Assembly: GCF_006345805.1 (NCBI RefSeq)
Contig: NC_043006.1
Span: 64,604,001-64,668,000, forward strand
Length of the DNA: 64,000 nucleotides
From: Octopus sinensis
Taxonomy: Eukaryota
Direction of reading: 5' to 3'
Shown here: positions 1 through 64,000 of the stretch, in pieces
Layout: each line of letters begins with the position of its first letter
Position numbering within the stretch: the first letter of the stretch is position 1
Notes under the pieces: model-generated
Database searches by the model: none
What the model was told of the DNA's origin: nothing
What the model saw: only the letters and a program-made list of their open reading frames with translations
Program-made: the position numbers and the translations under genes

Positions 1-240
1 AACCAAAAATCTGCGGAGCTATAAGAGATGAATCGACAAACATTGAAAAGCAAAACTCTTTTCTTCAGTTGGGAGTGACGTTTTTTTTAAAAAAAAACAT
101 AAAATAAAGGTTACCTTCCCCACTTTATGAAATTGTTCATCGACTTTTGATACAGGAAATTGTTTACTTCCAAAAGAAAAAAAAAAGTCATACCCCTCGT
201 GTGCACATACATATATACGTGCGTGTGTGTATTTGCGTGG
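1..240 (-). mobile_element. Internally deleted copy of the hAT-like DNA transposon found at 41850-43560
   Basis: 18-62 is the reverse complement of 42753-42797 (EKSFAFQ.LSIH), and about 120-175 is the reverse complement of about 41905-41950, so two distant parts of that element are joined here. Confidence 0.7.
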
Positions 241-521
241 GCGTATTTTCGTTCTTGTCCCCTCTCCCACCACTGCTTGACAACCGCAGTTGGTTTGTTT
301 GCGTCCTCATAACAAACGGTTCGGGAAAAGAAAACCGATTCAGGAAGTGTCGAACTTAAAGGAAGCAACCGAGTCGATCTATGCGCCCAATCTGAACCCT
401 TCGAAGCAATGGTCGCAGTCCAATGACTGAGACAAATAAAAGAACGGAAGAGTAGATATTTTCAGTAGACAAGCAGAAGAGTGTGTATGCATACATATAT
501 TGAATGAATATGTTTATGTAT

Positions 522-808
522 GTGAAGGCACATGGCCTAGTGGTTAGAGCAGCGGACTCGCGGTCGAGGGATCGCAGGTTTGAATCTCAGACCGGGCGAT
601 GTGTGTATTTATGAGCGAAGCACCTAAGCTCCATGCGGCAGAAGGTAATGATGAACCTCTGCTGACTCTTTCGCCACAACTTTCTCTCACTCTTTCCTCC
701 TGCATCTTGCAGCTTGCCTGCGACGGATCGTCCAGGTGGGGAACCTATACGCCAAAGAAACCGGGAAACCGGACCTAAGAGCCAGGTGTGGTTTGAGAAG
801 GAACAAAC
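522..808 (+). mobile_element. tRNA-derived SINE, group C (tail type 3)
   Basis: A/B-box-like head TGGCCTAGTGGTTAGAGC...GGTTTGAATCTC. Body shared with 11852-12235 up to CTTTCTCTCACTCT, then a different tail. Confidence 0.8.
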
Positions 809-2175
809 ATGTTTATGTATAGACAGGTATGGCTATGTGATTAAGAAGCTCGTTTTTCAACTACGTGGTTTTGAGATTCAGTCGCACTTCGCGGCAACTT
901 GGGCAGGTATCATCTATACCTCCGGATCAACCAATGCCTTACCAGTAAAGAGAAACTGCGCGGAAGCCCTTCATGTGTGTGTGTGTGTGTGTGTGGTGTG
1001 TGTGTGTGTGTGTGTGTTTGCGTCCCCCTACCGCCATTTGACTACTGGTATTGCTTTACGTGCTAACAACTTAGCGGTCCGGCAAAAAAGACCAACAATA
1101 AGTATAAGGATCAAAAGTAAATACAAAAATCAATTTGGTGGACTAAAAGGGTTTTTATTCGAACAGGAACCCTCGTCGTCGTAACCGACGGAGTGCCACA
1201 ATGAATGTATATACAAACAAAAACATCACAGAAAGGTGAAGTAGAAGGAAGGGAGGAGGTAGAGGGTTAAAACTCACAAACTACTCCTTCTTTCTTATCT
1301 TCCTTCCTTCCTTCTTTCTTTTCTTTCCTTTCTTCCTCTGTTTTGCCTGAATTATAGTCTACTTGGGTGGTAGAGGAGGCGGGGACGGGGGAAGTTGTGT
1401 AAACCTATATTTTCGTCTCCATGGAGTCAGTAGAATTTATGGCAAAGGTCACCACCAGGTGGCTTACACCATAAATTCGTCATTTTAACGGAAATTTCGT
1501 TAAAAGAAAGCTGATAAACGATAAAAAAAATCTAAAATGATATTTATTTTCTTTACTTGCACTCCATCTTTCCCACCATCACCACAACCAATTATATTTG
1601 TCTAACATTATTCACTAGAAATAGCAGTTAAACTTCCCTCTTATCATGCATGGGCTCCTTGCATAGAAATAAAAAGACAGGCTGGTCATGGCTGGAATGC
1701 CTTTGATAATGGATCAGTTCCATCACAATTGATCTGGGTTCCTAATTTTGGTTGAAGGTCAACATTTTTGTTAAAGAAGAGAAAGTTGGCCAATACCATC
1801 GACTTAATTCGTACTTTGGACCCCTTATGTATGAAAGGCAACGTTGGCTCTGGCGGAACTTGAACCCAGAATGTAATGAGTCAGAAAACATACTGTTAGG
1901 CATTTCATCCGATGCACAAACGATTCTGCCATTTTCATGTCTTTCTGAGGTTAAACAATAACAATAACTGATAACCAACTTATTCATTGTATTATTATTT
2001 TTACCTCAGATCAGCCCCGATACAGTAGAACTGCCATCAAAGGCATTCCAACTGTGACCATCCCGCTTTTTTTTTCTTTTTAGACAGGTGCAGGCGTGAC
2101 TATCTGGTTAAGGCGCTCTACAATAGTTCTGGGAGGACCAAAGCCATGTCAATGGATTTGGCAGAGGGAAACTGA

Positions 2176-2378
2176 ATGTGTATGTGTGCGTGTGTGTGCG
2201 TGTGTGTGCGTGCGTGTGTGTGTACGTGCGTGTGTATGTGTGTGTGCGCGCGCGTGTGTGTATGCATGCGTGTGTGTGTGTGCATGCGTGTGTGTGTGTG
2301 CATGCGTGTGTGTGTGTGTGTGCATGCGCGTGTGTGTGTGTGCATGCGTGTGTGTGTGTGCATGCGTGTGTGTGTGTG
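2176..2378. repeat. Compound (TG)n/(TGCATGCG) microsatellite inside a group A SINE
   Basis: Read directly from the sequence. Confidence 0.95.
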
Positions 2379-2429
2379 TTTGTCCTCCTCCACCGGTTGG
2401 CAAACAATGTTACTTTATTGATGGTTTCT

Positions 2430-2990
2430 GATACAAATGTACTTGTAGCGCTCCAGCCACTTTCCGGGAAGGCCCGATGGAAGTCCTCCAATGTGAAGTT
2501 ATCCAGGACTCTTGTCACAGCCTCCGACATCGTCTCCTTCAGCTTGGGGAATAACTCAAAGTCACAGGGAGAATGAGGGGCAGTTTTAATGCCTCTGTCA
2601 AGTGTTTGGTTACCAGTATAGAATTGTGAACTGATGCTTTGTCCTTGTGTAGGTGTTCTGGCCTTTTGCGACGAAATTTCTTCCTAAACTCCCTCAGGAC
2701 CTCCACAAAGTACTCTTTGTTGATAGTCTTGCCAGAGAGAACCCGCTGAAGGTTCATGATACTCTCAATGTCAAAAAATAAGGGTCATCATAAACTTCCT
2801 CGTGGGCTTGCTTAACCTGGCCTCTTGAACCAGCGAAAAACAGATGCTCGGCTCGTAAGAGTTAATCCATAAACAAGTCTGAGTTTCTTCATAAGTTTCT
2901 GCAGTGTTTTTACCCTGTCTAACACAAATCTTTATAGCATGGCAAGTTTCCAAATTGTCTTCACGTCCCCTCTGCACTCAGCGAACTAGT
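2430..2990 (-). mobile_element. Decayed mariner (Tc1/mariner) transposase
   Basis: Three frameshifted pieces: HAIKICVRQGKNTAETYE (HTH), GKTINKEYFVEVLREFRKKFRRKRPE..HKDKASVHNSILV (HxDNAxxH-like motif), and [19 protein letters not shown] (C-terminus). Confidence 0.85.
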
Positions 2991-4339
2991 CATCCGCGAC
3001 AAGTAGTATTTAGTAGGGTGTGTTCAAAGTGTTGTTATATCCATCTCCTTCACTGAGGAATATCATAAATTGGCATTTAAAGCTAATTACTTTTCGTTAA
3101 TCGAAACCCTCCAATCTATTGTTTGGAACAAACTTAACAAGATCCCTAAATTGTTAGTCATCTACAATCTGACCATTATACCCCTATTTAGTTATCTATT
3201 AATTTGGATTTCAAAGCTGTCTCCCTTGCTTTGTCGAATTCATCATTAAAGCCGAGGGGTTCAATCTATTAAATAATGCTTAGTTTGGAACCTTAACACC
3301 ATATAAAGTCGTAGGGACGTCTTCGTGACATATGGCATGCCTTGGGCTTTGAGAACTGGTGGAGCACCTCCTTCTCCAGGTCCGACTGGTGCTACTTTAG
3401 CTTGCGGTCTAGCGCAGTATCTGTAGTCTATGCTGTGAAATAACCTGATCTGGATTAGGGGAAGTGTTAGGATTTAGGATTAGAGTTAAACTACAAGCTA
3501 AAGTGTAAAAGTAGACCGCAAGCTGAAGTGTAAATGACCAGGCCACGTAGCCCGCATGCTAAAGTGATATCGCTGATTTCTTCCAAAGCGATAGAAACGA
3601 CAACGGAGCAGCAGTAACAGAAGAAGATATTTCTACTACTACTACTACTACTTCTACTACGGTTATCCTTTCTGCTATAGGCACAGGGCTCGAAATTTTG
3701 GGGGAAGAGCGCTGGTCGATTACAACGACTCCAGTGCTCAACTGGTACTTAAAATTTTATCGGCCCCGAATGTAGGAAAAGCCAAAGTCGACCTCGGCAA
3801 CTTTTGAACTCCGAACGTAAAGCTGGAAGAAATGCCATGAAGCATTTTGTCCGGCGTGCCAACGATTCTGCCAGCTTGCCCCTCGATAATATTACCAATA
3901 TTTAGTGATAACTGCCCAACAGAGCGTAACGCATGTGCTAACTTACTAACGGAGTGACAAACAGAATCATGTGACATTTATCTATAATAAGTTATATCTC
4001 GATTGTGTTCCATACTTTAGTAGACAAATTGCCATCGATTTTGCTGGTATAGATAGATTACGTATCAGATTTTGTTCCATAATTTAAGTGTTTCATAGTA
4101 ACATTACAGACCATAACAGAATAATATCATAGACAACAATATCGCTCTACGAAAAGCTTACGTCTTTACATCGGCTTATATCATATTCCTTGTAATAACA
4201 TCTCACTTCCGTCTCACTTGAGTAAAGCTTTATAATGTAACAAAGAAAAGCATTGTCAGATATATAACAATACTTTAAGCCAGTGTTAACTTACTAAATG
4301 CATTAAATAGCTGGCTAAATAAGTATATATATACATATA

Positions 4340-4752
4340 CTCTTTTACTCTCTCTTTTACATGTTTCAGTCATTTGACTGCGGTCATGCTGGAGCACCGC
4401 CTTTAGTCGAGCAAATCGACCCCGGGACTTATTCTTTGTAAGCCCAGTACTTATTCAATCGGTCTCTTTTGCCGAACCGCTAAGTGACGGGGACGTAAAC
4501 ACACCAGCATCGGTTGTCAAGCAATGCTAGGGGTACAAACACAGACACACAAACACATACACATACATACATATATATACATATATACGACAGGCTTCTT
4601 TCAGTTTCCGTCTACCAAATCCACTCACAAGGCTTTGGTCGGCCCGAGGCTGTAGCAGAGGACACTTGCCCAAGATGCCACGCAGTGGGACTGAACCCAG
4701 AACCATGTGGTTGGTTAGCAAGCTACTTACCACACAGCTACTCCTGCGCCTA
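4340..4752 (-). mobile_element. Full-length group A tRNA-derived SINE with internal (TA)/(TG) tract
   Basis: Head GGCGCAGGAGT.GCTGTGTGGTAAG...GGGTTCAGTCCC and a tail ending AGTAAAAGAGT. Many further copies in the window, e.g. 10860, 15945, 23636, 37462, 39335, 47845, 55160, 56163, 58138, 60755. Confidence 0.9.
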
Positions 4753-4770
4753 TAGCCACTCCTATATATA

Positions 4771-5135
4771 CTAGCCTAAGTACCGGCGTTTGTCGAAAGT
4801 TTAAAGAATCTTAAAAAAGATAAATATACTTATTCTGATACAAAAAATTTTTTCAGAAAAATTCTTCCAGATTTAAAACAAATCCTGAAATCAATCACAG
4901 TTTAGTTTTGTTGGACTTCTAAATATACAATGTTTTCAGTGTGTCCTTCAATTGGTGAGCAATGAGAAAGTGTTTTGGAACTTCCAACTCGCGAACATCC
5001 TACATATAATTGCCCATGAGGTTAAGTCCAACAGCGATGAGAGATTGTGCTTGAGATTTGTTTATGGACATAGCAAAACTTAGTTTCACTGGGAACTGGG
5101 GCCGTTTAGATTCATAGGAGAGGTCAGACAGGGGG
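4771..5135 (-). mobile_element. Helitron 3' end with PIF1-type helicase C-terminal remnant
   Basis: Minus strand reads KRPQFPVKLSFAMSINKSQAQSLIAVGLNL...HGQLYVGCSRVGS. It ends in a GC-rich hairpin-like segment followed by CTAG (4772-4775) and then T. Confidence 0.85.
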
Positions 5136-5550
5136 ATCTTTTCGGTTTGAACGGCAGTTTTTAACATAACTTCTAGGTAACTAAAAAATTTTAAACTTCG
5201 TATACTGGTAGAATGTGTTTATGAAACATCATTTTCTCTTGACTTTCTTGAGAAAATTCTATAGTTTGTAAGATATTTCGTCAAAAATTTCTTGCATTTC
5301 GGCAATTTTAACCAATCACTGACCGTCTATTGAGGTGAAAGCATTCTGTGCCGTATGAATATGTCCCTCGTTTAAGAAACTGATTGGGTTTATTTACATT
5401 TGTGAAGAAAAAAATTTACCTTTCCCCCACCCCAAACCCCAACCCTAACCATAACTAACCCTAAATCTAAAATACATTGAAATGCAATAGATCGATACTA
5501 GGCTCATAATTATGGGTGACAATTTCATATGACACCGCTAGAGAAAATGG
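5133..5550. mobile_element. MITE family with TIR GGGGATCTTTTCGGTTTGAACGGCAG, right end truncated by a SINE
   Basis: Reverse-orientation copy of 17635-18047. Contains a CCCTAA-like tract. Confidence 0.8.
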
Positions 5551-6280
5551 CAGGGGGAGGGGGCTAAACATAGAGGGGACAAACAAGGACAAAGGGATTA
5601 AGTCGATTATATCGGCCCCAGTGCGTAACTGGTACTTAATTTATCGACCCCGAAAGGATGAAAGGCAAAGTCGACCTCGGCGGAATTTGAACTCACGATG
5701 TAACGGCAGACAAAATACCGCTAAGCATTTCACCCGGCTCAAGGCCTGACATTTAGGGAGAAAGGGGACTAGTCGATTATATGCGTATCCCACTGTGCAA
5801 TTAGTACTTAATTTCCCGATTCCGAAAGGAAGAAAGAGAAAGTCGACCTCAGTAGAATTTGAACTCAGACCGTATTGACGGACGAAACGCCGTCAATGCA
5901 TTTGTCTGGCTTGCTCACAACTCTGCCAGTTGATTCAATTTTATTTTAAAATCTGTATCGGTAATGAAGACAAAAACAATTAGCTTAAATGATATATTGT
6001 AGTCAAAGAAACAAAATCTTATGTCCTTGTGTGTATTATTGCTGACTCTGGGTCATCCTCGCCGTTAACATATGTAAATGGCCTTTGACTCCTGCTGTCC
6101 TTCTGTCCCCTCATTGACGAAGGGGTTGAACGCTTGAAGTAAGGTGAGAGAAAGAGACGGCAATGAAGACTGAAGAGTTAATAAATCCAGGTTCACAAGG
6201 ACACCACTCTCGACCCCTCATACCTGTCATGATACCCTGTACCTACATGCTTTGTTTCAACGTTGATTTATAAGGGGTCT

Positions 6281-6515
6281 GGCGGCGGCATCGATGGTGG
6301 TGGTAGTGGTGGTGGTGGTGGTGGTGCTGCTGCTGCTGCTAGCGGTGGTGGTGGTGGTAGTGATGGTGGTAGTAGTGGGGGTGGTGGTGATGGTAGTGGT
6401 GCTGGTAGTGACGGTAGTAGTGGTGGTGTTGGTGGTGGTGGTGTTGGTAGTAATAGTGACGGTGGTAGTAGTAGTGGTGGTGGTGACGTGGTAGTGGCAG
6501 TAAGGCGGTGGTGAT
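6281..6515. repeat. (GGT)/(AGT) low-complexity tract
   Basis: Read directly. Explains the poly-Gly and poly-Val ORFs. Confidence 0.9.
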
Positions 6516-6714
6516 GGTAACAGTGGGATATGTTATTTAGCCCCAGGTCAGGTCTAGCAAAGTAGTTCTATGATCAAAAGTATTCCCGTCACGACCATTC
6601 TGCTATATTCTGATAGTTTCACGTGTTTAATACAACATTAGGCGCAGGCACAGTTGTGTTGTTCATCAGGTTGGGATCTCTGTAACTAAAAACGTCTTTA
6701 TTATTACTTTTACG

Positions 6715-6905
6715 AAATACTTAGCGATATTTCGTCTGCCGTTACGTTCTGAGTTCGAATTCCGCCGAGGTCGACTTTACCTTTCATCCTTTCGGGATCG
6801 ATTAAATAAATACCAGTTACGCACTGGAATCAATATATTCGACTTAATCCGTTTGTCTGTCCTTGTTTGTCCCCTCTATGTTTAGCCCCTTGTGCGCAAT
6901 AAAAA
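6715..6905 (+). mobile_element. Group B tRNA-derived SINE, 5'-truncated
   Basis: Core GAGTTC.AATTCCGCCGAGGTCGACTTT.CCTTTCATCCTTTCGGG.TCGAT. Many copies, e.g. 3665, 5560, 8394, 13170, 15731, 32890, 35520, 40045, 56988, 59853, 60040. Confidence 0.9.
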
Positions 6906-7096
6906 AAAATTATTACTTTTACGAAAAGAAAAAAAGAAATAATATAATTTTCGTCATCAGCAATCAAAACTACACCAAGAAGGAAATTTTGGAAAAAAAA
7001 TCCATTCAGAATTGAAAAAAAATCTTCAAAATATTCTTCAAAGATATCCGAAGGTTGCTTTGCTTTGCAACACGTGGTTTCATATATATATGGAGA

Positions 7097-7150
<54 letters not shown>

Positions 7151-7324
7151 AGTACGACTTCCGCCGAGGTTGACTTTGCCTTTTCGTCCTTTTGGAGTCG
7201 GTGAAATAAGTTCCAATTGAGCACTGGGAGTCGATGTAATCGACAAATCCCCTTCTCTCAAAATTTCAGGCCTTGTGCCTTTAGTGGTAAGGATTATTAG
7301 TATTGTTGTTGTTGTTATTATTAT

Positions 7325-8252
7325 TATTTTTTCCCTTCTTTCTTCAAATTTTCTTCCATTTCTCGCCGAGTATTTTCCGTACACCTAGGGCAGAGAAGCT
7401 CATTGTATGCATTCCCAGATTACACACGCAAATTCACAGGTAAAATATGTATTTAAAAAATAAATAAATAAATAAATTCATGAATGGATGTTGTTTTCAC
7501 AGCGATAATGCTCTTCTCAGTACATGAGTCGTGCCAGTTAACACGATTTTTTGCACTTCCTGTAGGGATAGTAAGCCTGGTGTCATTTTCAAATAGGTTT
7601 TAGTACTTTTTTTTTATCATTCCTAGAGATCCTACAATCACTGGTACTGTAATCGCCCTGAGATGCCACATTTTTTCAATTTCTAACAAATTTACTGATC
7701 TTGTCAAATTCTTTCGCCGCTATAGTGTGATCGCGGGGAATACCCATGTCAATTAATAAACACACCTTTTTGTCTGATCTTTTATAATAATATCCGGTTT
7801 ATTAGCTTTTATAGTTTTGTTGGTATGTACGGGGAAGTCCCAGAGAATCGACACATTTTCTCCCTCAGTCACAGCTTCAGGATGGTGTATATACTATTTG
7901 TCAGCGGTTTTGATTTTATAATGCCGACATATTGTCCATCGTAAACACTGGCCGACTCTGTCATGTCTTGCTTTATATTCTACAGGTGCTAAGACTTTAC
8001 ACCCTGTGATTAGGTGGTCTATAGTTTCGATCTCATCGTAACAGAATCGGCATTTTGGGTCAGCTCCATTTTTTTTATCACATTTGGCTTGGTAGTTCCG
8101 GGTTAATAAGCTTTGGTCTTGAGTAGCTAATATGAAACCTTCACTCTCTGCTTTTAGCCCTGAACTTCGTAATCATTGATACGTGTGTTTCTGGTCGATA
8201 TCAGCTTGTTTGCTACAGGCCACATACCTGCCATGCAGAGGTTTCTGTTCCC
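7325..8252 (-). mobile_element. 5'-truncated R4/Dong-clade non-LTR retrotransposon (CCHC knuckle plus restriction-like endonuclease) in a (TAA)n tract
   Basis: Minus strand reads QKPLHGRY...LRSSGLKAESEGFILATQDQSLLTRNY...KCRFC..EIETIDHLITGC..LAPVEYKARHDRV...ILWDFPVHTNKTIKANKPDII...LLIDMGIP, with stops. TAA repeats lie on both sides. Confidence 0.9.
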
Positions 8253-8254
8253 TA

Positions 8255-8285
<31 letters not shown>

Positions 8286-8291
8286 TATTAC

Positions 8292-8351
<60 letters not shown>

Positions 8352-8357
8352 TACTAC

Positions 8358-8391
<34 letters not shown>
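8253..8391. repeat. (ATT)n microsatellite
   Basis: Read directly from the sequence. Confidence 0.97.
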
Positions 8392-8828
8392 GCAGGCGAC
8401 GAGCTGGAAGAATCGTTAGCGCGCTGGACAAAATGTTTAGCGGTATTTCTCCCGTTGCTACGCTCGGAGTTCAAGTTCCGCCAAGGTCGACTTTGCCTTT
8501 CATCCTTTCGGGGTCGATAAAATAAGTACCAGTTGAATACTCGGGTCGATGTAATTGACTCATCTCCTCCCCCAAAATTGCTACCCTTGTGACAAAATTT
8601 GAAACTATTATTATTATTATTATTATCATTATTGAAGGCGACGAGCAGAACGCTTAGCGCATTTCGTCCGCCTTTACGTTCTGAGTTCGAATTCCGCCGA
8701 GGTCGACTTTACCTTTTCGTCCTTTCGAGGTCGGTGAAATAAGGTCCAGTTGAGCAGTGAGGTCGAAGTAATCGACTAGTCAATCCCCTTCCACCAAAAT
8801 TTCAGGCCTTGTGCTCTTAGTAGAAAGG

Positions 8829-8863
<35 letters not shown>

Positions 8864-9559
8864 TATTATTATTAATGTTGCTGTCTATTCCTAATTAAGT
8901 TCTGACCCAGGAGATCAAAGCATTCTGTAACCAAACTGTTTTTCTAAGCAGTTTATGTCAGACTCATTTTCCAATGTCCGTCCATTTTTAAAACTGAAGA
9001 ATGTGCTCCGAGGGAGATATGGCTACTATCTCAAGCTGTTAACATGGCAGATAGACGAGTAAAAAATCCTTTATTAGTTCTGCGAAATGATGAATCAATG
9101 TAATTTTCATCTCAGAAATTATCGACCATACACAATCGTTTCCGTTTGAGTCACTGTACCCGATTTATTTGAAATTTTCTAGATTTGCATGCTAATTGCA
9201 AAAATTACATTAATTTTTTGGGAGGAATTAATGATAAAAAATTATGAACCCTTAAAGATTGACATTTTTGCAAATTTTACCCAATCAGAAGCCTCCATTA
9301 TCGACATAGCGGAAATCGCAATTGCTGTGTGTTTTTTCCTTTCTATTAATAAAAGAAATATAATAAAAGAAAATTGAAACGTTGTGAATAATTTTTAGAG
9401 ATGAAACATTTTAATGAAAGAAAATAAAGTTTATAAAACATTTAGAGATGAAAAAATGCAATGAAAACCTACGGTATAAAACCGAATTATCATTTGCAAT
9501 GAAATTTTGCGATGCATTATATACTCTAACTCTAAACTTCTAACCCCCAAACCCAAGAC

Positions 9560-9690
9560 ATGTATGTATGTATGTATGTATGTATGTATGTATGTATGTA
9601 TGTATGTATGTATGTATGTATGTATGTATGTATGTATGTATGTATGTATGTATGTATGTATGTATGTATGTATGTATGTATGTATGTATG
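9560..9690. repeat. (TATG)n microsatellite
   Basis: Read directly from the sequence. Confidence 0.97.
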
Positions 9691-9745
9691 GATGGATGGA
9701 TGGATGCGTATGTGTCTGTATGTATGAATGTGTGTTTATATATAT

Positions 9746-9926
9746 TTCTGCGTGTCAGTGCGCGCCGTTACATTCGTATGGGTGAATGTGTTTGCCTCCA
9801 TTGCTATCTTATACTGCAACCGAAACAGGTTGATTGCCCAGTAAGACGTGCCAAATCGTCAGTGCCCAAACAGCCGCGCCCAATTGTTTTGCATTTATAT
9901 AAATATATATGTATGTGTATGTGTGT

Positions 9927-9992
<66 letters not shown>

Positions 9993-10122
9993 CAACTGGG
10001 CGCGGCTGTTTGAACGATTTGGCACGGCTGACTGGGCAATCAACCTGTTTTGGGGACCATATATCATGGCACTGGAGGCAAACACTTGCCCACACGCCCC
10101 GGCGCGCATTGACACGCAGAAT
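9746..10122. repeat. Inverted repeat with about 140-bp GC-rich arms around a (TA)n spacer
   Basis: 9823-9888 pairs with 9991-10050, 9788-9808 with 10066-10086, and 9746-9768 with 10100-10122. Confidence 0.9.
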
Positions 10123-10780
10123 GATACGCATACAGATGAAAACAGTGAGAGAGAGGGAGAGAGAGAGAGGTGGAGAACAACAGAAACATTGAACTTCTTA
10201 ACGACACGAAATAGACGGCGTCAAAATATCTTTTACCTTGTGTACACACATACACACATTTGTATGTATGTATGTATATATATATGCACACAAATTCACA
10301 CACACATTTGTACATATCTCTATCATATTTTTCGTTCTGTTGTTTTCCTTCCTCTTTTTTGCTTTCTCTCGTTTATTTCGGATAGTAGTGGGTATTTCAA
10401 TATCCATTTTTCAATTTTTTTTTCTCCTGATGAAATGATTAACTCATCCCATTTAAATTAATCAATCATCTATATTATTACGGAAGTATATAAATGATGT
10501 ATTTACTCTACCAACTGAAACAGCTGTAGAGAAACAACTGAATTAAGAAATTATATGTAAAATTTATGCTTTCTGATTGACACTATTCTAAACGTGTTGT
10601 CGTCAACTAATTGTGTAAACACACAAGTTTATTTCACTAATATTTAATGCATTGGTGTAACCAGTTGGAAAATTGTACACCAGGTGGATTTTCTGTTGGT
10701 CGCTAAATAATATTTACACATTTAACTTCCTATTTTAGTTATTTTTCCTTTGTATTTGTTATTCGTCTAATAGTATTCGC

Positions 10781-11038
10781 GAAGGCGCTTGGTTTAGTGC
10801 TTAGGTCATTAGGTTCACGCTCGTAAGACCGCGAGTTCAATTCCGGATGGTACGTTGTCTTTTACTTGTTTCAGTTATTTGACTGCGGCCATTCTGGAGT
10901 ACCGCCTGTAGTCGAGCAAATCGACTCCAGGACTTATTCTTTGTAAGCCAAGTACTTATTCTATCGGTCTCTTTTGCCGAACCGCTAAGTTACGAGGACG
11001 TGAACACACCAGCATCGGTTGACAAGCGATGTTGGAGT

Positions 11039-11116
<78 letters not shown>

Positions 11117-11485
11117 TATATAAGACGGGCTTCAGTTTCTGTCTACCAAATCCACTCACAACGCTTTATTCGGCCCGAAGCTATAGTAGAAGCCACTTCC
11201 CCAAGGTGCCACACAGTGGGACAGAACCCGGAACCATGTGGTTGGTAAGCAATCTACATACCACACAGCCACTCCTTAAGATACTTTATTTCAAGTTGCT
11301 CCAGTCCACTCACCTGGCAAAAATGATTAGTACCTGTTATTCAAAAGGGCCAGCCCTGTCACATTCTGTGTTATGCTGAATCTCCAGGAAAACTCCGTTA
11401 AGGGTGCGCGTGTTTGCGGAGCGCTCAGCCACTGGCACGTTAATTTCACAAGCAGGCTCTTCCACTGATCGGATCAACGCCATCG
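10781..11485 (+). mobile_element. Older tRNA-derived SINE with tail type 1, split by a group A SINE (10860-11275)
   Basis: tRNA-like head at 10781-10857. 11330-11480 matches the tail at 12050-12200. Confidence 0.65.
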
Positions 11486-11787
11486 CAACAGACGCATTGT
11501 TAGTAACTCCTGATTTGCTCAGTAAATAAATTTGAAATGATCCCAAGCACTTAAAGACAGTGTCAGAATTTGAGAAATCAAGAATGATGGTGGCTTAAAT
11601 TAGCCGCGTAAAAGTTCTGAGTGCATGGTTTATAAATATATCAGAAGATTTTGTACGTTTGCATAACAATGAACTGGATAGCACACCTAGTATTTGCTGG
11701 GGGAAAAAAAGGTTATTGAAAAACATGATTAACCGCTAGCTCCAAAAAGTTTTTTTTAATTCTCTCTCTATTTATTTCCTCGAGTTC

Positions 11788-11823
11788 CTTTCTGTTGAAG
11801 AGCGTAGGCTCGAAACGTAAAAG
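11788..11823 (+). ncRNA. Minimal type I hammerhead-like fold (A6U core variant)
   Basis: CTTT-CTGTTGA-A-GAGC(GTAG)GCTC-GAAA-CG-TA-AAAG. Host element is about 11765-12310 and ends in (TA)n. Confidence 0.6.
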
Positions 11824-11851
11824 ACTTTCTTACCTTCCCTAGCGTTAAACT

Positions 11852-12235
11852 GTGGAGGCGCAATGGCCCAGTGGTTAGGGCAGCGGACTCGCGGTCGTAG
11901 GATCGCGGTTTCGATTCCCAGACCGGGCGTTGTGAGTGTTTATTGAGCGAAAACACTTAAAAGCTCCATGAGGCTCCGGCAGGGATGGTGGTGATCCCTG
12001 CTGTACTCTTTCACCACAACTTTCTCTCACTCTTACTTCCTGTTTCTGTTGTACCTGTATTTCAAAGGGCCGGCCTTGTCACTCTCTGTGTCACGCTGAA
12101 TATCCCCGAGAACTACGTTAAGGGTACACGTGTCTGTGGAGTGCTCAGCCACTTACACGTTAATTTCACGAGCAGGCTGTTCCGTTGATCGGATCAACCG
12201 GAACCCTCGTTGTCGTAACCGACGGAGTGCTTCCA
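11852..12235 (+). mobile_element. Full-length group C tRNA-derived SINE (tail type 1) with target-site duplication
   Basis: TSD CTAGCGTTAAACT at 11839-11851 and 12236-12248. Head TGGCCCAGTGGTTAGGGC...GGTTTCGATTCCC. Confidence 0.92.
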
Positions 12236-12332
12236 CTAGCGTTAAACTAATACACTTGTTTGTTGTCCATACACCTGTCTTCGTCTTTTGTTATTCCGTA
12301 AATTTCAACTATATATATATATATATATATAT

Positions 12333-12440
12333 GGCCTGCTCGCTTAGCCAGCGGGGTGGCGTCGTTCGAAGGCTAAAACAATGCAAACGCATTGTACCCA
12401 GCGATGTGTAGCAACATCTGATGGTCTGATCGGTTACGTG
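12333..12440 (+). mobile_element. Stand-alone 110-bp structured module (group C tail type 2) inside (TA)n
   Basis: Reverse complement of 12836-12944 and of 44718-44825. Confidence 0.85.
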
Positions 12441-12478
12441 GTGGATATATATAGATATATATATATATATAAATTATA

Positions 12479-12835
<357 letters not shown>

Positions 12836-12841
<6 letters not shown>

Positions 12842-13091
12842 ACCAACCAAGCTATCAGATGTTGCTACACATCGCTGGTCACAATGCGCTTCGCATTGTT
12901 TTAGCCTTCAAACGACGCCACCCCGCTGGCTAAGCGAGCAGGCCAACAGAAGAAAGAGTGAGAGAAAGTTGTGGCGAAAGAGTACAGCAGGGATCGCCAC
13001 CACGCCTTGCCGGATTCCTAATCTGGGAATCGAAACCGCGATCCTACGACCGCTAGTCCGCTGCCCTAACCACTGGGCCATTGCGCCTCCA
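12836..13091 (-). mobile_element. Group C SINE (tail type 2) ending in (TA)n
   Basis: Head at 13091-13020 matches 11852-11925. Confidence 0.85.
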
Positions 13092-14722
13092 CACACACAC
13101 ACACACACACACACACACCACACACACACACCTATATATATTTTTGGATTGGTATTAATAACCTTTATAAGGCGACGAGCTGGCAGAATCGTTACTATTC
13201 CGGGCGAAATATTTAGTGGTATTTCGCCCGTCGCTACGTTGCAAGTTCAAATGCCGCGAAGGTCAACTTTGCCTTTCATCCTTTCGGGGTCCATAAATTA
13301 AGTACCAGTATAGTACTGGGGTTGATATGATCAATTATCCCCCTCTCATCAAATTCCAGGCCTTATGTCGATAGTAGAAACCTTTATAAACAGTGATAGG
13401 AAGTGATATTTTTCATTCGTTTCCTTTCATGATATGAACTACAATAACACGAACAAAGTTGGTTTCAGTAAAGGAATTAATTATGGGAATTTTTTAAAAA
13501 GTTCTTCTGGTCATTCGACTGCGGCCATGCACCGCCTCGAAAAATTCTAGTCGAACGAATCGAACCCTGTACTTATTTCTTAAAAGTCTGGTACTTATTA
13601 CATCGTCCCCTGAGCCGAACCGCTAAGATATAGGAGAATAAACAAACCAACACTGATTATCAAGCGGTACTGGGTTCAAATACACATGCACACGCGCACA
13701 TACACTCACATATGACGGGCTTCTTTCAGTTTCCTACCAAACTCACTCACAAAGTTATAGTAGAAGACACTCGAGCAAGGTACACGCAGTGGGTCGTCTG
13801 GGGTCAGTCAACTGATGGAAGCGGTGCACCAGCATGGCCGCACTTTGAGGACTGAAAAAAGTAGAAAAAATACATAAAATAAGAGAAAAAGATATATTTT
13901 CCTAAAAACGCTGCAATAGAATAACGAAGTAAGTTGTACAAATCCAAAAGACATCATGCCACCTGTTGAAACGTTGGGTGAGTTTGGAAGGCAGAACAGC
14001 CTCAGTGAAATATCCATCTGAATGCCACACTTTTTCTAACGCAATATCACATGAAAACAAAATTTTATAGATCAACTAGCTCTCCATAAAAAAAAAACGA
14101 AACAGAACAAACATGTAAATGTGGTCGCCTACCGTTGAAAGAGGGTTGTGTACTTTTATAATCCTCTCTCTCTCCCTCATGTCTATTGTCCCTTCTTCTG
14201 TATATATACCTACCTACTGTTCCCTTTTTCTCTGTCTCTTTTTCCCTCACTTCCTTTCTTCGTCCCCTCCTGAAATTTATTCTCCGCCTCTTTCTAGCAG
14301 ACACAGTTTTCTTCCAACTTTTACTTAACTCACGTCCTTCTTTTTGAATATTCTCTTTTCTTTCTCTCTCTCTATTTCGCTCTCTTCTGTAACTTCTCTT
14401 CGTTATCATTTCTTTTTCCCTTCGTCTATCATTTCTCTTCTAACTTCCTTTCTCTTACTTTATCCCCCTTCCAATCATTATCAATTGTTTAACTTCTTTC
14501 TTACTCTCTCTCTTTTCCATATTACACCCCTTCTTTCTGATCAACCTCTCACGTTGTTCATTTTTCTTTACATCAACCCACAAGTTTCTCTAACATTTTT
14601 CACACTTTCGCTCTCTTTTCTCGCTTATCTTTTTCCACCATCATCTATTTCTTCTTACACTTTCAAGTTTCTTCTCACGAAATTTAACTTTCTCGTCTTC
14701 CTTCATTTTTATTATCTCTAAA

Positions 14723-14928
14723 ACAGCGGTTTTCAACCGGAGTTCATATAAGATCTTGTTAAAGATTATGAAATAAATTGATTCACTTCTATAATAAACA
14801 AAATATTTTAACATTTTTTAATACAATTCTTAATATTTAATTATAAGAAAAAAAAAAAAACATCGAATAGCTATGGGGTCCAGCTGAGTAAAATAAGAAT
14901 CATAGGCAAAAAATGGTTGAGAACCGTA
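14723..14928. mobile_element. hAT/Charlie-type MITE (CAG.GGTT.TCAA termini)
   Basis: Starts CAGCGGTTTTCAACC and ends GGTTGAGAACCG. Related copies at 48731-48990, 52280-52587 and 63360-63622. Confidence 0.75.
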
Positions 14929-15074
14929 GCTCTAATACAAACTCTATTACTCTGTTGTTTTCGGCCCCTATTTTACCTTCATTTTACCGCCAAAATTCAA
15001 TCATAACTTCCCGTCTTATCCACTCATCTTCCCTTATCCTCAACCACCACCACCATCAGCACCAGTACTACTAT

Positions 15075-15107
<33 letters not shown>

Positions 15108-16109
15108 CACCACCTTGAAAACCAGTTACCATCACCGGCAATGTAACCACCAACTTCACAACAAACTCGACCACCGTAACCACTATTATCGCCGACTCCT
15201 CCCACCACCATCATTAGCAACGAGGTCTCAATAGTAACATCCTACCACTGCCATGACAACCACCTCGACCAATAATGCCACCACCTCAAACCACCACTAT
15301 ATTTATCAACACTAATGAAATTCTTCACCATCATTACTATAGGAGGCGACGTGGTTGCTCAACCCGTTGGAAATAGCAGCTAAATCATCCTCAGACATTG
15401 AGGATGTGATTGAGAAACCCGCTTTGCAACCATGTGGGTTCCGGATCAGCCTCACTGCATGGCTGTATGTGTCCGTTTGTTCCTCACCATGCTTGACAAC
15501 CGTTGTCGGTTTGTTTATGTCCCCGTAAATTTGCGATTCGACAAAGGGATAAGTACCCCACTTAAAGGAATAAGTAATATGGTTGATTTGTTCGACTTAC
15601 TAGTCGGGTGCACCAGCATGGCCGCAGTTTATACAAATAAAAGATAAAAAATAGATCACACGACCATCTTGAAATAACGGAAGGGCATTCGATATGTAGT
15701 ATTAAGTCCGACATTATTTCTTAATAAAAAGGCGGCGAACTGGCAGAATCGTTAACACTTAGCGGTATTTCGTCTGCTGCTACGTTTTGGGTTCAAATTC
15801 CACCAGGGTCGACTTTGCAGATCTTTTGCCTTTCATCCTTTCGGGGTCGATTAAATAAGTACCAGTTACGCACTGAGGTCGATGAAATCGACTAGCCCCC
15901 CCCTCCTCCAAATAGAAAGGATTATTTCTTAATAAAGAAATATAGGCGTAGGAGTGGTTCCGGGTTCAGTCCCACTGCGTGGCACCTTGGGCACGTGTCT
16001 TCTACTATAGCCTCGGGCCGACCAAAGTCTTGTGCGTGGATCTGGTAGACGGAAACTGAAATAAGCCCCTCGTATATATATATATATATTTATTTATTAT
16101 ATAGAAGGA

Positions 16110-16158
16110 GCTTCTACAGGACTAGTACTGTTTCATTCAAGAGAAATCTTCAGGAAGC
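16110..16158 (-). ncRNA. Type I hammerhead ribozyme, canonical core
   Basis: GCTTC-CTGAAGA-T-TTC(TCTT)GAA-T-GAAA-CAG(TACTAGTC)CTG-TA-GAAGC. Cleavage triplet GUA. The first pair of stem II is a U-U mismatch. Confidence 0.8.
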
Positions 16159-16204
16159 TTCCTGAAGATTTCTCTTGAATGAACAGTACTAGTCCTGTAG
16201 AAGC
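16157..16204 (+). ncRNA. Mirror hammerhead copy, likely inactive (GAAA reduced to GAA)
   Basis: Identical to the minus-strand copy except for a one-A deletion. Confidence 0.7.
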
Positions 16205-16295
16205 TCCTTCTATATAATAAATAAATTAATTTTACTCTGCTATGTATTGAGTACCTTACTTACTGTGGTTAACCCCGGATCAACCCGGGACCTAC

Positions 16296-16354
<59 letters not shown>

Positions 16355-17634
16355 TCCCCCTAACATCGCTTGACAACCGATGTTGGTGTGTTTACGTCCC
16401 CGTAACTTAGCGGCAAAAGAGACCGATAGAATAAGTACTAAGCTAACAAAGAATAAATCCTGGGGTCGATTTGTTTGACTAAAGGCGGTGCTCCAGCATG
16501 GCCGCAGTCAAATGACGGAAAGAAGTAAAAGAATAAAGACGGAGCAGTTTTGAGGGGTTTTAAACAAAAAGAATCACCAACATCATTCCTCACTTTTTTT
16601 GCCACCACCCTCAACACCACCGTCATCTGCCAAAACTACTACCAACACATTTCATCCTTAACACCACCACCAACAATAACTGAAACAACACTTCCAACCC
16701 TACTACTTATAGTAATAAAAAAAAAGGGAACCTTACTTTTTTCTTCACACTGACCTCCTTCTTAAGCTTCTTACCCAGAACCCTACACATCTGACCTGAC
16801 TCCCCTTCCCTAACAAATCCCTTCCTTGATCTTGCCCAGTTACATATATATATATATATTTAGAGAGAGAGAGAGAGAGAGAGTTCCCTTACATTAATAT
16901 ATATATTAATGTAAGGGATCTATCCTTTCTTCCCCTCTCTCTCTTTATATATATACATCACTGCCTGCTACTTCCTCCTCCCTCACTCTTTTTCCTCTTT
17001 CTCCTACCCCCCCCTCTCCTCTTCCCATTTCAACCTTATTTCTTTACTTGGTTACCCTCATTCCGTTTTTTTTTTAAAGTAACTTTTTCATCGGTTGCGT
17101 TCTTTAACTTCTTTACATCTTCTCCTTCCGTCTTCCTTCTCTATATTTTGTGATACCTACCAGCACACGAGGTTGAAGGACTGAAAGTGGGTAGGGAGAA
17201 AGAGAGAGAGAGAAAGTCAGGACCACCCTCCAGTATGTAGTTGGCGGTGAAGGAGACGATGGAGGTGCAATCAGAAGCAAGACCTGTCCATTGGTAAGGT
17301 GTTGTTAGTAGTACGGTAGATAGTGCAATAGGTGGTGGTGGAGACAGAGATGGTGGTAGTTATGGGCGGAGTAGAAAGCAAGACAGAGTAGTGGAGGAGG
17401 TCTCTGGACTATAAGGTAGACGGAGTAATAGAAGATGATTGTAAGAAAGGTGGCGCTAATGCTGTCTGTCTGTCAGTCAGTTGTGGTCGTTTGATATATT
17501 GGTTAGTGTTGCTGTTATTGTGACAGTATAAAGGTTGCTGGAGAGAAATACTAAACAACTCCGGTGATTTAGCCGTGTGGTAGGAAGCTTGCTTTTTCAA
17601 CCATGTGGTCTCGCATTTGAAAGCAATCCCCGAT

Positions 17635-18047
17635 GGGGATCTTTTCGGTTTGAACGGCAGTTTTTTCTAGCAGTGTCATATGAAATTGTCACCCATAATT
17701 ATAACCCTAGTATCGATCTATTGCATTTCAATCTGTTTTAGGATTAGGGGTGAGGGGAAGGGTATCTTTTTTTTTTCTTCAGAAATGTAAATAAACCCAA
17801 TCTGTTTCTTAAACGAGGGACTATTCATACGGCACAGAATGTTTTCACCTCAATAGACGTCATTGATTGGTTGAAATTGCAGAAATTGAAGAAAAAACAA
17901 CAAATATCTTACAAACTATAGAATTTTCTCAATAAAGCCAAGAGACAAAGATTTTTTATAAGCACACTCTACCAGTATACGAAGTTTAAAAGTGTTTAGT
18001 TACGTGAAAATTATTTTTAAAACTGCCATTCAAACCGAAAAGAGCTC
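17635..18047. mobile_element. Complete MITE of about 410 bp with about 28-bp TIRs
   Basis: GATCTTTTCGGTTTGAACGGCAGTTTT pairs with AAAACTGCCATTCAAACCGAAAAGAGC. Related interior sequence at 19546-19890. Confidence 0.85.
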
Positions 18048-19028
18048 TTTTCAAGGTTTTGGTCGGCTGTAGTAGGAGACACTTGCTGAAGGTACCATGC
18101 AGTGGGACCGAACCAGAGACCGCGTGTATCTCTATATCTATGTGTGTGTGTGTGTCTTTGTATTTATGTTTGTTCCACCACCAACCGCTTGACAACAAGT
18201 GTTGGTTTGTTTGCGTTGCTGTAAACTAGCTGTTCGGCAGAGACAACACTAACAAGCTTCAACATAAGTACTGGGGGTCGATTTGTTCGGCTAACACCCT
18301 TCGAGGTGGTTGCCCCAGCATGGCCGCAGTCCAGTGACCAAAACGAGTAAAAGATTAAAAAAGAAAATTATGATACTTGCGAGGATTTAGCGTTGGCATT
18401 ATGATGATGATGATGATGATGATGAAGACCACGGCGACGACAACGATCGTGGTAGTAATAGTGGTGATGGAGGTGTTGATGGTGGTAGTGGTGGTGAAGG
18501 GGCGAATGTGTCGATACTGGTGTTGCAAGTGATGATCGTTAAGGCGACACTGGTCGTCATGGACTAGCTTCTCCCCTCCCCCGCCCTCTTCCTTCTCCAA
18601 GGTAAGGTGTTAGTGTCATTGGAGGGTGTAGATGGTTGGAGTTTTGAGGTGGGTGAATAGTATGCTAAAAGAGGGGGGAGTCTCTCGCTCTCTCTCTCCC
18701 TTCCCATTAGGCTGTATGAAGGAGCTATGACTGATGTGACTAGGTGGGGGGCGAGGTAATGGCGGGGAAGGGTGCTAGTGATTATAGTGGTGGTAGGGGC
18801 TTAAGGTGAGTTATGGGCTGCAGCGTTTGTAAGAATGCGAAGAGGTGACGGTAGGGCAAGCGAAATGGGGCTAAGGAAAGAGGTAATGGTGGTTGTGGTG
18901 GTGGTGGTGGGTTGGATGTAAAAGCGCCTGAGTTCGCATGTGTGTAAGAATGTATATATGTGTATGTGAAGGAGAGAAAGAGATAAACAAATAGAAAGAG
19001 ATAAGATTATCAGTTTCGGCGGAGTGGT

Positions 19029-19029
19029 A

Positions 19030-19079
<50 letters not shown>

Positions 19080-19405
19080 ATGGTCGTGGTAGTAGTAGTA
19101 GTAGTAGGAGTAGTAATGGTCGTGGTAGTAGTAGTAGTAGTAGTAGTAGTTGTAGTAGTAGTAGTAGCCGCTGCCGCCTCCATGATTGTCACTAGTTATT
19201 AGAAGGTGGTTCTTGCTGAGCTCTCCATATCAGGCCTACCGAGGAGATCAAGCAAACGAAATATATTCCAAGCATGGCCATCTCGTCTCAATTTTGTCTT
19301 TTGTTATTATTGCTTTTCTGATCAAGTGTGTCTTGAATTACATTATCCAGTGGGTTTTTTTTGTCAATGGTACGTCCTTTATTGCATCTACGTATTACAT
19401 GTGGT

Positions 19406-19442
<37 letters not shown>

Positions 19443-19502
19443 GGTGGTGGTGGTGGTTGCTAGTAGTAGTAGTAGCAGCAGCAGCAGCAGCAGCAGCAGT
19501 AA

Positions 19503-19546
<44 letters not shown>

Positions 19547-19909
19547 CTGTCAACAAGAACTTCCGGCGGTGTATATTTCGATTGTCACTGTCATTTATGA
19601 CAACCCTAACCCTAAAACCTTAAAACCAGTACAAACGCACGAACGATGTCATAAATAACAGTGATAAACGATAGTTGTTGACAAACAACGGCAGTAATTT
19701 TATTCAGCTGAATACACGTCATTGATTGGTTGAAATTACCGAAACAGGACTACTTTAACGTGAAATAACTTCGTAAATATAGGTTTTTTTCTCAAAAATG
19801 CTAAGAGTAAAAGATGTTTTATATGACACAATCTACCAGTGTCCGAAGTTTGAAAGTGTTTAGTTACAAAAAATTATTTTTTAAATCTGTAGGTCAAAAG
19901 GTACAAATC

Positions 19910-19956
<47 letters not shown>

Positions 19957-20018
19957 CAGTAGTAGTAGAAGCAGCAGTAGTAGTAGTAGTAGTAGTAGTT
20001 GTTGTTGCTGTTGCTGTT

Positions 20019-20064
<46 letters not shown>

Positions 20065-20087
20065 CAGCAGCAGCAGCAGCAGCAGCA
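19029..20087. repeat. Cluster of (AGT)n/(GGT)n/(AGC)n microsatellites (19029-19167, 19406-19545, 19909-20087)
   Basis: Read directly from the sequence. Confidence 0.95.
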
Positions 20088-21207
20088 AGTTAGTAACTTC
20101 TGAAACTAGGCAGTGTTACAGTCGTAGCTCTTCACAACTTGATATTTTAATGATTTTCAGAGGCTCGATGTAACACCACCAGAAAATAAAGAAAAAAAGT
20201 AAGATATAAAATTTCCTTTGATTTGTTTTCAGTCTTTTACTCAGGATAGAAAGGCCACTGCCCACATTTCTTTTCAAGACCATGGAAACTGGTGGGCGAG
20301 AGGTATTCTTGAATTGGAGACGAGGCCCAAAAACTTGCAGCAGATTGGATTCCGCAAAAGACACCCAAACGCGAGGGATTATATCGATTGCCATTGTCTG
20401 ACAGGTTACCAATCATTCATTTTATCATAAAATAAAAAAACTTAAAGTTTTAGTTGTTGAAAGTTTACTGGCCAACTGTTATATTTATTGACAGTATTTC
20501 ACAGATATTTACAATTCAAAATGGCCTCTCCTTGCTTTTACCATAGCGCTTAAATTGTTTATTCATCTGTTTTATCACCTCACAATTCTTTTATTTGAGT
20601 CACCATATTTAATTAAGAATAAACAATAGGACAAAATAAGGTTAGGGAACGGTATACAACATTTACAACAGCTTTTGCGTATAAGAATGTTTCAACTTAT
20701 GCTTGAATAATGGGTAAATTATCTTAAATACTGGGCAAACGTATACACTGCACCCAGTATATCTACCTACCTACCTACCTACCTACCTATCTACCTATCT
20801 ATCTATCAATCTCTCTGCCTCTGTCTATCTGTCTCTCATATATAGATATATACATCGACTGCTATTTCCAGTAAACATTGGTGCCTTGGTGCATCACGAC
20901 TCTCTCCCTCTCTGTCTGTCTGTCTCTCATTCTCTATATGTGTGTGTGTGTGGTGTGTGTGTGTGTATACGTTGTTAAATGGTCTAAATACGAGAGTAGA
21001 AAAACAGCGAACACCTGACGAAGGGACGTTCTTTATGTTGCTTGTCTTATTTTCCATTTCTGTCTTTCGTTGTTCGAAAAAATAATTCATATTCCATGTA
21101 CTCGTACTTCATATTCTTTTGTTGTATACGAGGGAGAGTCCGAGAGAAAAGAAAAGTAAGAGAGTGGGAAAGTGAGAGAGAAAGGAGAGAGACACAAAGA
21201 GGGAGAA

Positions 21208-21520
21208 TCATCATCATCATCATCATCATTGTTTAACGTCCGTTTTCCGTGCTAGCACGGGTTGGACAGTTTGACCGGGGTCTGGGAAGCCAGGAGGCTG
21301 CACCAGGCTCCAGTCTGATCTGGCAGTGTTTCTACAGCTGGATGCCCTTCCTAACGCCAACCACTCTGTGAGTGTAGTGGGTGCTTTTTTCGTGCCGCCG
21401 GCACAGGTGCCAGGGGGGCTCGCAGCGGCAACGATCGGTTGGTGCTTTTTACGTGCCACCGGCACAGAAGCCAGTCATGGCGGCGCTGCAATCGGCCACG
21501 TTCGGATGGTGCTTTTTACA
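21208..21520 (-). mobile_element. 3' part of an RTE-related SINE or LINE with a (GAT)n tail
   Basis: Minus strand has GGCGTTAGGAAGGGCATCCAGCTGTAGAAAC...GGACGTTAAACAATGATGATG. Confidence 0.7.
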
Positions 21521-21591
21521 TGCTGAAAGGAAGCAACAGAAAGTAACAACCACACTCTTACCCGCGCGTAGAGCGGGTCACCTTCAGCTAG

Positions 21592-21627
<36 letters not shown>

Positions 21628-22245
21628 TGGTGGTGGTGGTGGTAGTAGTGGTGGTGGTGGTGGTGGTGGTGGTGGTGGTGGTGGTGTGGTGGTGGTGGTG
21701 GATTCATTATGCTCCAGGAGAGAAGTAAAGAAGTTGGGGTGGAGAATGTGACGAGGGAAAAGAAATAAAAGAGAAAGAGACTATAAAAGAAGACGAGGAA
21801 ACAAAAGCGTCAGAACAGAGGGGGAAGTCTGTGTCCTTCCATACATTTACGTCTGGTGGTGGTGTTGGTAGTGGTGGGCAGCTCAGTGAACAAGTGAACG
21901 GTGTTCCATTACAGTGCTGTAATTGGCGGGTATTAATCCCTTTGAAGTGGTAAAGGCATCCACCAAAGACAGACACACACACAAATATTTATATATATAT
22001 ATACACACACACACACATATATATGTATATACATATATATATATAACCATTCATACACGCATACGCAAATTTATATATATATATGTACACACACACACAC
22101 GCATATATATATGTATATCCATATATATACACACAAATATACTTTCGTGGGATGTGTCCATGCATTTATTTATACGTATATTATTCAAAGGGTAAGATTA
22201 TATTTTATATACACCTCTTCACAAAATCAGACGCACGCTCACTCA

Positions 22246-22300
<55 letters not shown>

Positions 22301-22449
22301 TCACAAACATATACACTGTTACACAAACATGTACACGAGCGCTCATTCTCACATACACAAACTTGTTACCAGTTCGCACATGCTTCCGGCTCATTTGAAC
22401 TCATAAAAAAAGGCATTCACTGTAGTTTTCATGGAGAAAATTTTTAGCT

Positions 22450-22946
22450 GTAGACAGAAAGATATAAACACATCGAACCATTTCGCATTACCCAATAACC
22501 AGATTGTTGGGTGCATGCTTTTCGAAGTGGTTATCTCCTCTTCAGCTGTAGAGACCGGAGACTTAGACGCCACGAAGTGACTCGAGAGACAGGCCCCCTC
22601 TTATGATATTCCGTCATTGCTCAATAACTGGTTGCACTATTTAGCGGCTCACCGCAAATACGGGATGACAGCTCTAAGCAGTGATGAGTACAAATAAAAA
22701 CCTGTTACTAGTTCAAATATGCTTGAGATGTATATTAATGCATCCGCAAAGCGCAAGCGGGTCATCGCTGGCGAGCTAAACAAAAGCTGGCCGTTGTCGA
22801 GTTGGTCGTTCGAACACAACATAGTAAGGTCAACTCACCAGAAACACAAGATACATCTCCGAAGATCTCACTCAACCAATGCAGGGTCGAGATGGATGGC
22901 GTACGCGGGTTAGAAATGTCTGAGGAACCTAGACCAGACGATGATG
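22450..22946 (+). mobile_element. Degenerate RTE-type LINE 3' end
   Basis: Reads QAGHRWRAKQKLA (compare AGHCWRSKQELA) and MQGRDGWRTRVRNV, followed by GATGATG. Confidence 0.6.
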
Positions 22947-23114
22947 GTATATCTTTTCTCTTTTGTTTCACTCATAAGATCGCGGCCATGCTGGGGCACC
23001 ACCTTGAAAAATTTAGTCGAATAAATAGACTCAACCTTATTTTTGAAGTGCTACTTATTCTATCGGTCTCTTTTGCCGAACAACCTTAATAAAAAGGATT
23101 GAATTTTTAAAATC

Positions 23115-24294
23115 GGTAATCTTTCAGTTTAGGGAGTTCAAAAAAGTAAATAAAGCCTAAATGACGACATCTATACTCACGAAGGGATTGTGCACCAGGA
23201 GAACTTTGTGGATCCCACAAATGAGGACGTCCACACGCAAAATGTGGAGCAAATGTGGAGAATTTGCGGGTGAAAATAAAATTACGGCGACAATTTGGAA
23301 CGTCGGACAATATATTTGTGTCATATTCAAACAAATTCACATAGAAGAATTCTGTTCCCAAAAAATAAAGACGGTATTTTCTTTTTGGTTACCTCATTCC
23401 CATTAACAGATTGCCATTAAAAAATTGGGTTATCTCCCCACTAAAAAGTTTAGTTAATGTGGCGACAAGAGATTGGATTAAAAGAGATCTTTTTGATTCA
23501 ATACTTCAACATATGGTTGACGTTTGGTCTCTTCAATAGGCAGGGTATGATTTGTTATTAAAATGTTATCAAACTGAGTAAGATGCTTAATTTTTTTTTA
23601 ATTTCCATGCTTATTGATTTTTTGCAGTTTCCATGTTTACTCTTTTACTCGTTTCAATCATTTGACAGCGGCCATGCTGGAGCACCGCCTTTAGTCGAGC
23701 AAATCGACATCAGGACTTATTCTTTGTAAGCCTAGTACTTATTCTATCGGTCTATTTTGCCGAACCGCTAAGTTACGGGGACGTAACACACCAGTATCGG
23801 TTGTCAAGCGATGTGGGGGGGGGGACAAACACAGGCACACAAACACACACACACACACATATATACATATATACGACGGGTTTCTTTCAGTTTCCGTCGA
23901 CCAAAGCTTTGGTCGGCCCGAGGCTATAGTAGAAAACACTTGCCCAAGGTGCCACGCGGTGGGACTGAACCCGAAACCATGTGGTTGGTAAGCAAGCTAT
24001 TTACTACACAGCCACTCCTGCGCATCATTTCTTTTTTTTTTTATTGAGGGTTAAACATTTTTTGCAGTTGGATAACCAAAAGTACCGATATTTCTCGTAA
24101 AACGGGGTAGGGGTAATAACCCAATTTTTTTAATGGGGGTGAGATAACCAAAAAGTACCAAAAAGACTTTCGTTCACTTTTAATGGCTAGAGTCAATGTC
24201 TTCATTGTTTTGACAGTTGACTTATTTATTCCCCCTTGTTATTGCCCCTTCTATTTTTATTTACTTTTTAAACACCCTAAACTGAAAGATTACC
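23115..24294 (+). mobile_element. Merlin (IS1595-like) DNA transposon remnant with nested MITE and SINE
   Basis: TIR GGTAATCTTTCAGTTTAGGG at 23115 pairs with CCCTAAACTGAAAGATTACC ending 24294. Coding remnant QENFVDPTNEDVHTQNVEQMWR at about 23196-23261. Confidence 0.8.
23372..24159. mobile_element. MITE with TIR GGTACTTTTTGGTTATCTCACCCCC, interrupted by a group A SINE
   Basis: Same family at 55977-56823 (opposite orientation) and a fragment at 53604-53725. Confidence 0.75.
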
Positions 24295-24530
24295 TTTATC
24301 TTTTATTCTTTTACTTGTTTCAGTTATTGGAGTGCGGCCATGCTGGGGCACCGCTCTGAAAAGTTTAGTCAAACGACTTGATCTTAGTGCTTATCCTTAA
24401 AATCTAATACCTATTCTATGCGCTCTCTTTTTGCCGAACCGCTAAATTATGAGGACAGAAACAAACCAACACCTGTTGCCAAACGGTGGTGACGGCGGTG
24501 GTCCTGCACGCTCTCACACGCGCAGTGTTT

Positions 24531-24947
24531 CCTTATTTCTTTACTGCCCACAAGGGTTACACACATAGGGGACTAACAAAGACAGACAAACGGATTAAGT
24601 CGATTATATCGACCCCACTGCGTAACTGGTACTTATTTAATCGACCCCGAAATGATGAAAGGCAAAATCGACCTCGGCGGAATTTGAACTCAGAACGTAG
24701 CGGCAGACGAAATACCTATTTCTTTACTACCCACAAGGGGCTAAACACAGAGGGGACAGATAAGGACAGACACGCGGATTAAGTCGATTACATCGACCCC
24801 AGTGCGTAACTGGTACTTATTTAATCGACCCCGAAAGGATGAAAGGCAAAGTCGACATCGGCGGAATTTGAACTCAGAACTTAACGCAGACGAAATACCG
24901 CTAAGCATTTCGCCCGGGGTGCTAACGATTCTGCCAGCTCGCCGCCT
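24531..24947 (-). mobile_element. Head-to-tail dimer of group B SINE
   Basis: Two consecutive units, 24531-24715 and 24716-24947. Confidence 0.85.
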
Positions 24948-25081
24948 TGCGCGCACACACACACACATACACAGTGCTTCCATCTACACGTGGGTCGAGC
25001 TATGGCTATAGTAAATGACACTTGCTCAAGATACCACGCAAACTATTACATAAACATAAGCTGCACACTCACACACATACA

Positions 25082-25121
<40 letters not shown>

Positions 25122-25499
25122 ACACACACACACCACACACACACACACAAGACACGTACAGGCGCTTCCACACAGCTTCAGTCTACCCGTTTTCACTAAC
25201 ACGCTTCGGATCGATCCGGTGAATAGCCACAGGAAGATGGATTGGTGAGGAAGAAACACAAACACAGTGATAAATCAAATCCTATAAACACTGATGGAAA
25301 ACTGATCTCCTTATCTTGATGTATGATCACACTTATATACAGTTTCAGAGGACCACGTTGAATCAATAAAACTGTTAATGGAAGAAAGTCAGTTATTCAT
25401 TGATGAACGTGATGCTGTAAAGGGAAACAAGGAAATTGCAAACGTTGTATATATATTTGTAATATTATGTAATAAAATTGTCGTTGGGAAGACTGCAAA

Positions 25500-25620
25500 T
25501 CAGAAAGCTCTTCTGTCAATCATTAAACAGCGGAAAATAAAGTGGTTTTGTCATGCAACACAACACCTTGATAGCCTAACTGTTGCGAATAGGGCCGTGC
25601 ATGGAGAAGCTGTTAGTAAA
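25500..25620 (+). mobile_element. Small RTE LINE C-terminal fragment
   Basis: Reads LLSIIKQRKIKWFCHATQH (compare LLxIIKxRKLxWFGHV). Confidence 0.55.
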
Positions 25621-27044
25621 AGCGATAAAAAAAAAAACACAAAGAAGGGAATTGAGGAACAAGGTCAAGGTACGGAGAGAGGGGAAAACGTGAGTTGGTT
25701 TTGATGATGAAATATCGACGGGAGTGCGGGGTGAATCTGTTGTCCTGCCTTTACGGTTGCCCTAGGTTATAAAATTCACATGTTTAAACCTCTTTTATTT
25801 TTTGTTTGTTTTTTCATTGGACTGTGCCCATGCTGGGGCACAGTTTTAAAGGCTTTAGTCGAACAAATCGATTCCATTGCTTATTTTTGAAATCTGGTTA
25901 CTATCGTTCTCCTTTACGGAACCGCTAATTGATGGGGACGTGAACAAACCTACACCGATTGTCCAGTGGTGGTGACGAACACAAAGTTACACACACACAC
26001 ACACACACACATACACACACACACATATACACACACACGTCGAGTTTCCGCAGTTTCCGTCAAATCTGGTATGTATTCTGTCGTTCTCTTTTAGGGAACC
26101 GCTAATTGATGGGGACGTGAACGAACCTACACCGAGTGGTAGTGACGAACAGTCACACACATCACACCACACACACACACGCACACATATTTCACACAAA
26201 CACACACACTCACACACACACATACACACACGTCGTGTCTCTGTCTACTAAATTTATTCATAATGCATTGGCTGTACCGGGGCTATAGAAGACATTGCCG
26301 AAGGTGCTGCTCAGTGGGACTGAACCAGAAACCAAATGGTTGCAAAGCGGGCTTTTAACCACACTGCATATGTAATAATAAAGTTACTAATTCTTTTTGT
26401 TCGTTCACATTGCTTACTTGATTAAGTGATTGGTACAAAGTGTGCAGAGCATTGATTGGAAAGATGCGGTGCACGAAATTTATGAATGGCATGCCTAACG
26501 AAAAAAGACCTTGAAATTTTGTAGTAATGTGGTCTGCTCAACAATGATCCATGCCTCGTGCAGCCTATTTCTCGATAAAGGTTGCCAGTGCCTTGTATAG
26601 AGATTTTGCTTGTATGTTAGAATTTTAGAGTTTTCCGCATGCCCACCCCCTTTATCCCATAGTCAGAAAGAAGTACCTGTGTCCCTATACAGGGCTTCCC
26701 AGATGCATATGAAAGAGGAAGGAAGATATTCTTAAACCGGAAATTTGGCCCAAATGCTTGCAATAAGATGGTCTCTACGAAAGGTAGTGAAGGACCAAGT
26801 GACAAGACAATGACATGGTAGAAACGAAAATGTCTTAAAGCGATGAGAAGGGAAGAAGAAAATGGCGACAACTAAGGAAGTGGTGCCATTTGAAAATACA
26901 AGTCATTTATTGGCTTAGAGATTTTAGGAAATAAAATTTTTGAAGAGTTGTAGGCGCAAATATGGATGTGTAGTGAAGAGACACGCCTGTCAATGATGTG
27001 GTATCATGTTTTGTCCTACTGCGCGGAACCTTGGACAAATATTT

Positions 27045-27872
27045 TCTTATTTCTTTATTGCCCACGAGGAGCTAAACATAGAGGGGACAAACAAGGACAG
27101 ACAAAGGGATTAAGTCGATTACATCGATCCCAGTGCGTAACTGGTACTTAATTTATCGACCCCGAAAGGATGAAAGGCAAAGTCGACCTCGGCGGAATTT
27201 GAACTCAGAAAGTAACAGTAGGCGAAATACCGCTAAGCACTTCGCCCGTCGTGCTAACGTTTCTGCCAGCTCACCCTGAAACATAGAGGAGACAAACAAG
27301 GACAGACAAAGGGATTAAGTCGATTACATCGACCCCAGTGCGTAACTGGTACTTTAATTTATCGACCCCGAAAGGATGAAAGGCAAAGTCGACCTCGGCG
27401 GAATTTGAACTCAGAAAGTAACAGTAGGCGAAATACCTATTTCTTTACTACCCACAAGGGGCCAAACACAGAGGGAACAAACAAGGACAGACACACGGAT
27501 TAAGTCGATTATATCGACCCCAGTGCGTAACTGGTACTTAATTTATCGACCCCGAAAGGATGAAAGGCAAAGTCGACCTCGGCGGAATTTGAACTCAGAA
27601 AGTAACAGTAGGCGAAATACCGCTAAGCACTTCGCCCGTCGTGCTAACGTTTCTGCCAGCTCACCCTGAAACATAGAGGAGACAAACAAGGACAGACAAA
27701 GGGATTAAGTCGATTACATCGACCCCAGTGCGTAACTGGTACTTATTTAATCGACCCCGAAAGGATGAAAGGCAAAGTTGACCTCGGCGGAATTTGAACT
27801 CAGAACGTAGCGGCAGACGAAATACCGCTAAGTATTTCGCCCGGCGTGCTAACGGTTCTGCCACTCTCGCCC
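27045..27872 (-). repeat. Tandem array of four group B SINE units with an internal duplication of about 390 bp
   Basis: Junction GCCAGCTCACCCTGAAACATAGAGGAGAC occurs at 27265 and 27655. Three units share the variant CAGAAAGTAACAGTAGGCG. Confidence 0.9.
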
Positions 27873-28069
27873 TGAACAAACGTTTTCTATTATAGCCCCG
27901 GACCTGCCAACGTTTTGAGATACAACCCCAAAGATCAGCCACAGTTCTCAGCTGCTCAAAATGCACTCTGACAATCGCTGGTGTTTACATCACTGTGCTG
28001 CGAACTTGAGTTTATTCTATTCGAATTTCCAAACTCATACCAATCAACATGGGACCAGTGAATAGACAA

Positions 28070-28230
28070 AAATATGAAACCGCCTGATTCTAATAAACAA
28101 TGCAGACAAGTGTATTCTCTGCAGGAAAAGTTAGAGATGATCAAGAAAATACCTAACCGTGGAAGTTTATGGAACGCGAGTTTGGTGCCAATAAATCTAC
28201 CATTTGTTCCATTTATAAAGTGCATGGCAA
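28070..28230 (+). mobile_element. Tigger/pogo transposase N-terminal HTH remnant
   Basis: RQVYSLQEKLEMIKK, then in another frame EREFGANKSTICSIYK (CENP-B/psq-type HTH). Confidence 0.7.
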
Positions 28231-29298
28231 TGGTTCGTTCAGTACCGATGCGTTTATGCTCCTTTTTTTAAAAAATCTAACTTACGCGACGAATTTCCAT
28301 AGATGTATTTCCACTTTCTGTTTGTATTTACAAGTCGTAAAGAAAGGAATCCACATTAAACGCAATTATGTAAAAAAAAAAAAAAAAAAAAAAAAGAAAG
28401 AAAGAAAAGAAAAGAAAAGAAAAAAGAGAAAACCTGCTTTCTGAGATTTATGTCAATCAATCGTTGACGTGCATTTTAGCAATCTTCACTATCTTTTTAT
28501 CACGATTCATACGCTGTAAAAATCTTGCTTTTTTGTCTGATAGTCAATGGAAGGTACCTTTGTGTTTACACAATTGTTATAGTAAGAAAAACAAACTTGA
28601 TGACTCGTAACAAACATACATTCACAGAACTAAGTCGGAGAGTGAATGACGACACCATTGATGTTTACTGCCCTTTCAAATCCTTTGGCGTATATCACTC
28701 ATTTTTATGAGTTAAAATTATTTTGACACAGTTTAAAGTGACAGACTGAAACAAAATCTAGTAAACCGACCCGACTGACCGTCTAACTATCACGTGGTGC
28801 TTTTGGTGACTGTCAACAACAGACAGGATCTTTGTACCAGTGGCGACAACACTCCTTTGAGGCAACTTTTCTTTATAGACATGTTGCTCTTTAATAATTC
28901 AAATTCGTTTTTGATTACTGTTAACAAAATATGAAATAGACGCAGGAGTGGCTGCATGCACTGTTAAAAAGCTCGTTTTGCAACGACGTGATTTCGGGTT
29001 CAGTCCCGCTATATGGCACCTTGGGAAGATGTCTTCTACTATAGCCCCGTGGAAGCCTGTTCAATATGTGTGTGTGTGTGTTTCTGTTGTGACGTCTTTC
29101 TGTTTGACAACCGATGTTGGTTTGTTTACGTCCCATAACTTAGCAAAAGAGACGGATAAAATAAGAGTAAGTACCAGACTTTAAAAAATCTACCAAAGTA
29201 GATTTGTTTGACTAAACCCTTCAAAGTAAGGCTCCATCATAGCCGCAATCCAAATGACTGAAACAAGTAAAAGATCAAAGATGATAGTAACAGTAATA

Positions 29299-29347
<49 letters not shown>

Positions 29348-29393
29348 GTAATTGTTATTGTTGTTGTTGTTGTTGTTGTTGTTGCACATATCG

Positions 29394-29577
29394 TCAGCCA
29401 CTAGGGGACATGCTCAACTGGTTAAGGTCAAACAACTGACAAGCAAATCTGTGGTATTGAGCAGAATATTTGCTGTAGCCCATCTTTTATACCAAGACAA
29501 AACAATGTACATGATAACACTTCCAATCAGTTAAGATCAGAAGCCATGAGAGCCACTGTCTGGTACTGCATCAGGGC

Positions 29578-29580
<3 letters not shown>
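29394..29580 (+). mobile_element. Short insertion between (GTT)/(ATT) tracts, probably a retroelement 3' end
   Basis: Unique sequence with a sharp end GCATCAGGGC followed by (ATT)n. Confidence 0.4.
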
Positions 29581-29608
<28 letters not shown>

Positions 29609-30134
29609 TCACGTTTGGGCTACCCGATAACCGAGATTTGATAGGAAGCAGGCCCAAAATTCAGGCAAGGCCTACCATTTTAGGTTGTATCTTGAGAGGG
29701 TCAGTATGCCAAAAATAACACACGCACTGGTTCTATTTCACTTCGTTATTTGTCAATCGGTTAACAATTTAGATAATTGATTGTTTGACCAATCGTTCGG
29801 TCAATCAATCAATCAGCTAGGTCTCTCATAGTCCTATCATCACCATTCGTGACCTCATCAATAAAGTGCCTTCTCTACGTTTCATTGAATAATAAGTCTA
29901 ACGTTTCTGGTAAAACTCACCATATTAATTTATTTCATGAAGGTTCACCTTTGAATTCTTTCAGTCATTGGAATGTGGCCATGCTGGAGCACCACCTTTA
30001 AGGTCAAAGAGTGATACATATTCTACCGGCTTCTAATGCGGACCCGCTAAGTTAAGGGATATAAACAAGCCAACACCGGTTGTCAAGCATCAGTGGGAGA
30101 CAAACACAAACACGCACACACGCATACATAATAC

Positions 30135-30205
<71 letters not shown>

Positions 30206-30454
30206 GTGCATCCGTTTAGTTTGTTTGGGGCAAAAGCCTCATAATCCACTCTTAGAAGCTCTTATGCTTCTCGTTGTCGGTTACCACCTGTTAGTCTCAT
30301 CTCCCAGTGCAATCCGATGGAAAGGTTATACAGCTCAGGAAAGGTTTCATTTACTGTTCAATTACAAGTTAATAATTATCGCAGCAGTTGCAAGATTGCA
30401 AGGTATTTACAGTTACATATTTACCCATAAATTAACATTTAATACATGTGCTTA

Positions 30455-30486
<32 letters not shown>

Positions 30487-30836
30487 GAAGAAATTTATCT
30501 ATAATATTTATTGTGGCACTTACCGTTAAATTAGCAATTCATACATGTACTTCTATTTGGTTAATTTATATTGCATACAAAAATAAAAACAATTGCAGCG
30601 TGGAAGGTGTTTGTAAGCCATTTAAGAAACACACAAAAGCCGTTCGATTCACTTCAACATTTAAGTTTAATTTGTCAAAATATTTTCGTCGCTAAAATCC
30701 GCGACCTGTTCACTGACAAAAATCCGTGCTGCATCTCGGATTTTTGTCAAATTAAACTTAAATTTTGAAGTGAATCGAACGGCTTTTGTGTGTTTCTTAA
30801 ATGGCTTACAAACACCTTCCACGATGCAATTGTTTT
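30487..30836 (-). mobile_element. (TA)n-terminated fold-back element carrying a hammerhead
   Basis: 30586-30677 pairs with 30743-30836. Hammerhead at 30671-30720. Confidence 0.8.
30671..30720 (-). ncRNA. Minimal type I hammerhead with G3-C8 swapped core (GUGAACA)
   Basis: TTTGTCA-GTGAACA-G-GTCGC(GGATTTTA)GCGAC-GAAA-ATAT-TT-TGACAAA. Palindromic AATATT replaces stem III. Confidence 0.7.
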
Positions 30837-30883
30837 CGTTCCAGCACACGATCTCAGATCAAATCACTTGCTATGCGAGTACA

Positions 30884-32048
30884 TCTCTGTAAAAAATAAA
30901 AACATACTACATATCTACAACTGCTTACAAAAATAGAGATTACTGTATAATTTCATTCTTTGTTCATAATTTTTTGTTTACAATATTGAAAAAAATATGC
31001 CACCAAAGAAAAGTCGTAATCTCTCCAGAAACAAGTATAAAGCAAAAAGGATTGTAGAAAACCGAAGGCGAGAGTCTGAAGAGAGAAGCAAGATAAGGTT
31101 TTCTCAAGATCAGCAAAGGCATGCTGCAGCACGTCAGACAGAGTCTCAAGAGAGAAGAGAGATGAGACTTTCCCAAGATCAGAAAATGCATGCTGCAGCA
31201 CTTAATGCTGGATCATTAAATCGATGTTTTAATGATTGTACAGAGGTCCAATAGAATAGCTGTCTGAAAAACAGACTGCGTACAATTTCGTTCTTCACAA
31301 CGCCTGAAGCTGTTTTCAGATATGATCCATCCCATTCTGATAAAAATGATAACGCTGTCCAAATTGGTGTGCTAAACACAAATTATCGTTTCTGCAGAGG
31401 TTTAAAATTTTCAAATGGAACAAATGATATGTGCTGCTTAGGCGGAAAGGTAACATTGCCAGCACTACCAGCTTCTTCTCAACCTCTTCTAGAAGGCACT
31501 TCCATCAGTCAAAGGATTTTCTTAACAATATCAGACAATACAACTCTGCATTTCAAATGGCATCGTTCACTGCATCTAAGAAGATAGTAAAACATAAATG
31601 TCAAAGTTCAAAGGCAAGGGATGAAATGCACTAAACGATGTCATTGGTTCCCTGTTATCCACAAATGAACAACCACAGTTCCTCCAAATTAACTTTATGA
31701 GTGATGTAGGACAACAAACCCGAAGGTGTCAAAATTTCAGATGATGGGTCGTGTTAGACACAGCGCCGACTGCTGCAAAAGAGAGTATATCCACTGACAG
31801 CTTTTCGGTGCTTTAAAAAATCACATACCCCCCCCCCCCCCCCCGCAATTTTCCATGACAGGTTAAGGCTTGAAATATTTCAAACGGACGTATAGCATAT
31901 TGCTTAGTCGAATTAGCCCATCATTTACTCCACAAATGTTTTGTTGTCAAAGCTGCACTTTCCCATATTACCTGTTTCAACATAATTGTAATATATTATA
32001 TACAAAGTATGGTATTTTAATCCCGAGCAACGCCGGGTATCTCTGCCA

Positions 32049-32049
<1 letters not shown>
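30884..32049 (+). mobile_element. Internally deleted Helitron (Rep-helicase N-terminal remnant plus 3' hairpin)
   Basis: Reads QIGVLN..RFCRGLKF...MCCLGGKVTLP, FLNNIRQYNSAFQMASF and IGSLLS..QPQFLQI. The 3' hairpin CCCGAGCAACGCCGGG is followed by CCAG/T (mutated CTAG). The 5' boundary is tentative. Confidence 0.85.
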
Positions 32050-32138
<89 letters not shown>

Positions 32139-33861
32139 ATATTATATATATATATATCTGCTGCAATTTTTGCAACTTGTAATAAAGCCTGTCTTTGTAT
32201 GAAACAATTGTACTAAAAACTAATCCATTCTTGTTGCTTCTTTCTCGTATATATATATATAATATATATATATATAATTCAGTTAGAGACTATAAAAGGA
32301 TGGTGTCATCCAAGGAAATACTTGTTCAATAACTAGTATTCGGTAGTATATGTGTGTGATTTTGTGGAAATTTGGCAGTTAGTTTTAGCATAGCAAACAG
32401 CTACATTCGTATTCTGTCGTTCGCTGCTTTTGCTGTTGTTATAGCTGTTAAACCCCGTTAATTCTCAAGACGTTGTTGTTTAAGGTCATTGACTTTGATA
32501 TGTACTATTACTGCCTTTTTTCTCGTTTCCTCGTATTCTTTTACAGACCTGTTTAAGGTCGTTGACTTTAGACTCTGTTGCTACTATTGCTGTTTCGCTC
32601 CCAGTCAGCTTTCATCGAAGGCATTTGAGTTGTGACCATCCCATCTTAGTTTTAGATGAAGTGTATCATAATATACCAATGATCATAAATATTCCATCCG
32701 TGACTACTCCTACATTTACCAAGGCACAATGCACTTAGGACTACCTTATCCCATATGTTCTTTCTTTTTTTTTAGTAGGATGTGATTTCATGGACATTTA
32801 CTTACTATTTCTAGCAAGTCAAACGGAAATATAACATTTAAACTGAGGGTAATATTATATAATCTATCACAATGTATGCATATAAATCCCAAATTTTGGG
32901 CATAGGGCCAGCAATTTCGGGGAAGAGGTGTGTCGATGTAATGAACCACAGTGCTCAACTAGTACCCATTTTATCGACCCCGAAAGGATGAAAGGCAATG
33001 TCGACCTCACTGGAATTTGAACTCAGAACGTAAATACGGACGAAATGCCGCTAAGCATTTTTACTCGGAGCGCTAACGATTCTGCCAGTTCGCCGCTTTA
33101 TCATATTGTACACATATAAATATGATATATATGTGAATATGTATAAATAATATGTGCAAATATATGAGTTTGTATTTCTCTGAGTGTGTGTGTGTGTGTG
33201 TGTATAACGGAAGTAGATTCAAAATTCATATCTTCCGCCCCGGATACACAGGTATAGCTAGAATGTGTGCCGCCACCCCATACAGCAGACTCAAAAATGC
33301 CGCCCCCATAAAAGTATCACCCGTGGTGAACGATCACCTCGCTCCTTCTCACGGCTACGTTTCTGCTCGGACACTCATTAAAGAGAACTCCCGGAAAAAA
33401 CGTGCGCACTGGCTGACCACCAAGCAATGGTCACGCGAGCGTGGGCAGCGGGCGCGAGCAGCGAGCTGCTTCCAATAGACGCGCTGCTCTGCTACTGCTT
33501 GCCTCTGACCGCAAGAAGCAAACAAAACTATGATCTGCGCACGTGCTCCGCGACTTGACCTCGCGCGCATCGGCGAAACAGGGTCGAGGGGGTGAAGTAT
33601 GTGCGAGAATTGCATAGACGGGTATTGGGTCACCAAACGTGCTAACAGCATATTTTTAAACGATGGTGGTAGTAGAGTGGACAAACACACACATTAACAT
33701 ATATTATGGGCTTCCACATAGTTTCTGACAACCAAACTCACTCACAAGACGTTGGTCCACCCAGCGTTATAATACAAGGCACGGATCTTATCGCTTTGGC
33801 TGTGAGCATTTCCAAAAATTGAAGTTTACCGAAAATTTAAAAATTTACCACAATAATACAA

Positions 33862-34192
33862 GTCTATCTATCCGCTCAGTCGAAGTCGACTCTCGGTTAC
33901 TCGTTGGATCAGTGTCCTCCAGTCAGTTCTATCCTGGGCCGCTTCCTTCAGATTGGCGATGTCCATTCCGGTATCACTCTTGATGGTGTCAAGCCAGCGG
34001 GTTCTTGGTCGGCCTCTTCCTCTCTTGCCACTGACCATTCCGAGCATCATGTCCTTCCCCAGGGATTTTCTCCGCATAATATGGCCGAAATATGCCAATC
34101 TATGCTTGGTGATCCTAGCTTCTAGCGACATTTTCGGCCTAATCTGCTTAAGAACTTCTCCATTGGTGAGCTTCGCTGTCCATGGAATCCGT
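33862..34192 (-). mobile_element. 5'-truncated RTE (BovB-like) LINE
   Basis: Reads SLEARITKHRLAYFGHIMRRKSLGKDMMLGMVSGKRGRGRPRTRWLDTIK...TESRLRLSG*, with a short (TAGA) tail. Confidence 0.92.
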
Positions 34193-35851
34193 ACTTGCCC
34201 AAATTGAATTGCTGGAGTTATTTCATTTTTTTTTTCCCCATTAAAATGTTTTTAAAAAGTTATAGAGGTTTAAAGTTTGATCATTTTCACCCAGTCACGA
34301 AATAGGATTTGGAAGCTGTCGTTTTGTGCATGACTGCACATTTTGTCGTCAACATCCTGAAAATAGCACTTATTGTCAATATTTGTAAACAACACGTTTT
34401 ATGTCTCCGGTAATTTCCTTTCATGTAAATAAGTATTTATGTTAATTTAAAAGATTTACCCCCCAAATCTTATTTAGCTGTTATTTTTAGCACACAGCAC
34501 AACCACCTCAATGCTCAACGATGAAAAGAAACGAGTAAACAAAGATTTAAGCATTCAATATACATTTAATGCAAATGCGATAAACAACACGTTGCATTTG
34601 ATAAACAAATTACAATTTTTACCAGAAAAATATGGAAGAATTAGATGAAAGTTCTCCGGTAATTTTCTTTCATGTAAATAAATGTGTATGTTAAATAAAA
34701 AATTTGCCAGCAAAATCTTATAAAACGACAATGTTCCAAAAGATGCACATATTTATATGTTATATATGAAAGTAAGAGTGAACAAAATAGGCTTTAAAAA
34801 GAAGCATTTAAGCACTAAGAGACAAACATTTAACTTTCGGTTTTAATTTTTTAAATATCCTCCTTTGTTTTCAATGTTTCCATAATAGAAGCGAAGTTAC
34901 TGGAGCTTGCTGCCATAATCACAAAGAACACAGAACACAAAACACGGCGTCAAATTTGTCAACACGTGCTTCTTCTCAGACAAAAATTTTTTCAAAGACT
35001 GCTCAGATTTGCTTGTTACTATGGCAACAGACACGTTGAGAGACAAAAGAGTTCTCATATTCCGCTTCTTACTCTCGAAGCAGGCATGAATGTGTCTGTG
35101 GCTTACGATTGGTTAAAATTACCAAAATGCTCAATCATTAATAACTCTTTATTTATTGATCTATAACGAAAATTACTTTCACGTCATTAATTAGCCTATA
35201 AAGTGTATAATTACACTGAATATGAAATCAATTCGAACAGAATTGATGCTGGTAGCCAAACTGATAAGATCCGAAGCCACTCGCTCAAAATGCCGCGCAG
35301 GAGGACCGAACCCAAAGCCACGTGGTTCCAAAGCGAGCTTCTTAACCACAGAGCCATGCCTGCGTCTGTATAACGAGCACTTTATTTTAACGACCTCAAA
35401 AGGATGAAATGCAAAGTTGACCTCGGCGGGATTTGAACTAGGAACATAAAGTGTCCAAATAAATACTGCAAAGCATTTGTCGACCTCGGCGGAATTTGAA
35501 CGCAGAACATAAAGGCAGACGAAATACATCGACCCCAGTGCATAACTGGTACTTAATTTATCGACCCCGAAAGGATGAAAGGCAAAGTCGACCTCGGCGG
35601 AATTTGAACTCAGAACGTAATGGCAGACGAAATACCGCAAAGCATTTTGGCCGGCGTCGTAACAATTCTGCCGGGCCCGACGCCTTAATACCACAATTTA
35701 TTTAAATATGCATATCGTCGTATTTAATCTTGCTGTTCGGCATGCATATCATATTAGTTGGCAGATATCAGCACGGATCAGTTTGTTCTTTAAAATTATA
35801 AACAAGACCATCGGATCATGTTAGATTTATTGGTCCGGAGAGTGCCTCAAG

Positions 35852-35886
35852 CTGATAAGACACAACAACGTCGAAACACCGGTGTC
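35852..35886 (+). ncRNA. Degenerate minimal hammerhead-like motif
   Basis: CTGATAA-GAC(ACAACAAC)GTC-GAAA-CACCGGTG-TC. G8A is uncompensated and stem I is not preserved. Confidence 0.45.
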
Positions 35887-36614
35887 CCAAAATCCCCTGA
35901 GTGCATTAAGAACACATATTCGTTGTAAAGAAGAAGCTGTTCTCCTGTGACGAGCACAACAGCGATTGTCATATTAACGTTCGAATCTTCCAGGAAGCAT
36001 AAAGAATATATCAAGAATAAAAATACAAGTTATCGTATTTCTATCTTTTCTTTTCTTTTACTTGTATCAGACGTGAAACCGCGACCATGCTGGGGCACTG
36101 CTTTGAAGAAGTTTAGTCGAACGAATCGACCCAAGTAATTATTTTTTAAAAAGCCCGGTACATATTCTATCGGACTCTTTTGTCGAACCGCTATATTACG
36201 GGAACGTAAACAAACAAACACCGGTTGTCGAGCGGGATGGAAGACAAACACAGACACAAAGCAACACACACACACTACATGGTTGGGAAGCAAGCTTCTT
36301 AACATACAGCCACGACTGCGCTTATATGATATTGTTCAGTTTAAGCATGAATTACTTTAATCTCATCAATACTTTACTGTAACCTATTAACTTCAATGCC
36401 ACTTCACCCCTCCTTTCACTATCATTTCTGTTTCTAAAATCAGGCGCAGGAGTGGCTGTGTAGCTGTCTGCTAAGAAATTCCCTTCCCAATCACATGGTT
36501 CCGGGTTCAGTCCAACTGCACAGCACCTTGGGCAAGAAGTGTTTTCTACGTATAGCATCGGGCCGACAAAAGCTCTATGTGGATTTGTTAGACGGAAGCT
36601 GAAGGAAACCCTTC

Positions 36615-36699
<85 letters not shown>

Positions 36700-36701
<2 letters not shown>

Positions 36702-36905
36702 TTAATCCAAACAAGAAAGCACAAAAAAACACAACAACGCGAGGACGTGGAACAAATATAGTATTATTGGACGCTCAGGTAAGAAGGAAAGAAGGAGGGT
36801 TTAACGTTTCGAGCGGAGCTCTTCGTCGGAGAAATAGGAGAAGGAAAGATCCAGAGAAGGGAAGACAGAGGAAAAACAATCGCCAACGGCACACACGCGG
36901 TCACA
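36700..36905 (-). mobile_element. (TA)n-embedded short element with hammerhead-like fold at 36799-36835
   Basis: Minus strand TTT-CT-CCGACGA-A-GAGC(TCC)GCTC-GAAA-CG-TT-AAAC. U4C core and weak stem I. Same GAGC/GCTC stem II as 11788-11823. Confidence 0.6.
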
Positions 36906-36911
36906 TATATA

Positions 36912-36965
<54 letters not shown>

Positions 36966-37581
36966 CACCACCGCTTAACAACCGGTATTAGTATGTTTAC
37001 GTCCCCATAACTTGACAGTTCAACACAAGAATCCAATCGAATGAGTAACCGGCTTCAAAAAAAGTCAATTCGTTCGAGTAAAATTCTTCAAGACAGTGCC
37101 CCAGCATGGCCAGAGTCTCATGACTGATACAATTAAAAAATAAAAGATAACAGCGAAACAAAAATAATAGAAAACTACTTCAGAGGAGTAAAAACCGCGT
37201 TTCTTTTCCAAAACCATGCTTCTTCTTGTCAACGAAACAGCAGCGTAATAAATTATAGGTTTCTAACGAAGAAAAAGCATTGGTCCACTGTATTTGAGAT
37301 GGCGACAATGAAGTGGGAGTGTCTGAGCAAATCGGGTGGAATAAATACGACAAGGTATTTTCATCCCACGCACAGGTTTAGCAGCAGTTTACTCGCCAAT
37401 GTACACATCTTTCGTCCGTCCAATCATGCGGACGCGCGCGCACACACGTGTGTACTTATATCGGCGCAGGAGTGGCTGTGTGGTAAGAAGCTTGCATCCC
37501 AACCATATAGTTTTGGGTTCAGTTCCAGTGCGTGGCACCTGGGTCAAGATTTGGTAGACGCAAAGTGAAAGAAGACCATCG

Positions 37582-37613
<32 letters not shown>

Positions 37614-38833
37614 ACGTGCCGGAGTCTGTGCCCCCACCATCGCTTGACAACTGAAGCTGGTGTGCTTACGTCCGCGTAACTTAGCGGTTCGGCACAAGAG
37701 ACCAATAGCATAAGTACTAGGCTTACAAAGAATAAGTCCTTGGGTCGATTTGCTCGACTGAAGGTAGTGCTCCAGCATGGCCGCAGCCAAATGATTAAAA
37801 CAAAAGAAAGAATATTCTATTTATTTATCTCTCTATATATATGTATATATGTGTATACATACACACACACACACACACATATATACACTTACCGACGATA
37901 TATATATATATCGTCGGTAAAACTTTAATCCGAAAAAGAAGCATGGTCTAAGTTTTACCGGATTTATATAATACACACACACACACACACACAGGCACAC
38001 ACACATACACACACACAAACACACATACGACGGGCTTCTTTCAGTTTCCATCAACCAAATCCTCTCACAACGTTTTGTTCGGCTCGAAGCTATACCAGAA
38101 GATACTTGCCCAAGGTGCCACGCAGTGGTACTGAACCCAGCACCTTATGGTTAGCAAGCAAACTTCTTACCACTCACAATCTCTCCTTAGGGCATCTTCA
38201 GGAAGGGAAAAGCATTAACCCCACAGCTTCCCATTCCATCTTTCTTTACAAATTAGTATTTAATAATCCGTTATTTCCCGATCGCATCCTTTCTTTACAT
38301 CTTTCGTTTTTTTTTTCTTTTATTCTTGTCTTTTTCTTTCTTCCTTCTCTTTTTCGAGAATCCTTTTCTTTCTTCCCTTCTTCTTTGTTTGTTTCTTTCT
38401 TTGTTTCTCTCTTCTTTCTTTCTTCCATTCTTTGTTTCTCTCTTTTTTCTTTGTTCCTGTTGTCTGTCTCTTCTCTTTCCTTCCTTCTTTTCTTCCTTTG
38501 TCTTTTTTTCTTTCTTTTCTTTCACTGCCTCCTCTTTCTCTTATGGTATTTTCTTTGTCTCCACCCTCACCCTCTTCGTCTCTTTCTCTCTCTCTTTCTC
38601 TCTTTCTCTCTCTCTCCTTCTTCCACACTGCCAACCGGCGATATATATTTTCATTGAGTGAAAGTTATGAATGAAAGTGCAGCAGCAGCACCAACAGCAA
38701 GAGGTAATGGTGTTTTACGTTGGGAGTGGCAGAAGTTATGTATTATTATTTTGTCTGTCTTCAACAGACAAGCAAAGAGAAAGGCTAAGATTTTAAGACA
38801 GGCAGAAAAGTTAAATGTACAGAGAGGAAAGAG

Positions 38834-38896
<63 letters not shown>

Positions 38897-39253
38897 AATA
38901 GACAATAGAGAAAAATTAAACAGATAGGACAAAGAGAGAGAGAGAGCGACATACAGAAAAAAATTGAGTCAAGAGGAGGGAGAGAGAAAGAGAGAGAGAC
39001 AGACAGACAGACAGACCAACCATCTGACAGACCAAAATGCAGACATTGGGACAGATAGACAAAGGGATAGAAATTTACAGAATCAAAAAGACAAGCAGAC
39101 AGACAGATAGACAGACAGACAGTTGAGCCGAAATGGCGGGAGGACGTGCGCAAATTTTTAATGCGAATTGGTAAAGAGAGATGTGATGACGATGATGGTG
39201 GTGGTGGTGGTGATGGCATGATTTTTTTTCTATTCATACACAAAGGAAGGGTG

Positions 39254-39297
<44 letters not shown>

Positions 39298-41519
39298 TAT
39301 CAGGTAGTTTAGGTTGTATTTGGTGTGAGATACTCTCTCTGTTACTCTTTTACTTGTTTCAGTCATTTTGACTGCGGCCATGCTGGAGCAACGCCTTTAG
39401 TCGAGCAAATCGACCCCAGGACTTATTCTTTGTAAGCCCAGTACTTATTTCTATCAGTCGCTTTTGCCGAACCGCTAAGTTACAGGGACGTAAACACACC
39501 AGCATCGGTTGTCAAGCGATGTTGGGGTGGGGACAAAAACAGACGCACAAATACACACACACACACATACGTCTGCCAATTCCACTCACAAGGCTTTGGT
39601 CGGCCCGAGGCTATAGTAGAAGACTCTTGCCCAAGGTGCCACGCAGTGGGACTTGAACCCGGAACCATGTAGTTCGTAAGCAAGCTACTTACCACAAAGC
39701 TGCTCTTGCGCCTCTGTGTGTCTGTGCCTATGAAAACGTAATCATAGAAACAGAGAAGGAGCGGGAAAATAATGTGAAACAATAATAAAACAGCAGCTAG
39801 TACAGTATTAATATGTGACCCAACGACAACAAACACCAGTATTAGTTTTAAATTTTGGCTCAAGGCCAGCAAGTCCGGGGTGGGGATAAATTAATTACAT
39901 CGACTTCAGTGTTCAACTGGTGCTTATTTTATCGACCCCGAAAAGGATGGAAGGCAAAGTCAACCTCAGTGGGATTTGAACTCAGAACGTAAGGACAGAC
40001 GAAATGCCGTTAAGCATTTCGCATGATGTACTAACTATTGTCATTTCTTTATTGCCTACAAGAGGCTAAACATAGAGGGGACAAACAAGGACAGACAAAG
40101 GGATTAAGTCGACTACAACGACCGCAGTGCGTAACTGGTACTTAATTTATCGACCCCGCAAGGATGAAAAGCAAAGTCGTCCTCGGCGGAACTTGAACTC
40201 AGAACCTAGCGGCAGACGAAATACAGCTAAACATTTCACCCGGCGTGCTAACGTTTCTGCCAGCTCGTCGCCTTACTGCAAAATTGCTTTAAATCAATCG
40301 TGGATGAGCAAACTGCAGCCCGCGGACTTCCTGAATGACGCGCCTAATGAAACTATCCTATATGTTTCTAGTAGTGCAGCCCGCCTGATTATAAAACACG
40401 TCTCATACAGCCCGCTTCTTGAAACAGCTTGCCCTTTCCTGCTTTAAGTGCTACGAGCTTTAATGCTCTAAATTTTTTTTTGTTTTGTTTTTTTTTCCTG
40501 AATATGTTCTGCTGGACTTGGGGTACATCTAATATGTCCGTGCGTCTTTTAATACCATCAAATACTATAACTGTATCTACCACGACAAAAAAAAAAAGCG
40601 GAATAGTTACGATTGGAATACTTATTCATGTATTTGCTAACAAACAGCTCTCCCCCAAATCACACCCTATTGTCTTATAAAAGGACACACTGCATAATGT
40701 CGAGCAGAACTTGCTGGAATAAAAACGGGATGGTCATGACTGGAATTCCTTCCATCATAGATTAACTCAGCTAGAGAAAATCTATGATGGAAGGACAACA
40801 ACAACAACATGAACTAATGAAGGAGTCGCTCATTATGTGGCCGCTGAACCAGCTAGACACAACAGTCACATATCCCGGACAGTCATATATCCCTCCCCCC
40901 AGCACACTACTATCTTTTAAATGCACACATTGGATAATGTAGTTTGAGTTATACAACTTTTGGAATTAAAGGGTGATGGTCATAGTAGGAATGCTTTTAA
41001 TCATATTCCTGATCGGTCAAGTTTGAGTAACAACGACAACAATAATTACACCCTCACACGCACTAATAGTTACTCTTCCATCAATAACATCACCAACATT
41101 AAAACCACCACCACCACCACCACCATCATGGCAACACTCATACCACTATCACCACCACCACCGCCGCCACCATCTCGGCAACACTCATACCACTATCACC
41201 ATCGATCCCACCGCCGCCGCCGCCGCCGCCACCACCAAAATCATCACAAGCAACAACAACATTGGGCCTGCTAAAAACAGCAGTCACATCTACCGTTTTT
41301 TTTTTAAAAAAAGGGACGCACTGGATATTGTAATTCTTGACCAATTATATCTGGATCAATAAAACTTGTTGAAACACCTTCGATCATAGATCTGTACGAT
41401 TAGGGCTGATATAACAACAATACCAGCGACAGAAATACCAGCATCTCCACCACTGTCACTGACAGCAATACTTCCACTGGTATCAATTATCATCTCTGTT
41501 ATGATTAACCTGGAAGCCA

Positions 41520-41731
41520 ACAGATTGTCATGCTTTCCAATAACATGGAACAACATTGATAGAGTCATGCCATACTTTAACATGTCACGGAATTGTAGGA
41601 TTTGTCAAGCTGAAAAGCTCCATATCCTGAAGCAATTGGAGTTATATCTTAAGCAGACATCAGAGATAATATCTTATAATCGTCACAGGGAAATGTTTCG
41701 TTTAAAAATGTTTCCGCTGTCTGAAGGCTAA
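41520..41731 (+). mobile_element. Penelope-like element GIY-YIG endonuclease C-terminal remnant
   Basis: ITWNNIDRVMPYFNMSRNCRICQAEKLHILK...TSEIISYNRHREMF matches the recalled PLE pattern I.W.I......Y....K.C.LC..EK..I......NKRSEL.S.CRH..KF. Confidence 0.8.
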
Positions 41732-41849
41732 TTCATAGAAATCGGCTTTGAGTAGTTCCATTGAGTCTCGTGGAGTAATTGGTCCGAAAGGCGATGACCC
41801 TGAACTGACTTGCCTTTCTCTATATCGTAGGGTTGTGAGGGTATGAAGT

Positions 41850-43560
41850 ATTGTGTGTGCGTATATGTGTATCTATGTGTAATGAGTTATGACTTTTTGA
41901 TTTTTTGGGAATTAAACAATTTCCTGTATCAAAAAGTCAATGAACAATTTCATATTACTAACTGCAACCGAGTTAGAAATATCTTCCAAGTTACCAACCC
42001 CAAAAGCAGCAACAGTTTGTCGACAATTATCTCAAGATGGAATCAATGTCAAGACTCCTTCCGAAACTGGTATTTACAGGTTGACTATCAAAGAAGCTGC
42101 TAACATTTTTTTAAAAAATGAAGTAAACATTACATTTAGAAAACTGATAATTGCATTTTGATGGTAAATGTATTGATGACCAAGAATACCAAGTGCTAGT
42201 TTTAAAGAATGAACAATGAGAAGTTAAGTTAGAAGCACTCCAATTACCAAACGGAAAAAGCCAATACTGTTGTGAAAGAAATAACAGTTATTTTAGATGA
42301 GTACAATTTATGGAACTGTGTAAAGATGATTGCCGCTGATACAACGAGTGTGAACACTGAGAAAAGAAATGGCATTGTCATTCAGTTACGAAGACTGTTT
42401 GCTCAAAAGGGTTTGAAAGAACCGCAATTTATTGGTTGTCAGCATCATATCCTTGATAGAGTTCTTCGTGTTGTAATGGATAACGAACTTGGAGAAAAAA
42501 GTCATCTCCCAGTACTGAATCCCAGAGTTTCTAAGTAATTACAAGAAACTCCATGCTAATTTCAATAATGTTGAAGAAAAGATTACTGAATCAGCAGGAT
42601 GGCGAGATGACATGAAATTTCTATTTCATTTGACTAGAGTATTTCGTTTCTTTGAAGAAACCGGAAAATTTCCTACTGTAAAGTTTCAAAAAATACTTAA
42701 GATGGAATTCTCGAGCAATACTATCTCTTTTGGTATTTATTCTCCTACCAGGGAAAAGAGTTTTGCTTTTCAATATTTGTCGATTCATTTCTTATAGCTG
42801 AACAGATTTTTGGTTTACTGAGCAAATGTTCAATGCACATGATTATCAGAAGTTATGTGGTAGCCTGCAAGTTCATAAAACTCTGTAAAACTCTGTAAAA
42901 AAAAAACTTTTGGAGTTGAGAACCATTAAAACTGGAAATTCTCAGCTCAAATCAGAGTGCAGAACGGGAAGTCAAGTGCCTTCAAGATCTTTATGATGTT
43001 TGTAAAAAGAAGGAGAAACTTCAGCTTCGATTTATTTTATCTGACAAAGCATTAACTCTTTGTTATGTTTAAAAATTTGCTAACATTCAGCACCCTTTTT
43101 CTTGTACAGTTATTTAAAATTGGAATTAGACCTATAAAGTTGAAAATATGTATTGCTTTAAATTTTCTATATTATCGAATGCTTGTAGTGGCCTCTGTCT
43201 TAAAATAACCTAGTTTTGAACCTTTGCATACGGCAATTTCAATTCAGTAATCTTAAAAATGTATAAGTACACTTTTATTATGCATCTCTCTTGCGTTTAC
43301 AAGGATTTAGGCAGCAGAAATACTGAAGTGTGGATCTAGTGCCATCTAGTGATTATAGTTTCAAAAGCCTCTAACTCTGAAACTACTTCAACTAGAAAGC
43401 TGAAATTTCAGATGTACTGTTTCTGTATTGCATTGAGTCAGCACATCACGTTTGGTGAAAACTTGAGCAGGCGTTGTGAAGCCCAACACCGCTAGAATTT
43501 TGCACATTTTGGGTCAAAATTGGTGATCAATTTCTTAAGTTGGGGGTGATGTTTTGTTCA
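41850..43560 (+). mobile_element. Decayed hAT-like (hATm-type) DDE transposon
   Basis: Reads LHFDGK, ADTTSVNT and FIGCQHHILDRVLR (CxxH), with several frameshifts and stops. Boundaries approximate. Confidence 0.75.
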
Positions 43561-44651
43561 AATAAAGCAAAATAAATGTTAGTTTCCTGATTTTTATAAA
43601 ATTATTCGTGGAATTAAAGTATAGGATTATTAGGTTGTGTAAGAGTCATAACTCTAGTAATCATATTGTGTGTGAGGAAAACATGAGAGTGAAGAAACAG
43701 GAGCGGGAACGAGTATGAGGTAAAAGGGAAAGCAAGAGGATCGTAGAATGTGTGATGGAAGTGTGCGCAAGGGTATGGGTATGAGATGCAAGTACATGGA
43801 AGGAAGGAATGGAAAAGCGAAGTGAAAGGAGAAAGGAAGGAGTTGAGGGTGAGAAAAGAAGTGAAAGAAGAAGAGAAAATTGGAGAAAGAATAATTACAA
43901 TTCAACACTAGTACAAACATGTGAAGGAAGAAAATTAGTGAAGTACGCAGAGGGGAGAGATGGATGCAATAGTGATATGTACACGTGTCGGAATGTAAAG
44001 CGCATAAACCGAGGGAAGAAAAAGAAAACACAAAAAAATGAACAAGCGAAGCAAAAAGGAGAGAAAGGATGCCAGTTCAGGGAGAGAAGAGGAATAACAG
44101 AAAAATAATAGAAAAATTGGAGAAAATCTAATTACAAATCAACACTGATATATGAAATTTAAAAAAGGAAAAGAAAAACGAAGCCAATTCTGTAAAAAAA
44201 AAAATTTGAAAACCACGCAGTACACCATGAATAAAAGGTTTGGAGAACTTAGACAACTGGCACAAAGTCCAGAGAGACTGGAATATCTATAGTATGGTAA
44301 GGAACGGGTAAAAAAGAATTAGGTGACGCAGATAGAGAAGCAAGAGGAATGCAAAACAATGTGAGCACGTCGAGGAGTTAAAGCATTCGTGACAGAAGAG
44401 AGAAACAAAGGGAACATTTTTCATCTAATACAACTGGTAGAAAGTTATTGTGGTGTGTATGGTAGAAACCTTAAATGCCTATTGATATTGGGGCTGTGTG
44501 GTAAGTAGCTTGCTTACGAGCTACATGGTTCCGGGTTCAGTCCCACTGCTTGGCACCTTGGGCAAGTGTCTTCTACTATAGCCTCGGGTGACCAAAGCCT
44601 TGTGAGTGCATTTGGTAGACGGCAACTGAAAGAAGCCCGTCGTATATATGA

Positions 44652-44717
<66 letters not shown>

Positions 44718-44723
<6 letters not shown>

Positions 44724-44822
44724 ACAGACCAGGCTATCAGATGTTGCTACACATCGCTGGTCACAATGCGCTTTGCATTGATTTAGCCTTCAAATGACGC
44801 CACCCGCTGGCTAAGCAAGCAG

Positions 44823-44825
<3 letters not shown>
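44718..44825 (-). mobile_element. Stand-alone 110-bp structured module inside (TA)n
   Basis: Same ends as 12333-12440, with (TA)n on both sides. Confidence 0.85.
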
Positions 44826-44879
<54 letters not shown>

Positions 44880-45131
44880 ACTAATAAGGGTGAGAAAATT
44901 GGATACTAATTTAATAGTACATCCATTTAACACCAAGTGGCTCAGTGCATAAAAACCTGGATTACGATAAATTTTATACATAAGTATAAGGGAGTAACCA
45001 CCATGTGGTCTACTCTAGCACTAAAAATAGATCCGCTAGGTTTCAGCCACAAAAAATTGTTTCCGATGAAAGTTAGCACGACTACTAGCGCAAACGAACA
45101 GGGCAAATAAACCTAACAAAAATGCAGATTA

Positions 45132-45228
45132 GTTCAGGACAATTGTTTCGCTATTAATAAATTATGTAATTATGTGAATAAATTATTAATTTTACTCACA
45201 TAACATATCTGTAGCTCTTCAGCCGAAC
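45132..45228 (-). ncRNA. Type I hammerhead ribozyme, canonical core, GUC triplet, large loop II
   Basis: GTTCGG-CTGAAGA-GCTA(long AT-rich loop)TAGC-GAAA-CAATTG-TC-CTGAAC. Confidence 0.82.
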
Positions 45229-45526
45229 CCGCCTAGAATACAATTTACCCGACCGCACGCTAGATTTCACCATAATGATAAACACACGTGCGGTCCAGTC
45301 GATTGCAATCGCTGTTATAATTCAAGTGCCCCTGCCATAGCCCGCCAAATTCACGGAAACAGATACTACATTTAATTTTGGATGTAGTATCTGTTTCTGT
45401 GAATTTTGGCGGGCTATGGCAGGGGCACTTGAAATTATAACAGCGAATGCAATCGACTGGGCCGCACGTGTGTTTATCATTATGGTGAAATCCAGCGTGC
45501 GGTCGGGTAAATTGTATTCTGGACGG

Positions 45527-45603
45527 GTTTGGCTGAAGGGCTACAGATATGTTATGTGAGTAAAATTATATAATTTATTAATAGCGAAACAATTGTCCTG
45601 AAC
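45527..45603 (+). ncRNA. Mirror hammerhead copy with A9G change
   Basis: GTTTGG-CTGAAGG-GCTA(...)TAGC-GAAA-CAATTG-TC-CTGAAC. Confidence 0.7.
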
Positions 45604-46280
45604 TAATCTGCATTTTTGTTATGTTTATTTGCCCTGTTCGTTTGCGCTAGTAGTCGTGCTAACTTTCATCGGAAACAATTTTTTGTGGCTGAAACCTAGC
45701 GGATCTATTTTTAGTGCTAGAGTAGACCACATGGTGGTTACTCTCTTATATTTATGTATAAAATTTATCGTAATCCAGGTTTTTATGCACTAAGACACTT
45801 GGTGTTGATAAAATTAGTATCAGTTACGTGCTGGGGTTGATGTAATCGACTTGATCTCTACCCCAAAAATTTGAGGCCTTGTGCTTCCAGAAGAAAGGAT
45901 TTATTAAAGTTGAAAAAATATGACTCACTGACATTCACATTATATTAGATATGTTTAATTTTGGGGAATCTTTATTTCAATTAAAGTCTATTTTATTATA
46001 TGTCCGTTTTCCGTCCTTATTTTTGTATTCATATTCGTGTAACATCGTCCGTTTTTCGTCCTTGTTTCGTATGCATTCGAAGCTTTTTTCCAAGGAATCT
46101 AATGCGCTTAGCTTAGTTTTTTGCCTTGGGGCTGGCCAGATTGGAGCAATCTCAAGATTAATCAGCCGAAATTGCGAGGATGATCCGGTTCTTGACTGAA
46201 GATTGAAGGCTTCGAATGTCCCGTCCGTGTTTTTTGTATCGTCTTCTAAATGTTATGCGTTATTGTCCCAGTTTGTATTA

Positions 46281-46577
46281 TATATATATATATATATATT
46301 TCGTTTTTGTATTTGGTTTGCAAGATTCTTTAAATGAATTCGTGTGTTGAAGCATATTGTTGTGTCTGGGGAGAGTCATTTTCTTTTTGTGCTTTATAAT
46401 GTAACACACTCACCGGTAAAATTTCCACTTATTTCTTATTTTTACTTCCTAAAATTTTCGTTGCATCTTGCAACCTTTTCAATAGGAAAATAAAAATTAA
46501 AATAAGTGGAAATTTTACTGGTGAGTGTGTTACATTATAAGTCACAAAAAGAAAATGACTCTCCCCAGACACAACAG
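46281..46577 (-). mobile_element. (TA)n-embedded fold-back element with a hammerhead as its loop
   Basis: 46358-46451 pairs with 46483-46576. (TA)n on both sides. Confidence 0.85.
46446..46488 (-). ncRNA. Minimal type I hammerhead with U3-A8 swapped core (UUGAAAA)
   Basis: TTCCTA-TTGAAAA-G-GTTGC(AAGAT)GCAAC-GAAA-AT-TT-TAGGAA. Confidence 0.65.
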
Positions 46578-46589
46578 TATATATATATA

Positions 46590-46650
<61 letters not shown>

Positions 46651-46808
46651 TGTCAGCTCTTCTGGTGACGTCGATGTTCGCCTGGGGCTAAATGCATCAG
46701 TAACACCCCCACCACCCCGCCCTGACCCTAGCCACATTCAGATGGCTGATCCCTCTTATGTTATATATATATATATATATATATAATAGAAATATTAAAA
46801 TTACTAAG

Positions 46809-46839
<31 letters not shown>

Positions 46840-47229
46840 GTATATATATGTATGTATATATGTACCAAAGAAACCAGAAAATAAAACAAAAATGATAGTG
46901 TTCAGGAATTTCTGTCATAGAAACATGTTTAATCAAAGTTGTACATCATCTCCCTCTTCCTCTCACATACCCTCTCTCTCTGTCTCTGTCTGTCTGTCTG
47001 TCTCTCTCCCTCCCTCTCTCTCTCTCTCTCTCTCTGTGTCTTCGCCACCGCCCTCACTGTCACTATGCCTACTATTACTCTCACTCCAGCACGAGGAATA
47101 GTAGAAGTGTCTTCAATAGTGAGAGAGGGGGGGTCAACGTGTGACACACTGACATACAGAAATTAGCATTTAATATATATATATGTATGTATGTATATAT
47201 ATATACAGACAGACACACAAAGATTAGGT

Positions 47230-47237
<8 letters not shown>

Positions 47238-47323
<86 letters not shown>
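47238..47323. repeat. (GATA)n microsatellite (another at 48345-48404)
   Basis: Read directly from the sequence. Confidence 0.97.
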
Positions 47324-47324
<1 letters not shown>

Positions 47325-47640
47325 CTGATAGACAAACAGACAGACAGATAAACAGTCAGCCAGAGAGATAGGTAGGGAGCTATAAAGAAATATAGAACTA
47401 CACACAGACAAAAGTAAGAGACCCCCCCACACATAAACACACATGAGAGAGAGAAAGTGAGTAGAGAGAGAAAGAGAGAGTGAGAGAGTGAGAGAGCCAG
47501 ATGAATCGACTAAGCAAGAGACGGAGTCGTAATTGATTGTAGAGAAATAGCGATAAGTGTGTATAGTTGGGTAAACACTTCAACAAGATACTAAAATAAA
47601 TTGTACATAGATAGACAGACACGTGCGTGTGTGTGTGTGC

Positions 47641-47675
<35 letters not shown>

Positions 47676-47686
47676 GTGTGTGTGTG

Positions 47687-47754
<68 letters not shown>

Positions 47755-47785
47755 TATAGATAGATAGAGAGATAGAGATAGAGAA

Positions 47786-47820
<35 letters not shown>

Positions 47821-48033
47821 AGAAAGTTGCAACTACATATGTATTCTTTTTATTTGTTGCAGCCACTTGACTGGAGCACCACCTTTAGTCGAACAAATCG
47901 ATCCCAGGACTTATTCTTTGTAAGCCTAGTGCTTATCCTATATGTCTCTTTTCTTCCGAACCGCTAAGTTACGGGAACGTAAACACATCAACATCGGTTG
48001 TCAAGCGATGGTGGGAGGATAAACAGACGTACA

Positions 48034-48065
<32 letters not shown>

Positions 48066-48250
48066 CATACACGATGGGTTTCTTTTAGTTTCCGTCTAAC
48101 AAAACCACTCAGAAGGGTTTGGTCGGCCCGAGGTATGGTGGAGGACGCTTGCCCAAGGTTCCACGCCGTAGGACTGAGCCCGAAACCATGTGGTTCGGAA
48201 GAAAGCTTCTTACCACACACTCACGCCTGCGCCTATATATATATATATAC

Positions 48251-48292
<42 letters not shown>

Positions 48293-48299
48293 TACATAC

Positions 48300-48334
<35 letters not shown>

Positions 48335-48345
48335 GGCAGGCAGGC

Positions 48346-48405
<60 letters not shown>

Positions 48406-48435
48406 GGATGTAACCACTGAAAGACACAAAGACAG

Positions 48436-48479
<44 letters not shown>

Positions 48480-51400
48480 GAGATTGAGAGACAAAGACAG
48501 AGAAAAGAGAGAGAGGCAGGGAAAGCGCGAGAGAGAGGGTGAGGGAGAATGGTGTGTCGTAAAGACTTCTAAAAGATATTGAACCGCTATCAATCAATAA
48601 TTGGTGATTCTAGCGTCTCCGTCTGCTCTAAACCATGGCAACGACTGGAGTGACACCAAGCGAACAGTAATGTCAGAGCTGCTTCATGTAGACTGCTATA
48701 TGTTGTTGTTGTTGTTGTATAGCCCTCGGTCAGTGGTTCTCAAGCAGGGTCCATGTGACCCTTGAGGGTCAATGTAAGATTTTGCAGTTAAAATTTATCT
48801 GCAATAAATTGTTTATAATTCTACAATGCACAAAATATTTTAGCAATTTATTTTTTATACAGTTTCTGATAAAATTTAATTATAAGAGTATAATATGATA
48901 TTTTAAGCATCGAATAGTTATGAGGGCCAACCCGAGTAAAATAGTCGAATCAAAGGGGATCTATACGTAAAGAATGGTTGAGAATCAGTGCCCTAGATTA
49001 ATCCGACACAGGTCGGCCTATGGCGTTCACGTGATGCTCGGATACCTAGATGTATATAACAGATCCCACGCTTCCTTTATTAAAACAGCTATCTATGTAT
49101 CATATATAATATGTATACACAGTTGATAGGCCAATTACTGAAGTATTTGTCCTGTGATAACATCTCTTATGGACAGAGAAAGACAGAAAATTGTCCCGAC
49201 AGCGAGAGCACCAAATGCATTTCAGCCTTTGGAGCCTTTTCAATGGAGTATATTCGTAGCCAGCTACATGTTTGGATAAGAATTTGTTGCCTCCCATAAA
49301 GAAAAAAATGAATCACTCATTCATTGATGTGAAAAACCGGCCGGCTGATTAAAAATCTGGCATATGCAAGTGAGACAGTATCAGATTAAAATAGCCATCT
49401 ATGAATCATATTTAATGTATATACACTGCTGACAGACCGTTTACTACAGTATTTGTCGTGAAGTAAGAGTTCTTACGAGTGTGTAGTATTAAAAGCACTA
49501 TAAATATCAGTGGGATTGAGAGAGAGGGGGGGGGGTAAAACTCGTCCCAGCAGCGGCCAGCGAAAGCGCCAGGTACATTTTTATTGTTAACTTAGGGGAC
49601 AAACGGTAAAGTCCGTAATGATTTTGCCGAAAGAACCCCTGACTAGGGCAACAAAGAATTTTTTGCAAGGTTGAACAAGCCTGCTTCCAGAAACTAGAAG
49701 CAAGATGACGCTTTCACGGGAAGAGTACTTTGGGTTTTGTATATTCTTGTATAGGCACGGGACTTGTGGAGGGCTGCTTCGGAAGGCGCACACTAGAGAC
49801 CTATCCAAAAGACGGTGCCAAGTCCTTATAATCCCAATTGATACTGAGAGAAGAGATATTTGGGTGTTTCTAGTCTAGTACATAAATTCGAACGTCCACA
49901 CGAAAGCTACAAACAGCCAAATAACTGCTAGTTAACAGAATTTCCAAACACTGTATTTTCCAGCATTCAAGTCGACATGGTATTTAGTGCAACCATGTAA
50001 TGTAAATATTCAAACACCGTCACCATTTTTCAAAATTTTGTTGCATTTCACGTGGATGTTTGGTCCTTCAAATTCGCTTTGATGTGTAAGTTGACCTACA
50101 TTCTTTGGTAGTAAAATTTGGTCTAAAAACTTGATGTATTTGAATGAACCGAAGACAAGAGTTGATCTTATGATCCCATCTCGCACACATAAAGCCGTAT
50201 TAGATATGAAAGCCGTTTACACAAATACGAAATATTCCACAATATATAAATAGCAGATTAACAATACAGAATCACCAGCGAAGTCTGTTTATCAAAACAC
50301 TTCAACCCAATCTCAAAACAAGCAAATTCCAAGCTCGACAGAAGACTAAATGAACGCTGGTGGAAATACACACATATGATGTATGTACAATGCGTGAGTA
50401 TGTAGTGTGTGCGTATGCATATGTACATATGTATGTATGTGTGTATGCATGTATGTGTGTATGTATGTATGCACATATGTATGTATCACTCTTTCCCTGT
50501 CTGCCTTTGTCTGTCCCTGCCTGTCTCTGTCTGTCTCCTCTCTATATATAAATGTATGTATATGTATGTATATGTGTGTGTGCGTGTATGTGTGCGTGTT
50601 CGTGTGTGTATTATTATTATATTAAAGCAGAACTGAAATGGTAAACAGTTTGGCAAGACTTGACAAGGACATTGAATTTAGCTATTTAATAAAATGGTAT
50701 ACATAGTCTCTAACCGCTGTTTCTAGAATACCCTAGCTATTAGAACATCGTCTCGAGCGAGGATTCCCTAGGTCGAGTATACTGTCCCAATTCTTGCATG
50801 GAAGTGTCTGTTGCAAAGTTCACAAGGGATCCATGTTGGAGGCTTTGGTTGTTGCAGCCTCCATTTTCTTTAATGTCGTTTTTCTTCCTTTTTCCTCTGT
50901 CGTTCAGTTTCAAAATGATTTGTCACAGTGGTGATGGAATGATACCAATCGAGCCTGCCCTGAGCTTCAATGTCTCAGGCTTTGGGATCGATTCCAGTCA
51001 GTTTTAGGTTTTGCTTCAGCTGATCCCTATATCGACGGAGGGGACGGCTATGGTGTTTTTTCCAGTGGAAAGTTCACCATATAAAATTATAAATCGTTTT
51101 TTTTTTTTACCGTGGAACTCGAAGTAGATTACGCTATAAATTACAGCATATTGATTTTGAGTTAAAATCCTTTAGATGGAAAAAATCGAAGGCTGCCCGT
51201 GCAACTCAAAAGGCAGAACTCCAGCATGGCCACAACCAAATGACTGAAACCAGAAAAGGAATGTATGTGTGCGAACATAGATGTATGCAAATATATGTAA
51301 ATGACACCACGTCAGTTCCAACAATGAATATTTCATTGTTCCATCAATTTATCTGTGAGTTTACATTGTAAGTGGCTGAGTATCCCATAGGAAAACGTAT

Positions 51401-51681
51401 TACCTGAATGTAATCCTTGAGCAGAGTCAGTATGGCACACTCGTATGACAATGATGGCCATTTAAATTACTGTTGCGATAATTTGAACAGGTTCCCGTAC
51501 AGTTTCCGTCTATCTAATTTCGCTGACAGGGATTTGGTTGATCCTAGGTTGTGGTAAAAGGCACTTGTGCAAGATGGCTCACTGTGGAATGGAACCTGGG
51601 ACTTCATGTTTCTTAACCACTCGGAAATGCCTGCATCCTTTATATATTTGTACACCCATCACATGTGTGTATATGTATGCG

Positions 51682-51721
<40 letters not shown>

Positions 51722-51963
51722 AGTGTGTGTGTGTGTGTCTGTGTGTGTCTGTGTGTGTCTGTGTACGTGTGTGTACAGATCAAGAGGCTCATTTTCCAAC
51801 CACGAGGTTTCGGGCTTAGACCTACTTGAGCTGGCGTCTTTTATTATTGTCCCGAGCCGATCAGTGCTTTGTGAGTGAATTTGGTAGACGGAAATAGTGT
51901 AGAAGCCCTCTGTTTGTGTGTGTGTGTGTGTGTATGTGTGTGTGTGTGTGTGTATGTGTGTGT

Positions 51964-52005
<42 letters not shown>

Positions 52006-55000
52006 TTTGTGTCTGTGTTTGTACCGCCACCATCACATGACAATCGGTACTGGTTTATTTACATGCCTGTAACTTAGCGGTTCAGCAAAAGACCGATAGA
52101 ATAAATACCAGTCTTACAAAGATAAGTATGCACTGGAGTCGATCTGTTTGACTAAACCCTTCAAAACGTGTCCCAGAATGGCTGCTGTCCAATGAGTAAA
52201 GCAAGTAAAAGATAAAAGAATTCAAAAAAGAGCAATGAAAATACATCTTCTGAGATGAAGCCCCATCCATTCAACCAGATCAGTGGTTTTCAACCAAGGT
52301 CCATATGGCTCCTGAGCGTCCACATGATAAAATAGTAAATTGAGTATCTACAGTAGTATCTTAAGGGCCCTTAAAAATGTTTGCTTTAGATGTATGTATT
52401 GCAAGAAATAGCTTGTTTTCGTTCTCTGACATTTTACATAATTCAACTTACACAAGTTAATGGATGAAAAAGAAAACAAGAGTACCGAAAGAAGTATCTC
52501 TAAAACACCGAATGGCTATGGAGGTCTACAAGAATAAGATAGTAATTAAAGGGGTCCATAGATAAAAAAAAAATGCTTGAGAACCCTTGAACTAGATACA
52601 TCATAGAAACAAGTCATTCAACAACCTGCGACCATTCAACCCCATTGATGTTTCCAGTTCTGTCAGGAAGCAATTGGTTGCTAGCATCAAGCAGCCTGCG
52701 CACCTCGCCAACAACAGCATCTCACCGATGAGTCCTTGGCACCAGAGGGCTGCCCACTCCCATTCAACACAGAATGACGCCCAAGATGCAGCAGCTCAGG
52801 AAGCTAACCGAAGTGAATTAGGTCACATGAAGTTGGCGTCACGTGATTAAAGAGTTATCCCTCGTCTTGAAGTGCATGGAATTGCGCTCTCCTCATCATG
52901 TTATACTTGTATCTGGTGATTCTGTGTCCCACACATCTAATAAATGGACTCCATTGCTTGGAACTGCTCGGTAATGGCCCTCGTCAACCTCCCGGGGTTA
53001 TTCTTGATGATGTTGTCGATTTGCTGGAAAAACATAGATGTTTAGACGACATATAACATCTGAAAATATTTTCTACTCTTGGCCACTAATGTGAAGGCGC
53101 GTGGTTTAATGAGAAGGGTGTTGCACACGTGATCCCAAGATCGTGGTTTCCATTTCCGGACCGGGCGGTGAAAATTTTTCCCCACGAGAGTTCCAGACGC
53201 CAGTTATGAACTCATTTGCGTACAGCCAATCTGAGCTCAACTATCAAACTGATTTGTGAGCGCATAACAAGTGATGGGCGATTAAGATAAGATCACTTTG
53301 CTAAGGTATGACCATGCTTCTTTTCTCTTCTAATAATGCTTGTTTTTGTTCTTGTTTCAACCATGGCTGCCTCTGCGTAGTTATTTGTATTCTTTTATTC
53401 TTTTATTTGTTTCAGTCATTTGACTGCTGCCATGCTGGAGCACCACCTTTTAGTCGAGCAAATTGACCCCAGGACTTATTTTTGTAAGCCTAGTACTTTT
53501 TCTATCGGTCTCTTTGGCCGAACCGCTAAGTTACAGGGACGTAAACACACCAACATCGGTGTCGTGTCAAGCAATGGTGGGTGACACACAGACACACACA
53601 CTGAGGTACTTTTTTGGTCATCTCACCCCCATTAAAAAAATTGGGTTATCTCTCCCTCCTTTTATGAGAAATATTGATACTTTTGGTTATCTCCCTCAAC
53701 TAAAAGAATTGTTTAACTCTCAATCCAAAGGAAAAGCAAAAGAGCCGATACAGCTTGGCACCTGTGACGTCGCAACTCATTTCCACAGCTGAGTGAACTG
53801 CAGCAATGTGAAAAAAAAGTGTTTTGCTCAAGAACACAACACACACCACGATCCGGGAATCGAACTCACTATATTATGATTTTGAGTTCGACGCACTCAC
53901 TGCTGAGCCATGCGCCTTTACATATGTATGTGAGTGTATGAATGTGTGTATGTGCATGTGACTGTGTGTGTGTGGGTATGTATGTGTGTGAGTGTCTGTG
54001 TGCGTGTGTGTGAGTGTGGGTATTATGTGTGTTTGTGTATTTATATATGTGTGTGTGTGTGCATGTGTGCGTGTGTGTGTGTGGTGTGTGTGTGTTCGGG
54101 TGTGTATGTGTTTGTTTTTGCATTTTCCCCACCACACAAGCGGTGTCGGTTTCTTTACGTCCCCGTTTCCCAGCGGATCGGCAAAATGGGCCAATAGAAT
54201 AAATGACAGTCCGAAAATGATAAATACCAGGGCCGGTTTATTCAACTAAACCCTTCAAGGCGGTGCCCCAGCATGACCACAATCCAATGACTTGTAACAA
54301 GTAAAAGATAAAAGCAAAAGAAGTTATATTCATCAAAACACTGGCACCTGTACATACCGACATAGCAAAGTTACACCAAAGCATTTCCATAGAAGTTTCT
54401 TACTTCACGGTCTGATACATGTGTTTCTAAATACGGTCAGTGACGTCATATCGTTCAAAATTCTAAAGTGTGAAATGTTTGTAGTGGAAGAGCGAATCGA
54501 ACACCTGTAATACCAACAATGGTTGACTTCAAAGAAATGTACCAATGGATCAAAAGAACCTTTAGATATAGCGGAATGGGGCATACCTTGAGATCAAGGT
54601 ATTATTCCGCTACCTGTTTCTCTGGCACAGGTACGTGCACACAGAATATACGTACACATACTCAATCACCGAAACACGTACGCCTAATGACAACTGTTTT
54701 CAGTGTTACTTGTCATCACCTCCACTACGAAGGAATATACACGCTTTTACATCAAAACATACATTAAACACTGTCTCTCTCTCTCTCCCTCCCTCTCTCT
54801 CTCCCTTCCCTGTGTGTGTGTGTGCGTGTGTAAACGAGAGAGAATGGATTGAGCAAACACACTTTATTGCATAATCCTACAATTGTTTCATCTCCACTCT
54901 ACCAGCAAAATCATGCCGAAATATTATCCTATAATATATCAACTAACTTTTTAAAGTCCTCTCTACGAATTTTCTATAGAATTTAGAACCAGCACTGGAA

Positions 55001-55071
55001 GTTACGACGTTTCGTATACGAATACGTCTATGTAAGCAATGTGATCGAAGATAGAAAAAAAATAGATAATA

Positions 55072-55116
55072 GGTGTATATACATATTTCAGGATTTCTTG
55101 CTCCCTCTTCAGTGCC
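55072..55116 (-). ncRNA. Hammerhead-like fold, damaged stem I (same family as 55631 and 62759)
   Basis: GGCA-CTGAAGA-G-GGA(GCAAGAAA)TCC-T-GAAA-TATGTATA-TA-CACC. Confidence 0.55.
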
Positions 55117-55630
55117 ACATCCAACTCATTAACCATGGCCGCAGTCGAATGACTGAAACTCTCTTTTACTCTTTTACTTGCTTTAGTCATTTGACTGCGA
55201 CCATGCTGGAGCACCGCCTTTAGTCGAACAAATCGACCCCAGGAATTATTCTTTGTAAGCCTAGTACTTATTCTATCGGTCTCTTTTGCCGAACCGCTAA
55301 GTTACGGGGACGTAAACACACCAGCATCGGTTGTCAAGCGATGTTGGGGGGACAAACACAGACACACAAACATATATACACACAAACATATACACACAAA
55401 TACATATATATACATACATATATACGACGGGCTTCTTTCAGTTTCCGTCTACCAAATCCACTCACAAGGCTTTGGTTGGCCTACCTGTGCTTCCTACCTG
55501 TGTTAGCAGTGCAAATCAATCACTTTTTAAAGTTATCTGTACGAGTTTTCTATAAAAACTAGAGCTAGCATAGGAAGTTACGAATACGTCTATGTAAGCA
55601 ATGTGATCGAAGACAGAAAAATACGTAAAG

Positions 55631-55677
55631 GGTGTATAGGTATATTTCAGGAATTCTTCAACTCATTCTTCAGCACC
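55631..55677 (-). ncRNA. Type I hammerhead fold, canonical core
   Basis: GGTG-CTGAAGA-ATGAGTT(GAAG)AATTCCT-GAAA-TATACCTA-TA-CACC. Confidence 0.65.
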
Positions 55678-55976
55678 ACAGCCAGCCCATTAACCATCGA
55701 CAAACGCACTTTGCTTAAATAGCCGCCAATCAATGTTCTTTTTTTATTCTTTTACTTATCTCACTCACTTGACTGCGGCCGTGCTGGAGCACCGCCTTTA
55801 GTCGAACAAATCGACCCTAGGACTTATTCTTTGTAAGCCTAGTACTTATTCTGTCAGTCTCTTTTGCTGAACCGCGAGGTTAGGGGAACGTAAACACACC
55901 AACATTGGTGTCGTGTCAAACGATGGTGGGGGACAAAATCAGACACACGAATACACACACACACACACACACACAC

Positions 55977-56823
55977 CTACTTTTTGGTCACCTCACTCCC
56001 ATTAAAAAAATTGGTTTAACTCCTCTCCCCTTTTATGAGAAATATTGGTACTTTTGGTTATCTCCCTCAACTAAAAAAATTGTTTAACCCTCAATAAAAG
56101 AAAAAAAAAAGAAAATTAATAAATATGAAAAATGAAAAGATGAAACCTCGTATTGAATCTCTTTACTCTCTTTTACTCTTTTACTCTTTTACTTGTTTCA
56201 GTCATTTGACTGCGGCCATGCTGGAGCACCGCCTTTAGTCGAGCAAATCGACCCCGGGACTTATTCTCCGCAAGCCCAGTACTTATTCTATCGGTCTCCT
56301 TTGCCGAACCGCTAAGTGACGGGGTCGTAAACACACCAAGCAATGCTAGGGGGACAAACACACACACATACACACACATATATATATATACATATATACG
56401 ACAGGCTTCTTTCAGTTTCCGTCTACCAAATCTACTCACAAGGCATTGGTCGGCCCGGGGCTATAGCAGAAGACACTTGCCCAAGATGCCACACCATGTG
56501 GTTGGTTAGCAAGCTACTTACCACACAGCCACTCCTGCGCCTATGATAATATTTTTATAACAAATCATATAAAACTGCAAAAAATTAATAAGCATGGAAA
56601 CTGAAAAAATTAAACATCTTACTGAATCTGATAATATTTTAATGACAAATCATACCATTCCTATTGAGGAGACCAAACGTCAACAATGTGTTGAAGTATT
56701 AAATCAAAAAGATCTCTTTTAATCCAATCTCTTGTCGCCACATTAACTTGATTTTTTAGTGGGGAGATAACCCAATTTTTTAATGGCAATTTTTTAAGGG
56801 GGGTGACATAACCAAAAAGTACC
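55977..56823. mobile_element. MITE nested in a group A SINE and itself carrying a group A SINE (56163-56542)
   Basis: TIRs TACTTTTTGGTCACCTCAC and GTGACATAACCAAAAAGTACC. The host SINE resumes at 56824. Confidence 0.8.
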
Positions 56824-57235
56824 CCCCACACATACACACACTTATATACGACAATCTTCCTTCAGTTTCCATCAATCAAATCCACTCACAAGGCTCTGAT
56901 CGGCCCGAGGCTATAGTAGAAGACATTTTCCCAAGGTGCCACGCAGTGGGTCTGAACCTGGAACCATGCAGGCGGGAAGCAAGTTTCTTATTTCTTTATT
57001 GCACACAAGGGGCTAAACATAGAGGGAACAAATAAGGACAGACAAAGAGTTTAAGTCGATTACATCGACCCCAGGGCGTAACTGGTACTTAATTTATCGA
57101 CCCCGAAAGGATGAAAGTTAAAGTCGAGCTCGGCGGAATTTGAACACAGAACGTAACGGCAGACGAAATACCGCTAAGCATTTCGCCCGGCATGCTAACG
57201 TTTCTGCCAGCTCGCAGCCTTTTTACCACACAGCT

Positions 57236-57308
57236 ACTCCTGCGCCTGTAAAGCCGCTCCTGCGCCTGTAAAGTCATTCCTGCGCCTGTAGCCACCCCTA
57301 CGCCTGTA
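57236..57308. repeat. Four tandem copies of an 18-21-bp unit from the SINE A 5' end
   Basis: Variants of CTCCTGCGCCTGTA(AAG). Confidence 0.85.
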
Positions 57309-58081
57309 TACGTACAAGTTGTCAGGAATGTGTTTAAAATGTAAAATTTAGAAAGTGATTGATTAAGCACTACTAACACATGTGGAACACATTGGCTTAC
57401 AAATCTTTCACATACTTTGTAGTATATTGTGGTTACATAACGAAATACAGCATCCTTACCGCCAATTAATATAGAAAATATATTAAATAATTCATCGCAT
57501 CAGTATTATTTCAGCAAGTTTAGTAGGTGAAGACACTTCACGTATGAATAGAATGAAACTGCTAAATTAAACTGTATTCTATGGAATATATAACTCATGT
57601 TGATTCTATTGCAATAATTTCATTAGCTTATCACATTTAAAATAAAAGCAAACGCCATTAGATCGTAAACCACAAGTACAGTTCAGCCGGTCAAGAAAAC
57701 GGGTGAATGCAGAAAACCAATAATAAAAAGGAGAATAACCAAAAAGCTAGATACATACATAAATAAACAGATAAAACATATAATTTAACTTGTTTTATGA
57801 CTGCATAGTTGATATCCCTTAATAGCCAGTATTCCCAGAGGTCAGTAGGCCGTTTGTTCAGAACAGTCCAGTATCCTCTTTACCCATAGCTGTCCACTAC
57901 GACAAATTGATTTATAACTTATCTGCTATTTTATTACCAACCTATTTAGTATATTAGCACGAGGTGCATGTATTGGAGAAATATACCATTCAATAAAACT
58001 AGTAAAATAGAATGATGGGTGAAGATGAAAGAGGGAATTAGAACCATTTTTCTATCCTTACTATTAATACATATATTATAT

Positions 58082-58138
<57 letters not shown>

Positions 58139-58358
58139 TCTTTACTCTTTTACTCTTTTACTTGATTCAGTCCTTTGATTGCGGCCATGCTGGAGCACCG
58201 CCTTTAGTCGAGCAAATCGACCCCGGGACTCATTCTTTGTAAGCCCAGTACTTATTCTATCGGTCTCTTGTGCCGAACCGCTAAGTGACGGTGACGTAAA
58301 CACACCATCATCGGTTGTCAAGCAATGCTAGGTGGACAAACACAGACACACAAACATG

Positions 58359-58396
<38 letters not shown>

Positions 58397-58735
58397 CATA
58401 CATACGACGGGCTTCTTTCAGTTTCCGTCTACCAAATCCACTCACAAGGCTTTGGTCGGCCCGATGCTATAGTAGACACTTGCCCAAGATGCCACGCAGT
58501 GGAACTGAACTCGGAACCATGTGGTTGGTAAGCAAGCTACTTACCACACAGTCATGTGTGTGGGTGTGTGGTGTGTGTGTGTGTTGAATGCTCGAAATGA
58601 GGAGTATATAGACACCCGACAACTGATGAAGGGTCATTTCTCTGTGTTTACTTGTCCTGTTTTCTATTTTTTCTTTCGTTTGTTTACGTATTTCATGTTG
58701 TTTGCACAGTCGGTGACGTCCTGTACCCACATATG

Positions 58736-58777
<42 letters not shown>

Positions 58778-59309
58778 CACACACACACACATACAAACAT
58801 ACATACATACATATTATTTAATATCATATATATATATACATATAAGTGTGTGTGTGGTAAAAAGTTTGCAACCCGACCACATGTTTCCGGGTTTAGTCCC
58901 ACTGCGTGGTACCTTAGGCAAGTGTTTTCTACTACTGCCTTGGGCTGACCAAAGCCTTGTGAGTGGATTTAGTAGATGAACCTGAAAGAAGTCCATCGTG
59001 TGTGTGTGTGTGTGTGGTGTTGTGCGCGCGCGATAAATGGGCGCTCTTTCACGCATATCCACTCATATATTGAGGTCGTGCTGACTGGGTAGGTAAGGTA
59101 AGCACTGACCACAACAACTAAAACCTAAAAATCATTAAATCTTTAAGTAGATGATTATCAATTCATTAAAGAAATACTAATTTTATGCATGAAATCCAAG
59201 TTGCAATCTCAAAGATATTGTTTTGTTCTTAGACACAATTCCTTATGTCTTTCAAACTGAAAACATTATATGGTATGTTTACACACGTAACCTTAGACCC
59301 ACTTTAATC

Positions 59310-59470
59310 AAAAGGAGTGATTCTTATGGAACTCACTGAGCCATATAAGATCGCAGTATGGAGGAAGCCTACATCTAAAAGAGGGGAAAATATGATAGTT
59401 TAGCCATCTGACTTCCAAACTAAAGTCCTTGCCATAAGGATTGGTACGAGAGGAATAATTAGTGAGAAAA
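59310..59470 (+). mobile_element. Degenerate restriction-like endonuclease of a HERO/NeSL-type non-LTR element
   Basis: Reads VILMELTEPY, MEEAYI*KRGKYDSL and KVLAIRIGTRG (compare ELTVPWEE.MEEAHERK..KY...VEVGCRG). Confidence 0.55.
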
Positions 59471-61422
59471 TTCGACTATGATCTCATGAAGTGGCTCTCA
59501 TTTTGAGGGGGAACAGAGAACTAGAATTCTGAAAACAATGAATGGTAGAAGCTGCTGAGTTGGGTTCCATCTGGATCTGATCAAGGACGAATGAGAGTAA
59601 ATTTCAAAGGGCTTAATTTGTCCTACATTCAACAGTTGCCCTTGTCTGAACTGGTTACAATACACAAGGTATTTTGAACCCAGGGTACCTTCACCATCCA
59701 GGAGTGTTGCGATGCAGACAGTAGCACAATGTGACACCAGAGGGGTAACCAGGAATCTGACCTGGATGCGGCCCGCCCGCTTTGAGTGTAATGAGTTAAG
59801 GGCCGAAACACTTGCATGAAATGGGGAGGCTTCTCCTAATATACCGAAAATAAGGCGGCGAGCTGGCAGAATCGTTAGCATGCCGGGCGAAATGCTTAGT
59901 GGTATTTCGTCTATCTTTACATTCTAAGTTCAAATTCCACTGAGGTCAACTTTACCTTTCATCCTTTTGGGGTCGATCAAATAGTGCTAATTAAGTATCA
60001 GGGCCTGTGTCAAAATTTGAAACCATAATATATACACTTTTTCTACTCTAGGCACAAGGCCCGAAATTTTTTTTTTTTTTTTTTTGGTGGAGGAAGTTGG
60101 GGGCCAGTCCATTAAATCGACTCCAGTGCGCAACTGGTACATAATTTATCGACTCCGAAAGGATGGAAGGCAAAGCTGACCTTGGCGGAATTTGAACTCA
60201 GAACATAAAGACAGACGAAAGGCCGCTAAGCATTTCGCCCGGCGTGCTAACGTTTCATCCAGCAAAAAAAAAAACAACAAGCAAACAAACAAACAAAAAA
60301 AGAACAAAAACACACATACTTCATTCTGCCTGTTCTTTTGCAGTCATTACAATTTGTAAGTGGTATTACTATACAAGACTTTTCTAAAGTTCAGGTTTCG
60401 TGAGTATTTTATGATATAAAATACAGTGAAAGGTTCATTGATACTTCAGCAAGTGCTGTTTTTCATTCACAGTATCCAAAAACCATTCTTCTCAATAGGC
60501 AGGTTTGGTGAGGTCACCGGTTTAGTTGCCGACGGCCCGAACGTGTACAGCTTGTATTGAGTTACATGATTACCAGTAGTAGGTTAGGCTATTATCTCTG
60601 ACCTGACATGCATATATAAAAGTTACGCATACATTACAAACATGTACACACACAATCATACATTCATATATGCATGCATATATACATACGTGTATATAAC
60701 TATACATACATGCATCCATCCATACATACACAAATATATACAACATACATGCATACTCTTTTACTCTTTTACTTGTTTCAGTCATTTGACTGCGGCCATG
60801 CTGGAGCACCGCCTTTAATCGAGCAACTCGACCCCGGGACTTATTCTTTTGTAAGCTCAGTACTTATTCTATCGGTCTCTTATGCCGAACCGCTAAGTGA
60901 CGGGGACATAAACACACCAGCATCGGTTGTCAAGCAATGCTAGGGGGACAAACACAGACACACAAACATACACACGCATATATTATATACATATATACGA
61001 CGGGCTTCTTTCAGTTTCCATCTACCAAATCCACTCACAAGGCTTTGGTCGACGGCAATGCATACATACATACATGTATAAGTACAAACATACATACTTA
61101 CATAAATGCATACATACATTCATATATGTAATGCATACATATACACGTACGTATGTTTATATACTTACATACACATACACACGTGCAAACGTATTCGAAT
61201 CTATTGAAAGCCGCAGTAGTAGTCACATGTGTGTGTGTGTGTTTAGGTGTGTGTGTGTGTGTAAGAGGGCGAGGGAGAAACGGTGGGAGGGAGGAAGGTA
61301 GGTTTGAAGGAAGAAGGAAGGAAGCAAAAGAAAAAGAGAATGAATTATGTACGCAGTCACCCTTCGAAATTACGCTGCTCTTATAAACACACACACGCAC
61401 GCACACGCACACACACATACAC

Positions 61423-61492
<70 letters not shown>

Positions 61493-61613
61493 AGTGCTCT
61501 TTATCTACTTTTAATACATGTACACGATACGGACTTATTAGCAGAAACAATTGGTGTATTCAGACACGCATGCGATAGAGAGGCAGATACATACATACAT
61601 TAATACATACTTA

Positions 61614-61772
<159 letters not shown>

Positions 61773-61994
61773 TTATGAGGTACTTTTGGTGAAGTATCGT
61801 GTGATGTAACTTTTCTTTTGCTTTTCCTCTTGTAGTCTCTATGTGCCATCTCAATGTTCCGGTTTTACCCAAATCTCTTTAATATATGTGTGTGTGTGTG
61901 AGCGTTGCTTATGTGTACACACACACACACACATCGTCCGTAAACATAAATCCGAGAAAAGAAGCACACTATGTAATGGAGCACTATATCTTAT

Positions 61995-62166
61995 GGGGCT
62001 ACCTTAGGTTTCACACCTATAAAGGGATTAGCTTTATGGCGTAACATCAGATCCCAGAACCAGTTGGCTAAAGGCCTCTCTAGCGAAGCGAGCCAACGGA
62101 TTTTGGGATCTTATGATACGCCATACAGCTAAGCCCTTTACGGATGTGAAACCTAATGTAATCCCC
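61995..62166. mobile_element. Hairpin/MITE-like inverted repeat (about 80-bp imperfect arms)
   Basis: TTAGGTTTCACA..TAAAGGGATTAGCT.TATGGCGTA.CAT.AGATCCCA pairs with TGGGATCT.ATGATACGCCATA.AGCTAAGCCCTTTA..TGTGAAACCTAA. Confidence 0.85.
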
Positions 62167-62264
62167 CAAACCGGCCCTCTCTAACTTTAATATATACATA
62201 CATGCATACATACATACATACATACATACATACATACATACATACATACATACATACATAACAT

Positions 62265-62328
<64 letters not shown>

Positions 62329-62758
62329 GGGGGGAGAATTCACACATAATTGCTTGTTTTTAAGGTTATCTCTACAGATATTCTATAGAACTTAACATCC
62401 AGCACTAATTTTTGCTACAACGTTTCGTATTGAGAATTAGTAAAAAAGTAAGTCCTGCGGTCGGTTTCTTCGACAAAACACCCTTTAAGGTCGTGCTCCA
62501 GCATGGCCGCAGTCAAATGAATGAAACCAGTAAAAGAAGAACAGGAAATAAGTAAATAAATAAAAGAATAAATGAAATTTATCTTGTTATGCAAATACAA
62601 CATACTATAAAGTATACTAAATGTTTTCATAAGTCAGTACCACGTTCTGTTTACATCTGACGTCTTAATACGAAACATTGGTTTATCCAATATCTTAATA
62701 TTGCTGTATGTGGTGGCTATATAAGCAATGTGTTCGGAGGAGGCAATAGTGGGTTAGA

Positions 62759-62808
62759 TGAGTGCTGAAGAAAGGGTAATAAACCCTGAAACATGGCATA
62801 TACACTCA
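62759..62808 (+). ncRNA. Type I hammerhead at the apex of a long hairpin
   Basis: TGAGTG-CTGAAGA-A-AGGGT(AATAA)ACCCT-GAAA-CATGGCATA-TA-CACTCA. The stem extends out to 62723/62839. Confidence 0.72.
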
Positions 62809-63086
62809 TTACCCACTTCTGTCTCCGATCTCATTGTTTGTTTACATCTGACTTCTCGATACGAAACGTTGTCGCAAGAATCAGTACTGGCTATAATTTT
62901 TGTAGTATATCTGTAGAAATAACTTTAAAAGTAGTGTAACAAGCACGGCTGACGCAGTAGGACGTGGTACTGACTTTAGTATACTTCATTGTATAGTGTA
63001 TTTGCATAACGGAGTGCCACGTACCTACAAACTTTTAATCACTGCTTGTGTATGAGTGTTTGCATGTGTTTGTTTGTTTGTTTGTT

Positions 63087-63127
<41 letters not shown>

Positions 63128-64000
63128 TGTGTGTGTGTATGTGTGTGTGTGTATGGATTAATAAAGATACGTCTATACTCGTTTATCACGGTTGTTTGGT
63201 TAAAAAAATAATACACCGTGTTAAGTAACTCAGCGCTAAACGAATAATAAATCATATGGGAATATTTTCCCATATGATTTTGTTCTGCAAGTCCCCGAGT
63301 TTTCTTGAGCATTGTGGATGGTCGCTGGGGAGCTCTTTGGCAGTATTCTTGTAAAATTAAGGGTTTCTCAACCATTTTTTGTCTATGGTCCCATTTGATT
63401 CCTGTTTTATTCGATGGACCCTCATCGATATTTAAAAATTCTGTTGTGTGTTTATAGATAAACATCATTAGAAATTGTATTAAAAAAATTGTCAAGATAT
63501 TTTGTCTATTGTAGATGTATAACCAATTTATTGCGGATAAATTTTATCAACAAAATCTTATATGGACGCCCAAGGGCAATATGGCCGCCGAAGGCGGTAT
63601 GGATCCCGGTTGAGAATCACTGTAATAGTTGCTCCTCATCCGTCTTTCTGTTCTTTTATCGTTTTATCCTGTTACGTGTTTTGGTCATTAGACTGCGGCC
63701 AAGCTGAGGCACCTCTAAAAGAAATTTAGTCGAATGCACAGACCTATTACTTTTTATAAACCAGATACTTATTCTATCGCTGTCTTTTGCGATACACACC
63801 AACGAATACAGAACGTATACACACCAACACAAGCTGTCAAGCAATGGTGGGGTACAAACACACTCACATACACACACACACACAAATAATAATTGTTGAG
63901 AGGTTTCTCTCAGCACAAAACCAATGGTAGCCTTCTTAAGCTACAAATAAAGAGTATTTAACCAGCAATGCGGTGTTGAGCACTCATTCTCACTGTTTAA

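What the first reader, a model, noticed from the sequence alone, without database searches (positions are those of the whole stretch)
30671..30720. Natural hammerhead candidate with a G3-C8 swapped catalytic pair
Seen: a perfect 7-bp stem I, 5-bp stem II, GAAA and palindromic AATATT, but the left core is GUGAACA instead of CUGANGA. Established: positions 3 and 8 form a tertiary Watson-Crick pair in the active fold, and engineered swaps keep partial activity. Inference: the double change is compensatory. Standard CUGANGA searches would miss it. The UUU triplet predicts slow cleavage.
Basis: partly seen in the sequence, partly recalled or inferred. Interest (0 to 1): 0.8.

Follow-up and report, generated by a model that had tools for sequence, protein, structure and literature searches.

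The report
Retrotransposon hammerhead with flipped core pair
This is one of thousands of copies of a hammerhead-ribozyme-shaped RNA motif at the tail of a Penelope-like jumping gene, with two paired core letters flipped (G3-C8); related elements in the same genome use all four Watson-Crick versions of that pair, so the motif is likely still a self-cutting RNA in the parent element, though cutting has not been tested and this particular copy is predicted to misfold.

Summary
Observation confirmed on the minus strand (G3 = 30713, C8 = 30708). A hammerhead descriptor finds 2 hits in the window and 0 in 300 shuffles. The motif lies in a short inverted insertion of a Penelope-like element (PLE) with a target-site duplication. 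In the parent it sits about 1 kb behind an RT + C-terminal GIY-YIG ORF. With fixed flanks the genome holds 7,534 G3-C8 matches against 518 G3-non-C8. Sister PLE families keep the same core but pair 3-8 as C-G, U-A or U-G; a Neptune-type family uses A-U. All 11 lineages pair (permutation p about 0.0003; the 5 sisters alone p = 0.10). The swap is therefore very likely compensatory. Cleavage is untested: no raw RNA reads were available. In this copy stem I is predicted to be outcompeted (P = 0.035, against 0.88-0.93 in the parent). PLE hammerheads and natural U3-A8 are published; natural G3-C8 and A3-U8 did not appear in my searches. The scan noted G3-C8 PLE candidates before in two other genomes. 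Verdict: new variant of a known kind.

The parts
30579..30589 (.). Left copy of an 11-bp target-site duplication (13 bp if the shared CA is counted)
   Evidence: Direct repeat D13; TSD search; coordinates
30590..30736 (-). Inverted arm of the PLE 3' end. Read on the minus strand it runs from the central 10-nt loop through the hammerhead motif to the inner end point at CAATTG.
   Evidence: same end point in parent copies L206, L220, L222
30671..30720 (-). Minimal type I hammerhead motif with G3 (30713)-C8 (30708), extra G (30706), 5-bp stem II, palindromic helix III; predicted cut between 30678 and 30677
   Evidence: cut site inferred from hammerhead numbering
30714..30749 (.). Central hairpin at the head-to-head junction (13-bp arms, 10-nt loop). 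The loop occurs in both orientations among copies. It competes with stem I.
   Evidence: flip/flop 12 versus 8 of 30 loci, 10 unscored; pairing probability
30737..30832 (+). Direct arm of the PLE 3' end. Its own copy of the motif (41 nt) has been lost between the two stem I strands.
   Evidence: Span 291 versus 332 nt in full copies; sequences
30833..30891 (+). About 59-nt PLE 'tail', present on one arm only; homologous to the tails of sister families
   Evidence: profile from sister-family tails scores it 13.6 bits, best of 1000 shuffles 5.0
30892..30902 (.). Right copy of the target-site duplication
46446..46488 (-). Sister-family hammerhead motif with U3-A8 (U3 at 46482) in a second palindromic PLE insertion (about 46298-46580) in the same window

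Best explanation
The motif is the minimal type I hammerhead at the 3' end of a Penelope-like retrotransposon family whose source copies carry a compensatory G3-C8 swap, and it likely still self-cleaves in the parent element's RNA, while this window copy is a passively inserted, probably inactive fragment. Shown: in the parent the motif lies about 1.0 kb behind an RT + GIY-YIG ORF and about 170 nt from the element end; the window copy is a head-to-head pair of 3' ends with a tail on one arm and a target-site duplication; sister families keep U4 G5 A6, G10.1-C11.1 and GAAA while changing 3-8 and stem II in pairs. Predicted by folding: stems I and II form in the parent RNA; helix III does not form in the monomer. 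Inferred: helix III forms between two motifs through the AAUAUU palindrome, or with help from the element's protein; G3-C8 replaces C3-G8 so that the ribose of residue 8 stays positioned; the RNA is cut slowly after UUU. Inferred for the insertion: two reverse-transcription starts (tail end and CAATTG) on opposite target strands made two cDNAs from uncleaved RNA that joined head to head, and one motif was later deleted.
For: [quoted passage not shown] 652 copies carry the upstream UTR; 13 of 30 fetched reach the ORF. Copies end at either of two sites 59 nt apart, as for the PLE tail (PMC11167929). All four PLE-hammerhead traits listed in PMC4209133 apply; the three motif-level ones are the extra nucleotide between 9 and 10.1, G10.1-C11.1, and the palindromic helix III. 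Counts with identical flanks: G3-C8 7,534, G3-non-C8 518, C3-G8 328 in a sister family. Alignment of 18 copies from 5 families: the 13 invariant columns are U4, G5, A6, the extra G, G10.1, U10.2, A11.2, C11.1, GAAA and A2.1. The 3-8 pair is intact in 17 of 17 distinct rows, stem II is 97.6% paired with 3 of 5 pairs changed on both sides, and 0 of 500 shuffles reach the covariation score. A3-U8 family: 509 matches, 95 of the first 100 A3-U8. Lineage-level permutation p = 0.0003 for 11 lineages, and 0.0008 without the family found by a pattern that fixed C3/G8. An engineered C3G/G8C double mutant of a PLE hammerhead partly restores cleavage (PMC11167929).
Against: No cleavage data: all 7 distinct runs laid were contigs, with no raw RNA reads. 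The 5 homologous sister lineages alone give p = 0.10; the stronger value adds Neptune-type families whose motifs I did not align, and kin are not independent. 6.4% of G3 matches lack C8, about a third of those being G3-G8, including a small cluster of 3 loci with a shared loop II. Stem I is only 50% paired across families in the fixed alignment. Helix III is not predicted in the monomer (P about 0), the AAUAUU duplex is worth only -0.2 kcal/mol, and the cofold minimum is not the dimeric hammerhead. Published metazoan PLE hammerheads cleave poorly in vitro and cleavage was dispensable for insertion in vitro. The inserted copies include sequence on both sides of the cut site, so the templates were uncleaved.
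Confidence: 0.7

Rival explanations
1. The motif descends from a PLE hammerhead and keeps its fold, including a 3-8 pair, but works as a binding or folding signal for the element's RT-endonuclease protein and barely cleaves.
For: Hammerhead mutants did not affect insertion in vitro and no RNA-seq ends were seen at the cut site in Anolis. Low activity of metazoan PLE hammerheads. Tolerance of four different 3-8 pairs, A9-to-C in family 5 and weak stem I in family 2. Templates were uncleaved.
Against: The 3-8 pair belongs to the active, cleavage-competent conformation (PMC3088659, PMC8495972), and G5, A6, G12, A13, A14 and U16.1/H17 are all retained, which a pure binding site need not keep.
Confidence: 0.23
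2. This particular genomic copy acts as a ribozyme in a host or Helitron-derived transcript at this locus.
For: The 50-mer is identical to the commonest family version (36 of 104 motifs) and folds well alone.
Against: In its real context stem I has pairing probability 0.035. It is one of thousands of dispersed copies, with its partner motif deleted. No expression evidence was available.
Confidence: 0.04
3. The resemblance is chance: hairpins inside a palindromic foldback or MITE-like DNA element that happen to look like a hammerhead.
For: The motif sits in a 95-bp inverted repeat full of hairpins. Rfam has no hit.
Against: The motif exists outside any palindrome in the parent PLE. Canonical C3-G8 homologues occur at the same position in sister PLEs. 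0 hits in 300 shuffles. Variable-length TSDs fit target-primed reverse transcription.
Confidence: 0.02

Closest known systems
Minimal type I hammerheads of metazoan Penelope-like elements (Cervera and de la Pena 2014, PMC4209133; parts 1-2 of 4 of the text read, supplement searched by term)
   Same: Located in the terminal repeat of a PLE; extra nucleotide between 9 and 10.1; G10.1-C11.1; tiny palindromic helix III; thousands of solo copies, often in close opposite-strand pairs; natural 3-8 covariation (U3-A8; a U3-G8 row in the supplement).
   Different: The core is G3-C8, which none of the 9 'GUGA' hits in the supplement shows at the core position. Stem I is longer (7 bp). The paper's descriptors (CUGANGA, U3-A8) would miss it.
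Poseidon PLE hammerhead of Anolis carolinensis and its engineered C3G/G8C double mutant (Frangieh et al. 2024, PMC11167929; parts 1-2 of 4 read)
   Same: Same swap, which partly restores cleavage; tail defined by two RT start sites; AT-rich targets.
   Different: There the swap is engineered, here it is natural and family-wide. The ORF there starts inside the hammerhead; here the motif lies about 1 kb behind the stop codon. The tail is about 59 nt rather than 30-40.
Natural hammerhead core variants (Perreault et al. 2011, PMC3088659; passages read)
   Same: Natural covariation of the 3-8 pair.
   Different: The passages name U3-A8 only; figures were not visible.
Nematis and Neptune clades of C-terminal-endonuclease PLEs (Craig et al. 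2021, PMC8557442; passages and supplement part 54 read)
   Same: RT followed by a CxxC zinc-finger linker and GIY-YIG; tandem and inverted insertions; (TA)n bias; tail. The short linker resembles the Nematis rows.
   Different: The RT has 133 residues between the DV..LYP and GGAIG motifs, roughly twice the span in the canonical PLE rows of Fig. S1. Clade placement was not tested against reference sequences.
Non-LTR retrozymes (bioRxiv 10.64898/2026.07.22.740005; part 1 of 5 read)
   Same: Short non-coding PLE-derived units with type I hammerheads.
   Different: Retrozymes are head-to-tail tandem arrays; these copies are dispersed 5'-truncated or head-to-head insertions with TSDs.

Membership tests
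Hammerhead ribozyme (type I) | Three-way junction with stems I and II able to form | tested here: met
   P(stem I) 0.94 alone and 0.88-0.93 in parent context, P(stem II) above 0.99; not met in the window context, 0.035
Hammerhead ribozyme (type I) | Canonical core CUGANGA | tested here: not met
   Core is GUGAACA; U4, G5, A6, A9 retained; Rfam no hit
Hammerhead ribozyme (type I) | Watson-Crick pair between positions 3 and 8 | tested here: met
   G3-C8 in 7,534 of 8,052 G3 matches; covaries across families
Hammerhead ribozyme (type I) | GAAA (12-15.1), U16.1 and H17 | tested here: met
   GAAA invariant in alignment A2; A15.1-U16.1 paired in 16 of 17 rows; U17
Hammerhead ribozyme (type I) | Self-cleavage 3' of H17 | not testable with these tools
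   Only contigs available; no raw RNA reads
PLE minimal hammerhead | Extra nucleotide between 9 and 10.1, and G10.1-C11.1 | tested here: met
   Both invariant in alignment A2; trait list in PMC4209133
PLE minimal hammerhead | Palindromic helix III allowing a dimer | tested here: inconclusive
   AAUAUU is palindromic, but the duplex is -0.2 kcal/mol and the cofold minimum is another structure
Penelope-like element (endonuclease-positive) | Single ORF with RT and GIY-YIG endonuclease | tested here: met
   L220 (793 aa) and L222 (717 aa open frame) show RT and YIG motifs by inspection; 293 homologues, two named RT-domain proteins; EN region 51% identical to elements matching PF01541. Pfam itself gave no hit on L220.
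Penelope-like element (endonuclease-positive) | 5'-truncated tandem and inverted insertions with an optional tail | tested here: met
   Inverted pairs in L220, L222, L223, L225, L226, L227 with the tail on one arm only; short palindromes
Penelope-like element (endonuclease-positive) | Variable-length TSD and AT-rich or (TA)n targets | tested here: met
   Of 37 two-ended copies, 19 have (TA)n on the left and 14 have a non-(TA)n direct repeat of 7 nt or more; some short ones may be chance
Nematis clade | Phylogenetic placement with reference Nematis RTs | not tested
   No reference sequences in hand. The short linker resembles Fig. S2 Nematis rows; separate from Neptune-type elements of this genome at 100/100.
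Non-LTR retrozyme | Head-to-tail tandem units, each with a hammerhead | tested here: not met
   No tandem array at the locus; copies are dispersed or head-to-head

The most novel reading that the evidence does not exclude
In this animal's Penelope-like elements the hammerhead 3-8 pair is a freely exchangeable base pair under selection for cleavage: successful families carry active ribozymes with C-G, U-A, G-C and A-U. CUGANGA-based surveys have then missed a large class of natural hammerheads (more than 7,500 G3-C8 and 500 A3-U8 copies in one genome), possibly including some in PLE clades reported to lack hammerheads.
Probability: 0.5. Interest if true: 0.72.

Novelty: new variant of a known kind. 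Interest (0 to 1): 0.6.

Why it matters
The C3-G8 pair is treated as nearly invariant in natural hammerheads, and G8 supplies the catalytic ribose. A family that amplified to thousands of copies with G3-C8, beside relatives with C-G, U-A, U-G and A-U, is a natural covariation series for a pair known mainly from structures and mutagenesis. It gives matched natural constructs to ask whether PLE hammerheads are kept for cleavage, which is open (PMC8557442, PMC11167929). It also shows that descriptor searches fixed on CUGANGA, such as the one used to report that Naiads lack hammerheads, undercount. It is not a new ribozyme class, and this single copy is probably inert.

Tried and rejected
Rfam scan of the window: no family at gathering score. 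Pfam on the parent ORF and on two window ORFs: no significant hit. PF26215 is not in the library. Neptune-type PLEs from the GIY-YIG search are not the parent: no nucleotide match to the element, about 25% EN identity. The idea that the tail encodes an ORF start was dropped once the parent showed the motif 1 kb behind the stop. L214 looked like a chimera but is two adjacent insertions. A fixed G3-G8 intermediate subfamily was sought and not found: 20 G3-G8 loci span several subfamilies, two palindromes have G8 on one arm only, and a suspected subgroup had G8 in 6 of 21 matches, 3 of them in one duplicated locus. Sequencing runs: no RNA holder on record was listed; contigs cannot show RNA ends. 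They show no other letter at the core positions above the 10% and 5% thresholds, in runs labelled as six organisms, some with very few contigs. Metagenome relatives: of 73 loci I scanned the 9 closest; clear hits were one canonical core (L232) and one U3-A8-like motif with C9 (L229); no G3-C8. Papers PMC1986816 and PMC2151028 on 3-8 exchanges are not held, so published rate constants were not seen. Literature searches for a natural G3-C8 or an octopus PLE hammerhead returned none; subscription papers, figures and most supplements were not visible.

Full report
Observation. The motif is real and lies on the minus strand: stem I 30720-30714 with 30677-30671, core G3 (30713) to A9 (30707), an extra G, a 5-bp stem II closed by G10.1-C11.1, GAAA, the palindrome AAUAUU and U17 at 30678. 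The 50-mer folds with stems I and II (z = -3.4). A descriptor that allows any Watson-Crick 3-8 pair finds 2 hits in the window and none in 300 dinucleotide shuffles. Rfam finds nothing at its thresholds.

Local anatomy. The motif sits at the centre of a 95-bp inverted repeat. A search of the own genome (2.7 Gb; octopus-like by inference from the best named protein hit) gave 933 candidates, of which 40 were scored. Typical short copies are a palindrome of about 290 bp with the motif on both arms, a 10-nt central loop in either orientation (12 versus 8 of 30 loci, 10 unscored) and a tail of about 59 nt on one side. The window copy is 41 nt shorter because the plus-strand motif was lost between its two stem I strands. 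It is flanked by an 11-13-bp duplication. Of 37 two-ended copies, 19 abut (TA)n and 14 show a non-(TA)n direct repeat of 7 nt or more.

The parent. Two loci shared sequence upstream of the motif. That sequence matches 652 places. Of 30 fetched, 13 extend through a 1-kb UTR into an ORF. [quoted passage not shown] The first residues of both frames appear to come from the inversion junction, so neither is shown to be complete. This is the architecture described for Penelope-like elements (PMC8557442 passages; PMC3846280 passages), and the two end points fit the two RT start sites of PMC11167929. The protein has 293 homologues at E <= 0.001 among 4,904 candidates; Pfam gave no hit. The short linker resembles Nematis, but clade membership was not tested.

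Are G3 and C8 fixed? With identical flanks there are 7,534 G3-C8 matches and 518 G3-non-C8 matches, so 93.6% have C8. With both positions free, 92 of the first 100 listed of 6,804 matches are G3-C8 and the other 8 are single changes. In 60 loci chosen on tail or UTR sequence, 51 of 55 motifs are G3-C8. A search for non-G3 copies with the full motif gave 144 matches, mostly scattered A, U or C singles plus a further family. G3-G8 copies are about a third of the 518; the 20 fetched are spread over subfamilies, twice on one arm of a palindrome only, though 3 loci share a loop II variant. This fixation shows what the source copies carried. It is not evidence of selection on inserted copies.

Do 3 and 8 covary? 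A pattern for the canonical core in the same flanks gave 328 matches, control 1. The 20 fetched belong mostly to a sister family; one (L092) lies behind a decayed related PLE ORF. Further sisters carry U3-G8, U3-A8 (18 motifs, most 460-830 nt behind a GIY-YIG ORF with 51% EN identity to the parent) and C3-G8 with C9. Their tails are homologous to the window tail: 13.6 bits against a best of 5.0 in 1000 shuffles. In an alignment of 18 copies that I picked from these 5 families, the invariant columns are the catalytic core and the base of stem II. The 3-8 pair holds in 17 of 17 distinct rows (C-G 7, U-A 5, G-C 3, U-G 2), stem II is 97.6% paired with three compensated pairs, and stem I is only 50% paired in this fixed register. 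The shuffle control there ignores relatedness. A scan with 3 and 8 free over the 3' regions of 50 GIY-YIG loci found C-G, U-A and A-U motifs in Neptune-type families, plus 2 low-scoring unpaired hits. The A3-U8 family has 509 matches, 95 of the first 100 A3-U8. Counting lineages once: the 5 sisters alone give p = 0.10; 11 lineages give 0.0003; with the 3 weak hits included 0.0002-0.0005; without the family found by a biased pattern 0.0008. The lineages are kin, so these values are indicative only.

How it likely works. In the parent RNA stems I and II are predicted to form (P = 0.88-0.93 and above 0.99). In the window copy stem I falls to 0.035, and in a full palindrome to 0. Helix III does not form in the monomer, and the palindromic duplex is marginal, as for other metazoan PLE hammerheads, which cleave weakly as dimers (PMC4209133) or with protein help (PMC11167929). 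The C3G/G8C double mutant of a PLE hammerhead partly restores cleavage where the singles abolish it (also PMC8495972 passage). I therefore infer a slow, dimer- or protein-assisted ribozyme maintained in the source elements, and a dead insert here. The inserted DNA spans the predicted cut site, so its templates were uncleaved, in line. That UUU is a slow triplet is recalled, not tested; U17 is common in the published PLE alignment. Cleavage could not be examined: only contigs were available.

Known and new. PLE hammerheads and natural U3-A8 are published (PMC4209133; PMC3088659), and a U3-G8 row is in the PMC4209133 supplement. I found no natural G3-C8 or A3-U8 in six library searches or in that supplement's text; two key mutagenesis papers were not held, PMC3884650 mentions only an engineered G3-C8, and figures and subscription papers were not visible. 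Two earlier unchecked scan notes describe G3-C8 motifs with an extra core nucleotide behind Penelope-like RTs in other genomes; a look-up by this sequence found nothing. What this case adds is family-scale copy number and a covariation series in one genome.

Verdict. A real, PLE-borne hammerhead homologue with a natural compensatory G3-C8 swap; activity likely but unshown; this copy probably inert. New variant of a known kind, interest 0.6.

Noticed in passing
window 46298-46580: A second palindromic PLE insertion of a sister family, with a U3-A8 hammerhead motif at 46488-46446 (minus) and the homologous tail.
   Followed up: partly
L079 and L321-L325: A Neptune-type PLE family with an A3-U8 hammerhead core, 6-bp stem I, very short stem II and palindromic ACCGGU helix III; 509 matches. 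Not found in the papers searched.
   Followed up: partly
L220:2615-4993 (minus): The parent RT has 133 residues between the RT3 and RT4 motifs, an insertion of roughly 65-70 residues in the position of the insertion-in-fingers domain, which PMC8557442 describes as absent from canonical C-terminal-endonuclease PLEs. It may mark an undescribed or unplaced PLE clade; 293 homologues.
   Followed up: no
window 30997-32051: Decayed ORF with two 69-bp repeats and a cysteine-rich stretch, ending in a short hairpin at 32022-32037 before (TA)n; resembles an internally deleted Helitron (recalled). Pfam gave no hit; Atlas neighbours were unnamed eukaryotic clusters and a PF21107 STPRs cluster at 0.88.
   Followed up: partly
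L001-L030, central loop: The 10-nt loop of the short palindromes occurs in both orientations relative to the tail (12 versus 8), and many short copies break within a few bases of the same site 20 nt upstream of the hammerhead. A preferred RT stop or joining site there is unexplained.
   Followed up: partly
L028, L214: Family 5 hammerhead has C at position 9 in all 3 copies seen.
   Followed up: no
L229:2496, L232:3668: Metagenome relatives of the parent carry hammerhead-like motifs behind the ORF: U3-A8 with C9 (L229) and canonical C3-G8 (L232).
   Followed up: no
window 24534-24899, 27074-27876, 32890-33090, 35380-35690: Tandem and dispersed copies of an abundant repeat of about 190-205 bp, recalled as a cephalopod SINE.
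   Followed up: no
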